From assembly GCA_964016885.1 (NCBI GenBank), contig OZ024754.1:8742001-8806000 (forward strand): a stretch of 64,000 nt of DNA. Reading direction: 5' to 3'. The notes under the pieces are model-generated. The model was not told where the DNA came from, did no database searches, and was given only the letters and a program-made list of their open reading frames with translations. The position numbers and the translations under genes were made by a program. Numbering within the stretch: the stretch's first letter is position 1; each line of letters starts with the position of its first letter. Shown piece after piece: positions 1-64,000 of the stretch. This stretch comes from Eledone cirrhosa (Eukaryota).

Positions 1-157
1 GCCATGCTTTGACACAGAGTTACGGCCCTTGCCATTCTGAGTTCAAATCCCATCGAGGTTAACTTTGCCTTTCATTGTTACGGGGGTCGATAAAATAAAG
101 TACCAGTAATACACTGGTATAATTGCTGGCCTTGTGCCTATTGTAGAAACAATTAGT
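1..157 (+). mobile_element. tRNA-derived SINE family A (Meta-like central domain), 5' part outside window
   Basis: B box gagttcaaatccc, core ttgcctttcat...ggggtcgataaaataaagtaccag, tail gctggccttgtgccta...gaaacaatta. More than 25 full or partial copies in the window. Confidence 0.85.
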
Positions 158-321
158 TATGTTGATACACGGAACAAAGGCAGTACCCCAGGTTTCAAGG
201 CCCAAATCTGACCATACCTCCAGAATACAAGAGGCATCATATTAGAGACATTTCTTCAGGTGTGTGTAGTGGATTGGCCACACATTGGCTCACAGCACAT
301 TACCTTACTAACCAACTCTTT

Positions 322-1230
322 GAGGTGGTAGTGGTGCTGGTGGTGGAGAGAGTAATGGTTGTGATGAAAGTGTTGGGTTGGTAGCAGTGAGAATAGTGGT
401 GGTGGTGGCTGGTGGTGGTGGTGGTGATTGATGGTGGCTGGTGGTGGTGGTGATTGATGGTGGCTGGTGGTGGTGGTGATTGATGGTGGCTGGTGGTGGT
501 GGTGATTGATGGTGGCTGGTGGTGGTGGTGATTGGTGGTGGCTGGTGGTGGTGGTGATTGGTGGTGGCTGGTGGTGGTGGTGATTGGTGGTGGCTGGTGG
601 TAGTGCTGGTGGAGAGAGTAATGGTTGTGATGAAAGTGTTGGGTTGGTAGTAGTGAGAATAGTGGTGGTGGTGGTGGTGATTGATGGTGGCTGGTGGTAG
701 TGCTGGTGGAGAGAGTAATGGTTGTGATGAAAGTGTTGGGTTGGTAGCAGTGAGAATAGTGGTGGTGGTGGTGGTGGTGGCTGGTGGTGGTGATGGTGGT
801 GACTAGTGGTGCTGGTGATTGGTGGTGGTGGTGGTGGCAATGGTGACAATGATGGTGGTGGTGATGGTGGTGACTAGTGGTATTGGTGGTGGTGGTGGTG
901 ATGGTGGTGATTAGTGGTGGTGGTAGTGACAATGGTGACAGGTGGTGGTGGTGACTGGTAGTGGTGGTGGTGGTGGTAGTGACAATGGTGGCTGGTAGTG
1001 GTGATTGGTGGTGGTGGTGGCTGGTAGTGGTGACTGGTGGTGGTGGTGGTGGTGGTGGTGGTGGTGGCTGGTAGTGGTGACTGGTGGTGGTGGTGACTGG
1101 TGGTGGTGGTGGCTGGTAGTGGTGACTGGTGGTGGTGGTGGTGGTGGTGGTGGTGGTGGCTGGTAGTGGTGACAGTGGTGGCTGGTAGTGGTAGTGGTGG
1201 CAGTGGTGACTGGTGGTGGTGGTGGTTGAT
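322..1230. repeat. Degenerate (TGG)n array with a thrice-repeated ~65-bp higher-order unit
   Basis: ggagagagtaatggttgtgatgaaagtgttgggttggtag occurs three times. Confidence 0.95.
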
Positions 1231-1361
1231 AATGGCCATAGGGTTTTAAAAATCTGTTGCTTTCACAGGCGGATTATTAGGAATAATTATTATAAAGTAA
1301 ATTTTTCTCCATTGTTTAGCAAAAATGATTTGAATTAATCTAGCGTCAGATGAATTTAATA

Positions 1362-1899
1362 TGTGTGTGATTCTGCCACTATCTGTATATCTGTAGTATG
1401 TGTGAGTGTGTGTGTGTGCATCTGTGCGTGTGTATGCGTGTTTATGTCAATATATCTGTATGTATGTGTGAGTGTGTGTGTGCATCTGTGCGTGTGTATG
1501 TCAATATATCTGTATGTATGTGTGAGTGTGTGTGTGTGCATCTGTGCATGTGTATGCGTGTTTATGTCAATATATCTGTATGTATGTGTGAGTGTGTGTG
1601 TGCATCTGTGCGTGTGTATGCGTGTTTATGTCAATATATCTGTATGTATGTGTGAGTGTGTGTGTGTGTGCATCTGTATGTGTTTATGTGAATATCTGTA
1701 TGTTTGAGGTGTGTGTTTGTGTAAATATATGTGTATGTATGTATGTATGTATGTATGTATGTGTCTGAGTGCCTATATGTTATCATCAACACTGAATATA
1801 AAATCTTTCTCTTTGTATATATTTTTCTCACCTCCACATTCTCCCATTGATTGATTGATTGATACATACATACATACATACATACATACATACATACAT

Positions 1900-1956
<57 letters not shown>
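1362..1956. repeat. (TG)-rich minisatellite plus (TATG)n, (TACA)n and (CA)n microsatellites
   Basis: Unit tgtcaatatatctgtatgtatgtgtgagtgtg...catctgtgc. Confidence 0.95.
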
Positions 1957-1957
<1 letters not shown>

Positions 1958-2873
1958 CTACGTGCCATTTATCTCAGCCATTCCTTAAGTTTGGTTTATT
2001 AAACCCAAGATATTCTGGCCTCTCTTACTACCTTGCTCACCAACCAAAATTATTCCTGCTGCAATGCAACAAATGGAAACATTCCTGAATTCCAAAACCT
2101 GTGTCTTTATATTCTACATGACTAAATTTTCCATTATTAGTTGCTATGATTAAGAAAACGGTCACTAATCACTGATCAACTGCCGTCTTATTACTAGTCA
2201 TACATCTGAGACACGGTTCTGAGACAGACAAATCACATTTTCTAGACTATTACTCACAACATACTATCAATACACTTCCTAAATATTAGTAATGCATTCT
2301 CAGTTCGAAATATTTTAGTTTTTTAGTATAACAACACTTTATATATGTGTGTGCATGTGAAAAAAAATATATACATATTTTGAAAATCAATATGAAAAAG
2401 AATTTCTGGTCATTAAATTTCTTCTGTAAAGTCTGGGAATTTTAACCCATTTGTTACCATATTTCTAATAAAAGACACTCTTGTTCTTTCAATGGCACCA
2501 GTCATTTGACTGTAGCCATGCTGGCAATTGCCTTAAAAGGATTTTAGTCAACTCTATTTTTTTTTTTGTTCAAGTCTGGTGCTTATTTTATTGCTATCGT
2601 TTTATCGACCCACTAAGTTACATACAGCACATAAACAAACAGCAAACTTAATTACACACACACACACACACACACACCATACATATATGACAGGCTTCTA
2701 CACAGTTTCTGACTACCAAAGCTCCAAGGCACAGGCATTGGTCAACCTAAGGCCATTGGAGAAGAAACTTGCCTAAAGTGCTTTGCAATTGAATTGAAAT
2801 GAAAATCACGTGGCTGTGAAGTGGACACCCCTTAACCTCATTGCCATACCTGACTATATTTTACATGCAGTAC

Positions 2874-2912
<39 letters not shown>

Positions 2913-2941
2913 CAACGTTTAAATGTAGATGGATAGATTGC

Positions 2942-3154
2942 TTAACTCTTTAGCATTTACATTACTCTATATTTACTATTGTATTTTCATGGTAAAGGCT
3001 TTACCTCACATGTTGAATCTATGAGATTTTGATATTATCTAATTTGAGAACAATACACTAACGTCAGTATGAACAGCCAGCTACAGGCAGTTTGAACAGA
3101 AAGAGGTGAGGGGACTCTGGTCGGATATTGCTGGCTTAAATGCTAAAGGGTTAA
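2942..3154. mobile_element. TTAA-ended MITE family 1 (piggyBac-like)
   Basis: Family ends TTAACCCTTTAGCATTTA / TAAATGCTAAAGGGTTAA, about 210-250 bp, about 10 copies in the window. Confidence 0.85.
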
Positions 3155-5263
3155 CCCAATGCAAAAACTTTTTTTTTACAGAAGTCTGGCATCACTAAGT
3201 TCAGCAAGAGAGTCATGCAAAACATAAAGAAGTCTTCCAGGAACCAACAATACAAAATTGTTCAAGCTGCATAGACCATTACTATGTCTGGTCTCTGGTG
3301 GTTGAATGAAGGAATGAATAAATTAAAGGGTAGGGAAAAAAAAAGTGAGAGAAGTCTATTAAATTAGTTGAACTATAAATCAATATTCCATGTGTTCAGA
3401 TGGATATAACGAGATATTAATGATAGGAAGTATAAAGCTATTTACGCCATGCATCAATGTTCAAATGATATGAACGACAAAATATCAATGAGATATTGAT
3501 TTAAGAAATAGTGTTAGTTCTTCAGATATTTTAAAGCTATGGCTATTTAATCTCATACACTAGCCTTGTGCCATTTCTAAATTTCAAGTGGCTTTTCACG
3601 ACATTGCTACATCATCATTTAAAGCTAGCAACGGTTGGAAGGGTAGGAAGACTCCATCTTGCTTACATATGGTTCTGTGCTCTACCGAGTGTATTTTATT
3701 GTGGCACCAGTACTAGGTGTGGAGGCGTGTGGCCTAGTTGACCCAAGTCTTGAATAAAATTGTGTAGGCATGAACTGTATGGAAGCCCATTGCATGGATT
3801 GTACTAGTAATTCAAAGGGTTAGCTTTATCACAGAGAACTAAATTAAGTGTACACGTCAGTAGAATGCTCAGCCACTTACACATGAATTCATGAGTCGGA
3901 TGTTCAACTGATTAAACACACAAATTCTCTGCATTGAAACTGAGGGAAAAACAATAGCATGCCAGTTCTTGAAGGGTTACATAGTAAAAGACATTACCAA
4001 GAAGATATTTGCTATTTACTATTAGACAAGACACCATAAGCATAGAGTTTCAAAGAGAAAGAAAACAAACAGGTCCATTGTTGATGTTTATCATTTATAA
4101 ATTACTTCTGATAAACCAACAACATCAGTGAAACAGTAAACAGTTGTCATAAACAACATATATTATGTTGACTCTCTACAATATGTGACCATAATTCAGT
4201 GTATGTTTAGTGTGTTTATCACACAATTCTATAAAAACAAGCATTTATCCTTTATAAATCTTCATAGATACTTCCTCATATGAAAATAATTTCACCCCTT
4301 TGTTATATTTCTCTGCTTATAATTTTCAAATAATTTTCAAAATAATGGAGAGTTTGGAAATATTTAGTAATATAACCTAATAAATAAGTTGATATTTGGA
4401 ATATAGCAAAAGATTATATGGTGGTAGGGTAGGATTTTAGATTTTAGATAAATATAAATGTTTTAAAATAAACAGATCTTTTGTTTCTTCCACAGAACCA
4501 GAGACAGTTTCAAGATGGTTTGGTATGGGAAGGGTTAACCATTAGAATAGAAGGGAGGGAGGGAGGAGATGATTCGTTGTGGTTGGAGTGGAATGATAAG
4601 GGAGAAGAAGGAAGAGGAGAGAAACCAGAGCCGGTTCCAAGGTGGTTTGGTATGAAAAGAGTTAACCATGTGAGAGAAGGGGTGGTGGTGATTTGATGTG
4701 GAATGGGTAAAGAAGGAGGAGGAGGAGGAAGAGAAATAGATATGCCGCTGTTGTGGAATTATTCAGCAGTGCGGCTGGTGAGTATTAGCCAATGTCGATA
4801 CCGTAGAGTTGACGAAGCAGAAATCTGCAGTGAATTGTTGCATTGGATGACATTCCTTTTGTCATGTGTCATCATCAGTTGCATGTTTCATTATTGTCAC
4901 CTTGTTTACCATTTCTATTGCCATGTAGTTGTCAGAAGAGGATGACAGGGGGAAGTTAGCTGTTGATGGTGTAGAGGGTGGGTATTTGTGAGTCAGAAGA
5001 GGGCTGCATGGGTGGGGGTCAGGGTTTCTAGGGAAGACATGAAACATACAGGGAATGAATGAATTAGGGATAGAGGGTAAGGAGAACAGACTGAGAAGAG
5101 CATCAAGTGAAAGAAAGGAAGAAGGGGAGAGATGTGTTATAAGGGAAATTGTGAGGGAGACAGAGGGAGAGTATGAGGGAGAAGAAAGATACTCTGAGAA
5201 GTGGTAGTGAAATAGAACGAAGTATATATAGTGAGAAGTATATAGATAAAGAGAGAAAGTGAG

Positions 5264-5333
<70 letters not shown>

Positions 5334-7260
5334 TGAAGAGATATGACTAAGGTCTAGAAGTAAACATTTCATCTATAATATAATTACTTCAACAGGAGAG
5401 TGTAATTAAATCTATTATATTAAATATGTGTTGTATCTGGTCTAAAATAAGTTCACCATATCCCTGAATATAATGTGTTGTATTTGGTTTAGAATAGGTC
5501 CACTGTATCCCTGCATGTTGTCAGAGGAAACTAAAAGGGTTGGCATCAGAAAGGGCATCAAACCATAAAACATTGCCTCATAAAGGGTCCCATGATTAGT
5601 ATGAAGCCTGTCATGGGGGTCGTACAAGGATAACCCTTGGCTTTAGCAATGTAAATAGTCTTAAAACGTTTGTTGTATTGAGTACAGGAATAGTATTTTT
5701 AATGAAATAATGTAAACAACAAAATCCAGCAAACTTCTCCCATACACACATAGCCTCATAGCCTGACAGACAGAAGAGGGGGGGGGGGGGTTGTGTTCAT
5801 ACCTTCTACAAAGGAATTATTACTAAGACATGTTGATAAACTGTCATGCTAAATGATGTTGAAGTCGTGCTTTAAGTGTCAACGTTCTATTCCACATGAA
5901 ACCATGTTAGTAAAACATTCTTGGAAACTATAAAACAACACCATGGCTGCATCACATTGAAAATTAGCTTTTAGTCTAATACTGCAAAATTTAACAACAA
6001 CCTGTCCACACATAAATATACTATAAACATTTGAAGTAAACCTATTTTTAGATACTTTCTGCTAAAATATTACAAGATGTTAAAAAAAATCATGGAATAA
6101 CCAAGGTGAATAAGAAAGAAAGTGCTAGAACAGATGTTTACATCAATTGCTGTGTGTTTACATTAAACACAGCCAACCCAATCTTTATTTGATGATTCAA
6201 TTACTACTTCTAACAAATAAATTATATTAGAGAATCTGCTTTTCTTTTTTCCACCTTGTTTTGTCCCGACACCTGAAGCTATAAGCTTCAAAGAATTCTC
6301 GAAAGAGTAAATAAAAGCATATTTTTTTTGTAATTACCGTGACCTTCACCAGCCTTTAACTAATCCTTGACTCTCACCTCCATCATTAATACTTTCCATA
6401 CAAAACTACCTGGAGCTACTTAATAATGAGAAAGTTAATTATATCTCTATATCCTTCTAATTTCTTGATTATTCCGAAAATTATTCGAAAATCATAGATA
6501 ATGTCTTTCATTAGAAATATAGTCATGAAAAGATTAATAATTCTATTACTACATCTAACAAATACATTACATAGAATATTTTTTTTGCTTTTGTTTCAAC
6601 CTTGTTTTTTGCCCCAACATCTAAAGCCTTCAACTCTTTTGTCAACATTTTTTCTGACACAACACACTACCTATGGTTTTCAAATAATTTTGAAAACAAA
6701 GAAAAAAAAAAAATAATTTGAAGGAATTTAGTAATATAACTTTCACATTACTCGACAAACGTTTTTAAATAACATTATGATAGAAAGCTTTTAGATAAAT
6801 ATAAACATTTTTAAATAAACAGCTCTCTGTAGAAACAGTGGCAGTGTTTCAGGTAGTTTGGCATCAAAAGGTTTAACATTCAAAAGACTTCAAACAATTT
6901 ATGGAATAGTAGATAAAAGCTTTATTTTTTTAAAGCAATTGTTTAAAAAAGGAGCAGCCACCATGATCTTCACAGGTCTTAATCTAATCTTTCACACAAC
7001 CCTTGTAATTTTATCACCTTGTAATTTTATCCTTTCATTGAGTGTTTCTATGCAGTGAAAGTTGCTTGCAGTTTTTCTTGTTTCACAAATCATTTTTTTT
7101 TTTTTTAATATATTTTAGGCACAAGGCCAGCAATTATCACCAGTACATTACTGGTACTTTATTTTATCGACCCCGTAAGGATGAAAGGCAAAAAATAATA
7201 ATACCAAGGCTTTGTTATTGTAGTTATGAATTGTTTTGGGGAAAGCCAATACAAAGTAAG

Positions 7261-7447
7261 TTAATTCTCTAGCATTTACATTACTCTATATTTACCTCAC
7301 ATAATATTGAATCTATGAAATTTTGATATTATTTATTTTGAGAACAATACTTTAACATAAGTATGAGTGGCCAGTTATGGCCCATTTAAACAGAAAGAGG
7401 TGAGAGAATTTTGGCCGGATACAGCCGGTTTAAATGCTAAAGGTTTA
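7261..7447. mobile_element. TTAA MITE family 1 copy
   Basis: Same internal sequence (atctatgaaattttgatattatttattttgagaacaatac) and degenerate TIRs. Confidence 0.8.
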
Positions 7448-8246
7448 GAACCCCCTCAGTTAATTGCTGGTACTCATTTTCAGCGAAGTATACTGAAGCA
7501 ACATGAAATGAAGTGATTTGCTCAAGAACACAACACACAACCCAGTCCAGGAATGAAACCCACAACATTATGTTCGTAAGTTCAACACCCTTACCACGAG
7601 GCCATGAGCCTCCAAATTTCTTATTGAAGTGAGAGACAATATAACAGAATAGAGAAATGACACTGTCGATTGTGTTGACAAAAACTGAAAATAGAATCTC
7701 AACTGAAATCCTGTTGACATATTCGTTTCCTTCCTGAGTCAAACATTCTCTGTTAAGACATTATTTCTAGTGTCAGGCGATCCCATTGAACTTGTTTACA
7801 TCAACTCCACTTATTGTTAACCTCTACTTTCATCTGCCTGTTGGAAAATGATAAAAACTTATAAAACCCAACCAGGATAGAATATGTTGCAACCTGCAAC
7901 CTTCTACTTTGATGGGATTGTTCTGTGTTGCCACAATTCTTAGACTAACACATTTCAGCAATTCCTCCATTACCAGTAACTCTTAACATTCTGTTCTACA
8001 TGAAACAGCATTAATTAGCAAGACATTCTTGAAAAGTACAAGACAGTAGTAAGGGCCGAAACACACTTGTGTGAGAGTGTGTTGGGGGTAGTTTCACTGA
8101 AGACCTGATGCTGTCCAGCTCTCATAAGAGTTTCTTACCAATGCATCACATGAAAAATTGAAGCATTTATTCTAATAATGCAAATTTTTACAATGATTTG
8201 TCCAGTGGTAAAGATACTATAAACATTTGAATTAATAAACCCTTAA

Positions 8247-8286
<40 letters not shown>

Positions 8287-8434
8287 TTTAGTCTTCAAAT
8301 TTATTATTATTACTATATATATATACATATATATAAATATATATATATATTAAACTTAAGCCAAAATCTCAATTTGGGGTGGGTGGGGTATATAAGCTAG
8401 ATCGCCTAAAATAAGTCAGTTTTACTTATATAGT

Positions 8435-8534
8435 TCCTTGACCGTGGTTTCTGGAACTCAAGAAACAACATCAGTTATTCCAAGATATTGGAATAACTAA
8501 TATTGGAAGAAATTCAGGTCCTTCGTCAGGAGGA
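8435..8534 (-). ncRNA. Type I hammerhead ribozyme with extended stem II
   Basis: UCCUC-CUGACGA-A-GGA...UCC-A-GAAAC-CACG-GUC^AAGGA. Internal 11-bp hairpin AGUUAUUCCAA/UUGGAAUAACU in loop II. One mismatch at the base of stem I. Element lies between (TA)n tracts. Confidence 0.65.
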
Positions 8535-8692
8535 GAATTCTTATTTAGGAATAAAGGGACAAGTTGAATACATATACATACTCTGAATAGGTAATATATT
8601 AATATATCTTATCCCTTCATTGAGATGTTTATGTCTTAGAAACAGTTAACTTTATAAAGTTATAAATTAATATATATATATATATATATATA

Positions 8693-9023
8693 TAGTGGTT
8701 AGAGCATTGGCCTTGCAATCGAAAGGTTGTGAGTTCAATTCTCAGACCGGGTGATGTGTTGTTTCCTTGAGCAAGACACTTTATTTCACATTGCTCCAGT
8801 TTACTCAGCTGTAGAAATGAGATGATAGGGACTGGGGTCCCTATCATTCCACTGCAAAGTGGTCGTGTAGGTGCCACGGAAACAAAAGCACCCAGCACTC
8901 ACTGTAAATGAGGTTGGTGTTAGGAAGGGCATCCAGCTGTAGAAATCAAGCCAGAATCAGTTCCCGTCCCACCCTTGCAAGCAGGGAAAAGCGGACGTAA
9001 AAAAATGATGATGAAGATGATGA

Positions 9024-9026
<3 letters not shown>
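8693..9026 (+). mobile_element. tRNA/CORE-type SINE with hairpin insert and RTE-derived tail
   Basis: tagtggttagagc...gagttcaattc head, ccttgagcaagacactttatttcac CORE-like domain, atgatagggactggggtccctatcat hairpin, tail shared with RTE 39415-39562. Confidence 0.85.
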
Positions 9027-9077
<51 letters not shown>

Positions 9078-9456
9078 GTGAGTTTTGTCTAAATATGTGA
9101 TATATAGTTAGGTGTCTGGAAAAAACAGGTGACCTAAGAGAATGTCTTTCTTGGTTATTATATATGTGGGCAAAGAGCCAGGAGATGAAGTCCTGGGTGT
9201 TTGGTGTATCACAGTACCAGTTTGCTTTACCAGGGAAGAAACAAAACAGCAATAAGAGAGGAGTGTTTCAATAAACAAACAAGATTTAGTAGATTTAGAA
9301 GAGACACACACATACATAACATACATTCACAGCCAGAGTTTTACATGTATATATAATGTTTGTATATTTTCCACCTCTCTCAGCTGGTTTGGCATATAGG
9401 TAGAACTGGTTGTCTCAAATTGCAATGTGTGAAACAAATAAGGAAACAGCTCCGTG

Positions 9457-9499
<43 letters not shown>

Positions 9500-9619
9500 G
9501 CTGTTTATTTTGATTGTAGAAACAGCAGCTATGCTTTACCTCAGTGCGTTTATTATATTACATAAAGACTGGAAGCAAATGTAGTGTCTTGAGATTACCA
9601 ATGATTCATGTTCTCTATA

Positions 9620-9687
<68 letters not shown>

Positions 9688-10013
9688 CACACAACACCTT
9701 TCTAGAAGAGGAAAACTCTGAGGCTTTGGAAGCATTCGATGATGTTGACCAGTTCTCCTTTTCGGGTAGTGTTTTTGATGCTCAGAGAGTGGGATTAGTC
9801 GAGGGCAAGGCCTTTCCCCTCTTAAAAAAGCTTCAAAGCACAGGCATTGCTTGTTCGGGATGTGTTACAGGTTCGCGTGGCTGGCCATACCCTAAAAGTG
9901 CACCGTAGGTCCTGAGTTAAGTGGGAGGGGAGTAACCACAGTAAATAAGCTACTCAATACATGTGTAGAGTGAAGACAGAAGTTTGATGATTTCTATATA
10001 AACATACACACAT

Positions 10014-10231
10014 CATCATCATTTCATCATTTCATTTTACGTCCGCTTTTCCCTGCTTGCAAGGGTGGGATGGGAACTGATTCTGGCTTGGTTTCTACAG
10101 CTGGATGCCCTTCCTAACACCAACCTCATTTACAGTGAGTGCTGGGTGCTTTTTTGCCGTGGCACCTGCACGACCACTTTGCAGTGGAATGATAGGGATG
10201 GGACCCCAGTCCCTATCATTTCATTTCTACA
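10014..10231 (-). mobile_element. 3' half of the same composite SINE, inverted
   Basis: Reverse complement of about 8810-9020. Confidence 0.85.
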
Positions 10232-11261
10232 AATCAGATATAGTAAAGTATCTAGTCTGACTGGATTGATAGTTTATTATTTATAGATTCCGAAATGATG
10301 AAAGTCAAAGTTGTCTTCAGTGGGATTTGAAGTCAGAGCACAGTGAGGCAAAACAAACATCACAAGGAATTCAATGACAGTCAATTTACCTTTAGTGTAA
10401 ATAGCATCACAATGAGAGAGTTACATTACTACACACACACACACATAAACGCACATTCATACATACAAATGTATAGATATGCACACACTCATGTATATAC
10501 ATGCAGAGACAAACATGTAAAACACATGCACACACACACACAAACATGTATACAAAGACACTCACAAACATGTATACACACAGACACACAAATAAACATA
10601 TACACACACAAACATGTATATACACACACAAACAAACATGTATACACACAAACAAACATATACACACAAACACTTCTTACAAGGTTTGTGTCAAGGACAC
10701 AACTTTGAATTATTGTAACCATATATTGTCTATTTCAATTTTGTTTTCATCACAAAGAACACAAAATAGAAATAAAAAGAAATGTCTTTTCTAAATTAAA
10801 GGAATTATTTGAACATTTTGTTGTTCTTTTGTTTGTTTGTCAACAGTATCTTTTATACAGTAATTATTATACATCTGTGATGTCAATGTTTATAGCAAGA
10901 CAGCTTGAAGAATAAAGAACAACAAACAAAGAAACCCCTCCAGCTTCAATTTCCACTGACGTAACAAAAGCATGAAAGAATTCAAAGAAGCCCTGAAATA
11001 TTTGTTGCTATCAGATATTAAGAAAACACCACCATACTCTGAAGCTAATAAAATATTAGTACGTCATTACAATATTAGAAAATTGCCATGTCATATATAT
11101 CATTATCATTGTTTAATTAACGACTATTTTTCCACGCTAGCATGGGTTAGATGAGTTATCCTGTTGTGAGGAGCAATGCTAGGTCAGGTGACTATGTCTT
11201 GCTCATACAGAACTGATTTTGGCTTTGTTTCTCTAACTGGATGCCCTTCATAGCACCAACC

Positions 11262-11499
11262 TCATTTACAGTGATTACTGGGTGCTTTCTGTCGTGACAC
11301 CTACATGACTTACTTTACAGTGTGGACTGGGTGCTTTTTGTCGTGATACCTATATGACCACTTTACAGTGTGGACTGGGTGCTTTCTGTCGTGATACCTA
11401 TATGACTTACTTTACAGTGTGGACTGGGTGCTTTTTGTCGTGATACCTATATGACCACTTTACAGTGTGGGCTGGGTGCTTTTTGTCCTGACACCTACA

Positions 11500-11500
<1 letters not shown>
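11262..11500. repeat. ~45-bp tandem expansion inside an RTE-tail SINE
   Basis: tttacagtgtggactgggtgcttt(c/t)tgtcgtgatacctatatgac about 5 times. Confidence 0.9.
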
Positions 11501-11545
<45 letters not shown>

Positions 11546-12289
11546 CACACACCAAGACTGCGAATTGGCTGATTCGTTAGAACATCAGATAGAATGCTCT
11601 GCAGTATTCATTTTGGCTCTTTACTCTCTGAGTTCAAATCCTACAGATGTCAACTTTGCCTTTCATCTTATATTATACACATATCTAAGGATCTTGAGCA
11701 GTACTTTATTTTATCAACTGTGGAAGGATGAAAGGCAAAGTTGACCTCAGCAGAATTTGAACTCCAGAATATAGAGCTGAAACAAATATTGCTGTAATAA
11801 CAATTCTACCCATGTGTGGCTCCTTGCCAATCCCACATCAGAGTATAGTTAAATAAATAGCAAGGAAATTTACATTGCTAAATAATTCATTAATTGTTAC
11901 AGCATTTATTATGATAGAAAAACTAAAATGATGGTAAATGCTAAATATTAATGACATACGCAGTGTTGCACAACACATTCTTTATTAATTACATTAAAAT
12001 TCTTTAATGAGGTATACTTTATATATCATTTTGAAATGTCACAAATAAATCAGGAATTATTGAATTAGGTAAGAAGAGTAATTTTCACAGAATATCGAAT
12101 ATTTTCTGTGAAAAAACTCACCACCATCATCTCTAACGACAATGATGATGACACCACTGCCACAAACATTATGTTTATTTTCCCACATTTAGATGGGCTG
12201 GACGAGACCTTTTGAGGCAGGTTTTTTTAAACCCATACCTTATTTTAAGTATGGTGTATGTATATGTATATATAATTGTTTCTTCTTTT

Positions 12290-12453
12290 GGCCAGCAATT
12301 ATAATCAGTGCATTACTGGTACTTTTATTTTATCGACCCCGTAAGGATGAAAGGCAAAGTTAACCTCGGCGGGATTTGAACTCAGACCGTAAAGGGCCGT
12401 AACTATGCTGCAAAGCATGGCATCCGACCTTCTAATACTGCCAATCCACTGCC
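12290..12453 (-). mobile_element. SINE family A
   Basis: Near-complete copy with A/B boxes on the minus strand. Confidence 0.85.
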
Positions 12454-12525
12454 TTGTATGTATATAATGTCTTCCTGATATGTGTAGTAATTCTGTTGCG
12501 AGTTGCTTTTTTTTGTGTGTGTTGT

Positions 12526-12556
<31 letters not shown>

Positions 12557-13134
12557 GGGGCTGATGAAAAAATTGGTATGACCCCATTGGAGGGTTTTTT
12601 TTGAGGTTTTTGAGTATTGATTGATTTAACTATGTGTGTGTGTATCTGTGTGTGAGAATTTATGCGATTGTGCGTATGTCTGTCTGTTAATCTGTGTGCG
12701 AGAGAGTGCATAGTTTGTTTGTTTATTTGTGTGAAATAAATATTTTATCAGTTACTAAGTTAGTGAAACTACGAGCCCGGACTACTCTACTTACTATGAA
12801 TCATCATAGAATTTATCTATCAATGCCTCCTTTGATAACATATCTTGATACATCACACCACGTTTCTCTCACCATTGTTATCATCATCATCATTATTACT
12901 ATCTTCATTAGGGCAGTGCATTGGCAGTATCGGTAAAGCATCAGGCACCATGCTTCATGGCAGAAATTTATGGTCCTTTATGTTCTGATTTCAAATCTCG
13001 CCAAAGGGTCAATAAAATAATGGTTAGGATGTTGCACTCATGGCATAGTGGTTAGGATGCTGCACTCATCATCAGAAGGTCAAGAGTTCAATTCCTGAAT
13101 GAGACGTATTTTTGAGCAAGATGTTTCATTACAA

Positions 13135-13586
13135 GATAGGTCTGGGGGTCTCTATCATTAAAACACCTGAGAAACCTCCTATGAGATGCACCTTTGTAGG
13201 AGGCCAGCTTAACCTACATAGGTGTGGAGCGGAACTTTCATTTCTTCTCCCGAATCATATTTGAAATGAAAATGAATTTTCAGCTCACACCTATGTAACT
13301 TTATCTGGCCTCCTGCCATGTAGCATCTCAGAGGAGGTTCTTAAGTGATTTAACACTTCAGCATTTAAAAAGCTATATCAGGCCAGAATTTTCTCACCCT
13401 TTTCTGTTCAAACCAGCTGTAACAGGCCACTCATACTGATGTTAAGGTATTGTTCTCAGAATAAATAATATCAAAATCTCATAGATTTGATATTATGTAA
13501 GATAAAGCCTTTACTATGAAAATACAATAGTAAATATAGAGTAATGTAAATGCTAAAGGGTTAAAGATAGAGACCTCAGTCCTATC
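13135..13586. mobile_element. Foldback (long-TIR) MITE
   Basis: Arms of about 105 bp: gataggtctgggggtctctatcattaaaacacctgagaaacctcctatgagatgc... versus its reverse complement ending gatagagacctcagtcctatc. A solo right arm lies at about 20405-20535. Confidence 0.8.
13350..13564. mobile_element. TTAA MITE family 1 copy nested in a foldback element
   Basis: TTAA at both ends (13350-53, 13561-64). Interrupts the right arm of 13135-13586. Confidence 0.85.
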
Positions 13587-13965
13587 ACGAAAAGCAATGT
13601 CAAATGAAGCATTTAGTCAAGGAACTAAACACACAACCTTACAATTGTGAATCCAACACACTAACCACCAGGACACATTTGGAGGTGGTGGGGAGGTGAA
13701 GGAATATATTTTTGAGTATCTGTGATATAAATTGTTTTGTTTACTTCTATTTCTAAGAACAACATGTTGACTAAAATAGTAAAATAGGAAACGAAATGAC
13801 GGGAAAATACAAGAGAGGTTTCCTGGTATTTACAACTAATCCGACATTAGTATATTTTGTAGACGTGGTCGCTAGTTGGTTCTTAGAAAACAATAGTACA
13901 TGGCATTAAAAAACTATATATATATATACACACACACACACATATTTATATAAACACATATACAC

Positions 13966-14008
<43 letters not shown>

Positions 14009-14037
14009 TATTTATATATACACACATATATATATAT

Positions 14038-14068
<31 letters not shown>

Positions 14069-14155
14069 GAGAGAGATTATAGTAGTAATCAGTTTCCGTT
14101 AGTAGAATTTGTGTACCTGAAAGTCCTTCAATTGTGAAATCGGTGTATTCATGTC

Positions 14156-14215
<60 letters not shown>

Positions 14216-14393
14216 CTACTTAGCTATTGCATTGGCCAAGTCAGATTAAAATATATAAGTATATCAGATTAAAATATATTAATAAAAAAAACAAAACAAT
14301 TTGGTATAATTAAAGAAAAGTTATTGGATTTAATTAAAAAGGAGAAATTTAAATGTAATTTACTCATTCAAAACAAAAATTCTACATACCCAC

Positions 14394-14577
14394 CCAGAAT
14401 TCTCTCACCTCTTTCTGTTTAAACCAGCCATAACCGGCTGCTCATATTGATGTTAAGATATTGTTCTCAAAATAAATATCAAAATCTCATAGATTCGATA
14501 TTATGTGAGATAAAGCCTTTACTACAAAAATATGATAGTATAATAGTATAAGAGTAATGTAAATGCTAAAGGGTTAA
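14394..14577. mobile_element. TTAA MITE family 1 copy, one end truncated
   Basis: ccagaattctctcacctctttctg ... aaatgctaaagggttaa. Confidence 0.8.
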
Positions 14578-15099
14578 AGATATGACCTGGACCAAAAGTG
14601 GTGGAGCTCTACTAGGGAGGGGTTCCTCCAACAGGAGTGAAAAGGCCCTGGATTGCATTGGATAAAAATAGAATTCTACACTGCCTCTTTGCATGTTGTA
14701 TGAGGCAAGTAGCTAGAAGGGTTGGCATTAGGAAGGGCAAATGGCTTTAAGGCATTAAAAACAAAACTCCCATCTAATCTATGCCAGTATGGAAATATGG
14801 AGGTTAAAAGATAAGGGTGGTGATGATGATGATTATGATAATGACTTTATTATACACAGTAGCCCTGATTTTATACACACTAGCTGTTTATATACACTGT
14901 ACAACACCTCAATATAGAATTATAAAAGCTAGGCCTGACCTAAACCAAGCTGACATTTATAGCTAAAGGCCATTTTCATATGAATATACAATACTCAGTC
15001 AATAAACGCTGATTAGTTGAGCTTCACTGGAAACCAATATGGATATATCATCTATACACACTTTATTGTTTCTCTCTTTACAAAATATATTGATGACAG

Positions 15100-15660
15100 T
15101 AATAATTGTTTCTACTTTAGGCACAAGGCCAGCAATTATCCAGTGCATTACTGGTACTTTATTTTATCGACCCTGTAAGGATGAAAGGCAAAGTCAACCT
15201 CGGCGGGATTTGAACTCAGATCGTAAAGGGACGTAACTATGCTGGAAAGCATGACGTCCGACCCTCTACCGATACTGCCAATCTAAATAATAATGGTTTC
15301 TGATTTAGGCACAAGGCCAGTAATTTGGGGAGGGGAAAGTCCATTAAATTGACTCCAGTGCGTGACTGGTACTTTATTTCATCGACCCTGCAAAGATGAA
15401 AGGCAAAGCAAACCTCGGCAGGATTTGAACTCAGAACCTAAAGAGACATAATTCTATACCACAAAGCCTGTTTTGTGATGCTCTACCGATTCTGCCAATC
15501 CACCGCCCTTAACAATAGTAATGATTTCTACTATAGGCACAAGGCCAACAATGCGAGGACGGGAGGGGATGTGTGAAAGATCATTAAATCATCATCAGTC
15601 GGTGTTTTATTATATTGATCCTGGAAAGATGAAAAACAAAGGTGACTTCATCGGGATTTG
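15100..15660 (-). mobile_element. Head-to-tail array of three family A SINEs
   Basis: aggcacaaggcca recurs at about 15120, 15308 and 15535, each followed by core sequence. Confidence 0.85.
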
Positions 15661-15854
15661 AATAATCTTTAAAAGAAAAGAATAAAAAAGGTCAAGATAT
15701 GTTGGATAATATAGACACGGACAATGTTTGGGATAAAGTAGTTTGTGTACGAGTGTTTTGGCTTCTTGTAAAAGCAACCACGACTTGACATTCTACAGTA
15801 ATTCTTCACAGAAATCTTTTAATGTTTCGAGATTGATAAACAACAAGGATTTCT

Positions 15855-15899
<45 letters not shown>

Positions 15900-15939
15900 G
15901 TGCCACATTTAGACTAACTTCATTTCACTGGAATTATGC

Positions 15940-16420
15940 ACCACCACCGCAACAAATGCTAACCCCCCCTTCTACCTCCACTACCATTGCTCCCCTCCCC
16001 CCTTCTACCACCACCACCGCCACTACCATCACAACCAATGCCCCCCTCCCCCTTCTACCACCACCACCGCCACTACCATCACAACCAATGCTCCCCTCCC
16101 TCATCTACCACCACCACCGCCGCCACTACCATCACAACCATTGCCCCCTCCCCCTTCTACCACCACCACCACCATCACAACCAATGCTCCCCTCCCTCAT
16201 CTACCACCACCACCGCCACTACCATCACAACCATTGCCCCCCCCCCCCCCTCTACCACCACCACCGCCACTACCATCACAACCATTGCCCCCCCCCCCTT
16301 CTACCACCACCACCGCCACTACCATCACAACCATTGCCCCCCCCCCCCCCTTCTACCACCACCACCGCCACTACCATCACAACCAATGCCCTCCCCTTCT
16401 ACCACCACCACCGCCACTAA
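15940..16420. repeat. C-rich ~50-bp minisatellite
   Basis: ctaccaccaccaccgccactaccatcacaacca(t/a)tgcccc... about 8 times. Confidence 0.95.
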
Positions 16421-16589
16421 GCCTTAGGTTTACATGGTTTCGCTCTACTGAAATCACTGTCTGTACAGTTAGAATATAGAACATAAATTCTATAAGACAG
16501 GAAGTGTAAAATAATTTGTTATTATTAACTTGCTTCATCACTACTACCACTACCACTACTACAACTAATACCACTACTAACACCCTCTC

Positions 16590-16625
<36 letters not shown>

Positions 16626-16769
16626 CATACACTACCACCATCTCTGTATATACACACACACACTTCAACTACCATCTCTGAATATGTATACACACACACA
16701 CATACACTACTACAACTACTACCACGATCTCTTAATATATATACACACACACACTACCACGATCTCTTA

Positions 16770-16801
<32 letters not shown>

Positions 16802-16875
16802 TACCACGATCTCTTAATATATGTATGTATATATATATATATAGACACACACACATACACTACCACCATCTCTGA

Positions 16876-16944
<69 letters not shown>

Positions 16945-17465
16945 GCGTGTATGCAAATTTATACATACAAATATATATGTGAAAATATTTATATATACAC
17001 GCAATATCTATATATCTATATATGTATGTATATGTGTGTACGTATGCATATACATATATATTATACACACACACACACACACACACACATGCTTCTATTC
17101 AGTTTACACAAAGACAATCAGTGTATGTATGTGTAAGTACTATTTCAAAGATATAATAGAATTGAGGTCTGGAAGCATTATCATCGCCATCATCCTGTCA
17201 CCCAACCACTATTACTATCATCATTTTATGTGCGTTTTTTTTTCATGTTGTGTGCATTTTTATCATGGCACCAGCATAAGAGACTTTGTTAATTGTCACC
17301 TTTGATATGGCTGAAGAGTCCTCTCAACTTTGTTTGGCAGGCATGTTTTTTTTTTATATAGCTGGCTGCCTTTCCTAACATCATCTAGTTTAGAATAGGT
17401 ACAGTGATCTCAGCATGTTATTGGAAGAAACTAAAGGAGTTAGTATCAGGAAAGGCATTCAGACA

Positions 17466-17687
17466 TCAACCCTTTAGCATTTACATTGCTCTATACATGC
17501 TTTTGTAATTTCGTGGTAAAGAATTTATCTCTCACAATATCGAATCTATGAGATTTTGATGATGATGATATTTATTTTGAGAACAATACCCTAACATCAG
17601 TATGAGCAGCTGGTTACTGCTGGTTTAAACAGAAAGAGGTGAGAGAATTCTGACCAGATATGGCCGGTTTAAATACAAAAGGGTTAA
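17466..17687. mobile_element. TTAA MITE family 1 copy
   Basis: aaccctttagcatttac ... aaaagggttaa. Confidence 0.85.
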
Positions 17688-18534
17688 AGCATGCTTCAGA
17701 AAGGACCTCATGAGTACGATATTTAAGATAGGGTTCCTACAACTGAAACCTTGTTTTAGCTGAGAAAATGACTTTAAAATGCTTAATTATAATATGTGCT
17801 TTTTCGGAGTAAACACCCGCCTCTAAACAAACAAAACAAGAAAATATGAATCGTAAACTAAATTAATACATCATTATAATTGCAGAAATGAATTATTGAA
17901 TTAAGATGAGCAATTTCCACAGAACATCAGCCATTTTCTGTGAAAACTAACCAAAAACCAAAAATAAAACTAATTCATAATTAGACAGTGAAGGTTTCGT
18001 GGCAACCACCTCAGCCCCCACCCCTCAAGCACTACCACCACCACCACCATTGTGTTGACTCCTTTTCATGGCAACCACCTCAGCCACTACTCCCCCAGCA
18101 CTACCACTGTGTTGACTCTCCTTTTCATGGCAACCACCTCAGCCACTACTCCCCCACCACCACCACCACCACCACTGCTGTGTTCACTCTTCTAATACCA
18201 TACGCAAACACAATTTCTCACCGGAACATTCTTGCAAGTAAAGACTTACACATAAATGTATTGAATTACAAAAACAAATCAATCACTTATACAAACTGCA
18301 TAACTATGTTATACTTTATAGTATGGCAATGAGGAGGGTAGATAGAGTAAGAGACATAGGGAGGGGGAGATAGAGTAGCAAAGATACGAGAGAGGGAGAG
18401 AGAGTAACACAGATAGGGGGAGGGGATATAGAGTAACATAGGTAGGGGAGGGAGGGAAGAGAGAAAATATAATTCTATAATGTGCTGGTGTGTGCATTTA
18501 ACTTGATCTGTTGTGTCTAGCAGATCAAAGACAG

Positions 18535-18710
18535 AGACACTAACATAGTGGAGTGGTGGTGTAGGGGATGGACTAGGACTAACACTGCTAGTGGAGTGGT
18601 GGTGTAGGGGGGAGACTAGGACTAACACTGCTTGTGGAGTGGTGGTGTAGGGGGGAGACTAGGATTAACTGTGGTAATGTAGGGGGAGACTAGGACTAAC
18701 ACTGCTTACA
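18535..18710. repeat. ~44-bp minisatellite
   Basis: gtggagtggtggtgtaggggg...gactaggactaacactgct repeated. Confidence 0.85.
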
Positions 18711-18825
18711 GCAAACTATATCAAATAAGATAACCACATGTTTGGAACATGGTCTGACCATCATAGACTGATACAGGCACCTTGGTGATATTTTCATGGA
18801 AAATAAATAGAATTGAAAACCTGCC

Positions 18826-18875
<50 letters not shown>

Positions 18876-18879
18876 TGTC

Positions 18880-19095
18880 AATGTGTGGCTTATGCTTGTG
18901 AGATGTAGCAAAAGACCAGCAGATGTCTTTCACAGATGTTGCTTTAGGACCATACTTGGAATTTGTTGGTGTGATGTAATCACAAATGATGAGGTCATAG
19001 AAATGGCAAGGCTGAGTAATCTATGGAATACCATCACTGTTTAAAGAGAGCAGAAACTGCTTGGTCATGTGCTATATATTCCCATGAACAGGGCC
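18880..19095 (+). mobile_element. Degenerate RTE-like LINE fragment
   Basis: VFHRCCFRTILGICWCDVITNDEVIEMA...KLLGHVL with stops. Confidence 0.7.
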
Positions 19096-20199
19096 AGACT
19101 GTTACCTGCTCAGGCCCTAAACTATATGAAATTTGAGGCCCCTCTCTAAAAAAAAATAAAAAAAATAATTAAACATTATTATTTTTATATTAACGTTAAT
19201 GATAACATTTTTTTTGCAATGCATGGTATTGCTGTCCATAGGCAAGTCCCTAGCAGGACTAAGAAACCACGCCTGTGATGTTCATGCTTAAGTATCAAGT
19301 GATGACACAACTTGAAATCAAGTTGACCCCCCCGACAGCTGAGCTCTTGCCGTTTCAACAGCTAGTTCCAGACCAGGTCTGGAACTAGCTCTGAAAAAAT
19401 ACTGAAAAAAATACTGATTGAGAGAGAGAGAGAGAGAGAATGGAGGAGGTGGTGTGGGAAAAGAGAGTTGTGGAGGGTGAAAATCACAAAGAAGGCAATG
19501 ACTAAGTGATGACATGACAAGTTGTTAAGAGAAACATTGAATAATGCTGTTCCCACTCCCTACCAACATATATATATATATATAGAGAGAGAGAGATGAG
19601 AAGAGCAGGAATCAATAAACAATGAAGGACATGATCTGATGAGCCAAGCAGATGATGTGGTATTTATTGAATACATAACGCAGCAAGGACATCTCACTTA
19701 CTGAAGGTCATCTGGTCTCTTCGGGGGCCCATCACAAGCTAAATGTTAACATAACAGACATTCCATTAGAGACTGAAAGGGATACACAGAGTACACCGAC
19801 ATTATGTCATCAATTAATGGCATTATATTGGAATTTATTTATTTCACCTGTTTTTTAAATTTATTATTATTTTTTAAAACTAAAATTGACTCAGACTCGC
19901 TGCCAGTTTCCTTTGAATCTACAGATTATCTTTAAATAACAAACAACATTGTAAGCAAACTATCAGAGCAAGAAGAATGCAATTAAAAAATACAGCTTTA
20001 TGAGAGGGATAATTGAAGTAGCACTACTGCTGCTGCTACTACTACTACTGTTGCTGCTACTACAAGTCCAGACATCCTCCAAATGGATAGGAACTGACAT
20101 AAAATCATGAGAAGGGCCACAGTCCCATTCCTAGAATCGAGTTGTGAGGGAGCTACACTCAAAGGTCGTAGAGAAATAAGGGTGTTCTGTATTAGTATT

Positions 20200-20400
20200 A
20201 CTGCATGACAGTGTCTTGCCCTGACCCAGTTTTCATGTCCCCATATTGGAGCATTTATTGTGAGGAAGAGATGTATTTCACTGGTCAAGTGGTATATCTG
20301 CTGCTAATACCTTTCATGTTGACGGCATGGTATACCACGGCTGATGATGCACACAGGTTGCAGCATCTGCGGAGATTCCTGGATAAATTCTGATGTTGAT
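20200..20400 (+). mobile_element. Highly degenerate RTE-like LINE fragment
   Basis: QVVYLLLIP..LTAWYTTADDAHRLQHLRRFL loosely follows the post-RT RTE pattern (VY..L...W..T....RL....LRRIL). Confidence 0.3.
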
Positions 20401-22279
20401 TTAATCAACTACATTCATTTGTCATGAATGTTACAGCTCACACTTATATAGATACAGCCAGCCCAGCCTCCTGCGAAGTTGCATCTCTGAGGAGGTTTCT
20501 TGTGTGTTTTTAACGATAAGGACCTCCCAGCCTTTTACTACACACCATGGCCAAATATTTAGCAGCAGCAGCAGCAGCAGTATTAGTAGTAGTAGTAGTA
20601 GTAGTAGTAGTGGCAGTAGTAGCAGTAGTAGTAGTAAAGTGGAAAGAAACAGTGTTGGTGCAACACCAACCTGTTGGCACTCTTTCACCTTACAGATTTT
20701 AAATGTCTTTATAGTAAGGTCACAACTGCCAAATCAATGCCTCCCCTCCCACATTGCCTCCAGGGGCTTTGTGTTTTCATAATACGTCATCTTACACATC
20801 ATCATCCTCATCACCACCATCCTCTTCCTACACATCACCATCATCACCACCACCACCATTATACAGATTACAAGACTAAGTGACTATATATGTAGTATAC
20901 CTACCAGCTAGGAAGCCACCAACCCAGCCAATCATTTCGGTGGCGATAACAATAAAACTACTTGAGTCAGAAAAGACATTTCATTTGATCAATAATGACA
21001 GACAAGACTCCGAAACACAGTGGAAGACAAAATATGTACACACGTTACATACACACACACACATTACACCCACATACACGTTACACACACACACAGTTTT
21101 ATATTTAATAAGTTTTCCAGTAGCTGAATGCATATGTATACCATCAGACATACACACACACCATCACACACACACACACACACCATCACACACACACACC
21201 ACACTAGCTTTATTGTATGTAATAAGTTTTCCAGTAGCTGACTGCAGCACATTAGTTAGTCATCAGTTATTACACACTATTGACTCAGTTCCACACACAC
21301 ACACACACACACCTATTACATACACACACATACATACATACATACATGCACACCTACTATTGATTGTGGTACAAACTTAATTTCTTTAGTGTCTTTTTCA
21401 ACTAGTAGGGTAGCAGCATCCTGCACAACTATTGGAACTTGACAATAATAGATAAACACAGGAGTGTATGTATAGATATATGTATGTACCTATGTGCTTG
21501 TATGTATAGATTTGTATACACATGTGCAAGTATGTGTGTATGTGTGTATCATCATCATCATTTTATGTCCGCTTTCCCTTGCTTGCAGAGAGAGAGAGAG
21601 AGAAGAGAGAAGTAGTAAGGGGGAGAAAGTGAGGCAGAAAGAAAGAGATAGAGATAAAAAACGACCATTAATTTATGATGATGATGATTGTGTATGTATG
21701 TATGTGTGTGTATGTATGTATGTATGTATGTATGTGCATGTATTAAAGTTACCGTTTCCTTTGCTATACCAGTTAATTGTAATTCTAAGAACTACTGCAA
21801 CAGTGAGGCTCTTTAAGAAATTAAGCAAAGGAATATTGGATTGGCTTCTTTTCGAAAAATGGTTTTCCAATCTATTAGACACTCATCTTGCTAACATCCT
21901 TTTGAATGAAACAGATTCGAAAATCACTATCAAGAGCAATAATGAAATTAATAATGATTCCTACTATAGGCACCAAGGCCAGCAATTTGGGGGGAAGGGG
22001 AAAATTGATTACATCAACCCCAGAGCATTACTGGTGCTTAATCTTATCGACCATGTAAAGATGAAAGGCAAAGCTAACCAACTCAAAATCTAAAGGGCTG
22101 TAACTATGCCACTAAGCATGTTGTCCAATGCTCTACCAATTCTGCCAACAATAATGGTTTCTGGTTTAGGCACAAAGCCAACAATAATTTTTGGGGGAGA
22201 AGGGAAAAAAAAAATCAATTATATCAACTCTTGTACGTTACTGTTACTTAATTTTATGGCTACAAAATAGATAGCAAAA

Positions 22280-22480
22280 TAATAAATCATCTGATTTATA
22301 TGGAGGACTTGAAGCTGGATGCCAAAACTGACAACGAATTGGAAGGACTGCTGAAAACAGTCAAGGTGTTCAGCGATGATGTGGAGAAAAATGTGCCAAA
22401 ACAACAGTCAAGAATGACAAACACAAACTCAATGGAACTAGATGTGTATACAGTAATTAGGGAACAAGAACAAGCCTACA
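22280..22480 (+). mobile_element. R4/Dong-type non-LTR retrotransposon RT fragment
   Basis: INHLIYMEDLKLDAKTDNELEGLLKTVKVFSDDV...KCAK matches the INHLLYMDDLKLY...FSDDIGM.FGL.KCA pattern. Inserted among SINE pieces. Confidence 0.8.
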
Positions 22481-22699
22481 ATTGGAACACAATTAAATCA
22501 ACAGCCGTTGTTAACTGGGAAGGGGGTACTTTACTTTACTGACCCTGAAAAGATGAAAGGGCAAAGTCAACCCTGGCATAAATTAAACACAGAAGTTAAT
22601 GTGCTGTAACTAAACACTACATACTACAAGGTATTTTGTACAATGTTAGATTTGTCCTTCATGATGTGACAATCAATGTTTGACAAAAGTCTGCAAAGT

Positions 22700-22972
22700 C
22701 AGAGCAAAGAGTTACGGCTCTTTATGGTCTGAGTTCAAATCCCGCTGAGGTTAACTTTGCCTTTCATCCTGATGGGGTCGATAAAATAAAGTACCAGTAA
22801 TGCACTGGGATAATTGCTGGCCTTGTGCCAAAAGTAGAAACAATTATTAAAACACCCAGTAATACACTGGGGATAATTGCTGGCCTTGTGACAAAAGTAG
22901 AAACAATTATTAAAACACCCTGTAATACACTGGGGATAATTGCTGGCCTTGTGACAAAAGTAGAAACAATTA
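22700..22972 (+). mobile_element. SINE family A with ~62-63-bp tail triplicated
   Basis: gtaat(g/a)cactggg(g)ataattgctggccttgtg...gaaacaattatt three times. Confidence 0.85.
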
Positions 22973-23606
22973 TTTGGATAATGTACATGTGCATGATGGT
23001 ATACACATTATACAATATATGATAAAAAACCTCAGGCAGGCAAATTTCTAACTAGGGGCTGATCAAGAAACCTTGCAAATCTAGAATTACTGACTATGAA
23101 GAGCAAGTATTCCACAGCCGATAGGCATATGTAGATTTACTGGCGACTAGCACCTCCCTCTCCAACTCTGGAACCTGGAAAAGTTGATGATGGCTTGACC
23201 AAAGTCATTCAATCAAGTCCACATCACACTAGAACCTCATAAGTGTTGTATATATCTGTGTGTCCGTGTCCATGGTCTGCAGCTTAGCAGTTTCACAAAA
23301 AGGGGTTGATAAAATATGTAGCAGATTTGGGGGAAAAAAAAAAAAAGTACTGGGGTTGATATGATTGACTAAATCTCTCCAAGGCAGTGCTCCAGCATGG
23401 CTGGTTGCAGTCTAACAACTAAGACCAGTAAAATAAAATAAAAGAATGATAAAACTATGCAATAAGTGTAGGGGGAAAGGAAAAGAGAAGGAATGGTGGA
23501 TGTTCTGTGGTGGTTATATAGTTGTAAGTAGACAAGAATCGAGCAGGTTGGCTGGTTGATTGGTGGGTTGGTGTGCATTTCTATATCTCAGGTATATTTG
23601 GGAGAC

Positions 23607-23695
<89 letters not shown>

Positions 23696-23852
23696 CTAAT
23701 ACATTCCATTGAAGAGTCAGTCATAGCTAGAGCCAGTGCGTTTAGACTAGAAAAGTGGTGGTTGTGGTGGTGGTGGTGGGGACAACTAAATAAAGAGAAG
23801 GGATATGCAAGTTTCAACATGAAGATAGAGCACAATAAGGCTCAAAAATCGA

Positions 23853-24380
23853 TTAAACATTTCATGACCATATTTTTAATCAAATATACTCTATGTACAT
23901 TAATTAGTGAAGAATTTTGAGGGACTTAACTAAAATTATTAATTATTTCATTACTAAGAATGACCATATTTCTAATGAACTATATTCTATTTCATTTAAT
24001 TAGTGAAGAATTTTGAGGGACTTAACTAAAATTATTAATTATTTCATTACTAAGAATGACCATATTTCTAATGAACTATATTCTATTTCATTTAATTAGT
24101 GAAGAATTTTGAGGGACTTAACTAAAATTATTAATTATTTCATTACTAAGATGACCATATTTCTAATGAACTATATTCTATTTCATTTAATTAGTGAAGA
24201 ATTTCGAGGGACTTACTAAACTTATTAATTATTTCATTATCAAGATAGTAACTTAACATATGGTTCTTATATGAAATCATGTTAGAAGATTTTGATTTAA
24301 ATAAAAACCCTTTTAAAATGAATGCTTCCATTTCACAGAATCAGAGCAAATAGCAGCTGAGATGGGATGAAAAGGGTGTT
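23853..24380. mobile_element. Older TTAA-ended MITE family 2 copy with 96-bp x4 tandem expansion
   Basis: atgaccatattt units start at 23864, 23960, 24056 and 24151. Related diverged copies near 4290-4540, 6660-6876, 26581-26790, 28178-28410, 41227-41436, 46484-46722 and 63369-63500. Confidence 0.65.
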
Positions 24381-25102
24381 AGGAAGGAATTTCATATTGT
24401 TCAATATGGAGAGGAGTAGGGAGGGATACGCAAATTTGACATGTTTATATACCTATACATATACTGTACTTAAGGTGTATATTTTTATATACACATTCAG
24501 AGAGTCTAGGTTAATCCTGTACTGTTTATATGTAGTGGTGGTAAATGTATATACAAAGGCTAAAGGAAGCAGAACTGGAAAAATTCTTAACCAGATTGAA
24601 ACAGCAGTCAGGCTTTTTTCTATTTATTTACCTACCTACCTACCTATCTACCTACCTATCTATCTTTGTGTATGTACAAGCCACAGCTAGCCTTCAGTTT
24701 CTGGTAAGTTCAACTAAACAGTAGTGGAAACACATCCTCACATTTTCCTCCCTTCTTCTTCTTCTTCCACTACCAACTAAATCCACCCCTTTTTCTTTAT
24801 TTAAACAACTGAATTACCAAAACAATGGCTCTCTTTTATTCTTCTAGTGCACCATTGATTCAGCAGAGAGAGAGAGAGAGAAATTACTGGTGAATCCCAA
24901 AAGGGTGGATGATGATGATGATGATGATGAGAAGAAAACTATAAAGAGTTGTGAATATCGAGAATGATAGATGGATGGACAGATGAAATGAAGGAGGGAA
25001 GATGGAGAGGGAAGACGGAGAGGGAAGACGGCAGCAACAAATGAGAAAGGATGACTCAGTCGACATTACGTTTTTATAGACTATCAAGGAGGGCACTATT
25101 TG

Positions 25103-25395
25103 AATAATAATAATTGTTTCTATTTTAGGCACAAGGCCAGCAATTACCCAGTACATTACTGGTACTTTATTTTATCGACCCCGTAAGGATGATGATTTCT
25201 AGTATAGGCACAAGGCCAGCAATTTAGGGGAGGAGAAAGTAGATTAAATCGACCCCAGTGCGTGACTGGTACTTTATTTTATCGACCCCGTAAGGATGAA
25301 AGGCAAAGCTAACCTCGGCAGGATTTGAACTCGGAGTGTAAAGGGCCGCAACTCTATGCCACAAAGCATGGTGTCTCACGCTCTACCGATTCTGA
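25103..25395 (-). mobile_element. Tandem pair of family A SINEs
   Basis: Truncated short-tail copy followed by a full long-tail copy. Confidence 0.85.
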
Positions 25396-26079
25396 TGTGT
25401 GTGTGTGTGTGTGTGTGTATGTAAAGAGGATAAGATATTAATGAAAGATTAGTAACATCATTATTCATCTTAGTACTCCACAACAAACTAGTGTAGATAT
25501 TATTTAATACCGGTAAATCCATGGTTTACTTGTACTAAATAGATACAGACGCACATATATATATATATATATGTGCGCGCGTGTGTATGTGTGTGTATAT
25601 ATATATATATATATCACAGGAAATGAAGTTTAAACTGTAATTTAAGTGTTTTCCATATTATTATTATATCTTTATAGATACAAGTTCCCACTATCTTAAA
25701 TACATGACTCCACACCTCTTATGGTATTTAAATAAAATTACGTTCCTTAGATCCACTCACACAGGTTATATATAGTGTCCCAAAAATGTATACACATATG
25801 TGGTATAAAGTTATGTATATATATATATATATATATATATAAAGAAGGAAGTGGATATTTATTTGTAAGAGTCTAAAAACATCTGGAACGGTTCAGTACC
25901 ATTCCATATTTAATATATTATTTTATATGATTTTTTAGATCTGTTTCCAATGAAGACGAATCACACACACACACACACGTATATATATATAGAAATGGCT
26001 TCTATATTAACACTCTGCTATGTATTGAGTACCTTACTTACTGCGGCTAACCCCGATTGAACCCGGGATAAACACACAC

Positions 26080-26155
<76 letters not shown>

Positions 26156-26219
26156 AGTGAATTTTCAACCGTCAAGGTTGTTTTCCACAGCTATGTCACT
26201 ATTTATAAAACAAATTTGG

Positions 26220-26284
26220 TATTTTATCTGATGAAAACGAACCAAGACTGCCTTGGTTGCCCTTGAAATATATATAATAAAATA
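26220..26284 (+). ncRNA. Type I hammerhead ribozyme
   Basis: UAUUUUAU-CUGAUGA-AA-acg-AACCAAG-acugc-CUUGGUU-gccc-UU-GAAA-U-AUAU-AUA^AUAAAAUA. Perfect 8-bp stem I, 7-bp distal stem II, palindromic minimal stem III. Confidence 0.75.
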
Positions 26285-28994
26285 ATTATGGTTTTATGAA
26301 TATTATTTCCATTTATTAATATATATACGTGTATGTGTGTGTGTGTAGAGAGAGAGAGTTAATTATTATTTCACCGATAGAAAAACAAAAAAAAAAAAAT
26401 GATTCGTTAGTAAAGCTAGTGTTAGTTTATATCTGAGAAGATCGGTAATTAATTATCGTTTGGTGATCGATCAACGAGAGAACGAAAATATGAAGTATCA
26501 AGATCCAATACACAATAAATCAAGACTCAACGCACGTGATCAGCACGAGGAAAGCTGTGTTATCATTTATTTTGGGAGCCTTGACCATTCCATTACCATA
26601 TTTCTAATAAAAGATACTGATCATGATTTGTGTATAATCTTGAAAATAGTCAAGAATTTGGAAGGATTTACTAATAAAGTAAACTGTATTAAGATGTTTG
26701 AACAAAGCTTCTTACATAAAATTATGAAGGAGAGTTTTTAGATAAATACAAACTTTTAAAGAAGCAGTTTTATATTAAAAGGGGTCGAGTGAAGTGCACT
26801 TTATTGCAAACATTTGGACCAGGTCTGTGATCTTGTCTATTGATTCCTTGATTGTATAACTGTTAACATGAATTGTTGTTGCCCCTCCCCCCATTGGGTC
26901 TACATGGGGTTGTCCCTCTCTTTCTTCATTCAAGAACCTCCTCTCCTCAACACCAACGAGGGTAGGTGTACTATTATTAATCCCCTAGTCCCATATCCCC
27001 AATGAGGTCTTGATTGACCCGTTTACATATATCTGCAATAGGGAATACGTGTTTCTGATCCTATTATAATGTTGCTGAACTTCATCAAACCTCTTACCCA
27101 TTGCTTCTCTCCCTCCGTTACTAATGTTTAGTCTTTCTTCTAACTTCCTGACACTGTTTCCCTGTGCTTCCTTTCTTGATCACCTGTCTTCTAGCTTTTA
27201 TGGCATAGCTATATGTCAGATGTGGTGGTGGAGCATTTCTGATTGGGGAAAGAGGGGGGGGGGGGGGCGATTTTAGTCAGTGATTAGTTTAGTTCTTTGC
27301 ACTCTAAAATGATCAGAAAACTTCGATATGCAATAAACATAACATGTACATAAATTGTAGCGCATATCCAAATAGATGTGATTTGGTAGTTTGGGGAGAA
27401 AAATATAATTACTGGGGGAGGGGGTTACCCAGTTCCACCGCCCCTGTATCTACAGTACCTACAGATGTGGTCTTGTGACTCACAAGTTGCTTCCTAGAAA
27501 ACCTCAGATGTCCTTTAAGTTATTTATGTCTCTTCCTCCTTTTTACTGTTTCAACTCGCGTCAGTGTGAGTGAGTGTGAGTGGGGGGTGGGGTGCAAACG
27601 GAAAAACCAAAACTTAACACAGAGAGAGTGATAAATATTTCATTATAGCTAAGAGTGTGCTTAAGCTAGAAACTCCTGGCTGATAACCTCGTTCATACAA
27701 TAATTCACACACACAAGTATATATGTGTGAAATATACACCCTCCTAATGGTTTCACTCACCAGACACAGTCCACGTTGCTACAATACTGCTTTCAAGTGT
27801 TTTTGTCAATAGTGCCGTGCCCAATACATATTCAATTTCAGATCCTTTTTTTTTTTAATCAATCTTTACGTATCGAATTACTAAGTGTAGTTATTTGACA
27901 TAAAGAGATGCACATATTTGCAGAAATAGAGAGAGAGAGAGAGAGAGATAGCAGGTTTATTTGTGAGAACTAAATCATAAATACGTCTTGCTTACTGAGC
28001 AAAATAATTTCCTAACATGTTCGACGATGTCACAAGCTAAGACATTATTAGTTTCTCTCACATTGTTATTTGTTACAAATGCAGTCTGCTTTACACTGTC
28101 AATAGGTTTGGCTGAGCAAACAAAAGAAGCAAATAATTAAAGACATGGCTAGAGTAGTGTATCATTTTAAAAGTCTATAACTCTTTCGTTACCACATTTC
28201 TAAGGAAAAGACAACTCGTGGTTTTCAAATAATTCTGAAAATAATTAAGAATTTGGGGGGCATTTGATAAAATCATTAACTTTCTCCTTATTCAGTTGAT
28301 ATTTGGAAAATAATAGATTCTAAAATTAAAGACGAAAGGTTTTTTTTTACAGCTATGGTGCAATTTTGCATCCATAGAATCAGGGCTGCTTGGTGTCCAG
28401 AAAGAGGTTTAGCACGAAAGGTTTAGCTCTCAAGTTGCTGGTATAGCTTCGCAGTTATAATAAATTAAATGGCATTTATATTAATTTTAACTATTAATTT
28501 AGTTACATAATATAGACAAATGTGCGTATGACTCCGTAAGTGCGAGTGAATGTGTATGTCTATGTATATGTGTGCATGTGTGTGTTTAAAAAGAACGAAA
28601 AATCTAAAACTGAGCCTCTATCTTATATAGTAACTAAAATAAAGTACCAGTAATGTTCTGAGTAATTGCTGGCCTTGTGCCTAAAGTAGAAACAATTATA
28701 GAGTCTATGTTACTATGTTACTACTCTCACACACCCACTGTCCTACTTTTACCAGCCTTGACTAGATATACAAGAAATATATTCTCAACACACACACACA
28801 CACACAATGTTCATTACAACCCAACCAACATTATCATCATCATCATCATCATCATCACCGCCAAAGGCAACATTATGCATATCTTAAAAAAACATAAACA
28901 AACAACCAAACAAACAACCAAACAAATCTAGCCACTTTTCCCAGTAAAGCACAGCACATACTCAGAATCATCACATGTCAACTGCGCGTGTGTG

Positions 28995-29026
<32 letters not shown>

Positions 29027-29785
29027 ACTGGGTGGTGCTGGTGGTTGTGGCGGCAATGAGATAAGCAGAAAAGCTGTTTAGTCAACTTTTCAGAAATCCC
29101 TCACACAAAAGGTTTCGTCACAAAACTATATTTATATTTCGAAACACCTTGAATATTCGTTAACTTATTTTGTTGTTTTTTTTTCTTTTTTCCTCCCCCC
29201 ATAGAATCACACGATAAGACGCCAATGCAGGCTCAACTCAAAATCTTTACACATGCACACACACACATATATATATGGAAGCACACACATATATATGCAA
29301 GCACACACATATATGCATATGCTCACTGTATAAAGGCGCGTGTGTGTGTGTGTATATATATATATATATGGATGCACACATATATATATGCAAATGGTCA
29401 ACGTATGACATATTCCTAGAAGTATAGTGTGCAGTACACACGGTTCATATAATCAATATGTCAATACTGAGGTAAACAGTAGTAAACTCCAATTATAACA
29501 AACATATATCAGGTGCTCTATGATCGCCATCACCATCATCACTGACAGCAGCACACACACGCAACCTCCAAAATTATTACAGTAACTTTATCATTCATCA
29601 TATATACATTCACTCAACTAATTAACTAACTACATAATAAGACAGAAGGAGTGACAAAACAATTGAACTAGGGAATGTTATGTATGTGCTAGAAATAGAT
29701 GAAGACCGGTTTTAAACCTGCTGAAGTCTTAAGCTGTATAAAATTTGAGGCCCTTTTCTAAGAAAAAAAAAATTATATATAATAT

Positions 29786-29844
<59 letters not shown>

Positions 29845-30668
29845 AGGGAAGTAAGGTTCTATACAGAACTGGTGATAGAGAAAAGGTGAAATTGGAAATA
29901 GTACGGAAAATATATTTAAGGGTCTGTTTTTCTTTTTTTTTTTCCTTTCCTTGATTCGTCAAAGTGACATTACTGAAACAATGAGAGGGACAATTCTTTT
30001 TAAAAAGAGTTTTATAATGTATACAAAGTGTATATATATATATATATATATATAAAGAAACATAGAGCCTTAAATATATTTTCCGTGCTATTTCCAATTG
30101 CACCCCCCCCCCCCTCTCATATATATATAATTTTTGCTGATTTAGTGTTACAAAATAAAAACTAATGCTAAAATAAGAATATATTTTCAAAAATGAGGCC
30201 CCCAAAACGTGTGTGACCCTAACCGCATGGGTAAATCCAGCACTTATATAGAAATACACACATACAAAAATATTAAACAAAGGGGAAATTATGGTGTTCA
30301 TGGCTACCACCATGTGATCCAAAAAAAAAGGTAGTAATGGGAGTTCGTAAACTTCTGGTTTTTCTAGAATCCATTTGGTACTAAAAATGTTGGGGACCAC
30401 GTCTTCAGTTGTATAAATAAATTTAACTATTTCAACTAGGAACAATTATCCGGGACCTAGCCATATATGTAGCCCTACTTGAAAATGATTTAAGCAGGGC
30501 GGCAGCAGATCTACTTACTTACGCACACATACATACAACCTGTTACATACATCCCTTTTCTACACAGGAACTTTGATCTGTGATAACGTCTGGGAGGATG
30601 TGTGTGTTAACATGTGAATACACAAATTGTGAAATGGCGAGAAATAGTGTCATGTGTATGTATGTATG

Positions 30669-30727
<59 letters not shown>

Positions 30728-30853
30728 GAAAGTATAGAAATTATTGTGAGCGTGAAGCCAACGGTATTTCATAAAGTATGACCCCGACGGCAGAGCTCAA
30801 GCCGTTTCGACGGCTATTTCTGGATATATATATATATATATCATTATCATAGC

Positions 30854-30944
30854 AGAGGTCCGACGAGCTTTTTATTCCAAAGTCGGGCTAGATCGATACA
30901 GATCGAACCTTGAGCTGATTAATAGCGAAACGCGCTTCACCACT
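30854..30944 (+). ncRNA. Degenerate hammerhead ribozyme
   Basis: AGAGGU-CCGACGA-GCU...AGC-GAAAC-GCGC-UUC-ACCACU, followed by AATAAA. Two substitutions relative to consensus (CUGA>CCGA, GUC>UUC). Flanked by (TA)n. Confidence 0.5.
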
Positions 30945-30981
30945 CAATAAACGGAACGAAGACATAACAAATCGTTCTTTT

Positions 30982-31026
<45 letters not shown>

Positions 31027-31455
31027 ACCACAAGCATATATATATATATATATATACATACATATATATATGTGTGAGAGAGATCACCGTCTAACGTCTA
31101 TTTTCGATGCTAGCATAGGTTGGTCGGGTTGACACGGTCCGGGACTGAAGCATTCAGGTGACCAGGTCTTGCTCACAACTTCCGATCTTAGGCAGCACCA
31201 TTTCTACGACCAGATGACCTTCCAAACGCCAACCACTAGGTGCTATCATTTACCGTTGCACCAGCACTACCACTTCACAGAATGAGTTTAGTTGGGTGTA
31301 TTTTATTGTGGGATCGTTAAGGACTCAGAGAGATCATGTCTTCGACCAGGTAGAAAATGTCGATGGGAGTGGAGAAGGGGGGTGGGATGGGGGTTATATC
31401 TCATAGTGGAAGAGCAAGCCCGGGCCAATAGAGGAGGCCGTACATACATACACAC

Positions 31456-31498
<43 letters not shown>

Positions 31499-31539
31499 TT
31501 TTGGCAAAAGGCCAGCAATTATCCAGTTCATTACTGATG

Positions 31540-31620
<81 letters not shown>

Positions 31621-31767
31621 AGATTGACGGGACTAGCATAAGCTTTCCCTGCTAGTACCGGTTGTATCTCGGCGTATTCAATAGGTAAGGGTATGTAAAA
31701 ATCCCAGAGTAGACACAAAGTTATTTGCTTCGATACAACACACATAAACGGGTACCATAAATTCATA

Positions 31768-31816
31768 CCCGTACTCGAGTTTCGGCCACACTGCAGCAAG
31801 AGAGCATGCGGCATCC
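31768..31816 (-). ncRNA. 5'-truncated hammerhead remnant
   Basis: GGA-U-GCCGCA...UGUGGC-C-GAAAC-UCGA-GUA-CGGG. Stem II and palindromic stem III (ACUCGAGU) present, CUGA and 5' stem I missing. Confidence 0.5.
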
Positions 31817-32445
31817 ACCCGATGGCTTTACTGTGGACTGTGTTTATGGTATATCTATATCCAATACCATGTAGTATGCCAGACCTCTGTTGTTTTAAAG
31901 ATCGAGTATTCTGCACCTGCTGTTGCATATAGAGAGTCTCTAGAGTTTTGTCACATTGGCTACAAGAGATAGGAGTGTGTCAGTTAACCATAATTATATA
32001 CTAGATATAGATAATGTGATGTGTAGCTCTAGCTGTGTTGTGTTGTGTTGTGTTGTGTTGTGTTGTCTTATCTCTCACTCGTGTCGTGATAATCCGTGTT
32101 GTGTTGACCATATTGTGTGTTGTTATACATATATATAATATACACGCACATACACATACATATATATAAACACGACACACACACATATATATATATAAAC
32201 ACACGCACATAAACACACACACACACATATATATATATAAACACACACACGCACATATATAAACACACACATACATATATATATAAACACACACATATGT
32301 GTATATATATAGTTAGCTTTTGTGTCAGTTTGTGTTTTTTTTTATTGAAGAAAATTCATCTTTAAAACAACCGAAGCACCAACCAAAGTAACTGTAATAA
32401 TAATAATAATAAAAATAATAATAATAAGTAAATAATAATACTCAC

Positions 32446-32596
32446 CCAGCCATGACAAACACTTGTTGAAACGGCAGAAGGGTCGACCACGAAATTTCTC
32501 ATCGTGAAAGGGTGACAGATGTAAGTTCTCTATGGAGCTACAAGTCCACAAACTCTGGGCTCGTCTCCGAGTGAAAGTCAACACATCGTCATCCAT
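32446..32596 (-). CDS. Probable alternative first coding exon of the MAST gene (MDDDVLTFTRRRAQSLWTCSSIENLHLSPFHDEKFRGRPFCRFNKCLSWL, phase 1)
   Basis: ATG preceded by an in-frame TAA, 50 non-repetitive codons, consensus donor G|GTGAGT followed by an (ATT)n intron. Same strand as and downstream of the MAST exons. SLWT..N segment loosely resembles the short-isoform N-terminus of vertebrate MAST1 (SLWTALSNF). Confidence 0.7.
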
Positions 32597-33610
32597 ATCC
32601 AAATATTTGATGGTAAGTTACTCCGGGATTAAAAGGGTTAAAGCTTGTGCTTGCTTTTGGGGGTTAAGGTCCCCGGGCGTTTGCTTTGCTCTGTTGATAT
32701 TAATTATGTAAGGTTAGGTCAGACCCTCCTGAATAATTCGCTGGTATTGGCCAGAGGGAGAAGAAAAAAAAGTATCAAATATGTCCTTCATCCCAAGAAA
32801 GTGGCCACTGAGGTATATAAGGAGATACAATTTCGTTTGAGCCATCTGATTCTTGATATTATTATTTACGGGCTTGCATGGATGTCGACGATAATTGCAG
32901 TTTGAATTCTGATCAAACAATTAGTCATGTTTAGAGACGAGAGAAACTGGTTGAGTGGAAGTGGTGGCAGTGATGGTGATGACGTATTCTTTGCAGCAGG
33001 GCAAAATAAATCTAACATTGATTATGGTATAAATAATAGGAAGTTGGTGGAAATAGTTGGTGAGGTGAGGTGAGGTGAGTGTACTGTACAATCATTTAAA
33101 TGAAATATCCTGTTACGATCGTTGAAACGTTTCCCATCATTATAACTAATGATGATGATCACTATGACGTTGATGATAATAATTCTTGTTATTATTATTA
33201 ATATGATTATGATAATGTTGATGGTAATGACGGAGGAGACAGAGATAGTAAGATGCAGCCGTTATCGGCAGTAACATGATAACTTGTGCGCTCTTTATCA
33301 GCGCCCAGCCCACCACACTCTCTCTCTCTCTCTCACTCTATGTCTGTCTGTCTTATGTTCATGTAAGAAGTGAAGGATGGCGAGACGGAGAGAGGAGGAG
33401 GGGGAAGAAGGAAGAGGAGGAGGACTCAGTAAGAAAGAACAATGATAACAACAACAACAAGAGAGGCAGCAGTACTGATTTCACATGTTGCATAATGACT
33501 GCTGCTGTATGTATATTATTGGATTGGCACCGTTAACTTGGTCAATCTTTGAACGCACCGGTCTCGCTAGTACGGTTGTCTACGCCACCGCACAGATTCT
33601 CAATGCGTAT
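32597..33610 (-). promoter_or_regulatory. Putative 5'UTR and internal promoter for the 32446-32596 exon
   Basis: About 1 kb lacking recognisable TEs, with scattered CpGs. On the minus strand, TCAGT (Inr-like) near 33475 and two CCAAT at about 33518-33527. Contains upstream ATG ORFs (e.g. MKDIFDTFF...). Motifs are short and could be chance. Confidence 0.3.
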
Positions 33611-33681
33611 AACATATACATACACAACACATATATATTATATATATATATACAGTAAACAAGACGATTGAAAAACAACTG

Positions 33682-33721
<40 letters not shown>

Positions 33722-34960
33722 ATATATATATACAAAGGGAGTGAAATAAACGCTTTATAGTAATAAAGTAAATGCTGGGGTTAAGAGTGAAATAAATTTA
33801 GAAAGGTAATGTCATAATATGAAAGCGAAGGAATGGTAAATAAGCGAAATGCTAGGGAACATGAGGCGTCTTCAGATCTCACTTCTGCAAACTAAAGACC
33901 ATAGATATATCATATGCACAAGCTCCTCCCAATATACATCATGGTTTATTGTGCTCCGTGCTACCACCGCGTATAATGCTCGCTTTCAACTCACAAAGTA
34001 AACAGCTTTGTTTAAAATAATCCATGTTACGTATCAGTCTTTCTTATTTCATAGTCATTGTACATCGTGTCTTCATTATTTATATATAATCTGCCCGTCC
34101 TTGTATGTATTAGCTACTTATAATAGCTTCCTTCACAGACCCCCCCCCTGTCTCTTCGGGGTATGTGCTGTTTAAATATGATCCCTACACAAGAATGCAT
34201 GTTTCCTCATACCCACTATACTACCACCATCATCTGTAAAATATATTTTAAAGGGCATATATATATATATATATACTGGCCGAAACCTATCAAAGTTTAT
34301 ATATATATATATATATATTATATATATGTGTGTATTCCTTTCTGCAACTTGCTAATAGCGAAAATCTTAATATTTATGCAGCGCCTGAAAGACTTTGTTC
34401 TTCTTCATAAACTACCAACTCTTCATTATCATATCTAAACATACACACGCACACACATACATACACATATATGTAAATATATAACTATAAACTCATAAAA
34501 TTACGCATACAAATACACACACATGCACATATATTACTTTAAATTGAGATCAAACTATAGAAACACACGTGAGAAGTATTTTAGTACGTCCATATACAAG
34601 TCATTGATCTATTAATGTAAGCGTGTGTGTGCTTTTCCTATATTATATTGCAAGGTTCAAATTGGAGCAAGCGCTAAAGGCCTCATACCACTACTTCTTA
34701 CAGCTAAAACGTGACTGCTACACAAGAATCGCCAGTTACCAGTAAAATGCTGCAATATTTTTCGATAATAAGAAATAATCTCCGTTCTTATTGTTCACTG
34801 ATGTAGTAGCTGTTGAGGGTACTTTAATATTTGGGTTTCACTGCTTGCAGTCCGCATAAAATATAATTTTCCGTCTCACCATATATTTGTATATATAAAG
34901 TCGTTTATATTTTGGTTTGCCTGATTGTAGTCAGTACAAAATATAATTTTCCGTCTCACC

Positions 34961-34991
<31 letters not shown>

Positions 34992-35737
34992 CATACATGT
35001 AACTGAGTCCTCTCTTGTTTCATATACGTAAATATACGGTCAATCACTGACGGTAGGTATCAATATAAATGTAGGTAAATCAATCCATCGGGCTGGCAGA
35101 TTAAATATAATTGTTCAGTTTGTTTATATTTTTTTTGTAAATAGAGAAATCCAATGAAAATAAACAAAGTAAGGAGATCAAGGAGGTTCAGATTCCATGG
35201 TGATGGAGGGTAATGTGGTGGCGAACTTAGATGCAGAAGTCCATTACGATAAGACTTACACACATGCTACATAAAGGTAATTAAAGGTTCGATGTGTGGT
35301 GGTGTGAGGCAGAGGTAAGGATCGAGACGAAGGAGCAGTGGGAACTGGAAGTAGTAGCAGGAAGTAGTGGCGGAAAGAGGAAGGGCAAAACGAGAGAATA
35401 AGGAAAGATAGAGTAGTAGGGAAAAGAGATACATACACACATAAAGAGAGAGAGAGAGTAATAAGGAAGAGTTCATAAGCGGTGAGAACGAGGAGTTACC
35501 GTTCTTGAATTACTTGTAGGTACTATTGCAGTTAGTCTTATCGGAAGTGTAATAATTGTTTCTACTTTTGGCACAAGGCCAGCAATTACTCAGTACATTA
35601 CTGGTACTTTATTTTATCGACCCCGTAAGGATGAAAGGCAAAGTTAACCTCGGAAGTGTAATAATGTGAAAATTATATGTGTATGCAGTCATCAAATATA
35701 TCTATAGGATTTAGGTGAAGATGATGATCAAGTGTGA

Positions 35738-35794
<57 letters not shown>

Positions 35795-36672
35795 CTAGAT
35801 CGGGTAAAATTCCACGAGATCTGTGGACGAGTTCTCTCTAACGGTCTCTGCCCTTCATCATCACCGCTATGTCCTGCATAGGGCATCAACATATGTCAAA
35901 ATCGGTCTCCCTCTTCCTGCGTGTCCGTGTAGGGGCTCCCGCAGGAACACTGAGTGCAGTGTCAACTCTGAATGTCGGTGAACATGTCCAGCTAACCCCA
36001 GTCTCCTCTGTGTCACTTTCGAGTTGACTTTTGGAAGGCTCCCGTACAGCTCTGAGTTCTTCATCCTCAGTGCATACTGGTTAATGTTCAGAGCCATCCA
36101 CCATCTGCGTGAATCACTTGGTTAGTGTCCAAGTCTGAGACCCACTCTGCAACCAACTCGAGCAGCTTCCCGCCCATATTCATAATCTTCTCTGGCTCTT
36201 TGATGTTCTCCACTAGATACTTTGTCTTACCCTCATTCATTCTCAGCCCCACACTCATCAACACAGTTTCCACATCTCGCATCAACTCCTCTGCCTCCTT
36301 CACCGTGTTTGTCACCAAAGCTATGTCTTCAACAAATTCAGCATCTGATATCTTTTTAGCCTTAACTCTACTACCCTAAGCCAGTGCTACAGTAAAGCCC
36401 GGGTCCTGGTGTTTCTCCAGTGCAAAGCGCTTACAATAGTCCACTGCGATGGTCAAAAGGTAGGAAGCCAATCAGCCAGTATCTCAAAGAACTCCGTCAC
36501 CCCTCTAGATGTGATGACTTGAGCTCTGGTGTTGGTGCAGAGCAGGGATATCAGGTCCACTATCTTTTGGGAGATTCCATAAGCCTGTAAGATCTTCATC
36601 GGGCAGTCACGATCTACAGAATCAAAGGCCTTCTCGAAGTCAATAAAAACCATGACAGCAGGAAGGCTCATT
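35795..36672 (-). mobile_element. 5'-truncated RTE-like LINE, frameshifted RT and C-terminus
   Basis: VFIDFEKAFDSVDR, EFVEDIALV (degenerate YADD), VGLRMNEGKTKYL, RRLGLAGHVHRH, GRGRPILTYVD across three frames. Confidence 0.92.
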
Positions 36673-37046
36673 GCTCTCTCTATATAGTTATAGGCGTATA
36701 CACGTTTTCAAATTAACAAGAGCACGAAAGCGAGTTCTGTAATGAAAAGGTTTTTTGTTTGTGCTGTTTCTACCAAACACGTTGCCAAGAAGTGGGGCAA
36801 CGTGAAATATTAATAGAATGTCATGCTAAGGGACAAACGCAGTCCTGTCCGGGAATCGAACTTACAACCTCACGATTGTAAATACAACGTTCTAGCCAGT
36901 AAATCACGCTCAAAATGACATTATTCCTGGAACTTATATGTGTATATGTGTGTATATATAGTAATAATAATAAATTTGAAGACTAAAATCCAAAGAGGGC
37001 TCGATAAGGAGAAATATATATCAAATATATAAGAACCGTAGAGCAA

Positions 37047-37151
37047 ATATTTATTAAAATAACAGATTAAAGTTTAAGCAAAGAAAGATCCCGTTAAGGG
37101 TGAAAGCAGCGATTCTTTGCTTAAACTTTAATCTGTTATTTTAATAAATAT
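37047..37151. repeat. Perfect 39-bp inverted repeat with 27-nt loop
   Basis: 37047-37085 is the exact reverse complement of 37113-37151. Confidence 0.95.
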
Positions 37152-37170
37152 ATATATATATATATATATG

Positions 37171-37734
37171 CAATAAACCCCCGGCATTCGAGGTCCCGGT
37201 TATTCGCGGAAATTTCCTTAGAACCTAACTAATAATTGTTCGTGAAAACCACCGTATATTCGCGGAACCGTAGATATCTTCCACAATTTTCTTTATGGCA
37301 TTTTTCATGGTAATATATATATATACATTTTTAAAGCTAAATTATCAATGACAATGTATCGTATTTGCCGGTCTATTGGATGCCCTTTCACATAAGACCC
37401 TCTCTCTCTTTCGGAGTTGTGGGGAGACCAGCATGTGGGACCCCATTTGCTCACCCTACGGAGAGATGGAGGCGATGACAGTGGAAGATCCGCTGTTCTT
37501 TCATGTTTACTTAGGTTACCATCGTCTATAGGAAATCAGCTTGCTTTCAGACCGGTATTTGTGAGTTTTATATCGAAAAACCAAATTTTAATTTTGTTTA
37601 TAAATATAATTGTTAAATATCTGTTATATTTCGACGTTTATAGGCATTTTTATGAACCACGTCTAATATTCGCGGTTTTCACACTTCGCGGGTGATCTAG
37701 AAACGTAACCCCCGCGAATACAGGGGGACAACTG
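37171..37734. mobile_element. Tigger/pogo-like non-autonomous DNA transposon
   Basis: Imperfect TIRs caataaacccccggcattcg / cgaatacagggggacaactg, repeated tattcgcgg subterminal motifs. Confidence 0.65.
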
Positions 37735-38014
37735 CGTGTGTGTGTGTGTATATAAGTGATCCATGTATATCATGGTATAGTAGTAGTAGTAACAATATAG
37801 GGTGGAGATGTGTTAACCACCTTGTAGTAGTAGAACCAACATTTGCTCTCCACCCACTTCAAGAAAGAAAAAAAAGCAATGAGTCAACAGAACAGCTTTA
37901 CATAAATACAAATTCTTCATTATTGTTAGAGTGTCTTTTAGGGAAGATATGGCCTCTGCTGGCTGACATCTCTGCAGGAAATTACAAGAAAAAGAAAAAG
38001 GAAATGGAAAATAC

Positions 38015-38034
38015 TCACACACACACACATATAC

Positions 38035-38085
<51 letters not shown>

Positions 38086-38716
38086 CATATATATACACAT
38101 ACATACATATATACACATACATACATATATACACATACATACATATATACACATACATACATATATATATACACATACATATATACATACACATACATAC
38201 ATACATACACATACATACATATAGACATATATATATATATATATATATACACATACATATACACATACATATATATATATATACACATACATATACACAT
38301 ACATACATATATATACACACATACATATATATACACATACATATATATACACATACATATACACATACATATATATATATACACATACATATATATATAT
38401 ACACACATATATATACACATACACACATATATATATATATATATATACACATACATATATATATATATACATACATATATATATATATACATACACATAC
38501 ATATATATATATATACATACACATACATATATATATACATACACATACATATATATATATATACACATACATATATATATATACACATACATATATATAT
38601 ATACACATACATATATATATATACACATACATATATATATATATATATATACACATATATATATATATATATACACATACATATATATATATACACATAC
38701 ATATATATATATACAC

Positions 38717-38751
<35 letters not shown>
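38015..38751. repeat. Compound (TA)n/(CATA)n microsatellite
   Basis: Direct inspection. Confidence 0.97.
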
Positions 38752-38753
<2 letters not shown>

Positions 38754-38847
38754 GGGCGTCCCAAAAAATGTATACACACTTTAACTGAACATGCAATATT
38801 TACTGGAAGACTGTTGAAGTATGTATACATTTTTGCGGGACACCTTG
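38752..38847. mobile_element. 96-bp Tc1/mariner-type MITE
   Basis: TIRs cagggcgtcccaaaaaatgtatacacactt / aagtatgtatacatttttgcgggacaccttg followed by TA. A solo TIR remnant lies near 25772-25797. Confidence 0.8.
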
Positions 38848-39370
38848 TATATACACACACACACAAACACAAACAAACATATATATATATATAGAGAGAG
38901 AGATAGAGAGATGATGACACAAACAAACATATATACATATATATATATATAGAGAGAGAGAGAGAGGAGAGATAGAGAGAGATTATGGAATGGAGGCAAA
39001 GAAATCCTCAGAGTGAAATGTATCAGCAGAATGTTGAAAGCTGAATACATCAACAGACAACACAGGGGATCATGGTGAGAGGTAAATGGTGGTGGTGGTG
39101 GTGGTGATTCAGACAAAATTGACACAAGTTTATAATTTACACAACAAAAATAGACAGCATATCAAATATCAGAGGCTTGAACAAGTATCAGTTTTGAACC
39201 AGGAAATCTCCAGTTCAAAGCAATAATTCTTTTAGAAAAACAATTTTTTTCTCTTTCATATTTCATTTTGCTTAAAAAATGTTTAGGTTTTTTTTTTGGG
39301 AGGGGTTTTGTTATTTTTCTAAGGTTTTTTACAAAACCACTTGAAACCACTTATGACTCTATGATACAAA

Positions 39371-39414
<44 letters not shown>

Positions 39415-39416
<2 letters not shown>

Positions 39417-39562
39417 CATGGGCGGAGGTGGTGAGAGCGGACCTCTGATCGCAGAAGGAGATGAGGAAAGACTGTGACAAGTGGAGAGATGCTGTGCTGA
39501 ATAGGACCCGTCCCACCCTTGCAAGCGGGGGGGGGGGGAGTGGACGTAAAATGATGATGATG
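39415..39562 (+). mobile_element. RTE LINE extreme 3' end
   Basis: Homologous to 41010-41160 (TWAEVVRADL, gacaagtggagagatgctgt). Tail cccgtcccacccttgcaagc...tggacgtaaaatgatgatgatg. Confidence 0.8.
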
Positions 39563-39594
<32 letters not shown>

Positions 39595-39754
39595 TGTATA
39601 TATGTATGTATTTGTTTATCTGAAAATCTTCCATTACAATTTTATCAAGAACCTTCGTTAAGTTATGTTCCAGACACCACCTTAGCCCATTTGGCACCAG
39701 TTTGCCTGAAACTCTCTCTGATTCTATTTGTTAGGACAAATAGAATGAAAGGAA

Positions 39755-39980
39755 ATAATGATTTCTACTTTAGGCACAAGGCCAGCAATTTTGGGGGAGA
39801 GGGAGGAAAGTCGATTAAATCGACCCCCAGTGCGTTACTGGTACTTTATTTTATCGACCCCGTAAGGATGAAAAGCAAAGCTAACCTCGGCAGGATTTGA
39901 ACTCAGAATGTTGTAACTATGTTGTAACTATGTTGCAAAGCATGGTGTCGGACACTCTACTGATACTGCCAATCTGCCGC
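39755..39980 (-). mobile_element. SINE family A, full length
   Basis: Tail, core and head all present. Confidence 0.85.
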
Positions 39981-40854
39981 TATAACGAGGGGAAATGAGA
40001 ATAATGTTGGAAGAAATGGTAGTTACATGTTTATTGGTGAGATAGAGATAAATAGTAATACATACGTGTGTGTGTGAGAGAGAGAGAGAGAGAGTAAGAG
40101 AGAGAGAGGGAGAAAGAGAGAGAGTAATGTATTTTCATAAGAAGTGGTCTTGGGAAGAAGGTTCACAAAAGACTGATGGTAGGATATATTAAGTATAAGC
40201 AGATTTGATGCTATCCCCCTCATACATAACCTTCCTTATATAGAAGATAAGCAGCCAGATAAGATTAGTAATAGGAAGGTATAGGGTATACACTGGCCTA
40301 ATATGGGTGTATAGATGGTTGGATAAATATGTATGTGTCTGTGAATGAAGATTTAGACTGGCCTAATATGGGTGGCTTGTGTGTGTGTATATGTATAGAT
40401 GGTTGGATCAATGTCTGTGTGTGTGTGTGTGTGTGTGTCTGTGAAGAAAGAAATGTCATTCATTTTGGTAGAGATAGATGGAAGATTCCACACAAATTTA
40501 TTATTCCATCTTTGAAACAAAAGAAAGAGATGAAAAAACAAAAAGGAAAAATCTTAAGACATGACCTATTTCAGTGATGATTAGTTTAGTTAAATAATAC
40601 AACAGAAGTTTTAAGCTTTACGGAGGCTGACTTTTTATGAAGGAAAATTTGACTACAACAAGAAATAGTGGATTTATGATCAGAAATAATTAGATATTTA
40701 ACTTATCAGAATTTTCTTGCAGCTGTAATTAAATCAGATAATTCGATGTGGTTTGGTACCAGCCCAGCAAAAACCAGCTCTGGTTCTATGAAACAAAACC
40801 ACCTATTTTAAAGGATTCTTATTTAAATACAGATATTCCAAGAATTTTATAAAA

Positions 40855-41160
40855 GAACCATGTTTCGTTGGATGTGCAATGTAAATGCGAGAGAAAGGCA
40901 GAGCTTGGATGAAATGGTAGGCAGGAGAGAAGATTGCATTGGTATGGGTGAAGAAATGCCAGGAAATCCCAGTGGAAGGAAACCGCAATAGAAGACGACC
41001 AAGAAACATCTGGGCAGAGGTTGTGAGAGTGGACCTCAAATCCCTAAGACTGGCAGAGTAGATGATGAAGGAACGTGACAAGTGGAGAGATGCTGTACTG
41101 AGAAGGACCTGTCCAACCCATGCAAGCATAGAAAAGTGGACGTAAAAATGATAATGATGA
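40855..41160 (+). mobile_element. RTE LINE 3' end
   Basis: WVKKCQEIPVEGNRNRRRPRNIWAEVVRVDL...DKWRDAV, then ccaacccatgcaagcatagaaaagtggacgt and (TGA)n-like tail. Confidence 0.85.
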
Positions 41161-42009
41161 ACCATATGTTAAGTAACTATCTTAGTAATGAAATAATAAT
41201 TTTAGTAAATCCCTCAAAATTCTTCATTAACCCTTTTGATACCAGCCTGGCCATCATTGACTCTGGCTCTAAAACACAAAAACCACCAATTTTAAAAGGT
41301 TCCTATTTAAATTAAAATCTTCTAACATATAAGAATCAAATGTTAAGTTACTATCTTTGTAATGTTAGAAATCCCTCAAAATTCTTCACTAACTAATAGA
41401 GTGTATTTTATTACAAGTGTGGTTAGAAAAAGGTTAATAGAATTTAAAAAGAGAGAAAATATTATCAGTTGTCAAACGGATTAATTAATTTTAAAAAGGA
41501 AAAGATCAAAAGAATCCATATAAAAACTGAACATTGTAAATGACATGCAGAAGACAAAAACATTTGCTAAAGCAGAAATAGCCAGAAATTGGCAGAAAAA
41601 ATAAAGAAGCAAATGAGTTTTTGCTTGGAATCTATGAACAGAATATGATAAAGTGGAACTTTCAGAGTAGAGTAAAACTTCTTAGACTGCTAACTTCTCT
41701 AGCTGTCTATTATCAACCCTGAGCTACTTTCCCCCTCCTCCCACACATTGGTGAAGGCGCGTGGCTAAGTAGTTAGAGAATTGGATTCGCAATCGTAAAG
41801 TTGTTACTTCAATTCCCGGACTGGCCGATGTGTTATGTCCTTGGGCAAGACACTTTATTTCACGTTGCAACTTCTACCTGGAATTGCGTATTATCTGAAA
41901 TAGATAGTATTAGCAATTGGAAAGACCAATGGAAACACTGTTTCCTCAGTCCGATTTGAAATATCTTACTCTGAAACAACCATTTAGAGCAACAACAACA
42001 ACAATAGTA

Positions 42010-42376
42010 ACAATATTTCTAATTTAAGCACAAGATTAGCAAGTTTAGAGGAAAGAGGGAAAAGTCAAATAAATCAACTTCAGTATTTAATTTGTATTTT
42101 ATTGACCCCAGAAAGATAAAAGGCAAAATTGACCTCAACAGGATTTGAACTTAGAATTTAAAGGGCGTGAACAAATACTGCAAAGCACTCAAATGATTCT
42201 GCCAATCCACCACCCTAATCGACCCCAGTACATTACTGGTACTTTATTTTATCGATCCCTGTAAGGATGAAAGTTAAAGCTAATCGCGGCAAGATTTGAA
42301 ATCTGAACATAAAGGGTCATAACTCTATGCCGCGAAGCATGGACCCTGCACTCTACCGAGACTGCCAGTCCACCAC
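42010..42376 (-). mobile_element. Tandem pair of family A SINEs
   Basis: Two consecutive core+head units. Confidence 0.8.
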
Positions 42377-42731
42377 GATTCTGTCAATAATAGTTATATT
42401 TTGGCATTTCCTTAACTAATCTCTGCATTGGAGTCCTTAAAATAACACAGACACACACACAGACACACACATTGAGACAAAAAAGAAAAAAAATGGAATG
42501 GGGTGGAAGGGAGAAAGAGAAGGTAGGTGATGTGGGGATATAGGACACAATTGGTTAACTAAGAATAATAGGGTTCATGGGTAATGAGGAGCGAATGAGT
42601 GAGGGTAGCAGAGGCTTTGGCAATAAGATTTGAAAAAAAAACAAAAAAAAAAACGAAAAAAAAAAAAAAAAAACAAAGGAAAAAAAAACAACAACCATTA
42701 AAGTGGAATACGGTGCGTAATTCTTACTTAC

Positions 42732-42746
42732 GAGGAGGCCTGAATG
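42732..42746 (-). CDS. Candidate MAST microexon (15 nt from TAG acceptor, or 8 nt, 42732-42739, from internal CAG)
   Basis: Minus strand ttcttcttcctttctttgtatttctag|CATTCAG|GCCTCCTC|gtaagt: long pyrimidine tract, two AGs 7 nt apart, consensus donor, in unique sequence. Frame logic fits neighbouring exons. No homology evidence. Confidence 0.55.
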
Positions 42747-42999
42747 CTAGAAATACAAAGAAAGGAAGAAGAATCTTGTGAAATATACTTTTTACAATAA
42801 TGTCGAGGGAGTGCTGGGTGTTATTATTTTTTTATGAGGGGGAGGGCTGTCTCAGAAAATAAAAACGGGGTGGCAAAGGAGGGAATAATAGTTCCGGGCA
42901 GAGAGAGAGGAAGAGAAAGATGGATAAAAAAAAATAAAAGCTTGTGTTAAGTGTTGAGAAATATTTGACATGTGAGGAACAAAAACAAAACAATATTAA

Positions 43000-43222
43000 T
43001 AATGGTTCCTGAATTAGGCACAAGGCCAACATGTTGTGGCGAGGGGAAAGTCGATTAAATCGACCCAGTGTGTATTACTGGTACTTTATTAAATTAAATT
43101 GACCCTGTAAGGATGAAAGGCAAAGCTAACCTCGGCGCGATTTGAACTCAGAACGTAAATGGTTGTAACTAAGCTGCAAAGCATATTGTCCGACACCCAA
43201 CCGCTACTGTCAATCCACTGCC
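43000..43222 (-). mobile_element. SINE family A, full length
   Basis: Tail, core and head all present. Confidence 0.85.
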
Positions 43223-43352
43223 CTTTGAATATATATAATACAATTTGAACTGCAACTCTTGAGGCAGTAGTAGAGGCGCTGTAGTGGCATACAGTATTTC
43301 TTAGGTATTTTAAGCCTGGTAGAACCCATGTCCTCGCCAGGTAATATAATAT

Positions 43353-43959
43353 ATAACCCCATTTAAAAACAAATAAACCAGCAATATCCAGCCATAATTC
43401 TCTCACCTCTTTCTGTTCAAACAGGCTGTAACCAGCCGGTCATATTAATGTTAAGGTATTGTTCTCAAAATATATAATATCAAAATCTTATAGATTCAAT
43501 ATTATGTGAGATAATTATGTGAAGTAAAGCCTTTACTGCGAAAATACAATAGTATATGTAGAGTAATGTAAATGCTATGTGAGATATGTGAGGTAAAGCC
43601 TTTACTGCGAAAATACAATAATAAATATAGAGTAATGTAAATGCTATGTGAGATAATTATATGAAATAAAACCTTTACTGCGAAAATACAATAATAAATA
43701 TAGAGTAATGTAAATGCTATGTGAGATAATTATATGAAGTAAAACGTTTACTGCAAAAATACAATAATAAATATAGAGTAATGTAAATGCTATGTGAGAT
43801 AATTATGTGAAGTAAAACCTTTACTGTGAAAATACAATAGTATATCTAGAGTAATATAAATGCTATGTGAGATATTATGTGAGATAATTATGTCATGTAA
43901 AGCCTTTGGTGTGAAAATATAATAGTATATATAGAATAATGTAAATGTTAAAGGGTTAA
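43353..43959. mobile_element. TTAA MITE family 1 copy with internal ~72-bp tandem expansion
   Basis: Family sequence with about 6 head-to-tail units at 43503-43950. Confidence 0.85.
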
Positions 43960-44599
43960 ACAACCTACTCTTATTGATATTCATTCTGCCACGAAAGCTC
44001 AAGAATAGCTAGCAGGTTTGTTAAGTTCTTATATAAGTTTTTCAAACCAACACCCTTTTTCCGGTGTCATCTTCCAATTATTTTTATCCCAAACAACAAA
44101 TATTTTAGTGGCCAAACATTTTCACTTAAAAATAACTGCCAGCATTTCTCAAGATAAACTGGACCAGGGTGGAGTAAGGTGGTAGCTGGGGGTGGTGGTG
44201 ATCGATTGCTTGACTATCTTGGTCATTTATTTTTATCACTTTCATATGAAATTCACATAGCAACTGGCATTGATGTGCAATCACACAGAGAAAGGACAGT
44301 GGGTGGTAGAGAGAAAGAAATCAATAAATGATCAAAACAATTTATTACAGAACATGAAAATCACTGGATAATAATAATAATAATAATAATGATATTATTA
44401 TTATTCATCAATTAAACCTGGAAATAAAAAGGATAATTGGTAGAGGCATGGCTGTGTGGTTAAGGAGCTTGTTTCCCAACCACATGGTTCAGTCAGACAG
44501 TCACTTTGGTCAAGTGTCTTCTGTGATAGCTTCACTAATGCCTTGTTAGTAAAATTAGGTAGACAGAAAATATATGCAAGTTCACCATGTGTGTATGTA

Positions 44600-44630
<31 letters not shown>

Positions 44631-44775
44631 GTGTGAGCCCCAGGTTCAATCGGGGGTAACCACAGTAAGTAAGGTACTCAATACATTAGTAGAGTGTAAA
44701 CAACAAATTTAATATTTCATTCGAATGAAACAGTTATAGTCCTGTAGAAAGCATTTCTATATTAAATTTGTTACA

Positions 44776-44906
44776 TATATATATATAGTCAAATTTGACT
44801 CTCTATATATAGTCAAATTTGACTATATATATATATAGAGTCAAATTTGACTCTATATATATATATAGTCAAATTTGACTCTATATATATATAAAGTCAA
44901 ATTTGA

Positions 44907-44937
<31 letters not shown>

Positions 44938-45192
44938 GTCAAATTTGACTCTATATATATATAGAGTCAAATTTGACTCTATATATATATAGTCAAATTT
45001 GACTCTATATATATATATAGGAATATTTGACTATATATATATATATAGGAATATTTGACTCTATATATATATATAGTCAAATTTGACTCTATATATATAT
45101 ATAGGAATATTTGACTATATATATATATATAGGAATATTTGACTCTATATATATATATAGTCAAATTTGACTCTATATATATAAAGTCAAAT
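44776..45192. repeat. Palindromic minisatellite: AGTCAAATTTGACT cores spaced by (TA)n
   Basis: About 15 units. The 14-bp core is its own reverse complement. Four units carry a GGAATATTTGACT variant. Confidence 0.95.
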
Positions 45193-45472
45193 TTTGTTGG
45201 TACTGGGATGGTGGGATATTTTCAAACATTGAGTGATAAGTGAAATCTGTTTTCAATGCTCTTTAGTAAAGTTGAACTGCACAACTGAGAATGACAGTAT
45301 TTTGATCAGCATTATTGATTTTGTGCATCATCATCATCATCATCACCACCATTGTCACAATTTAACATGTTTTCCCTCCTTCAACAGTTGGACCTATCTA
45401 TATCTATAAACAAACTTTTCTACTCATCAGCTGCTCATATTGGGTGACCTCAGTTGATAAGGGAGAGAAAAA

Positions 45473-45703
45473 TTGAACCCTTTAAGCATTTAAACTAGCC
45501 ATATCCAGCCTGATTTCTCTCACCTCTTTCTGTTCAAACCATCTGTATCCAGCTGCTCATACTTATGTTAAGGTAATGTTCTCAAAATAAATAACATCAA
45601 AATCTCATAGATTCGATATTATGTGAGATAATTATATGAAATAAAGCCTTTACCCCAAAAATACAATAGTAAATATAGAGAAATGTAAATGTTAAAGGGT
45701 TAA
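45473..45703. mobile_element. TTAA MITE family 1 copy
   Basis: aaccctttaagcatttaaac ... gttaaagggttaa. Confidence 0.85.
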
Positions 45704-46080
45704 AACAATCTTTCTGTAAGCTATACTTCAAAATTTTTAGCAAGACAGCATGATAATCAGAATGACTGATTTCTAATTTCATTAGCTGTTGTCAGAGTTT
45801 TGTGCCAGTGAAATGGCAGAGGTTGAAAAGTCACAAATCTCAGCTACATAAACAATACCATATAGCGTACCAATAAATTAAATTAATTTACATATTGGTA
45901 TAGAGTTTCACTGATAATTTGGCACATATCCATAACGACAAAGATTCAATTCACAACAATACAATATATGTTTTCAACATATAAAATGTATGCTGTGCAT
46001 TATCAGTTAATCAATTAATTAACCTGGTTGCCAACGAATGTTTGATTATGCAAATTAGACTTATTTCAGTTGAGATTTAG

Positions 46081-46237
46081 TTAAACCCTTTAGCATTACT
46101 CTATATTTACTATTGTATTTTCATGGTAAAGGATTTACCTCACATAATTATCTCATATAATACTGAACCTACGAGATTTTGATATTATTTATTTTGAGAA
46201 CAATACCGTAACATAAGTATGACTGGCTGGTTTCAGT
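46081..46237. mobile_element. TTAA MITE family 1 copy, truncated, inverted relative to 45473-45703
   Basis: ttaaaccctttagcattactctatatttac... Confidence 0.8.
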
Positions 46238-47344
46238 CGACCCCGGTTGATGTTTAACGTTTAGGGCGCTAGTAATTTTTGAGTTGTTTCCCTTGGCACT
46301 GCATTATCTATTAAGAGTAGATTACTCTATAATGCTCTATGTCATGTACAGTGTGTCGAAGGTTACTAGAGAATAATAATAATGAAATTATTGTGTAAAG
46401 TGCTCAGGTGCACTACAACTCGTCAATATAGTACATAGAATAATACACAAATGCCAGGGAAGTACATGTTTGTATGTGTTAGCTTAACTATTTATTATAT
46501 TTCTAATGAAAGACACTGTCTATGATTTCCAAATCATTTTGAAAATAATGAAGAATTCATAGGGATTTAGTAATATAACTAACCTTCTTCTTCTTTAGTT
46601 GGTATTTGGAACATAAAGTTTCTTATATAGAATCATGATAGACAGCTTTTAGATAAATTAAACATTTGAAACAAACAACTTTGTATTGAAGGACCAGGAA
46701 TGATTTTATATTAAAAGGGTTATGTAGAGCATGACAAAAACTAATAATACTGGCACTTGTTTTGCTATTCATGCCATCTGATAAAGAATTGGGCTTATAT
46801 TTCAAAGATTCCTTCCACAACAACACTATATATGGTTGAAACATAGAAATATACTTCTATACAGGAAATGTTTTAGCTTCTTAGCTGATGTGACATATAA
46901 TAAAGAATTAAAAGAAACCAACTTCAGCTGCTCTATTCACATCATGCAGTAGAATTCTAATTACATTCCTAGATAAGTTCTACACATCAACTAGCTTTAA
47001 ATATCACACGGTTAATTAAGAAATTAATCAATTTTGTTATCATTATCATGGTTATTATTAGTATTATTATGCTATAGATGTCAGAATGATGCACAGACAC
47101 ATATTTAGGCTAACACTTCTACTGAGATTCCTCGATGATGACAATAATGAACAAGTATGGTTGTCATTTGTGCAACATGTCTTTTCATAGTTTTTACTAA
47201 GATGAAATCCTCAGCCAAGAGCAGACTGGGGTAGGTAGGGTCTTTGGCATCTGTAATATTACCATGTGTAAATGGTATTCTACCAGACAGAAGAAGAAAT
47301 CAAAGCTGTGAGTTATATAGCTGTTGCTATCTATTGTTACTTAT

Positions 47345-47573
47345 TTAACCCATTACCATTTACATTACTCTATATTTACTATTGGATTTTCACAGTAAAG
47401 GTTTTATCTTACATAATTATCTCACACAATATCGAATCTATGACATTTTGATATTATTTATGTTGAAAACAATACTTTAATATCAGTATGAGTGGCCAGT
47501 TATGACTCGTTTAAACAGAAAGAGGTGAGAGAATTCTGGCCAGATATGGCTGGTCTAAATGCTAAAGGGTTAA
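47345..47573. mobile_element. TTAA MITE family 1 copy
   Basis: TTAA at both ends, TIRs recognisable. Confidence 0.85.
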
Positions 47574-48205
47574 TATTTTGATTCTTATCTATGCCAGTGG
47601 TTCCTTATCTTTTGTGCACCATGCCCCATCTCACCATCTCAAAAATTATTATGGCCTTTCATCTTTATAGGGTTGATAAAATAAAGTACCGGTAATGCAC
47701 TAGGGTCAAATTTAATCTACAATTGTTGGCCTTGCACCTGAATCAGAAACCATTATTACCATCCTCATCATCATTATCTACTTATTCATTTATTGCATTC
47801 AATGTTCTGAAGAGGTGATGAATAAAATTAAATACAAGAGAATCTAATAATTACCCATTATAACGAAGTAGAATTAATTACTAATCAATGATTCAAGAAA
47901 AAAAATAAATGTCTAACTTTTACTTAGTTTTGTTTTATTTTATTTTACTGTTGCTTCTTTCAGTTTTCTTCAATTAAAGTAGTTTTAGCATGAACAATGG
48001 TGAGACACAAATATTGATCTATTGATTTTACTCTTGACTTGACTATGATGACATGATGATGATGATTGGTCCTTCGTCAGTTTCAATACTCAGCATTCAG
48101 TTGTTCGAACAACTGAGCATCCCACTCATGTAACCTTAATGTAATGATCAGTCACGAGATGAAGCTTGTATTTACTGCAAGTAGCTGCCACTTATATATA
48201 TATAT

Positions 48206-48237
<32 letters not shown>

Positions 48238-48412
48238 TGTTTAACATCTATCTTCCACGCTAGCATGGGTTATCAATAAGTGGCCGTTACTTTCCTGGTG
48301 ATTTCTTCCAAATGAAACAGTTCTAGTCCTGTAGAAGCTATTTCTATATTAAATATTTATACTCTGCTTTGTATTGAGTACCTTACGGTGGTTACCCCCA
48401 ATTGAACCTGGG

Positions 48413-48448
<36 letters not shown>

Positions 48449-49096
48449 TGCCCCAGCATGGCCTCAGCTGGATGGCTGAAACAGGTAAAAGAGTAAAAGA
48501 GTATATATATTTTGCTCTACTCTGAGTATAGAGCTCTTTATCTGTATCAGATAATGTTCGGAATATGTATAACATATGCCAGTATATGAGATGATGTAAC
48601 ATGTATAGGTTGTATAAATTACATTACAAACACTACACAAATATATACATATATATACTCATAATAGAACACCCACACTATCATGTATACAGAAACATCA
48701 ACATACACAAACATAGATATGGGAGAGAGAGAGAGATGGTGAAAGAAAATTGTGTTTGAAGAAATGTATAGATTCTGCTCTGCTCTCTATTGAATATATC
48801 ATCATCATTTTATGTCTATTTTCCATGCTTGCATGGGTTAGATGGGTTGGTACACTCTGTGACCAGACAGGTTAGATGATTGTCTTGCTTATATGTTCCA
48901 TTCTGACCTAATTTCTATGGTGGCTGGATGCCCTTCCTATCGTCAAATACTTTACAGCGTATACCTGGGTGGTTTTTATCGTGGCCACTAGCACTACCAC
49001 TTTACAGAATAGGGTGGGTGCATTTATTGTGGCATGCATGCATATATATATGTATATATATATATAAGTGGTTACACAACAGTTAGTTCACCATAC

Positions 49097-49134
49097 CGAG
49101 AACAATTGTTTCACCTTAGCGGATCCTCAGCTCG
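49097..49134 (-). ncRNA. Minimal type I hammerhead ribozyme (Penelope pLTR type)
   Basis: CGAG-CUGAGGA-UCC-GCUAA-GGU-GAAAC-AAUU-GUU^CUCG. Stem I CGAG/CUCG, palindromic stem III ACAAUUGU. Confidence 0.8.
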
Positions 49135-49829
49135 TAATCTACCTCACTTGTCCCATGGACTGAGTGCTCTAGCACTACGGATATTACCTTCCAGTATTCT
49201 ACCACTATATATATATATAAAGAATGAATAATAACAGGTAGACATCATAATTAGTAGATTCTGCTCTGACGATACAATGCTTTAAGCTCTGACGAATCAC
49301 TGCTTTAAGCTGTACTAATAATAAATATTTGCTCTACGGATTTATATATACTTTTTTTATTATATATATATGTACAATCCTTATTGAACCCTCTTGGGGT
49401 TCTGGTCTTCATAATAACTATTATTACTATCATCATCACAGTTTTACGTCCGTTCTTCCATGCTAGCATGGGTTAGACGGGTTGTCCTGTTGTGGGCAGT
49501 GTCTGGTCGGCTGACCATGCCTTGCTTATACAGGAACTGATTTTGGCTTGATTTATATATATATATATATATATATAAATGAAAAGTATAGAAATTATTG
49601 TAGCAAGAAGCCAACAGTATTCCATAACATATAAGTGACTATAGCGTCAAAATAGGAAAATAGTTAACGTAAGATGTGGGAAAAATAATTCAAACTCAAT
49701 TCAAAAAGAATCAGGATATAGATTCATCCAACAGAATTTAGTGAAATCCAGAGAAAAATCAATAGAGCCTTAACTCATGATAAAATAAAGTTTAAAATAC
49801 TCATCCTTCATTTTGGAAAAACTACAAAT

Positions 49830-49911
49830 ACTCTGTATAGTCTTGAAAAGACTATTTCACGAAAACTTTCAGTGGGGATGGTCACGGTTGGAATTCGATC
49901 CTCAGCAGAGC
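49830..49911 (-). ncRNA. Type I hammerhead ribozyme, intact core, complete stem III
   Basis: GCUCUG-CUGAGGA-U-CGAA...UUCG-U-GAAA-UAGUC-UUUUCAA-GACUA-UA^CAGAGU. Stem I 6 bp, stem II 4 bp after a U.U pair, stem III UAGUC/GACUA, AUA cleavage triplet (cut between 49836 and 49835). Confidence 0.85.
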
Positions 49912-49917
49912 TCAACA

Positions 49918-49956
<39 letters not shown>

Positions 49957-50119
49957 TGTGCGTATGCATAATAATCCTGCAAGTATGCAGGAGAAACTCC
50001 AGAGTAACAACACACAAGCTTGGCCTTAGGAAAGAATATATGATGGTACTGAGTAATCATTCTCACAAGAAGCAGTACTAGGGGAATATATATACGTATA
50101 TATATGTGTGTGTGTGTGC

Positions 50120-50175
<56 letters not shown>

Positions 50176-50325
50176 GTATGTATGTATGTGTGTGCAAGCA
50201 TAGAAAATAAACGTGATATATATTGCTTCGCTCTCTCTCAAGAGAGAGAGGGGGGGGGGCGATATCTATTACATCTATTTTCTATGCTTGCATATGTATG
50301 TTTTTTTTGTTTACCTTTTACATAA

Positions 50326-50400
<75 letters not shown>

Positions 50401-50403
50401 AAG

Positions 50404-50434
<31 letters not shown>

Positions 50435-50599
50435 GACATATAAGGATATATACATAATCTTGTAATTTAAACAGGTTTCATTTAATTCTAATCACAGGTG
50501 TATTTCATATTTTTTATATTTTTACCTCAGCAATAATTCTATCTAAGAAACTGATAAGAGAATTGAGATCCCCACTGGCTTCTCAACATAGTTTTAGCA

Positions 50600-52085
50600 G
50601 TGTGTGTGTGTCAGTGTGTGTGTATGTGTGTGTGTATGTGTCAGTGTGTGTGTCAGTGTGTGTGTGTGTCAGTATGTGTATGTGTCAGTGTGTGTGTGTG
50701 TCAGTGTGTGCGCGCGCCTGTGTGTGTGTGTCAGTGTGTGTATGTGTCAGTGTGTGTGTATGTGTCAGTGTGTGTATGTGTCAGTGTGTGTGTATGTTTC
50801 AGTATGTGTGTGTATGTGTCAGTACGTGTGTGTGTGTCAGTGTGCGCGCGCGCCTGTGTGTGTGTGTGTCAGTGTGTGTGTGTGTCAGTGTGTGTATGTG
50901 TCAGTGTGTGTGTGTGTATGTGTCAGTGTGTGTGTGTGTGTATGTGTCAGTGTGTGTGTGTGTGTGTGTGTGTGTTTCAGTATGTGTGTGTATGTGTCAG
51001 TATGTGTGTGTGTGTCAGTGTGCGCGCGCGCCTGTGTGTGTCAGTGTGTGTGTGTGTGTATACACTAGTGTAAACATGTCATATATATATACACACCTGC
51101 GTTATGTCTGTGTATGTATATGTGTGTGTATGTGTGTACACACCTATGTTAACGTGTGATTATATATGTACCCACCTGCGTCAGTATATCCGTGTGTGTG
51201 TATATGTGCAATTATGTTTGTGTGTGCAAGTATATGTGTATATACATACATATGCATTGTTATGTATACTTGTATGTATGTGCATATTTAAGCATGGCTA
51301 TGTATGTATATCTGTGTGTATGTATGTATTTATGTGTGTATGTATTTATGTGTGCATGTATGTATTTATGTGTCTGTATGTATGTATTTATGTGTCTGTA
51401 TGTATGTATTTATGTGTGTATGTATGTATTTATGTGTGTGTGTAGGTATTTATGTGTGTGCGTGTATGTATGCATGTGTATGTGAGTGTGTCATACTCAG
51501 CCATTGATACTTATTTTATTGGATTCACAACAACAACCACTACCACTGCAACAAGCACCAAACCACCACAAACATCACCACCACTGCCACAACAAACACT
51601 ACTACCACAAGCACCACCACAAAGACCACTAACACCACCAAACCACCACCACAACAAACACTACTACCACAAAAACCACTACCACGACCACAACAGACAT
51701 TACAACTACAACAACCACAAGTACCACTACCACGACCACAACAAACATTACAACAACCTCAAGCACCACCACAAAAACCACTACCACAACAAACATTACA
51801 ACTACAACAAGTACCACTACCACAACAAACATTACAACTACAACAACCTCAAGCACCACCACAAAAACCACTACCACGACCACAACAAACATTACAACTA
51901 CAACAACCACAACAACCACAAGCACCACCACAAAAACCACTACCACCACCAAACCACCACAACCATCATCACAAGCTCTACCACAGGACCTTAATAACAA
52001 CAACCACCACAAGCACCACAACAAACACTACCACCACAACAACCATCACAAGCACAACAATAACAACCACAACAACAACACTAAA
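50600..52085. repeat. (TG)n/TCAG minisatellite, (TGTA)n region and (CAC/CAA)n array
   Basis: Direct inspection. Confidence 0.95.
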
Positions 52086-52559
52086 TGATAAATTAAAAAA
52101 ACGCAAAGGAGACTTACTTAGTGTGAAGAATAGATGTTTGCCGAGAAGGTAACCACCATATTGTGGAGTGCAACAGCGGTTATAATGGCACAAAGGCCGA
52201 GATGAGAGAATATTCACATAACAGATCATTTAAACCAAATTTGTCCAAAAATTTGATGTTTAAGCCAGTACAGTGAAATAAATATGGCTGGGGCATCATG
52301 GGTAAATTTAGTTGTTTCTTCTTTAAAAGAACGATAGGTGAACATTCTCAATAACATATACCTTAAGAGGAAGAAAAGGAAAAAACAACACCACCCACAC
52401 AAACATATATACGCAGATACATACACACACTAACCTTTATATCTATACACAGACACGCGCACACACACCCACACACCCAGACAGACATATATTGCACGAA
52501 AGATGAATAAAAAAACAACACCCTCGAATAAACATACACACACAAAACCAACCATATAT

Positions 52560-53940
<1,381 letters not shown>

Positions 53941-54168
53941 AGGTGTGTATGTATGTATACGAGAAGATAAATTAAATTTTGTTTGTGTAGATCAAATCAA
54001 TTATGTTTGAGGTGAATGCTCAAACAAAATAAATATGGAGGGCAACAGCGTAGTACGTATCATGGTACAATTTCTAAGGAGAAAATCATGGAGTATTTAT
54101 AAGTATAAATATGGTACCAGGAAAAACTGGAAGAAGTAGAGAAAAGGAGAAATGTATTGATTGTTCAA

Positions 54169-54272
54169 TCTTTAACATATGTTTCTGTACAATTACATAA
54201 CTGTCTACATGCACTGACTAAATTATACAATGTTCATTCATATACATTACATATCATACTTCATCAGAAAGA
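54169..54272 (-). ncRNA. Type I hammerhead ribozyme (left, inverted arm)
   Basis: UCUUU-CUGAUGA-A-GUAU...GUAC-A-GAAAC-AUAU-GUU^AAAGA. Perfect 5-bp stem I. Diverged reverse-complement copy of 54319-54431. Confidence 0.75.
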
Positions 54273-54318
54273 AATTAAAGAGGAGGTATAACCAATTTTT
54301 TTCTTCCTCCCTATTAAC

Positions 54319-54431
54319 ATCTTTCTGATGAAGTACAATCATAGATATGTAATGCATACAAATGAACATTGTATAATGCAGTCAGTGCATGTAGACAGTT
54401 ATGTAATAGTACAGAAACATATGTTAACGAT
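54319..54431 (+). ncRNA. Type I hammerhead ribozyme with long stem II insertion (right arm of inverted repeat)
   Basis: AUCUUU-CUGAUGA-A-GUAC...GUAC-A-GAAAC-AUAU-GUU^AACGAU. Palindromic ACAUAUGU stem III, stem I 5 of 6 pairs. Confidence 0.75.
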
Positions 54432-55317
54432 TGAACACTCAATACATTTCTTCCAGCCTAATTTTTCCCGTTTCTTCTGGCACCAATATATATATATATA
54501 TATACATATTCAACGGTAAGGTATTGTCTAGACAAATGTATCCCACATTATGCGTGTTTGTACGATTATATATGCGCAATGGTATAAGAAGATCTGAAAG
54601 AAAAGTTGTTATAAGATCGATTCTTACCATCCATATACATATATGTATATGGATGGTAAGAATCGATTTTATAACAACTTATATATATATATACACACAC
54701 ATAGATGCATTGCCAAAGAAAAATCGGATAGCAAGTCAAAGAACTTACATAGATGATAAATATTTCGATTATTTTCAAATCAGATAGCAAATAAAAAAAA
54801 GTTACTTAAGAATGGTAAAATTCCCAGATTTCAATATCCTATACAGTTGTTTGATGAGTGAAAATACAAATGGATGGAACCATAAGATGAAACACACAAT
54901 CATCAGTAGAAATTTCATCTTACTAAATGCATTATATACAACTCATCCCCATAGCTTCAAAATAGGGTTTGAACACACATGGTGAGGAAGATAATAATAT
55001 GAGAATACAGACAGGCCAACAGGAATACTAGAAATAACAATGCGTTCGGTCTACAAGGAATCAGCTCTACTAAAATTTAATGTTAGGAACAGAAATATAT
55101 GTATTAAAATATTGGTTAATACATAAAGTAATTAATGATATTGTGTGACAAAAGTATAGGTTAGTCAAAGTGATAGAGGTAGTCACAATTAGAACCTAAA
55201 GTCAGCTCAACTAATATAAAAGGTAAGAATTTCTTAATGCATTGTTACAATATTCAGTGTGTTCCTTAAATATATCTAAAGGGGCGGAGAGTCGGGAAAT
55301 TCTAAATGACACGTTCC

Positions 55318-55498
55318 TACTCAGCTGTAGAAATGAGATGATAGGGACTGGGGTCCATATCATTCCACTGCAAAGTGGTTGTGGAGGTGCCACGGCAAAA
55401 AAGCACCCAGCACTCACTGTAAATGAGGTTGGTGTTAGGAAGGGCATCCAGCTGTAGAAATCAAGCCAGCATCAGTTCCCGTCCCACCCTTGCAAGCA
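55318..55498 (+). mobile_element. 3' half of the same composite SINE
   Basis: Near-identical to 8803-8983. Confidence 0.85.
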
Positions 55499-55539
55499 GT
55501 AGGTAGTAAAACACTGGTAGTAAAACACTGGTGTTTAGT

Positions 55540-55682
55540 CAGGGTCGTCTTAACAGCATTATAGGCCCCTGGGCAAAGCAGAGCACTGGGGCCCCTAGCT
55601 ACACAACTACTCACAGGAATAAAAATACACAAATGGGCCCCCGGGCAACTGCTCAGCGTGCCCATGCGTTAAGACGGCTCTG
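55540..55682. mobile_element. hAT-like MITE
   Basis: TIRs cagggtcgtcttaac / gttaagacggctctg (13 of 15 match), subterminal gggcccc motifs, imperfect flanking duplication gtgtttagt / gtgttggt. Confidence 0.75.
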
Positions 55683-55790
55683 GTGTTGGTACCAAATCAA
55701 GCACTCTATGCAGAGGCAGAGTGTATATAATAGTAAAAAAACGAGGAAGTTTCGTTTACATATGAAAAATATTTATTGCCTATCGACCTC

Positions 55791-56533
55791 TTATATATAA
55801 TGTGTATGTGTATATAAATACACACGACCTGTTACATATATATATAATGTGTATGTGTATATAAATACACACGACCTGTTACATATATATAATGTGTATG
55901 TGTATATAAATACACACGACCTGTTACATATATATAATGTGTATGTGTATATAAATACACACGACCTGTTACATATATATAATGTGTATGTGTATATAAA
56001 TACACACGACCTGTTACATATATATAATGTGTATGTGTATATAAATACACACGACCTGTTACATATATATATAATGTGTATGTGTATATAAATACACACG
56101 ACCTGTTACATATATATAATGTGTATGTGTATATAAATACACACGACCTGTTACATATATATAATGTGTATGTGTATATAAATACACACGACCTGTTACA
56201 TATATATAATGTGTATGTGTATATAAATACACACGACCTGTTACATATATATATAATGTGTATGTGTATATAAATACACACGACCTGTTACATATATATA
56301 ATGTGTATGTGTATATAAATACACACGATCTGTTACATATATATAATGTGTATGTGTATATAAATACACACGACCTGTTACATATATAAAAATAATAATA
56401 ATAATGAAATTATTGTGTAAAGTGCTCAGGTGCACCACAACTCGTCAATATATATATATAATGTGTATGTGTATATAAATACACACGACCTGTTACATAT
56501 ATATATAATGTGTATGTGTATATAAATACACAC
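55791..56533. repeat. Homogeneous 45-49-bp minisatellite (~14-15 units) interrupted at about 56390-56448
   Basis: ataatgtgtatgtgtatataaatacacacgacctgttacatatat; units differ mainly in (TA) number. Confidence 0.97.
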
Positions 56534-57058
56534 ACACCTATACTCAGATGCATATCTTAGAACGTCGTTTCCTGTGTTTTCCATAACAGTTTCACGACTT
56601 CTTCTCTCATTCACTCTCACACCATAGACGCGTGTGTTTAATATGTACCTGTCTAGAGTTTGTGATTGTGTGTGGGCTTTTCTATACATAGCCGTGTATT
56701 TGTATAAGAAACACCTTGTGTGAATGTTTATGTGTAACTTTTTAGGTGTTAAAGACGGAGATATGCATAAATATACAAAACAAAACAAACGCGGTTGATA
56801 TATTATATAAAGAAATAATTCAAGGGAGAGAACTGATGTAATGTTATTTGTTACTGCTGACAAGTAACAGCACAACAGCAATGCAAACAACACACACACA
56901 CACATATATACTTACATACACACAGTCAATCATTTGAGTATTTTTCATTACTTTATTTACATTAGGTTTGTTATTGTTGTCGTTATTTAGTTTTCTTTTT
57001 CATTTCCACATATTTATTTTGTTCAAATAAAAGATAAGAAACTCTCTACCCACATTAA

Positions 57059-57095
<37 letters not shown>

Positions 57096-57275
57096 GGAAT
57101 AAGTATTGTTCCTATTACCCACTCTACTACCCTAATTATTGAGTACTTTGGTGCGTTATGGTGCATCTGGTTCCTTACCACAATTCCTTCGTTATATATA
57201 TATATATGTATACACACACACACACTGGACTACTATAATGTGTAACTTGACTGACATTACTGTATGAATTAGTTA

Positions 57276-57313
<38 letters not shown>

Positions 57314-58035
57314 GCTTTTTAAAACTTTTTCTTCGATAAACTGTTGGAATTCTTAGATTTCTTTGACTGTTATCAGCTTATGACCCTTATGTATGTGCTT
57401 GTGTGTATGGGAAAAGTAAAAGGATAAAAACCACAGACGATGAGGTACGATGAAGATATATATTATATAGTTTCATGCTTAATATAGTAAGAAAATTGAT
57501 AACGTTTTGGAGGCTAGTCCTTCATCAAAAATTAGAACGAGAAATTAAAGAAGAAATAGAAAAATAGAAGATAGTGAGAAAGGATAGAAACGATAAAACA
57601 TTTCTTTGAGAAAAGCAGGTCTATTCATTTTTCGATTTCGTTTAAAAAAACTATATATATATATATTGTATTGATATTAGTTAAGAAAATAGCTGAAAAC
57701 CCTCTGGCAATGTCTTTATATTAAAATACACGCAGACATATACATTTAATTTAACCTCAGGTAAAGGCATGTATTACTTGCGGTGAATGAAGACAATATA
57801 TTCTCAGAAGTGTGATAGAAGAAAATTTTGTCTTCAGTGATAAACGTATATAATGATAATAATTGTTTCTACTTTAGGCACAAGGCCAGCAATTACCCAG
57901 TGCATTACTGGTACTTTATTTTATCGACCCCCGTAAGGATGAAAGGCAAAGTTAACCTCGGCGGGATTATAATAATGATTGCTTGAAAGCACTTGTATAT
58001 GAATGTGTATGTATACACAAATACACACACACATA

Positions 58036-58067
<32 letters not shown>

Positions 58068-58289
58068 CACACTCACATATGTGTGTGTGTGTATACACAC
58101 ACATATATATATATATATATGTATGTATATATATATATATATACACTCACATATGTGTGTGTGTGTGTATACACACACACACACACACATATATATGTAT
58201 ATATATATATATAATTTTACGTTTAGAAAAATAGACGTACATTGTTGATGATGCATATATCTACATATATATATATTCATACATGTGTG

Positions 58290-58323
<34 letters not shown>

Positions 58324-58631
58324 AACACAAAGAACATTTGTATAAAATGCTATTTTAAAATGTCTAACCTGAGTTGTGAGGAGAGTTGCATCGATGTAAA
58401 AGTGTAGGCGAAGATCCAACAGCTATAACCGATCGTCTTCCATGAGAACGACTGTGAAGTAAATGAAAAACATTGGAGAAATTATTAACAAAAATAACGA
58501 AAAAAAAAATTTTTCAAAAAAAAAATATTTTAAATTCTTGGAATTAGCAAAGTAAATTCCATCGAAGTGAATTGGATGTAAGGGAAGTAACTCTAGAAAC
58601 CATTTTGTGATATTGAAGAAAATTAATTCGC

Positions 58632-58947
58632 ATTGACAGTATCGTCGGACGTCATGCTTTGACGCATAGAGTTACGGCCCTTGCCATTCTGAGTTCAAAT
58701 CCCGCCGAGGTTAACTTTGCCTTTCATCCTTACGGGGTCGATAAAATAAAGTACCAGTAATACACTGGGATAATTGCTGGCCTTGTGCCAAAAGTGGAAA
58801 CAATTATATTTGGTAGATTGGCAGTATCGGTAGAGGGTTTGAGTTAAAATCCCGTTGATGTTAACTTTGCATTTCATCCTTACGGGAAGTACCAGTAATG
58901 CACTGGTATAATTGCTGGCCTTGTGCCAAAAGTAGAAACAATTATAT
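58632..58947 (+). mobile_element. Tandem pair of family A SINEs
   Basis: Two head-to-tail copies, the second internally deleted. Confidence 0.85.
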
Positions 58948-59163
58948 TTGTACACAAACAATATAGGAATTGACGAAAGCTGCGAGCTATGAGTATGTAA
59001 AGACATTTATAGACCTGTCAACTCTCCGGAGGGGGGGGGGGGGTCTCCCACCCACTTTGGGGTGGGTGAGAGATGTCTTCTCTAGTGAAAATGAGCATAA
59101 CTGGCCAACAGACAGGACAAACATGACACTCACAAAGAAAGACTAAAACAAAGACAAGCTTAC

Positions 59164-59192
59164 CTTCCTTTCCTACTTAAACTGAGATCTTT
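59164..59192 (-). CDS. MAST: 29-nt coding exon of the MAST-family kinase (KDLSLSRKG+AG)
   Basis: Acceptor ttttcttttccttttgacattttcag, exon AAAGATCTCAGTTTAAGTAGGAAAGGAAG, donor GTAAGC. In frame after the 60030-60118 exon and equivalent to the MAST KELSLPRRGS segment. Ends in phase 2. Confidence 0.88.
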
Positions 59193-59304
59193 CTGAAAAT
59201 GTCAAAAGGAAAAGAAAAAATATATATATAATAAGAACATAAAAAACATAAATACAAGTAAATGGCAATAATTAAAACAAATAGTAAAAATAATGTTTGA
59301 TACA

Positions 59305-59585
59305 TGATAATGTTAGTTAGATGATAACGTCAATTATATGATAATGTAGGTTAGATGATAATGTAGGTTAGATGATAATGTTGGTTAGATGATAATGTTG
59401 GTTAGATGATAATGTTGGTTAGATGATAATGTTGGTTAGATGATAATGTTGATAAGATGGTAATGTTGATGAGATGGTAATGTTGATAAGATGGTAATGT
59501 TGATGAGATGATAATGTTGATAAGATAGTAATGTTGATTATTTGATAATGTTGATTATTTAGTAATGTTGATTATTTGATAATGG
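59305..59585. repeat. ~15-17-bp minisatellite in the short MAST intron
   Basis: gatgataatgttggtta units drifting to gatggtaatgttgat variants. Confidence 0.9.
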
Positions 59586-60029
59586 TTCTGGTGACCAGAG
59601 TTTAGTGGAAGAAGAGTAATAATATCTGGTGAAGCTATAAATAGGGTGTAAACCAAGAAATAATCTTAATTTTGTGTACCATGTTACACCTTTGTCAGCT
59701 GAGTGGACTGGGGCAATGTGAAATAAAGTGTCTTGCTCAAGGACACATTGTATCACTAGGAGACAAACTTATGATTGTGAGTCATACACCCTAACCTTTA
59801 AGCCATGCATCTTCTTCCAGTTTCGAATGGGTACACCATATCCCATATATCATAAGAGGTGACTAAAAGTGTTGGCACCAGGAAGAGCATCTGGCCATAA
59901 AACATTGCCTTGAAAAGAAGCCTATGATAGGTATGAAGCTTGTCATAGGGCTCTGTCATAGGGTTAGCCTTAAAATGTGTGCTGTTGGTGTTGTTGTTGC
60001 TGTAATCCAAAGGAGGAAGACCAACTTAC

Positions 60030-60118
60030 CATACTTGCTGAGAGGGATGGTGCAGACTGACCCAAAACAGAATTGTGCATCCGTAATAAGTTTGTGCTCT
60101 CAGAATTGCTGGAAATAC
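60030..60118 (-). CDS. MAST: Internal coding exon of a MAST-family (microtubule-associated serine/threonine) kinase, N-terminal region
   Basis: Minus strand: polypyrimidine acceptor tctttctctttgatag, 89-nt exon (phase 1 to 0) encoding (G)ISSNSESTNLLRMHNSVLGQSAPSLSASM, donor GTAAGT. Matches the MAST motif SNLVRMRNQSLGQSAPSLTAGL recalled from vertebrate MAST2/4. Confidence 0.92.
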
Positions 60119-60225
60119 CTATCAAAGAGAAAGATATTAATAGAGAAATTAAGTTTAGCAGTTCCACATATGTTTAGGAACAAAACACAAGTTTAAATTT
60201 CACAATAAAACTGAAAATAACCTTT

Positions 60226-60715
60226 CGACCCTGTAAGGGTGAAAGGTAAAACTAATCTAGGTGGGATTTGAACATAGATCATAAAGGGCTGTAACTCTAT
60301 GCTGCAAAGCATGTTGTCCGATGCTCTACCGATTATTGCCCATCTACCGCCGTAATCATTGTTTCTACTTTTGGCACAAGGCCAGCATTTATCCCAGTGT
60401 ATTACTGGTACTTTATTTTATCAACGCCACAAGGGTGAAAGGCAGAGTTAACTGCGGCAGGATTTGAACTCAGACCATAAAGGAGCGTAACTCTAAGCTG
60501 CAAAGTATGGCATCCGACCCTCTACCGATTCTGCCAATTTACCGCCCTAATAGTGGTTTCTGATTTAGGCACAAGTCCAACAATTTTGGGGGAGGAGAAA
60601 GTTGATTAATTCGACCCTAATGCATTACTGGTACTTTATTATATCGACCCTGTAAGGGAGGTAACTATATGTCTCAAAATATGTTGTCTGATGCTCTATT
60701 GATGCTGCCAATCCA
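60226..60715 (-). mobile_element. Head-to-tail array of three family A SINEs
   Basis: Three consecutive units just upstream (in gene sense) of the 60030-60118 exon. Confidence 0.85.
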
Positions 60716-61046
60716 ACAACACAGCTACAGAATGCATGCACACATATATACACACATATATATGCATATACACACATGCACACATACATACACATACAGG
60801 GTTCTTTTGAACATTGGTATTTGGTAATTGAAAAAGTACTTTTACTGAGAAACATTGTAAAGATATTTAATACCAACAGAAGATGTCCTGCTGACAACCA
60901 ACACTAGCAAGCAGTTTATATCAGATATTTTATTACAGAATAACCACCAAAGTGTTTATATTTATCAATGAGGCAACGAATTGGCAGAGTCGTTGAAACA
61001 TTAGAATGTTGGCTAGATTACTTTGTGCTATATGTCCCAAATCTCT

Positions 61047-61206
61047 GTGGTGGATTGGCAGAATCGGTAGAGCGTTGGACACCATGCTTTGCAGCATAGT
61101 GGCATGGCCCTTTATAGTCGGAGTTCGAATCCCGTTGTGGTTAGTTTTGCTTTTCATCCTAACGGGATCAACAAAAATAAAGCACCAGTAATGCACTGGG
61201 GTCAAT
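61047..61206 (+). mobile_element. SINE family A interrupted by TTAA MITE (tail resumes about 61456-61510)
   Basis: ggattggcagaatcggtagagcg...ggagttcgaatccc, ...ggggtcaatTTAA[MITE]tcaactttccc...gtgcctatagtagaaacca. Confidence 0.85.
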
Positions 61207-61401
61207 TTAACCCTTTAGCATTTAAACCGGCCATATCCAGCCAGAATTCTCTGACTCCCTTTCTGTTCAAACCAGCTGTAAATGGCCACTCAGGCTGATG
61301 TTAAGGTATTGTTCTCAAAGTAAATAACATCAAAATCTCATAGATTCAATATTATGTTTGATATTATGTGAGGCAAAGCCTTTATCATGAAAATGCAATA
61401 G

Positions 61402-61432
<31 letters not shown>

Positions 61433-61455
61433 CAGTGTAAATGCTAAAGGGTTAA
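61207..61455. mobile_element. TTAA MITE family 1 copy
   Basis: TTAACCCTTTAGCATTTA ... TAAATGCTAAAGGGTTAA, perfect TIRs. Confidence 0.9.
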
Positions 61456-62338
61456 TCAACTTTCCCCTCTCTCGAAATTGCTGGTTTTGTGCCTATAGTA
61501 GAAACCATCATTTCCTGATAACCCTGATTTTTTTTTTTATTGAAGGACCCTAGGACCCCACAAGTTCTAATCCCACTGTGGTTAACTTTGCTTCCAGTTC
61601 AGAACTGAGGACTGATTCTTCCTTTAGTTTTTTTTTTCTCTATCCTTCTCTCTGGAAGAAATCAGCTGTGTTCAGACCCAAAGAGGAAAGGTCTTACATC
61701 ATGTTTGAGTGCCCCTATAGTTCCATTAGGAGTAAAGGGCTCTTGGATAATTGGATATCTATCAATGAGATTAACCACAGCTGAATCATATTATTTTAGG
61801 ACTGAGAAGGAAAGTAGATTGGTACAATCAGTAGAGTATTAAATAAAATGCTTTGCAGTACTTAGTTACAAGCTTCTATTCTAAGTTCCGAGTCCAAATC
61901 TTGCCATGGTCAACTTTGCCTTTTTTCCCTTTCAGGGGCCAATAAGTTACTAGTTAAATATTGGAGTCAATATAATTGACTTTCCTCCTCAGAATGACAT
62001 GGTCTAACTGGATCAAACCTGTAGTAAAACTATCCCTAGGAGAAATATTATATCTACCTGGTGTATCTATTAAGTCCTTATGTTTCAGGATGATGCAAAG
62101 TTACTAATGTTATACATTTTATTACAGTAGATTTTGGCAGGATTTCAACTCAGAACGTAAAGGGAAGTAACTCTATGCCATGAATAATAATTATTTCTAC
62201 TTTTGGCACAAGGCCAGCAATTATCCCAGTGCATTACTGATACTTTATTTTATCGACCCCATAAGGATGAAAGGCAAAGTTAACCCTGGTGAGATTTGAA
62301 CTCAGACCATAATAATAAATAGTAAATGTAAAAATATG

Positions 62339-62371
<33 letters not shown>

Positions 62372-63506
62372 GAGGAAAGTGAGACCAAACAAAACAAAAC
62401 CAAAAATGAAATGCAATAGTAAGATGTGAGTTCTATCAACACTGGTGGAATTCCACAAGTTCTAAAAAACTCATTCCGTAGATATGCTAGTTTGGCAGAC
62501 CTAACCATGGCATCTTCTATCTTCAGAATTCATCTCAGATTCCAACCAAACATGACACAATCTCACCAACTTGTTCTCTACTATGTAGTAGCTTTCTTCT
62601 TAACCCCCTCATACACCCATCCCCTCTTTGTTGTTGCTGTTCCAGTTTACTTAAGTTATGTTATGTTATGCCACATGTAAAGATAGAAAGAAAGGAAAAA
62701 AAATAGGAGGGTTGAAAGAGAAGGGGGGAAGGGGATGAGGGGAAGGGGATGAGGGGAGATGGGTGGAGGGGAAGGGAAGGAGGGAAGGGGAAGACCACCT
62801 TAATGTTTTTGGCTTGCATGAAAACAGAAACACTATATTTCATGAGGTAACATTTTAAATATGTTCTTGAGTGTGTGCAATGGCAGAGAGAGAGAGAGAG
62901 AGGAGAGAGAGAGGGAGGGAGAGCGAGTGAGCATATGCGTGTGTGTATCATCATCACCGTTTAACATTCCTTTTTCCACACTAGCATGGGTTAAATGGCA
63001 TATCCCGTTGTGAGACAAGTCAGATCAGATGACCGTGTCTTGCTCATATACAGAACCGTTTCTGGCTTGGTTTCTACAGCAGTGCCCATGTCTAGTGAAT
63101 AGGAGAGAAGTAAGGAGCTATCCTCAACTCAGAGACATGGTCCAAATACTTGCACCGAAGTAGCCTATGCTACAGGTACTCAAGGTGGCAAGAGGCAATG
63201 TTAAATTGGGCGACAAGTTAAGTCTACCTACCAAACAAGAACTCAGAATCCAAATAGGCCAGAACAAGATTTGAATTCGGAACACAAAAAGCTCCAACAA
63301 ATACAAGGCCCTTGTTCTCTGGCCAAATGATTTTGTTAATTTCTTGCTTATGGGTTTTAATATATGTATTAACTCTTTTGATACCAAACTATCTGAAAAA
63401 CATTCTTGATTTATGATACAAAACAGCCCATTTTAAATGTTTTATCCTCATATTAAAAAATTCCATCATAAGTTTATTTGAGTAAAAGAATATCAACCCT
63501 TTATAC

Positions 63507-63810
63507 TGGAGGCATGTGGCCTAGTGGTAAGGGCGTTGGACTTACGATCATAATGTTGTGGGTTTGATTCCTGGGTTGGGTGTTGTGTTCTTGAGCAAAA
63601 CACTTCATTTCACGTTGCTCCAGTATACTCAGTTGCAAATGAATACCAGCAGTAGCTGGAGGTTTAACACTGCAATGGACTGGCGTCCTGTCCGGGTGGG
63701 TGCGGTGGGTGGGTGGGTGGGGGGTTGTCTTGTACTCTCAGTCACTTCACGCCATGAAACTGGGATAAGCACTGGCCAAATGAGCCTTCTGGCTTAAGAC
63801 AGACTTTAGA
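63507..63810 (+). mobile_element. Full-length tRNA/CORE-type SINE with V-like segment
   Basis: tggcctagtggtaagggcg head, ttcttgagcaaaacacttcatttcacgttgctccag, gcaatggactggcgtcctgtcc, (actttag) tail. Related heads at 7450-7615(-), 36775-36910(-), 41750-41870(+) and 59690-59812(-). Confidence 0.8.
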
Positions 63811-64000
63811 CTTTAGATATATACTATGGGAGCAATGTGAAATAAGGTGCCACCGGGAATCAAAATCACGCCCTTATGAATGTGAGCTAAACAGCCTATC
63901 CACTAAGCCATGTACCCTCCCACATACAAAATAAAAATGATAATTACATCACACAGTAAAGGAAACAAAAATATATAAACAAATATGACTAATCACTGAT

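What the first reader, a model, noticed from the sequence alone, without database searches (positions are those of the whole stretch)
49578..49920. Monomer-competent hammerhead (full stem III) sense to the MAST pre-mRNA
Seen: a ~340-bp island between two (TA)n tracts carries, near its 5' end on the minus strand, a hammerhead with 6-bp stem I, 4-bp stem II after a U.U pair, and stem III UAGUC/GACUA with AUA cleavage site. Its other end (aaatgaaaagtatagaaattattgt...gaagccaac) recurs at about 30723-30772. Unlike the minimal PLE type it should not need dimerisation (inference). It lies in the intron between the 59164 exon and the candidate 42732 microexon, so cleavage could affect long-isoform splicing, as proposed for intronic amniote hammerheads.
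Basis: partly seen in the sequence, partly recalled or inferred. Interest (0 to 1): 0.75.

Follow-up and report, generated by a model that had tools for sequence, protein, structure and literature searches.

The report
Truncated retrozyme copy in MAST intron
This is one broken-off copy of a roughly 630-base jumping repeat that is scattered through this animal genome and carries a predicted self-cutting RNA motif; it sits in an intron of a kinase gene, likely as a recent passenger and not as a regulator.

Summary
The hammerhead is really there. It is type I with an intact core, a 6-bp stem I, U·U plus a 4-bp stem II, a 7-bp stem III, and a predicted cut after A49836. The island is not unique. 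It is the 3' 343 nt of a ~633-nt non-coding unit. An exact 19-mer from its 3' end occurs 1,541 times in the genome, and one head-to-tail array has 47 units. All 55 loci sampled by their 3' end share that end, have variable 5' ends and mostly lie in (TA)n. Subfamilies down to ~73% identity keep the core, with two compensatory changes in stem I. This fits a non-LTR retrozyme, likely moved by Penelope-like elements; no helper was linked by sequence. The 30725-30774 match is a 50-nt stub of a sister subfamily. The host intron is 58368-42747, and one spliced contig joins across it and includes the 15-nt microexon. This copy differs from the family majority at 6 of 343 bases, so it is young and unlike the ultraconserved amniote intronic hammerheads. 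Cleavage is untested and stem II is predicted to be marginal.

The parts
49578..49920 (-). 5'-truncated copy (about unit positions 291-633) of a ~633-nt non-coding hammerhead repeat (non-LTR retrozyme, subfamily A); fixed family 3' end at 49578
49830..49911 (-). Type I hammerhead: stem I 49911-49906/49835-49830, core CUGAGGA 49905-49899, U·U 49898/49859, stem II 49897-49894/49863-49860, GAAA 49858-49855, stem III 49854-49848/49844-49838, predicted cut between 49836 and 49835
49864..49893 (-). 30-nt loop II, well conserved in the family, with a possible inner GUG/CAC hairpin; function not shown
49553..49577 (.). (TA)n tract at the fixed 3' end; the inferred insertion target
49921..49945 (.). 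(TA)n tract at the truncated 5' end
30725..30774 (-). 50-nt 3'-end stub of sister subfamily B, without the hammerhead, in the next intron
58369..58451 (-).
42732..42746 (-). 15-nt in-frame MAST microexon directly downstream of the host intron; absent from the cuttlefish protein P0003
59164..59192 (-). 29-nt MAST exon (KDLSLSRKG)
60030..60118 (-). 89-nt MAST exon

Best explanation
The island is a 5'-truncated copy of a ~633-nt non-coding repeat with an intact type I hammerhead motif (a non-LTR retrozyme), likely pasted into a (TA)n tract of a MAST intron by a Penelope-like reverse transcriptase and likely a neutral passenger there. Shown: the copy number, the unit, the arrays, the fixed 3' end, the variable 5' ends, the (TA)n context, the kept core and stem I covariation, and the intron position. 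Inferred: source arrays are transcribed; the hammerhead cuts multimers to unit length, perhaps followed by circularisation; a GIY-YIG/RT protein nicks (TA)n and starts reverse transcription at a fixed internal site 258 nt 3' of the cut; synthesis stops at a variable point. This copy ran about 85 nt past the cut site and stopped about 9 nt beyond stem I, which is why the hammerhead sits at its 5' edge. It lacks the upstream ~290 nt of the unit and has no neighbouring unit, so it could cut once but could not release a unit or a circle.
For:: all 40 scored candidates (of 4,121) align over 336-343 nt at 96-100%; 1,541 exact hits of a 3'-end 19-mer, control 0; 233 and 242 exact hits of two largely non-overlapping core patterns; a 47-unit head-to-tail array (46 full, 1 partial, period ~634); of 55 loci chosen by the 3' end, 55 end at the fixed end, 54 have TA 3' of it, 48 have TA at the 5' side, and lengths run from 37 to 1,020 nt; core intact in 40 of 46 distinct copies; N7 is the variable core position (G25, U12, C8, A1); subfamilies 73-76% identical keep the motif; 2 of 6 stem I pairs change on both sides (13 cells; 0 of 500 shuffles reach this); the genome holds RT plus GIY-YIG elements with open frames of 938 and 1,025 aa, whose 3' ends abut (TA)n where printed; a 5,121-nt spliced contig joins exon 58369, the microexon and the next exon.
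Against: No autonomous element shares clear sequence with the unit (best 22-27-nt matches at E 0.004-0.04; translated matches E>=0.1), so the helper is inferred. No two-armed inverted structure (1 of 113 loci has inverted pieces, with the 3' ends facing), and a PLE-like 3' tail was seen at one locus only (L029; a pattern for it found 0). Cleavage is untested and stem II is predicted unstable. The diverged copies were found with a pattern that requires the core and part of stems II/III, so only stem I, the 3' side of stem III and the cut site are unselected there. The spliced contig is from one run, of a sample coded differently from the three genomic-looking runs, and I did not test whether that individual carries this insertion. 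Spliced RNA shows that splicing occurs, not that its level is unchanged.
Confidence: 0.85

Rival explanations
1. One reading: this copy cuts MAST pre-mRNA co-transcriptionally, about 7.1 kb before the 15-nt microexon, and measurably changes microexon inclusion or long-isoform output (incidental, or early exaptation).
For: Sense orientation, intact core and long stem III. The microexon is real and is absent from the cuttlefish protein. There is a precedent: the CPEB3 ribozyme lies 9.9 kb before an exon, has a half-life of 2-3 min and alters its mRNA (PMC10919898, passages).
Against: It is a young copy of a mobile family, with a private C>U that weakens stem I. The active fold is about 1% of the predicted ensemble in isolation and less in context. 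At the ~0.1/min measured for the mussel retrozyme (PMC7229834), only about a fifth would be cut in the ~2 min of transcription to the microexon (my estimate, using mammalian elongation rates). Splicing can proceed on a discontinuous nascent transcript (exon tethering, as cited in PMC5126111). Spliced product exists.
Confidence: 0.07
2. The unit is the pseudo-LTR or 3' UTR of an autonomous Penelope-like element that I did not find, and the island is an ordinary truncated PLE end.
For: Same end architecture as PLEs. In Xenopus, 21 of the 22 TEs matched by retrozyme families were PLEs (bioRxiv 10.64898/2026.07.22.740005). I examined only 30 short and 20 long GIY-YIG loci (partly the same places) out of 10,597 candidates.
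Against: Full units sit head to tail with no ORF, up to 47 in a row. Subfamilies down to 73% identity keep the same ~620-635-nt unit, and none of 12 diverged loci has a PLE ORF match nearby.
Confidence: 0.06
3. The hammerhead is a non-functional look-alike inside an ordinary repeat.
For: No Rfam match. RNAalifold on 42 copies predicts a rival hairpin in place of stem II. Only one of nine predicted Xenopus retrozymes cut in vitro.
Against: All core positions are present in the right order, variation is concentrated at N7, there are two compensatory stem I changes, and position 10.1 switches between U (U·U) and A (A-U). A U10.1·U11.1 start of stem II is a known natural variant (PMC3088659).
Confidence: 0.02

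Closest known systems
Metazoan non-LTR retrozymes (Cervera and de la Pena 2020, PMC7229834; Li, Clavereau and Pollet 2026, bioRxiv 10.64898/2026.07.22.740005)
   Same: Non-coding, low-GC (32%) unit with one type I hammerhead, in tandem arrays and as dispersed copies, in a genome with autonomous PLEs.
   Different: The unit is ~633 nt (170-400 nt in the 2020 paper; within the 51-972 range of the 2026 preprint). Stem III is 7 bp, against the 1-2-bp palindromic stem usual in metazoan type I motifs. Loop II is 30 nt. Most copies are 5'-truncated with a fixed 3' end. Circular RNA is not shown, and no homologous pLTR was found.
Penelope-like elements and their non-autonomous partners (Craig et al. 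2021, PMC8557442; Frangieh et al. 2024, PMC11167929)
   Same: Partial tandems, microsatellite targets, a fixed internal 3' end downstream of the hammerhead, and read-through of the cut site (unprocessed RNA was the dominant template for the Anolis PLE in vitro).
   Different: No ORF. No inverted upstream arm in my sample and a tail at one locus only. The hammerhead is full rather than minimal; a local autonomous PLE (L134) carries a minimal motif with a palindromic stem III.
Fungal and protist PLE hammerheads with a large helix III (Cervera and de la Pena 2014, PMC4209133)
   Same: Type I, long stem III, no recognisable stem I/loop II contact. The fungal one cuts as a monomer (0.16/min at 1 mM Mg2+).
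   Different: Here in an animal non-coding repeat, with a U·U first pair of stem II and a large loop II. Activity is untested.
Amniote intronic hammerheads in RECK, C10orf118/CTCL and DTNB (PMC6155905, PMC3088659)
   Same: Type I hammerhead inside an intron.
   Different: Those are isolated motifs conserved at orthologous introns across birds and mammals. This one is a young member of a high-copy mobile family, still embedded in its element.

Membership tests
Type I hammerhead ribozyme | Conserved core C3-U4-G5-A6-N7-G8-A9, G12-A13-A14-A15.1, U16.1-H17 | tested here: met
   All present in the window copy; intact in 40 of 46 distinct copies.
Type I hammerhead ribozyme | Three helices around the core, stem I open-ended | tested here: met
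   Complementarity for all three; two double-sided changes in stem I. Stem II is predicted marginal (p=0.01) and has no double-sided change.
Type I hammerhead ribozyme | Stem I/loop II tertiary contact or pseudoknot for fast cleavage | tested here: inconclusive
   Only 4-bp A/U- and G·U-rich candidates without covariation.
Type I hammerhead ribozyme | Match to an Rfam hammerhead model | tested here: not met
   No hit at gathering score or at E<=10. The 30-nt loop II may be the cause (inference).
Type I hammerhead ribozyme | Site-specific self-cleavage | not testable with these tools
   Only contigs were available for this organism.
Non-LTR retrozyme | Head-to-tail repeats with a type I hammerhead in consecutive units | tested here: met
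   47-unit array, most units with the core; several partial tandems.
Non-LTR retrozyme | Non-coding, low GC | tested here: met
   GC 32%; longest stop-free frames are 85 aa (A) and 154 aa (one B copy, antisense), with no significant Pfam hit.
Non-LTR retrozyme | Co-occurrence with autonomous PLEs | tested here: met
   RT plus GIY-YIG frames of 938 and 1,025 aa.
Non-LTR retrozyme | Homology to a PLE pseudo-LTR | tested here: inconclusive
   None in the GIY-YIG loci examined, a small part of 10,597 candidates.
Non-LTR retrozyme | Expression as unit-length linear and circular RNA | not testable with these tools
   No raw RNA reads; contigs cannot show ends or circles.
PLE-mobilised non-autonomous element | Fixed 3' end, variable 5' truncation, partial tandems, microsatellite target | tested here: met
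   55 of 55 share the end (chosen by a motif near it); 54 of 55 have TA 3' of it. Independent check: 25 of 27 loci chosen by the core also reach it.
PLE-mobilised non-autonomous element | 3' tail extension and inverted 5' arm | tested here: inconclusive
   One 71-nt extension (L029); tail pattern 0 hits; no head-to-head arm in 113 loci.
Amniote-type conserved intronic hammerhead | Isolated motif, not part of a young high-copy repeat | tested here: not met
Amniote-type conserved intronic hammerhead | Conserved at the orthologous intron across species | not testable with these tools
   No related genome is held.

The most novel reading that the evidence does not exclude
The family's insertions record rolling-circle reverse transcription of a ~633-nt circular RNA by a Penelope-like enzyme. 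Synthesis starts at one internal site 258 nt after the ribozyme cut, runs through the religated cut and sometimes goes round more than once. None of 55 3'-end-selected loci stops at the cut, 16 of 55 cross it, and neighbouring units of one insertion share rare variants about 20 times more often than units of different loci (13 against 0.6 expected). This step is proposed in the retrozyme papers I read but not shown there. Uncut multimeric transcripts or gene conversion could give the same pattern.
Probability: 0.4. Interest if true: 0.55.

Novelty: new member of a known kind. Interest (0 to 1): 0.3.

Why it matters
As a locus it is ordinary: one of several hundred hammerhead-bearing copies. 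As a family it adds a long-lived cephalopod retrozyme lineage (subfamilies 73-98% identical) with an unusual hammerhead: full stem III, U·U or A-U at the first pair of stem II, and a 30-nt loop II that Rfam misses. Its insertion ends allow a test of whether retrozymes are copied from circles or from uncut multimers. If the insertion is polymorphic, this copy would also be a natural test of whether a stray intronic ribozyme changes inclusion of a microexon.

Tried and rejected
Rfam: no hammerhead match. Helper search: BLASTN and TBLASTN of the unit against 30 short and 20 long GIY-YIG loci and 12 diverged family loci gave no convincing link; the hits in L130, L132 and L143 are separate insertions of the family beside PLEs. 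A 154-aa antisense frame in one B copy has no significant Pfam match and only E~0.2 to PLE proteins; rejected as a coding remnant. Pseudoknot or stem I extension: none supported. A-to-I editing scars, a lead from earlier notes: no strand bias (A>G 36, T>C 51; 3.2 and 3.6 per kb). Two-armed inverted insertions and a second fixed end, also leads from earlier notes: not found. Sequencing runs: no RNA holder listed. Run X4 behaves as spliced RNA and its contigs touch 29 of 30 bins of a tandem locus, but contigs cannot show strand, ends, level or circularity, so this is not used as evidence of retrozyme expression. A tRNA-derived SINE reading (GGAUCGAAUUCC resembles a B box, recalled consensus) was dropped by eye and not tested with a tool: the unit extends ~290 nt further upstream and that stretch is stem II. 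A sequence look-up of earlier findings returned nothing.

Full report
OBSERVATION. The minus strand of 49920-49578 holds a type I hammerhead: stem I GCUCUG/CAGAGU, core CUGAGGA, a U·U pair, stem II CGAA/UUCG around a 30-nt loop, GAAA, stem III UAGUCUU/AAGACUA with a UUC loop, and AUA with the predicted cut after 49836. My descriptor found this one motif on either strand of the window. Rfam gives no hammerhead hit. The 30725-30774 match is real (88% over 51 columns).

IT IS A REPEAT COPY. A search of the window's genome scored 40 of 4,121 candidates; all 40 align over 336-343 nt at 96-100%. In the 30 loci fetched, the homology stops at one 3' end followed by (TA)n but continues upstream for variable distances, and many loci hold a partial second unit. 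The unit is ~633 nt, 32% GC, with no credible ORF. The 30725 stub belongs to a sister subfamily B, about 86-89% identical. An exact 19-mer near the 3' end occurs 1,541 times. Two core patterns give 233 hits (A type) and 242 hits (mostly other subfamilies); these are exact-match lower bounds. One locus is a 29.6-kb array of 46 full units and one 5'-truncated unit. The window copy differs from the column majority of 46 copies at 6 of 343 positions, one of which turns the distal stem I G-C into G·U; its nearest sampled copy is 2.2% away. On the clock used for Octopus vulgaris repeats (JC 0.09 = 25 My; PMC13282606, passages) this would be roughly 5 My. That is a rough inference from another species' calibration.

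INSERTION ANATOMY (duplicate loci dropped: L003, L037, L050, L086, L089, L153, L168, L177). Among 55 loci chosen by the 3' end, all end at the fixed end, 54 have TA 3' of it and 48 at the 5' side, and lengths run from 37 to 1,020 nt. Among 27 loci chosen by the core, 25 reach the same end, which removes the selection on that end. The end lies 258 nt 3' of the predicted cut. None of the 55 has its 5' end within 10 nt of the cut and 16 cross it, so a cut linear monomer was not the usual template. Against a pure circle model, three multi-unit loci (L008, L009, L022) begin 7-12 nt after the cut in their upstream unit, a weak hint of templates that start at the cut. Adjacent units within one insertion differ at 217 of 5,395 compared positions (27 pairs) and share 13 rare variants against 134 unshared; pairs from different loci predict 0.6 shared. 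This points to a common template per insertion, but a homogeneous multimer or later gene conversion would do the same. There is no A>G bias and no two-armed structure.

IS THE HAMMERHEAD MAINTAINED? The core is intact in 40 of 46 distinct copies; mean departure is 1.6% at core positions against 4.0% in the 3' part, and N7 is the variable position (most of these copies were chosen by overall likeness to the window copy). On 42 copies the support is weak: one double-sided change, with 8-9 of 500 shuffles as high, and RNAalifold prefers a rival hairpin to stem II. Adding older subfamilies (73-76% identical; found with a pattern that fixes the core and parts of stems II and III) gives two double-sided changes in stem I, G-C/A-U and U-A/A-U, in 13 cells, 0 of 500 shuffles; position 10.1 is A (pairing) in 10 and not pairing in 10 of 20. 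Relatedness inflates such counts, and each change is probably one event. A U10.1·U11.1 start is a known natural variant (PMC3088659, passages).

WOULD THIS COPY CUT AS A MONOMER? Stems I and III form in the isolated 91-mer (p=0.99 each), but stem II has p=0.01 and the active 2D fold is 2.3 kcal/mol above the MFE; in 251 nt of context stem I drops to 0.05. These models ignore core tertiary energy. No stem I/loop II contact was found. A fungal PLE hammerhead with a long helix III and no recognisable contact does cut as a monomer (PMC4209133, passages), the mussel retrozyme cuts at ~0.1/min (PMC7229834, section 14), and eight of nine Xenopus elements did not cut (preprint). My estimate: about even odds of slow monomeric cleavage.

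HOST GENE. DUF1908 exons lie on the minus strand 7.6-12 kb before the window. The cuttlefish MAST protein P0003 maps to exons at 60118-60030, 59192-59164 and 58451-58369 and then to an exon 1.7 kb before the window. A 5,121-nt contig of run X4 covers only that last exon; its loose ends read into the DUF1908 exon on one side and into the 15-nt microexon 42746-42732 joined to the end of exon 58369 on the other. The chain is in frame. Whether that sample carries the insertion was not tested.

HELPER. The genome has many RT plus GIY-YIG elements (10,597 candidates, 150 scored), some with frames of 938 and 1,025 aa and, where printed, 3' ends at (TA)n. One family carries a minimal hammerhead with a palindromic stem III (L134). 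None of those examined shares clear sequence with the unit. Mobilisation by a PLE is inferred from the footprint and from the Anolis PLE, which nicks AT-rich DNA, starts internally and uses mostly unprocessed RNA (PMC11167929).

COMPARISON. It works like, and meets the genomic criteria of, a non-LTR retrozyme; RNA-level criteria could not be tested. It fails the criterion of an isolated conserved motif that marks the amniote intronic hammerheads (PMC6155905, passages). In Xenopus 42-44% of retrozyme copies overlap introns, so an intronic position is unremarkable. Searches for 'hammerhead, octopus, ribozyme', 'octopus, Penelope, retrotransposon, genome' and 'retrozyme, cephalopod' showed no description of this family in the listings. 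The supplement of PMC7229834 could not be read, preprint supplements are closed, and one file of PMC4209133 was not searched, so an earlier listing cannot be excluded. Earlier scan notes describe several other retrozyme families in this genome (unchecked), none matching this sequence.

PAPERS SEEN. 10.64898/2026.07.22.740005: parts 1-3 of 5. PMC7229834: abstract, sections 13, 14, 17 and passages. PMC11167929: parts 1-2 of 4. PMC8557442, PMC4209133, PMC3088659, PMC6155905, PMC13282606, PMC5126111, PMC10919898: passages only. Hammerhead numbering and the B-box consensus are recalled.

VERDICT. Real hammerhead motif, ordinary locus, new member of a known kind. Interest 0.3.

Noticed in passing
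window 42746-42732 (-): A 15-nt in-frame MAST microexon is present in a spliced contig and absent from the cuttlefish protein; it replaces a Gly with AFRPPR just before SPMDSP, so it may be alternatively spliced.
   Followed up: partly
L180-L186 (G000:C2:378112536-378142132): A 47-unit array of a third subfamily with a shorter stem III; its units repeat in higher-order patterns, suggesting local DNA-level expansion.
   Followed up: partly
window about 48290-48340 (+) and 44723-44750 (+): Pieces of a different hammerhead-like repeat, antisense to MAST, in the same intron; one has a mutated core, the other is truncated. Intact versions with a U·U first pair of stem II occur in several other loci.
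   Followed up: no
L131/L132, 3' UTR of the 938-aa PLE family: By eye, a minimal hammerhead with a U3/A8 core variant and a palindromic CCGG stem III about 150 nt before the (TA)n end; my script did not recover it.
   Followed up: no
L134, 385 nt after the stop codon: A minimal sense hammerhead with a U·U first pair of stem II and a palindromic stem III in an autonomous PLE family.
   Followed up: partly
window 30775-30825 (-): The subfamily-B stub is fused to a piece of another common (TA)n-associated repeat.
   Followed up: no
unit positions about 385-555 (window about 49820-49650): A long imperfect rod is predicted in subfamilies A and B and in the alignment fold; whole-unit circular folds have z -2.1 and -3.5 (30 shuffles). 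No covariation support.
   Followed up: partly
L013 unit positions about 180-190: A TGACGTCA palindrome (CRE-like, recalled) in the 5' part that the window copy lacks; older subfamilies do not keep it.
   Followed up: no
L135 6842-7807 and L149 6758-7816: Open frames unlike the other PLE proteins, possibly of the Naiad type (recalled, not tested), beside C-terminal GIY-YIG elements; (TA)n tracts often hold several nested elements.
   Followed up: no
window 37086 (+): Another abundant (TA)n-flanked repeat end, often in inverted pairs, seen in about 15 of the fetched loci.
   Followed up: no
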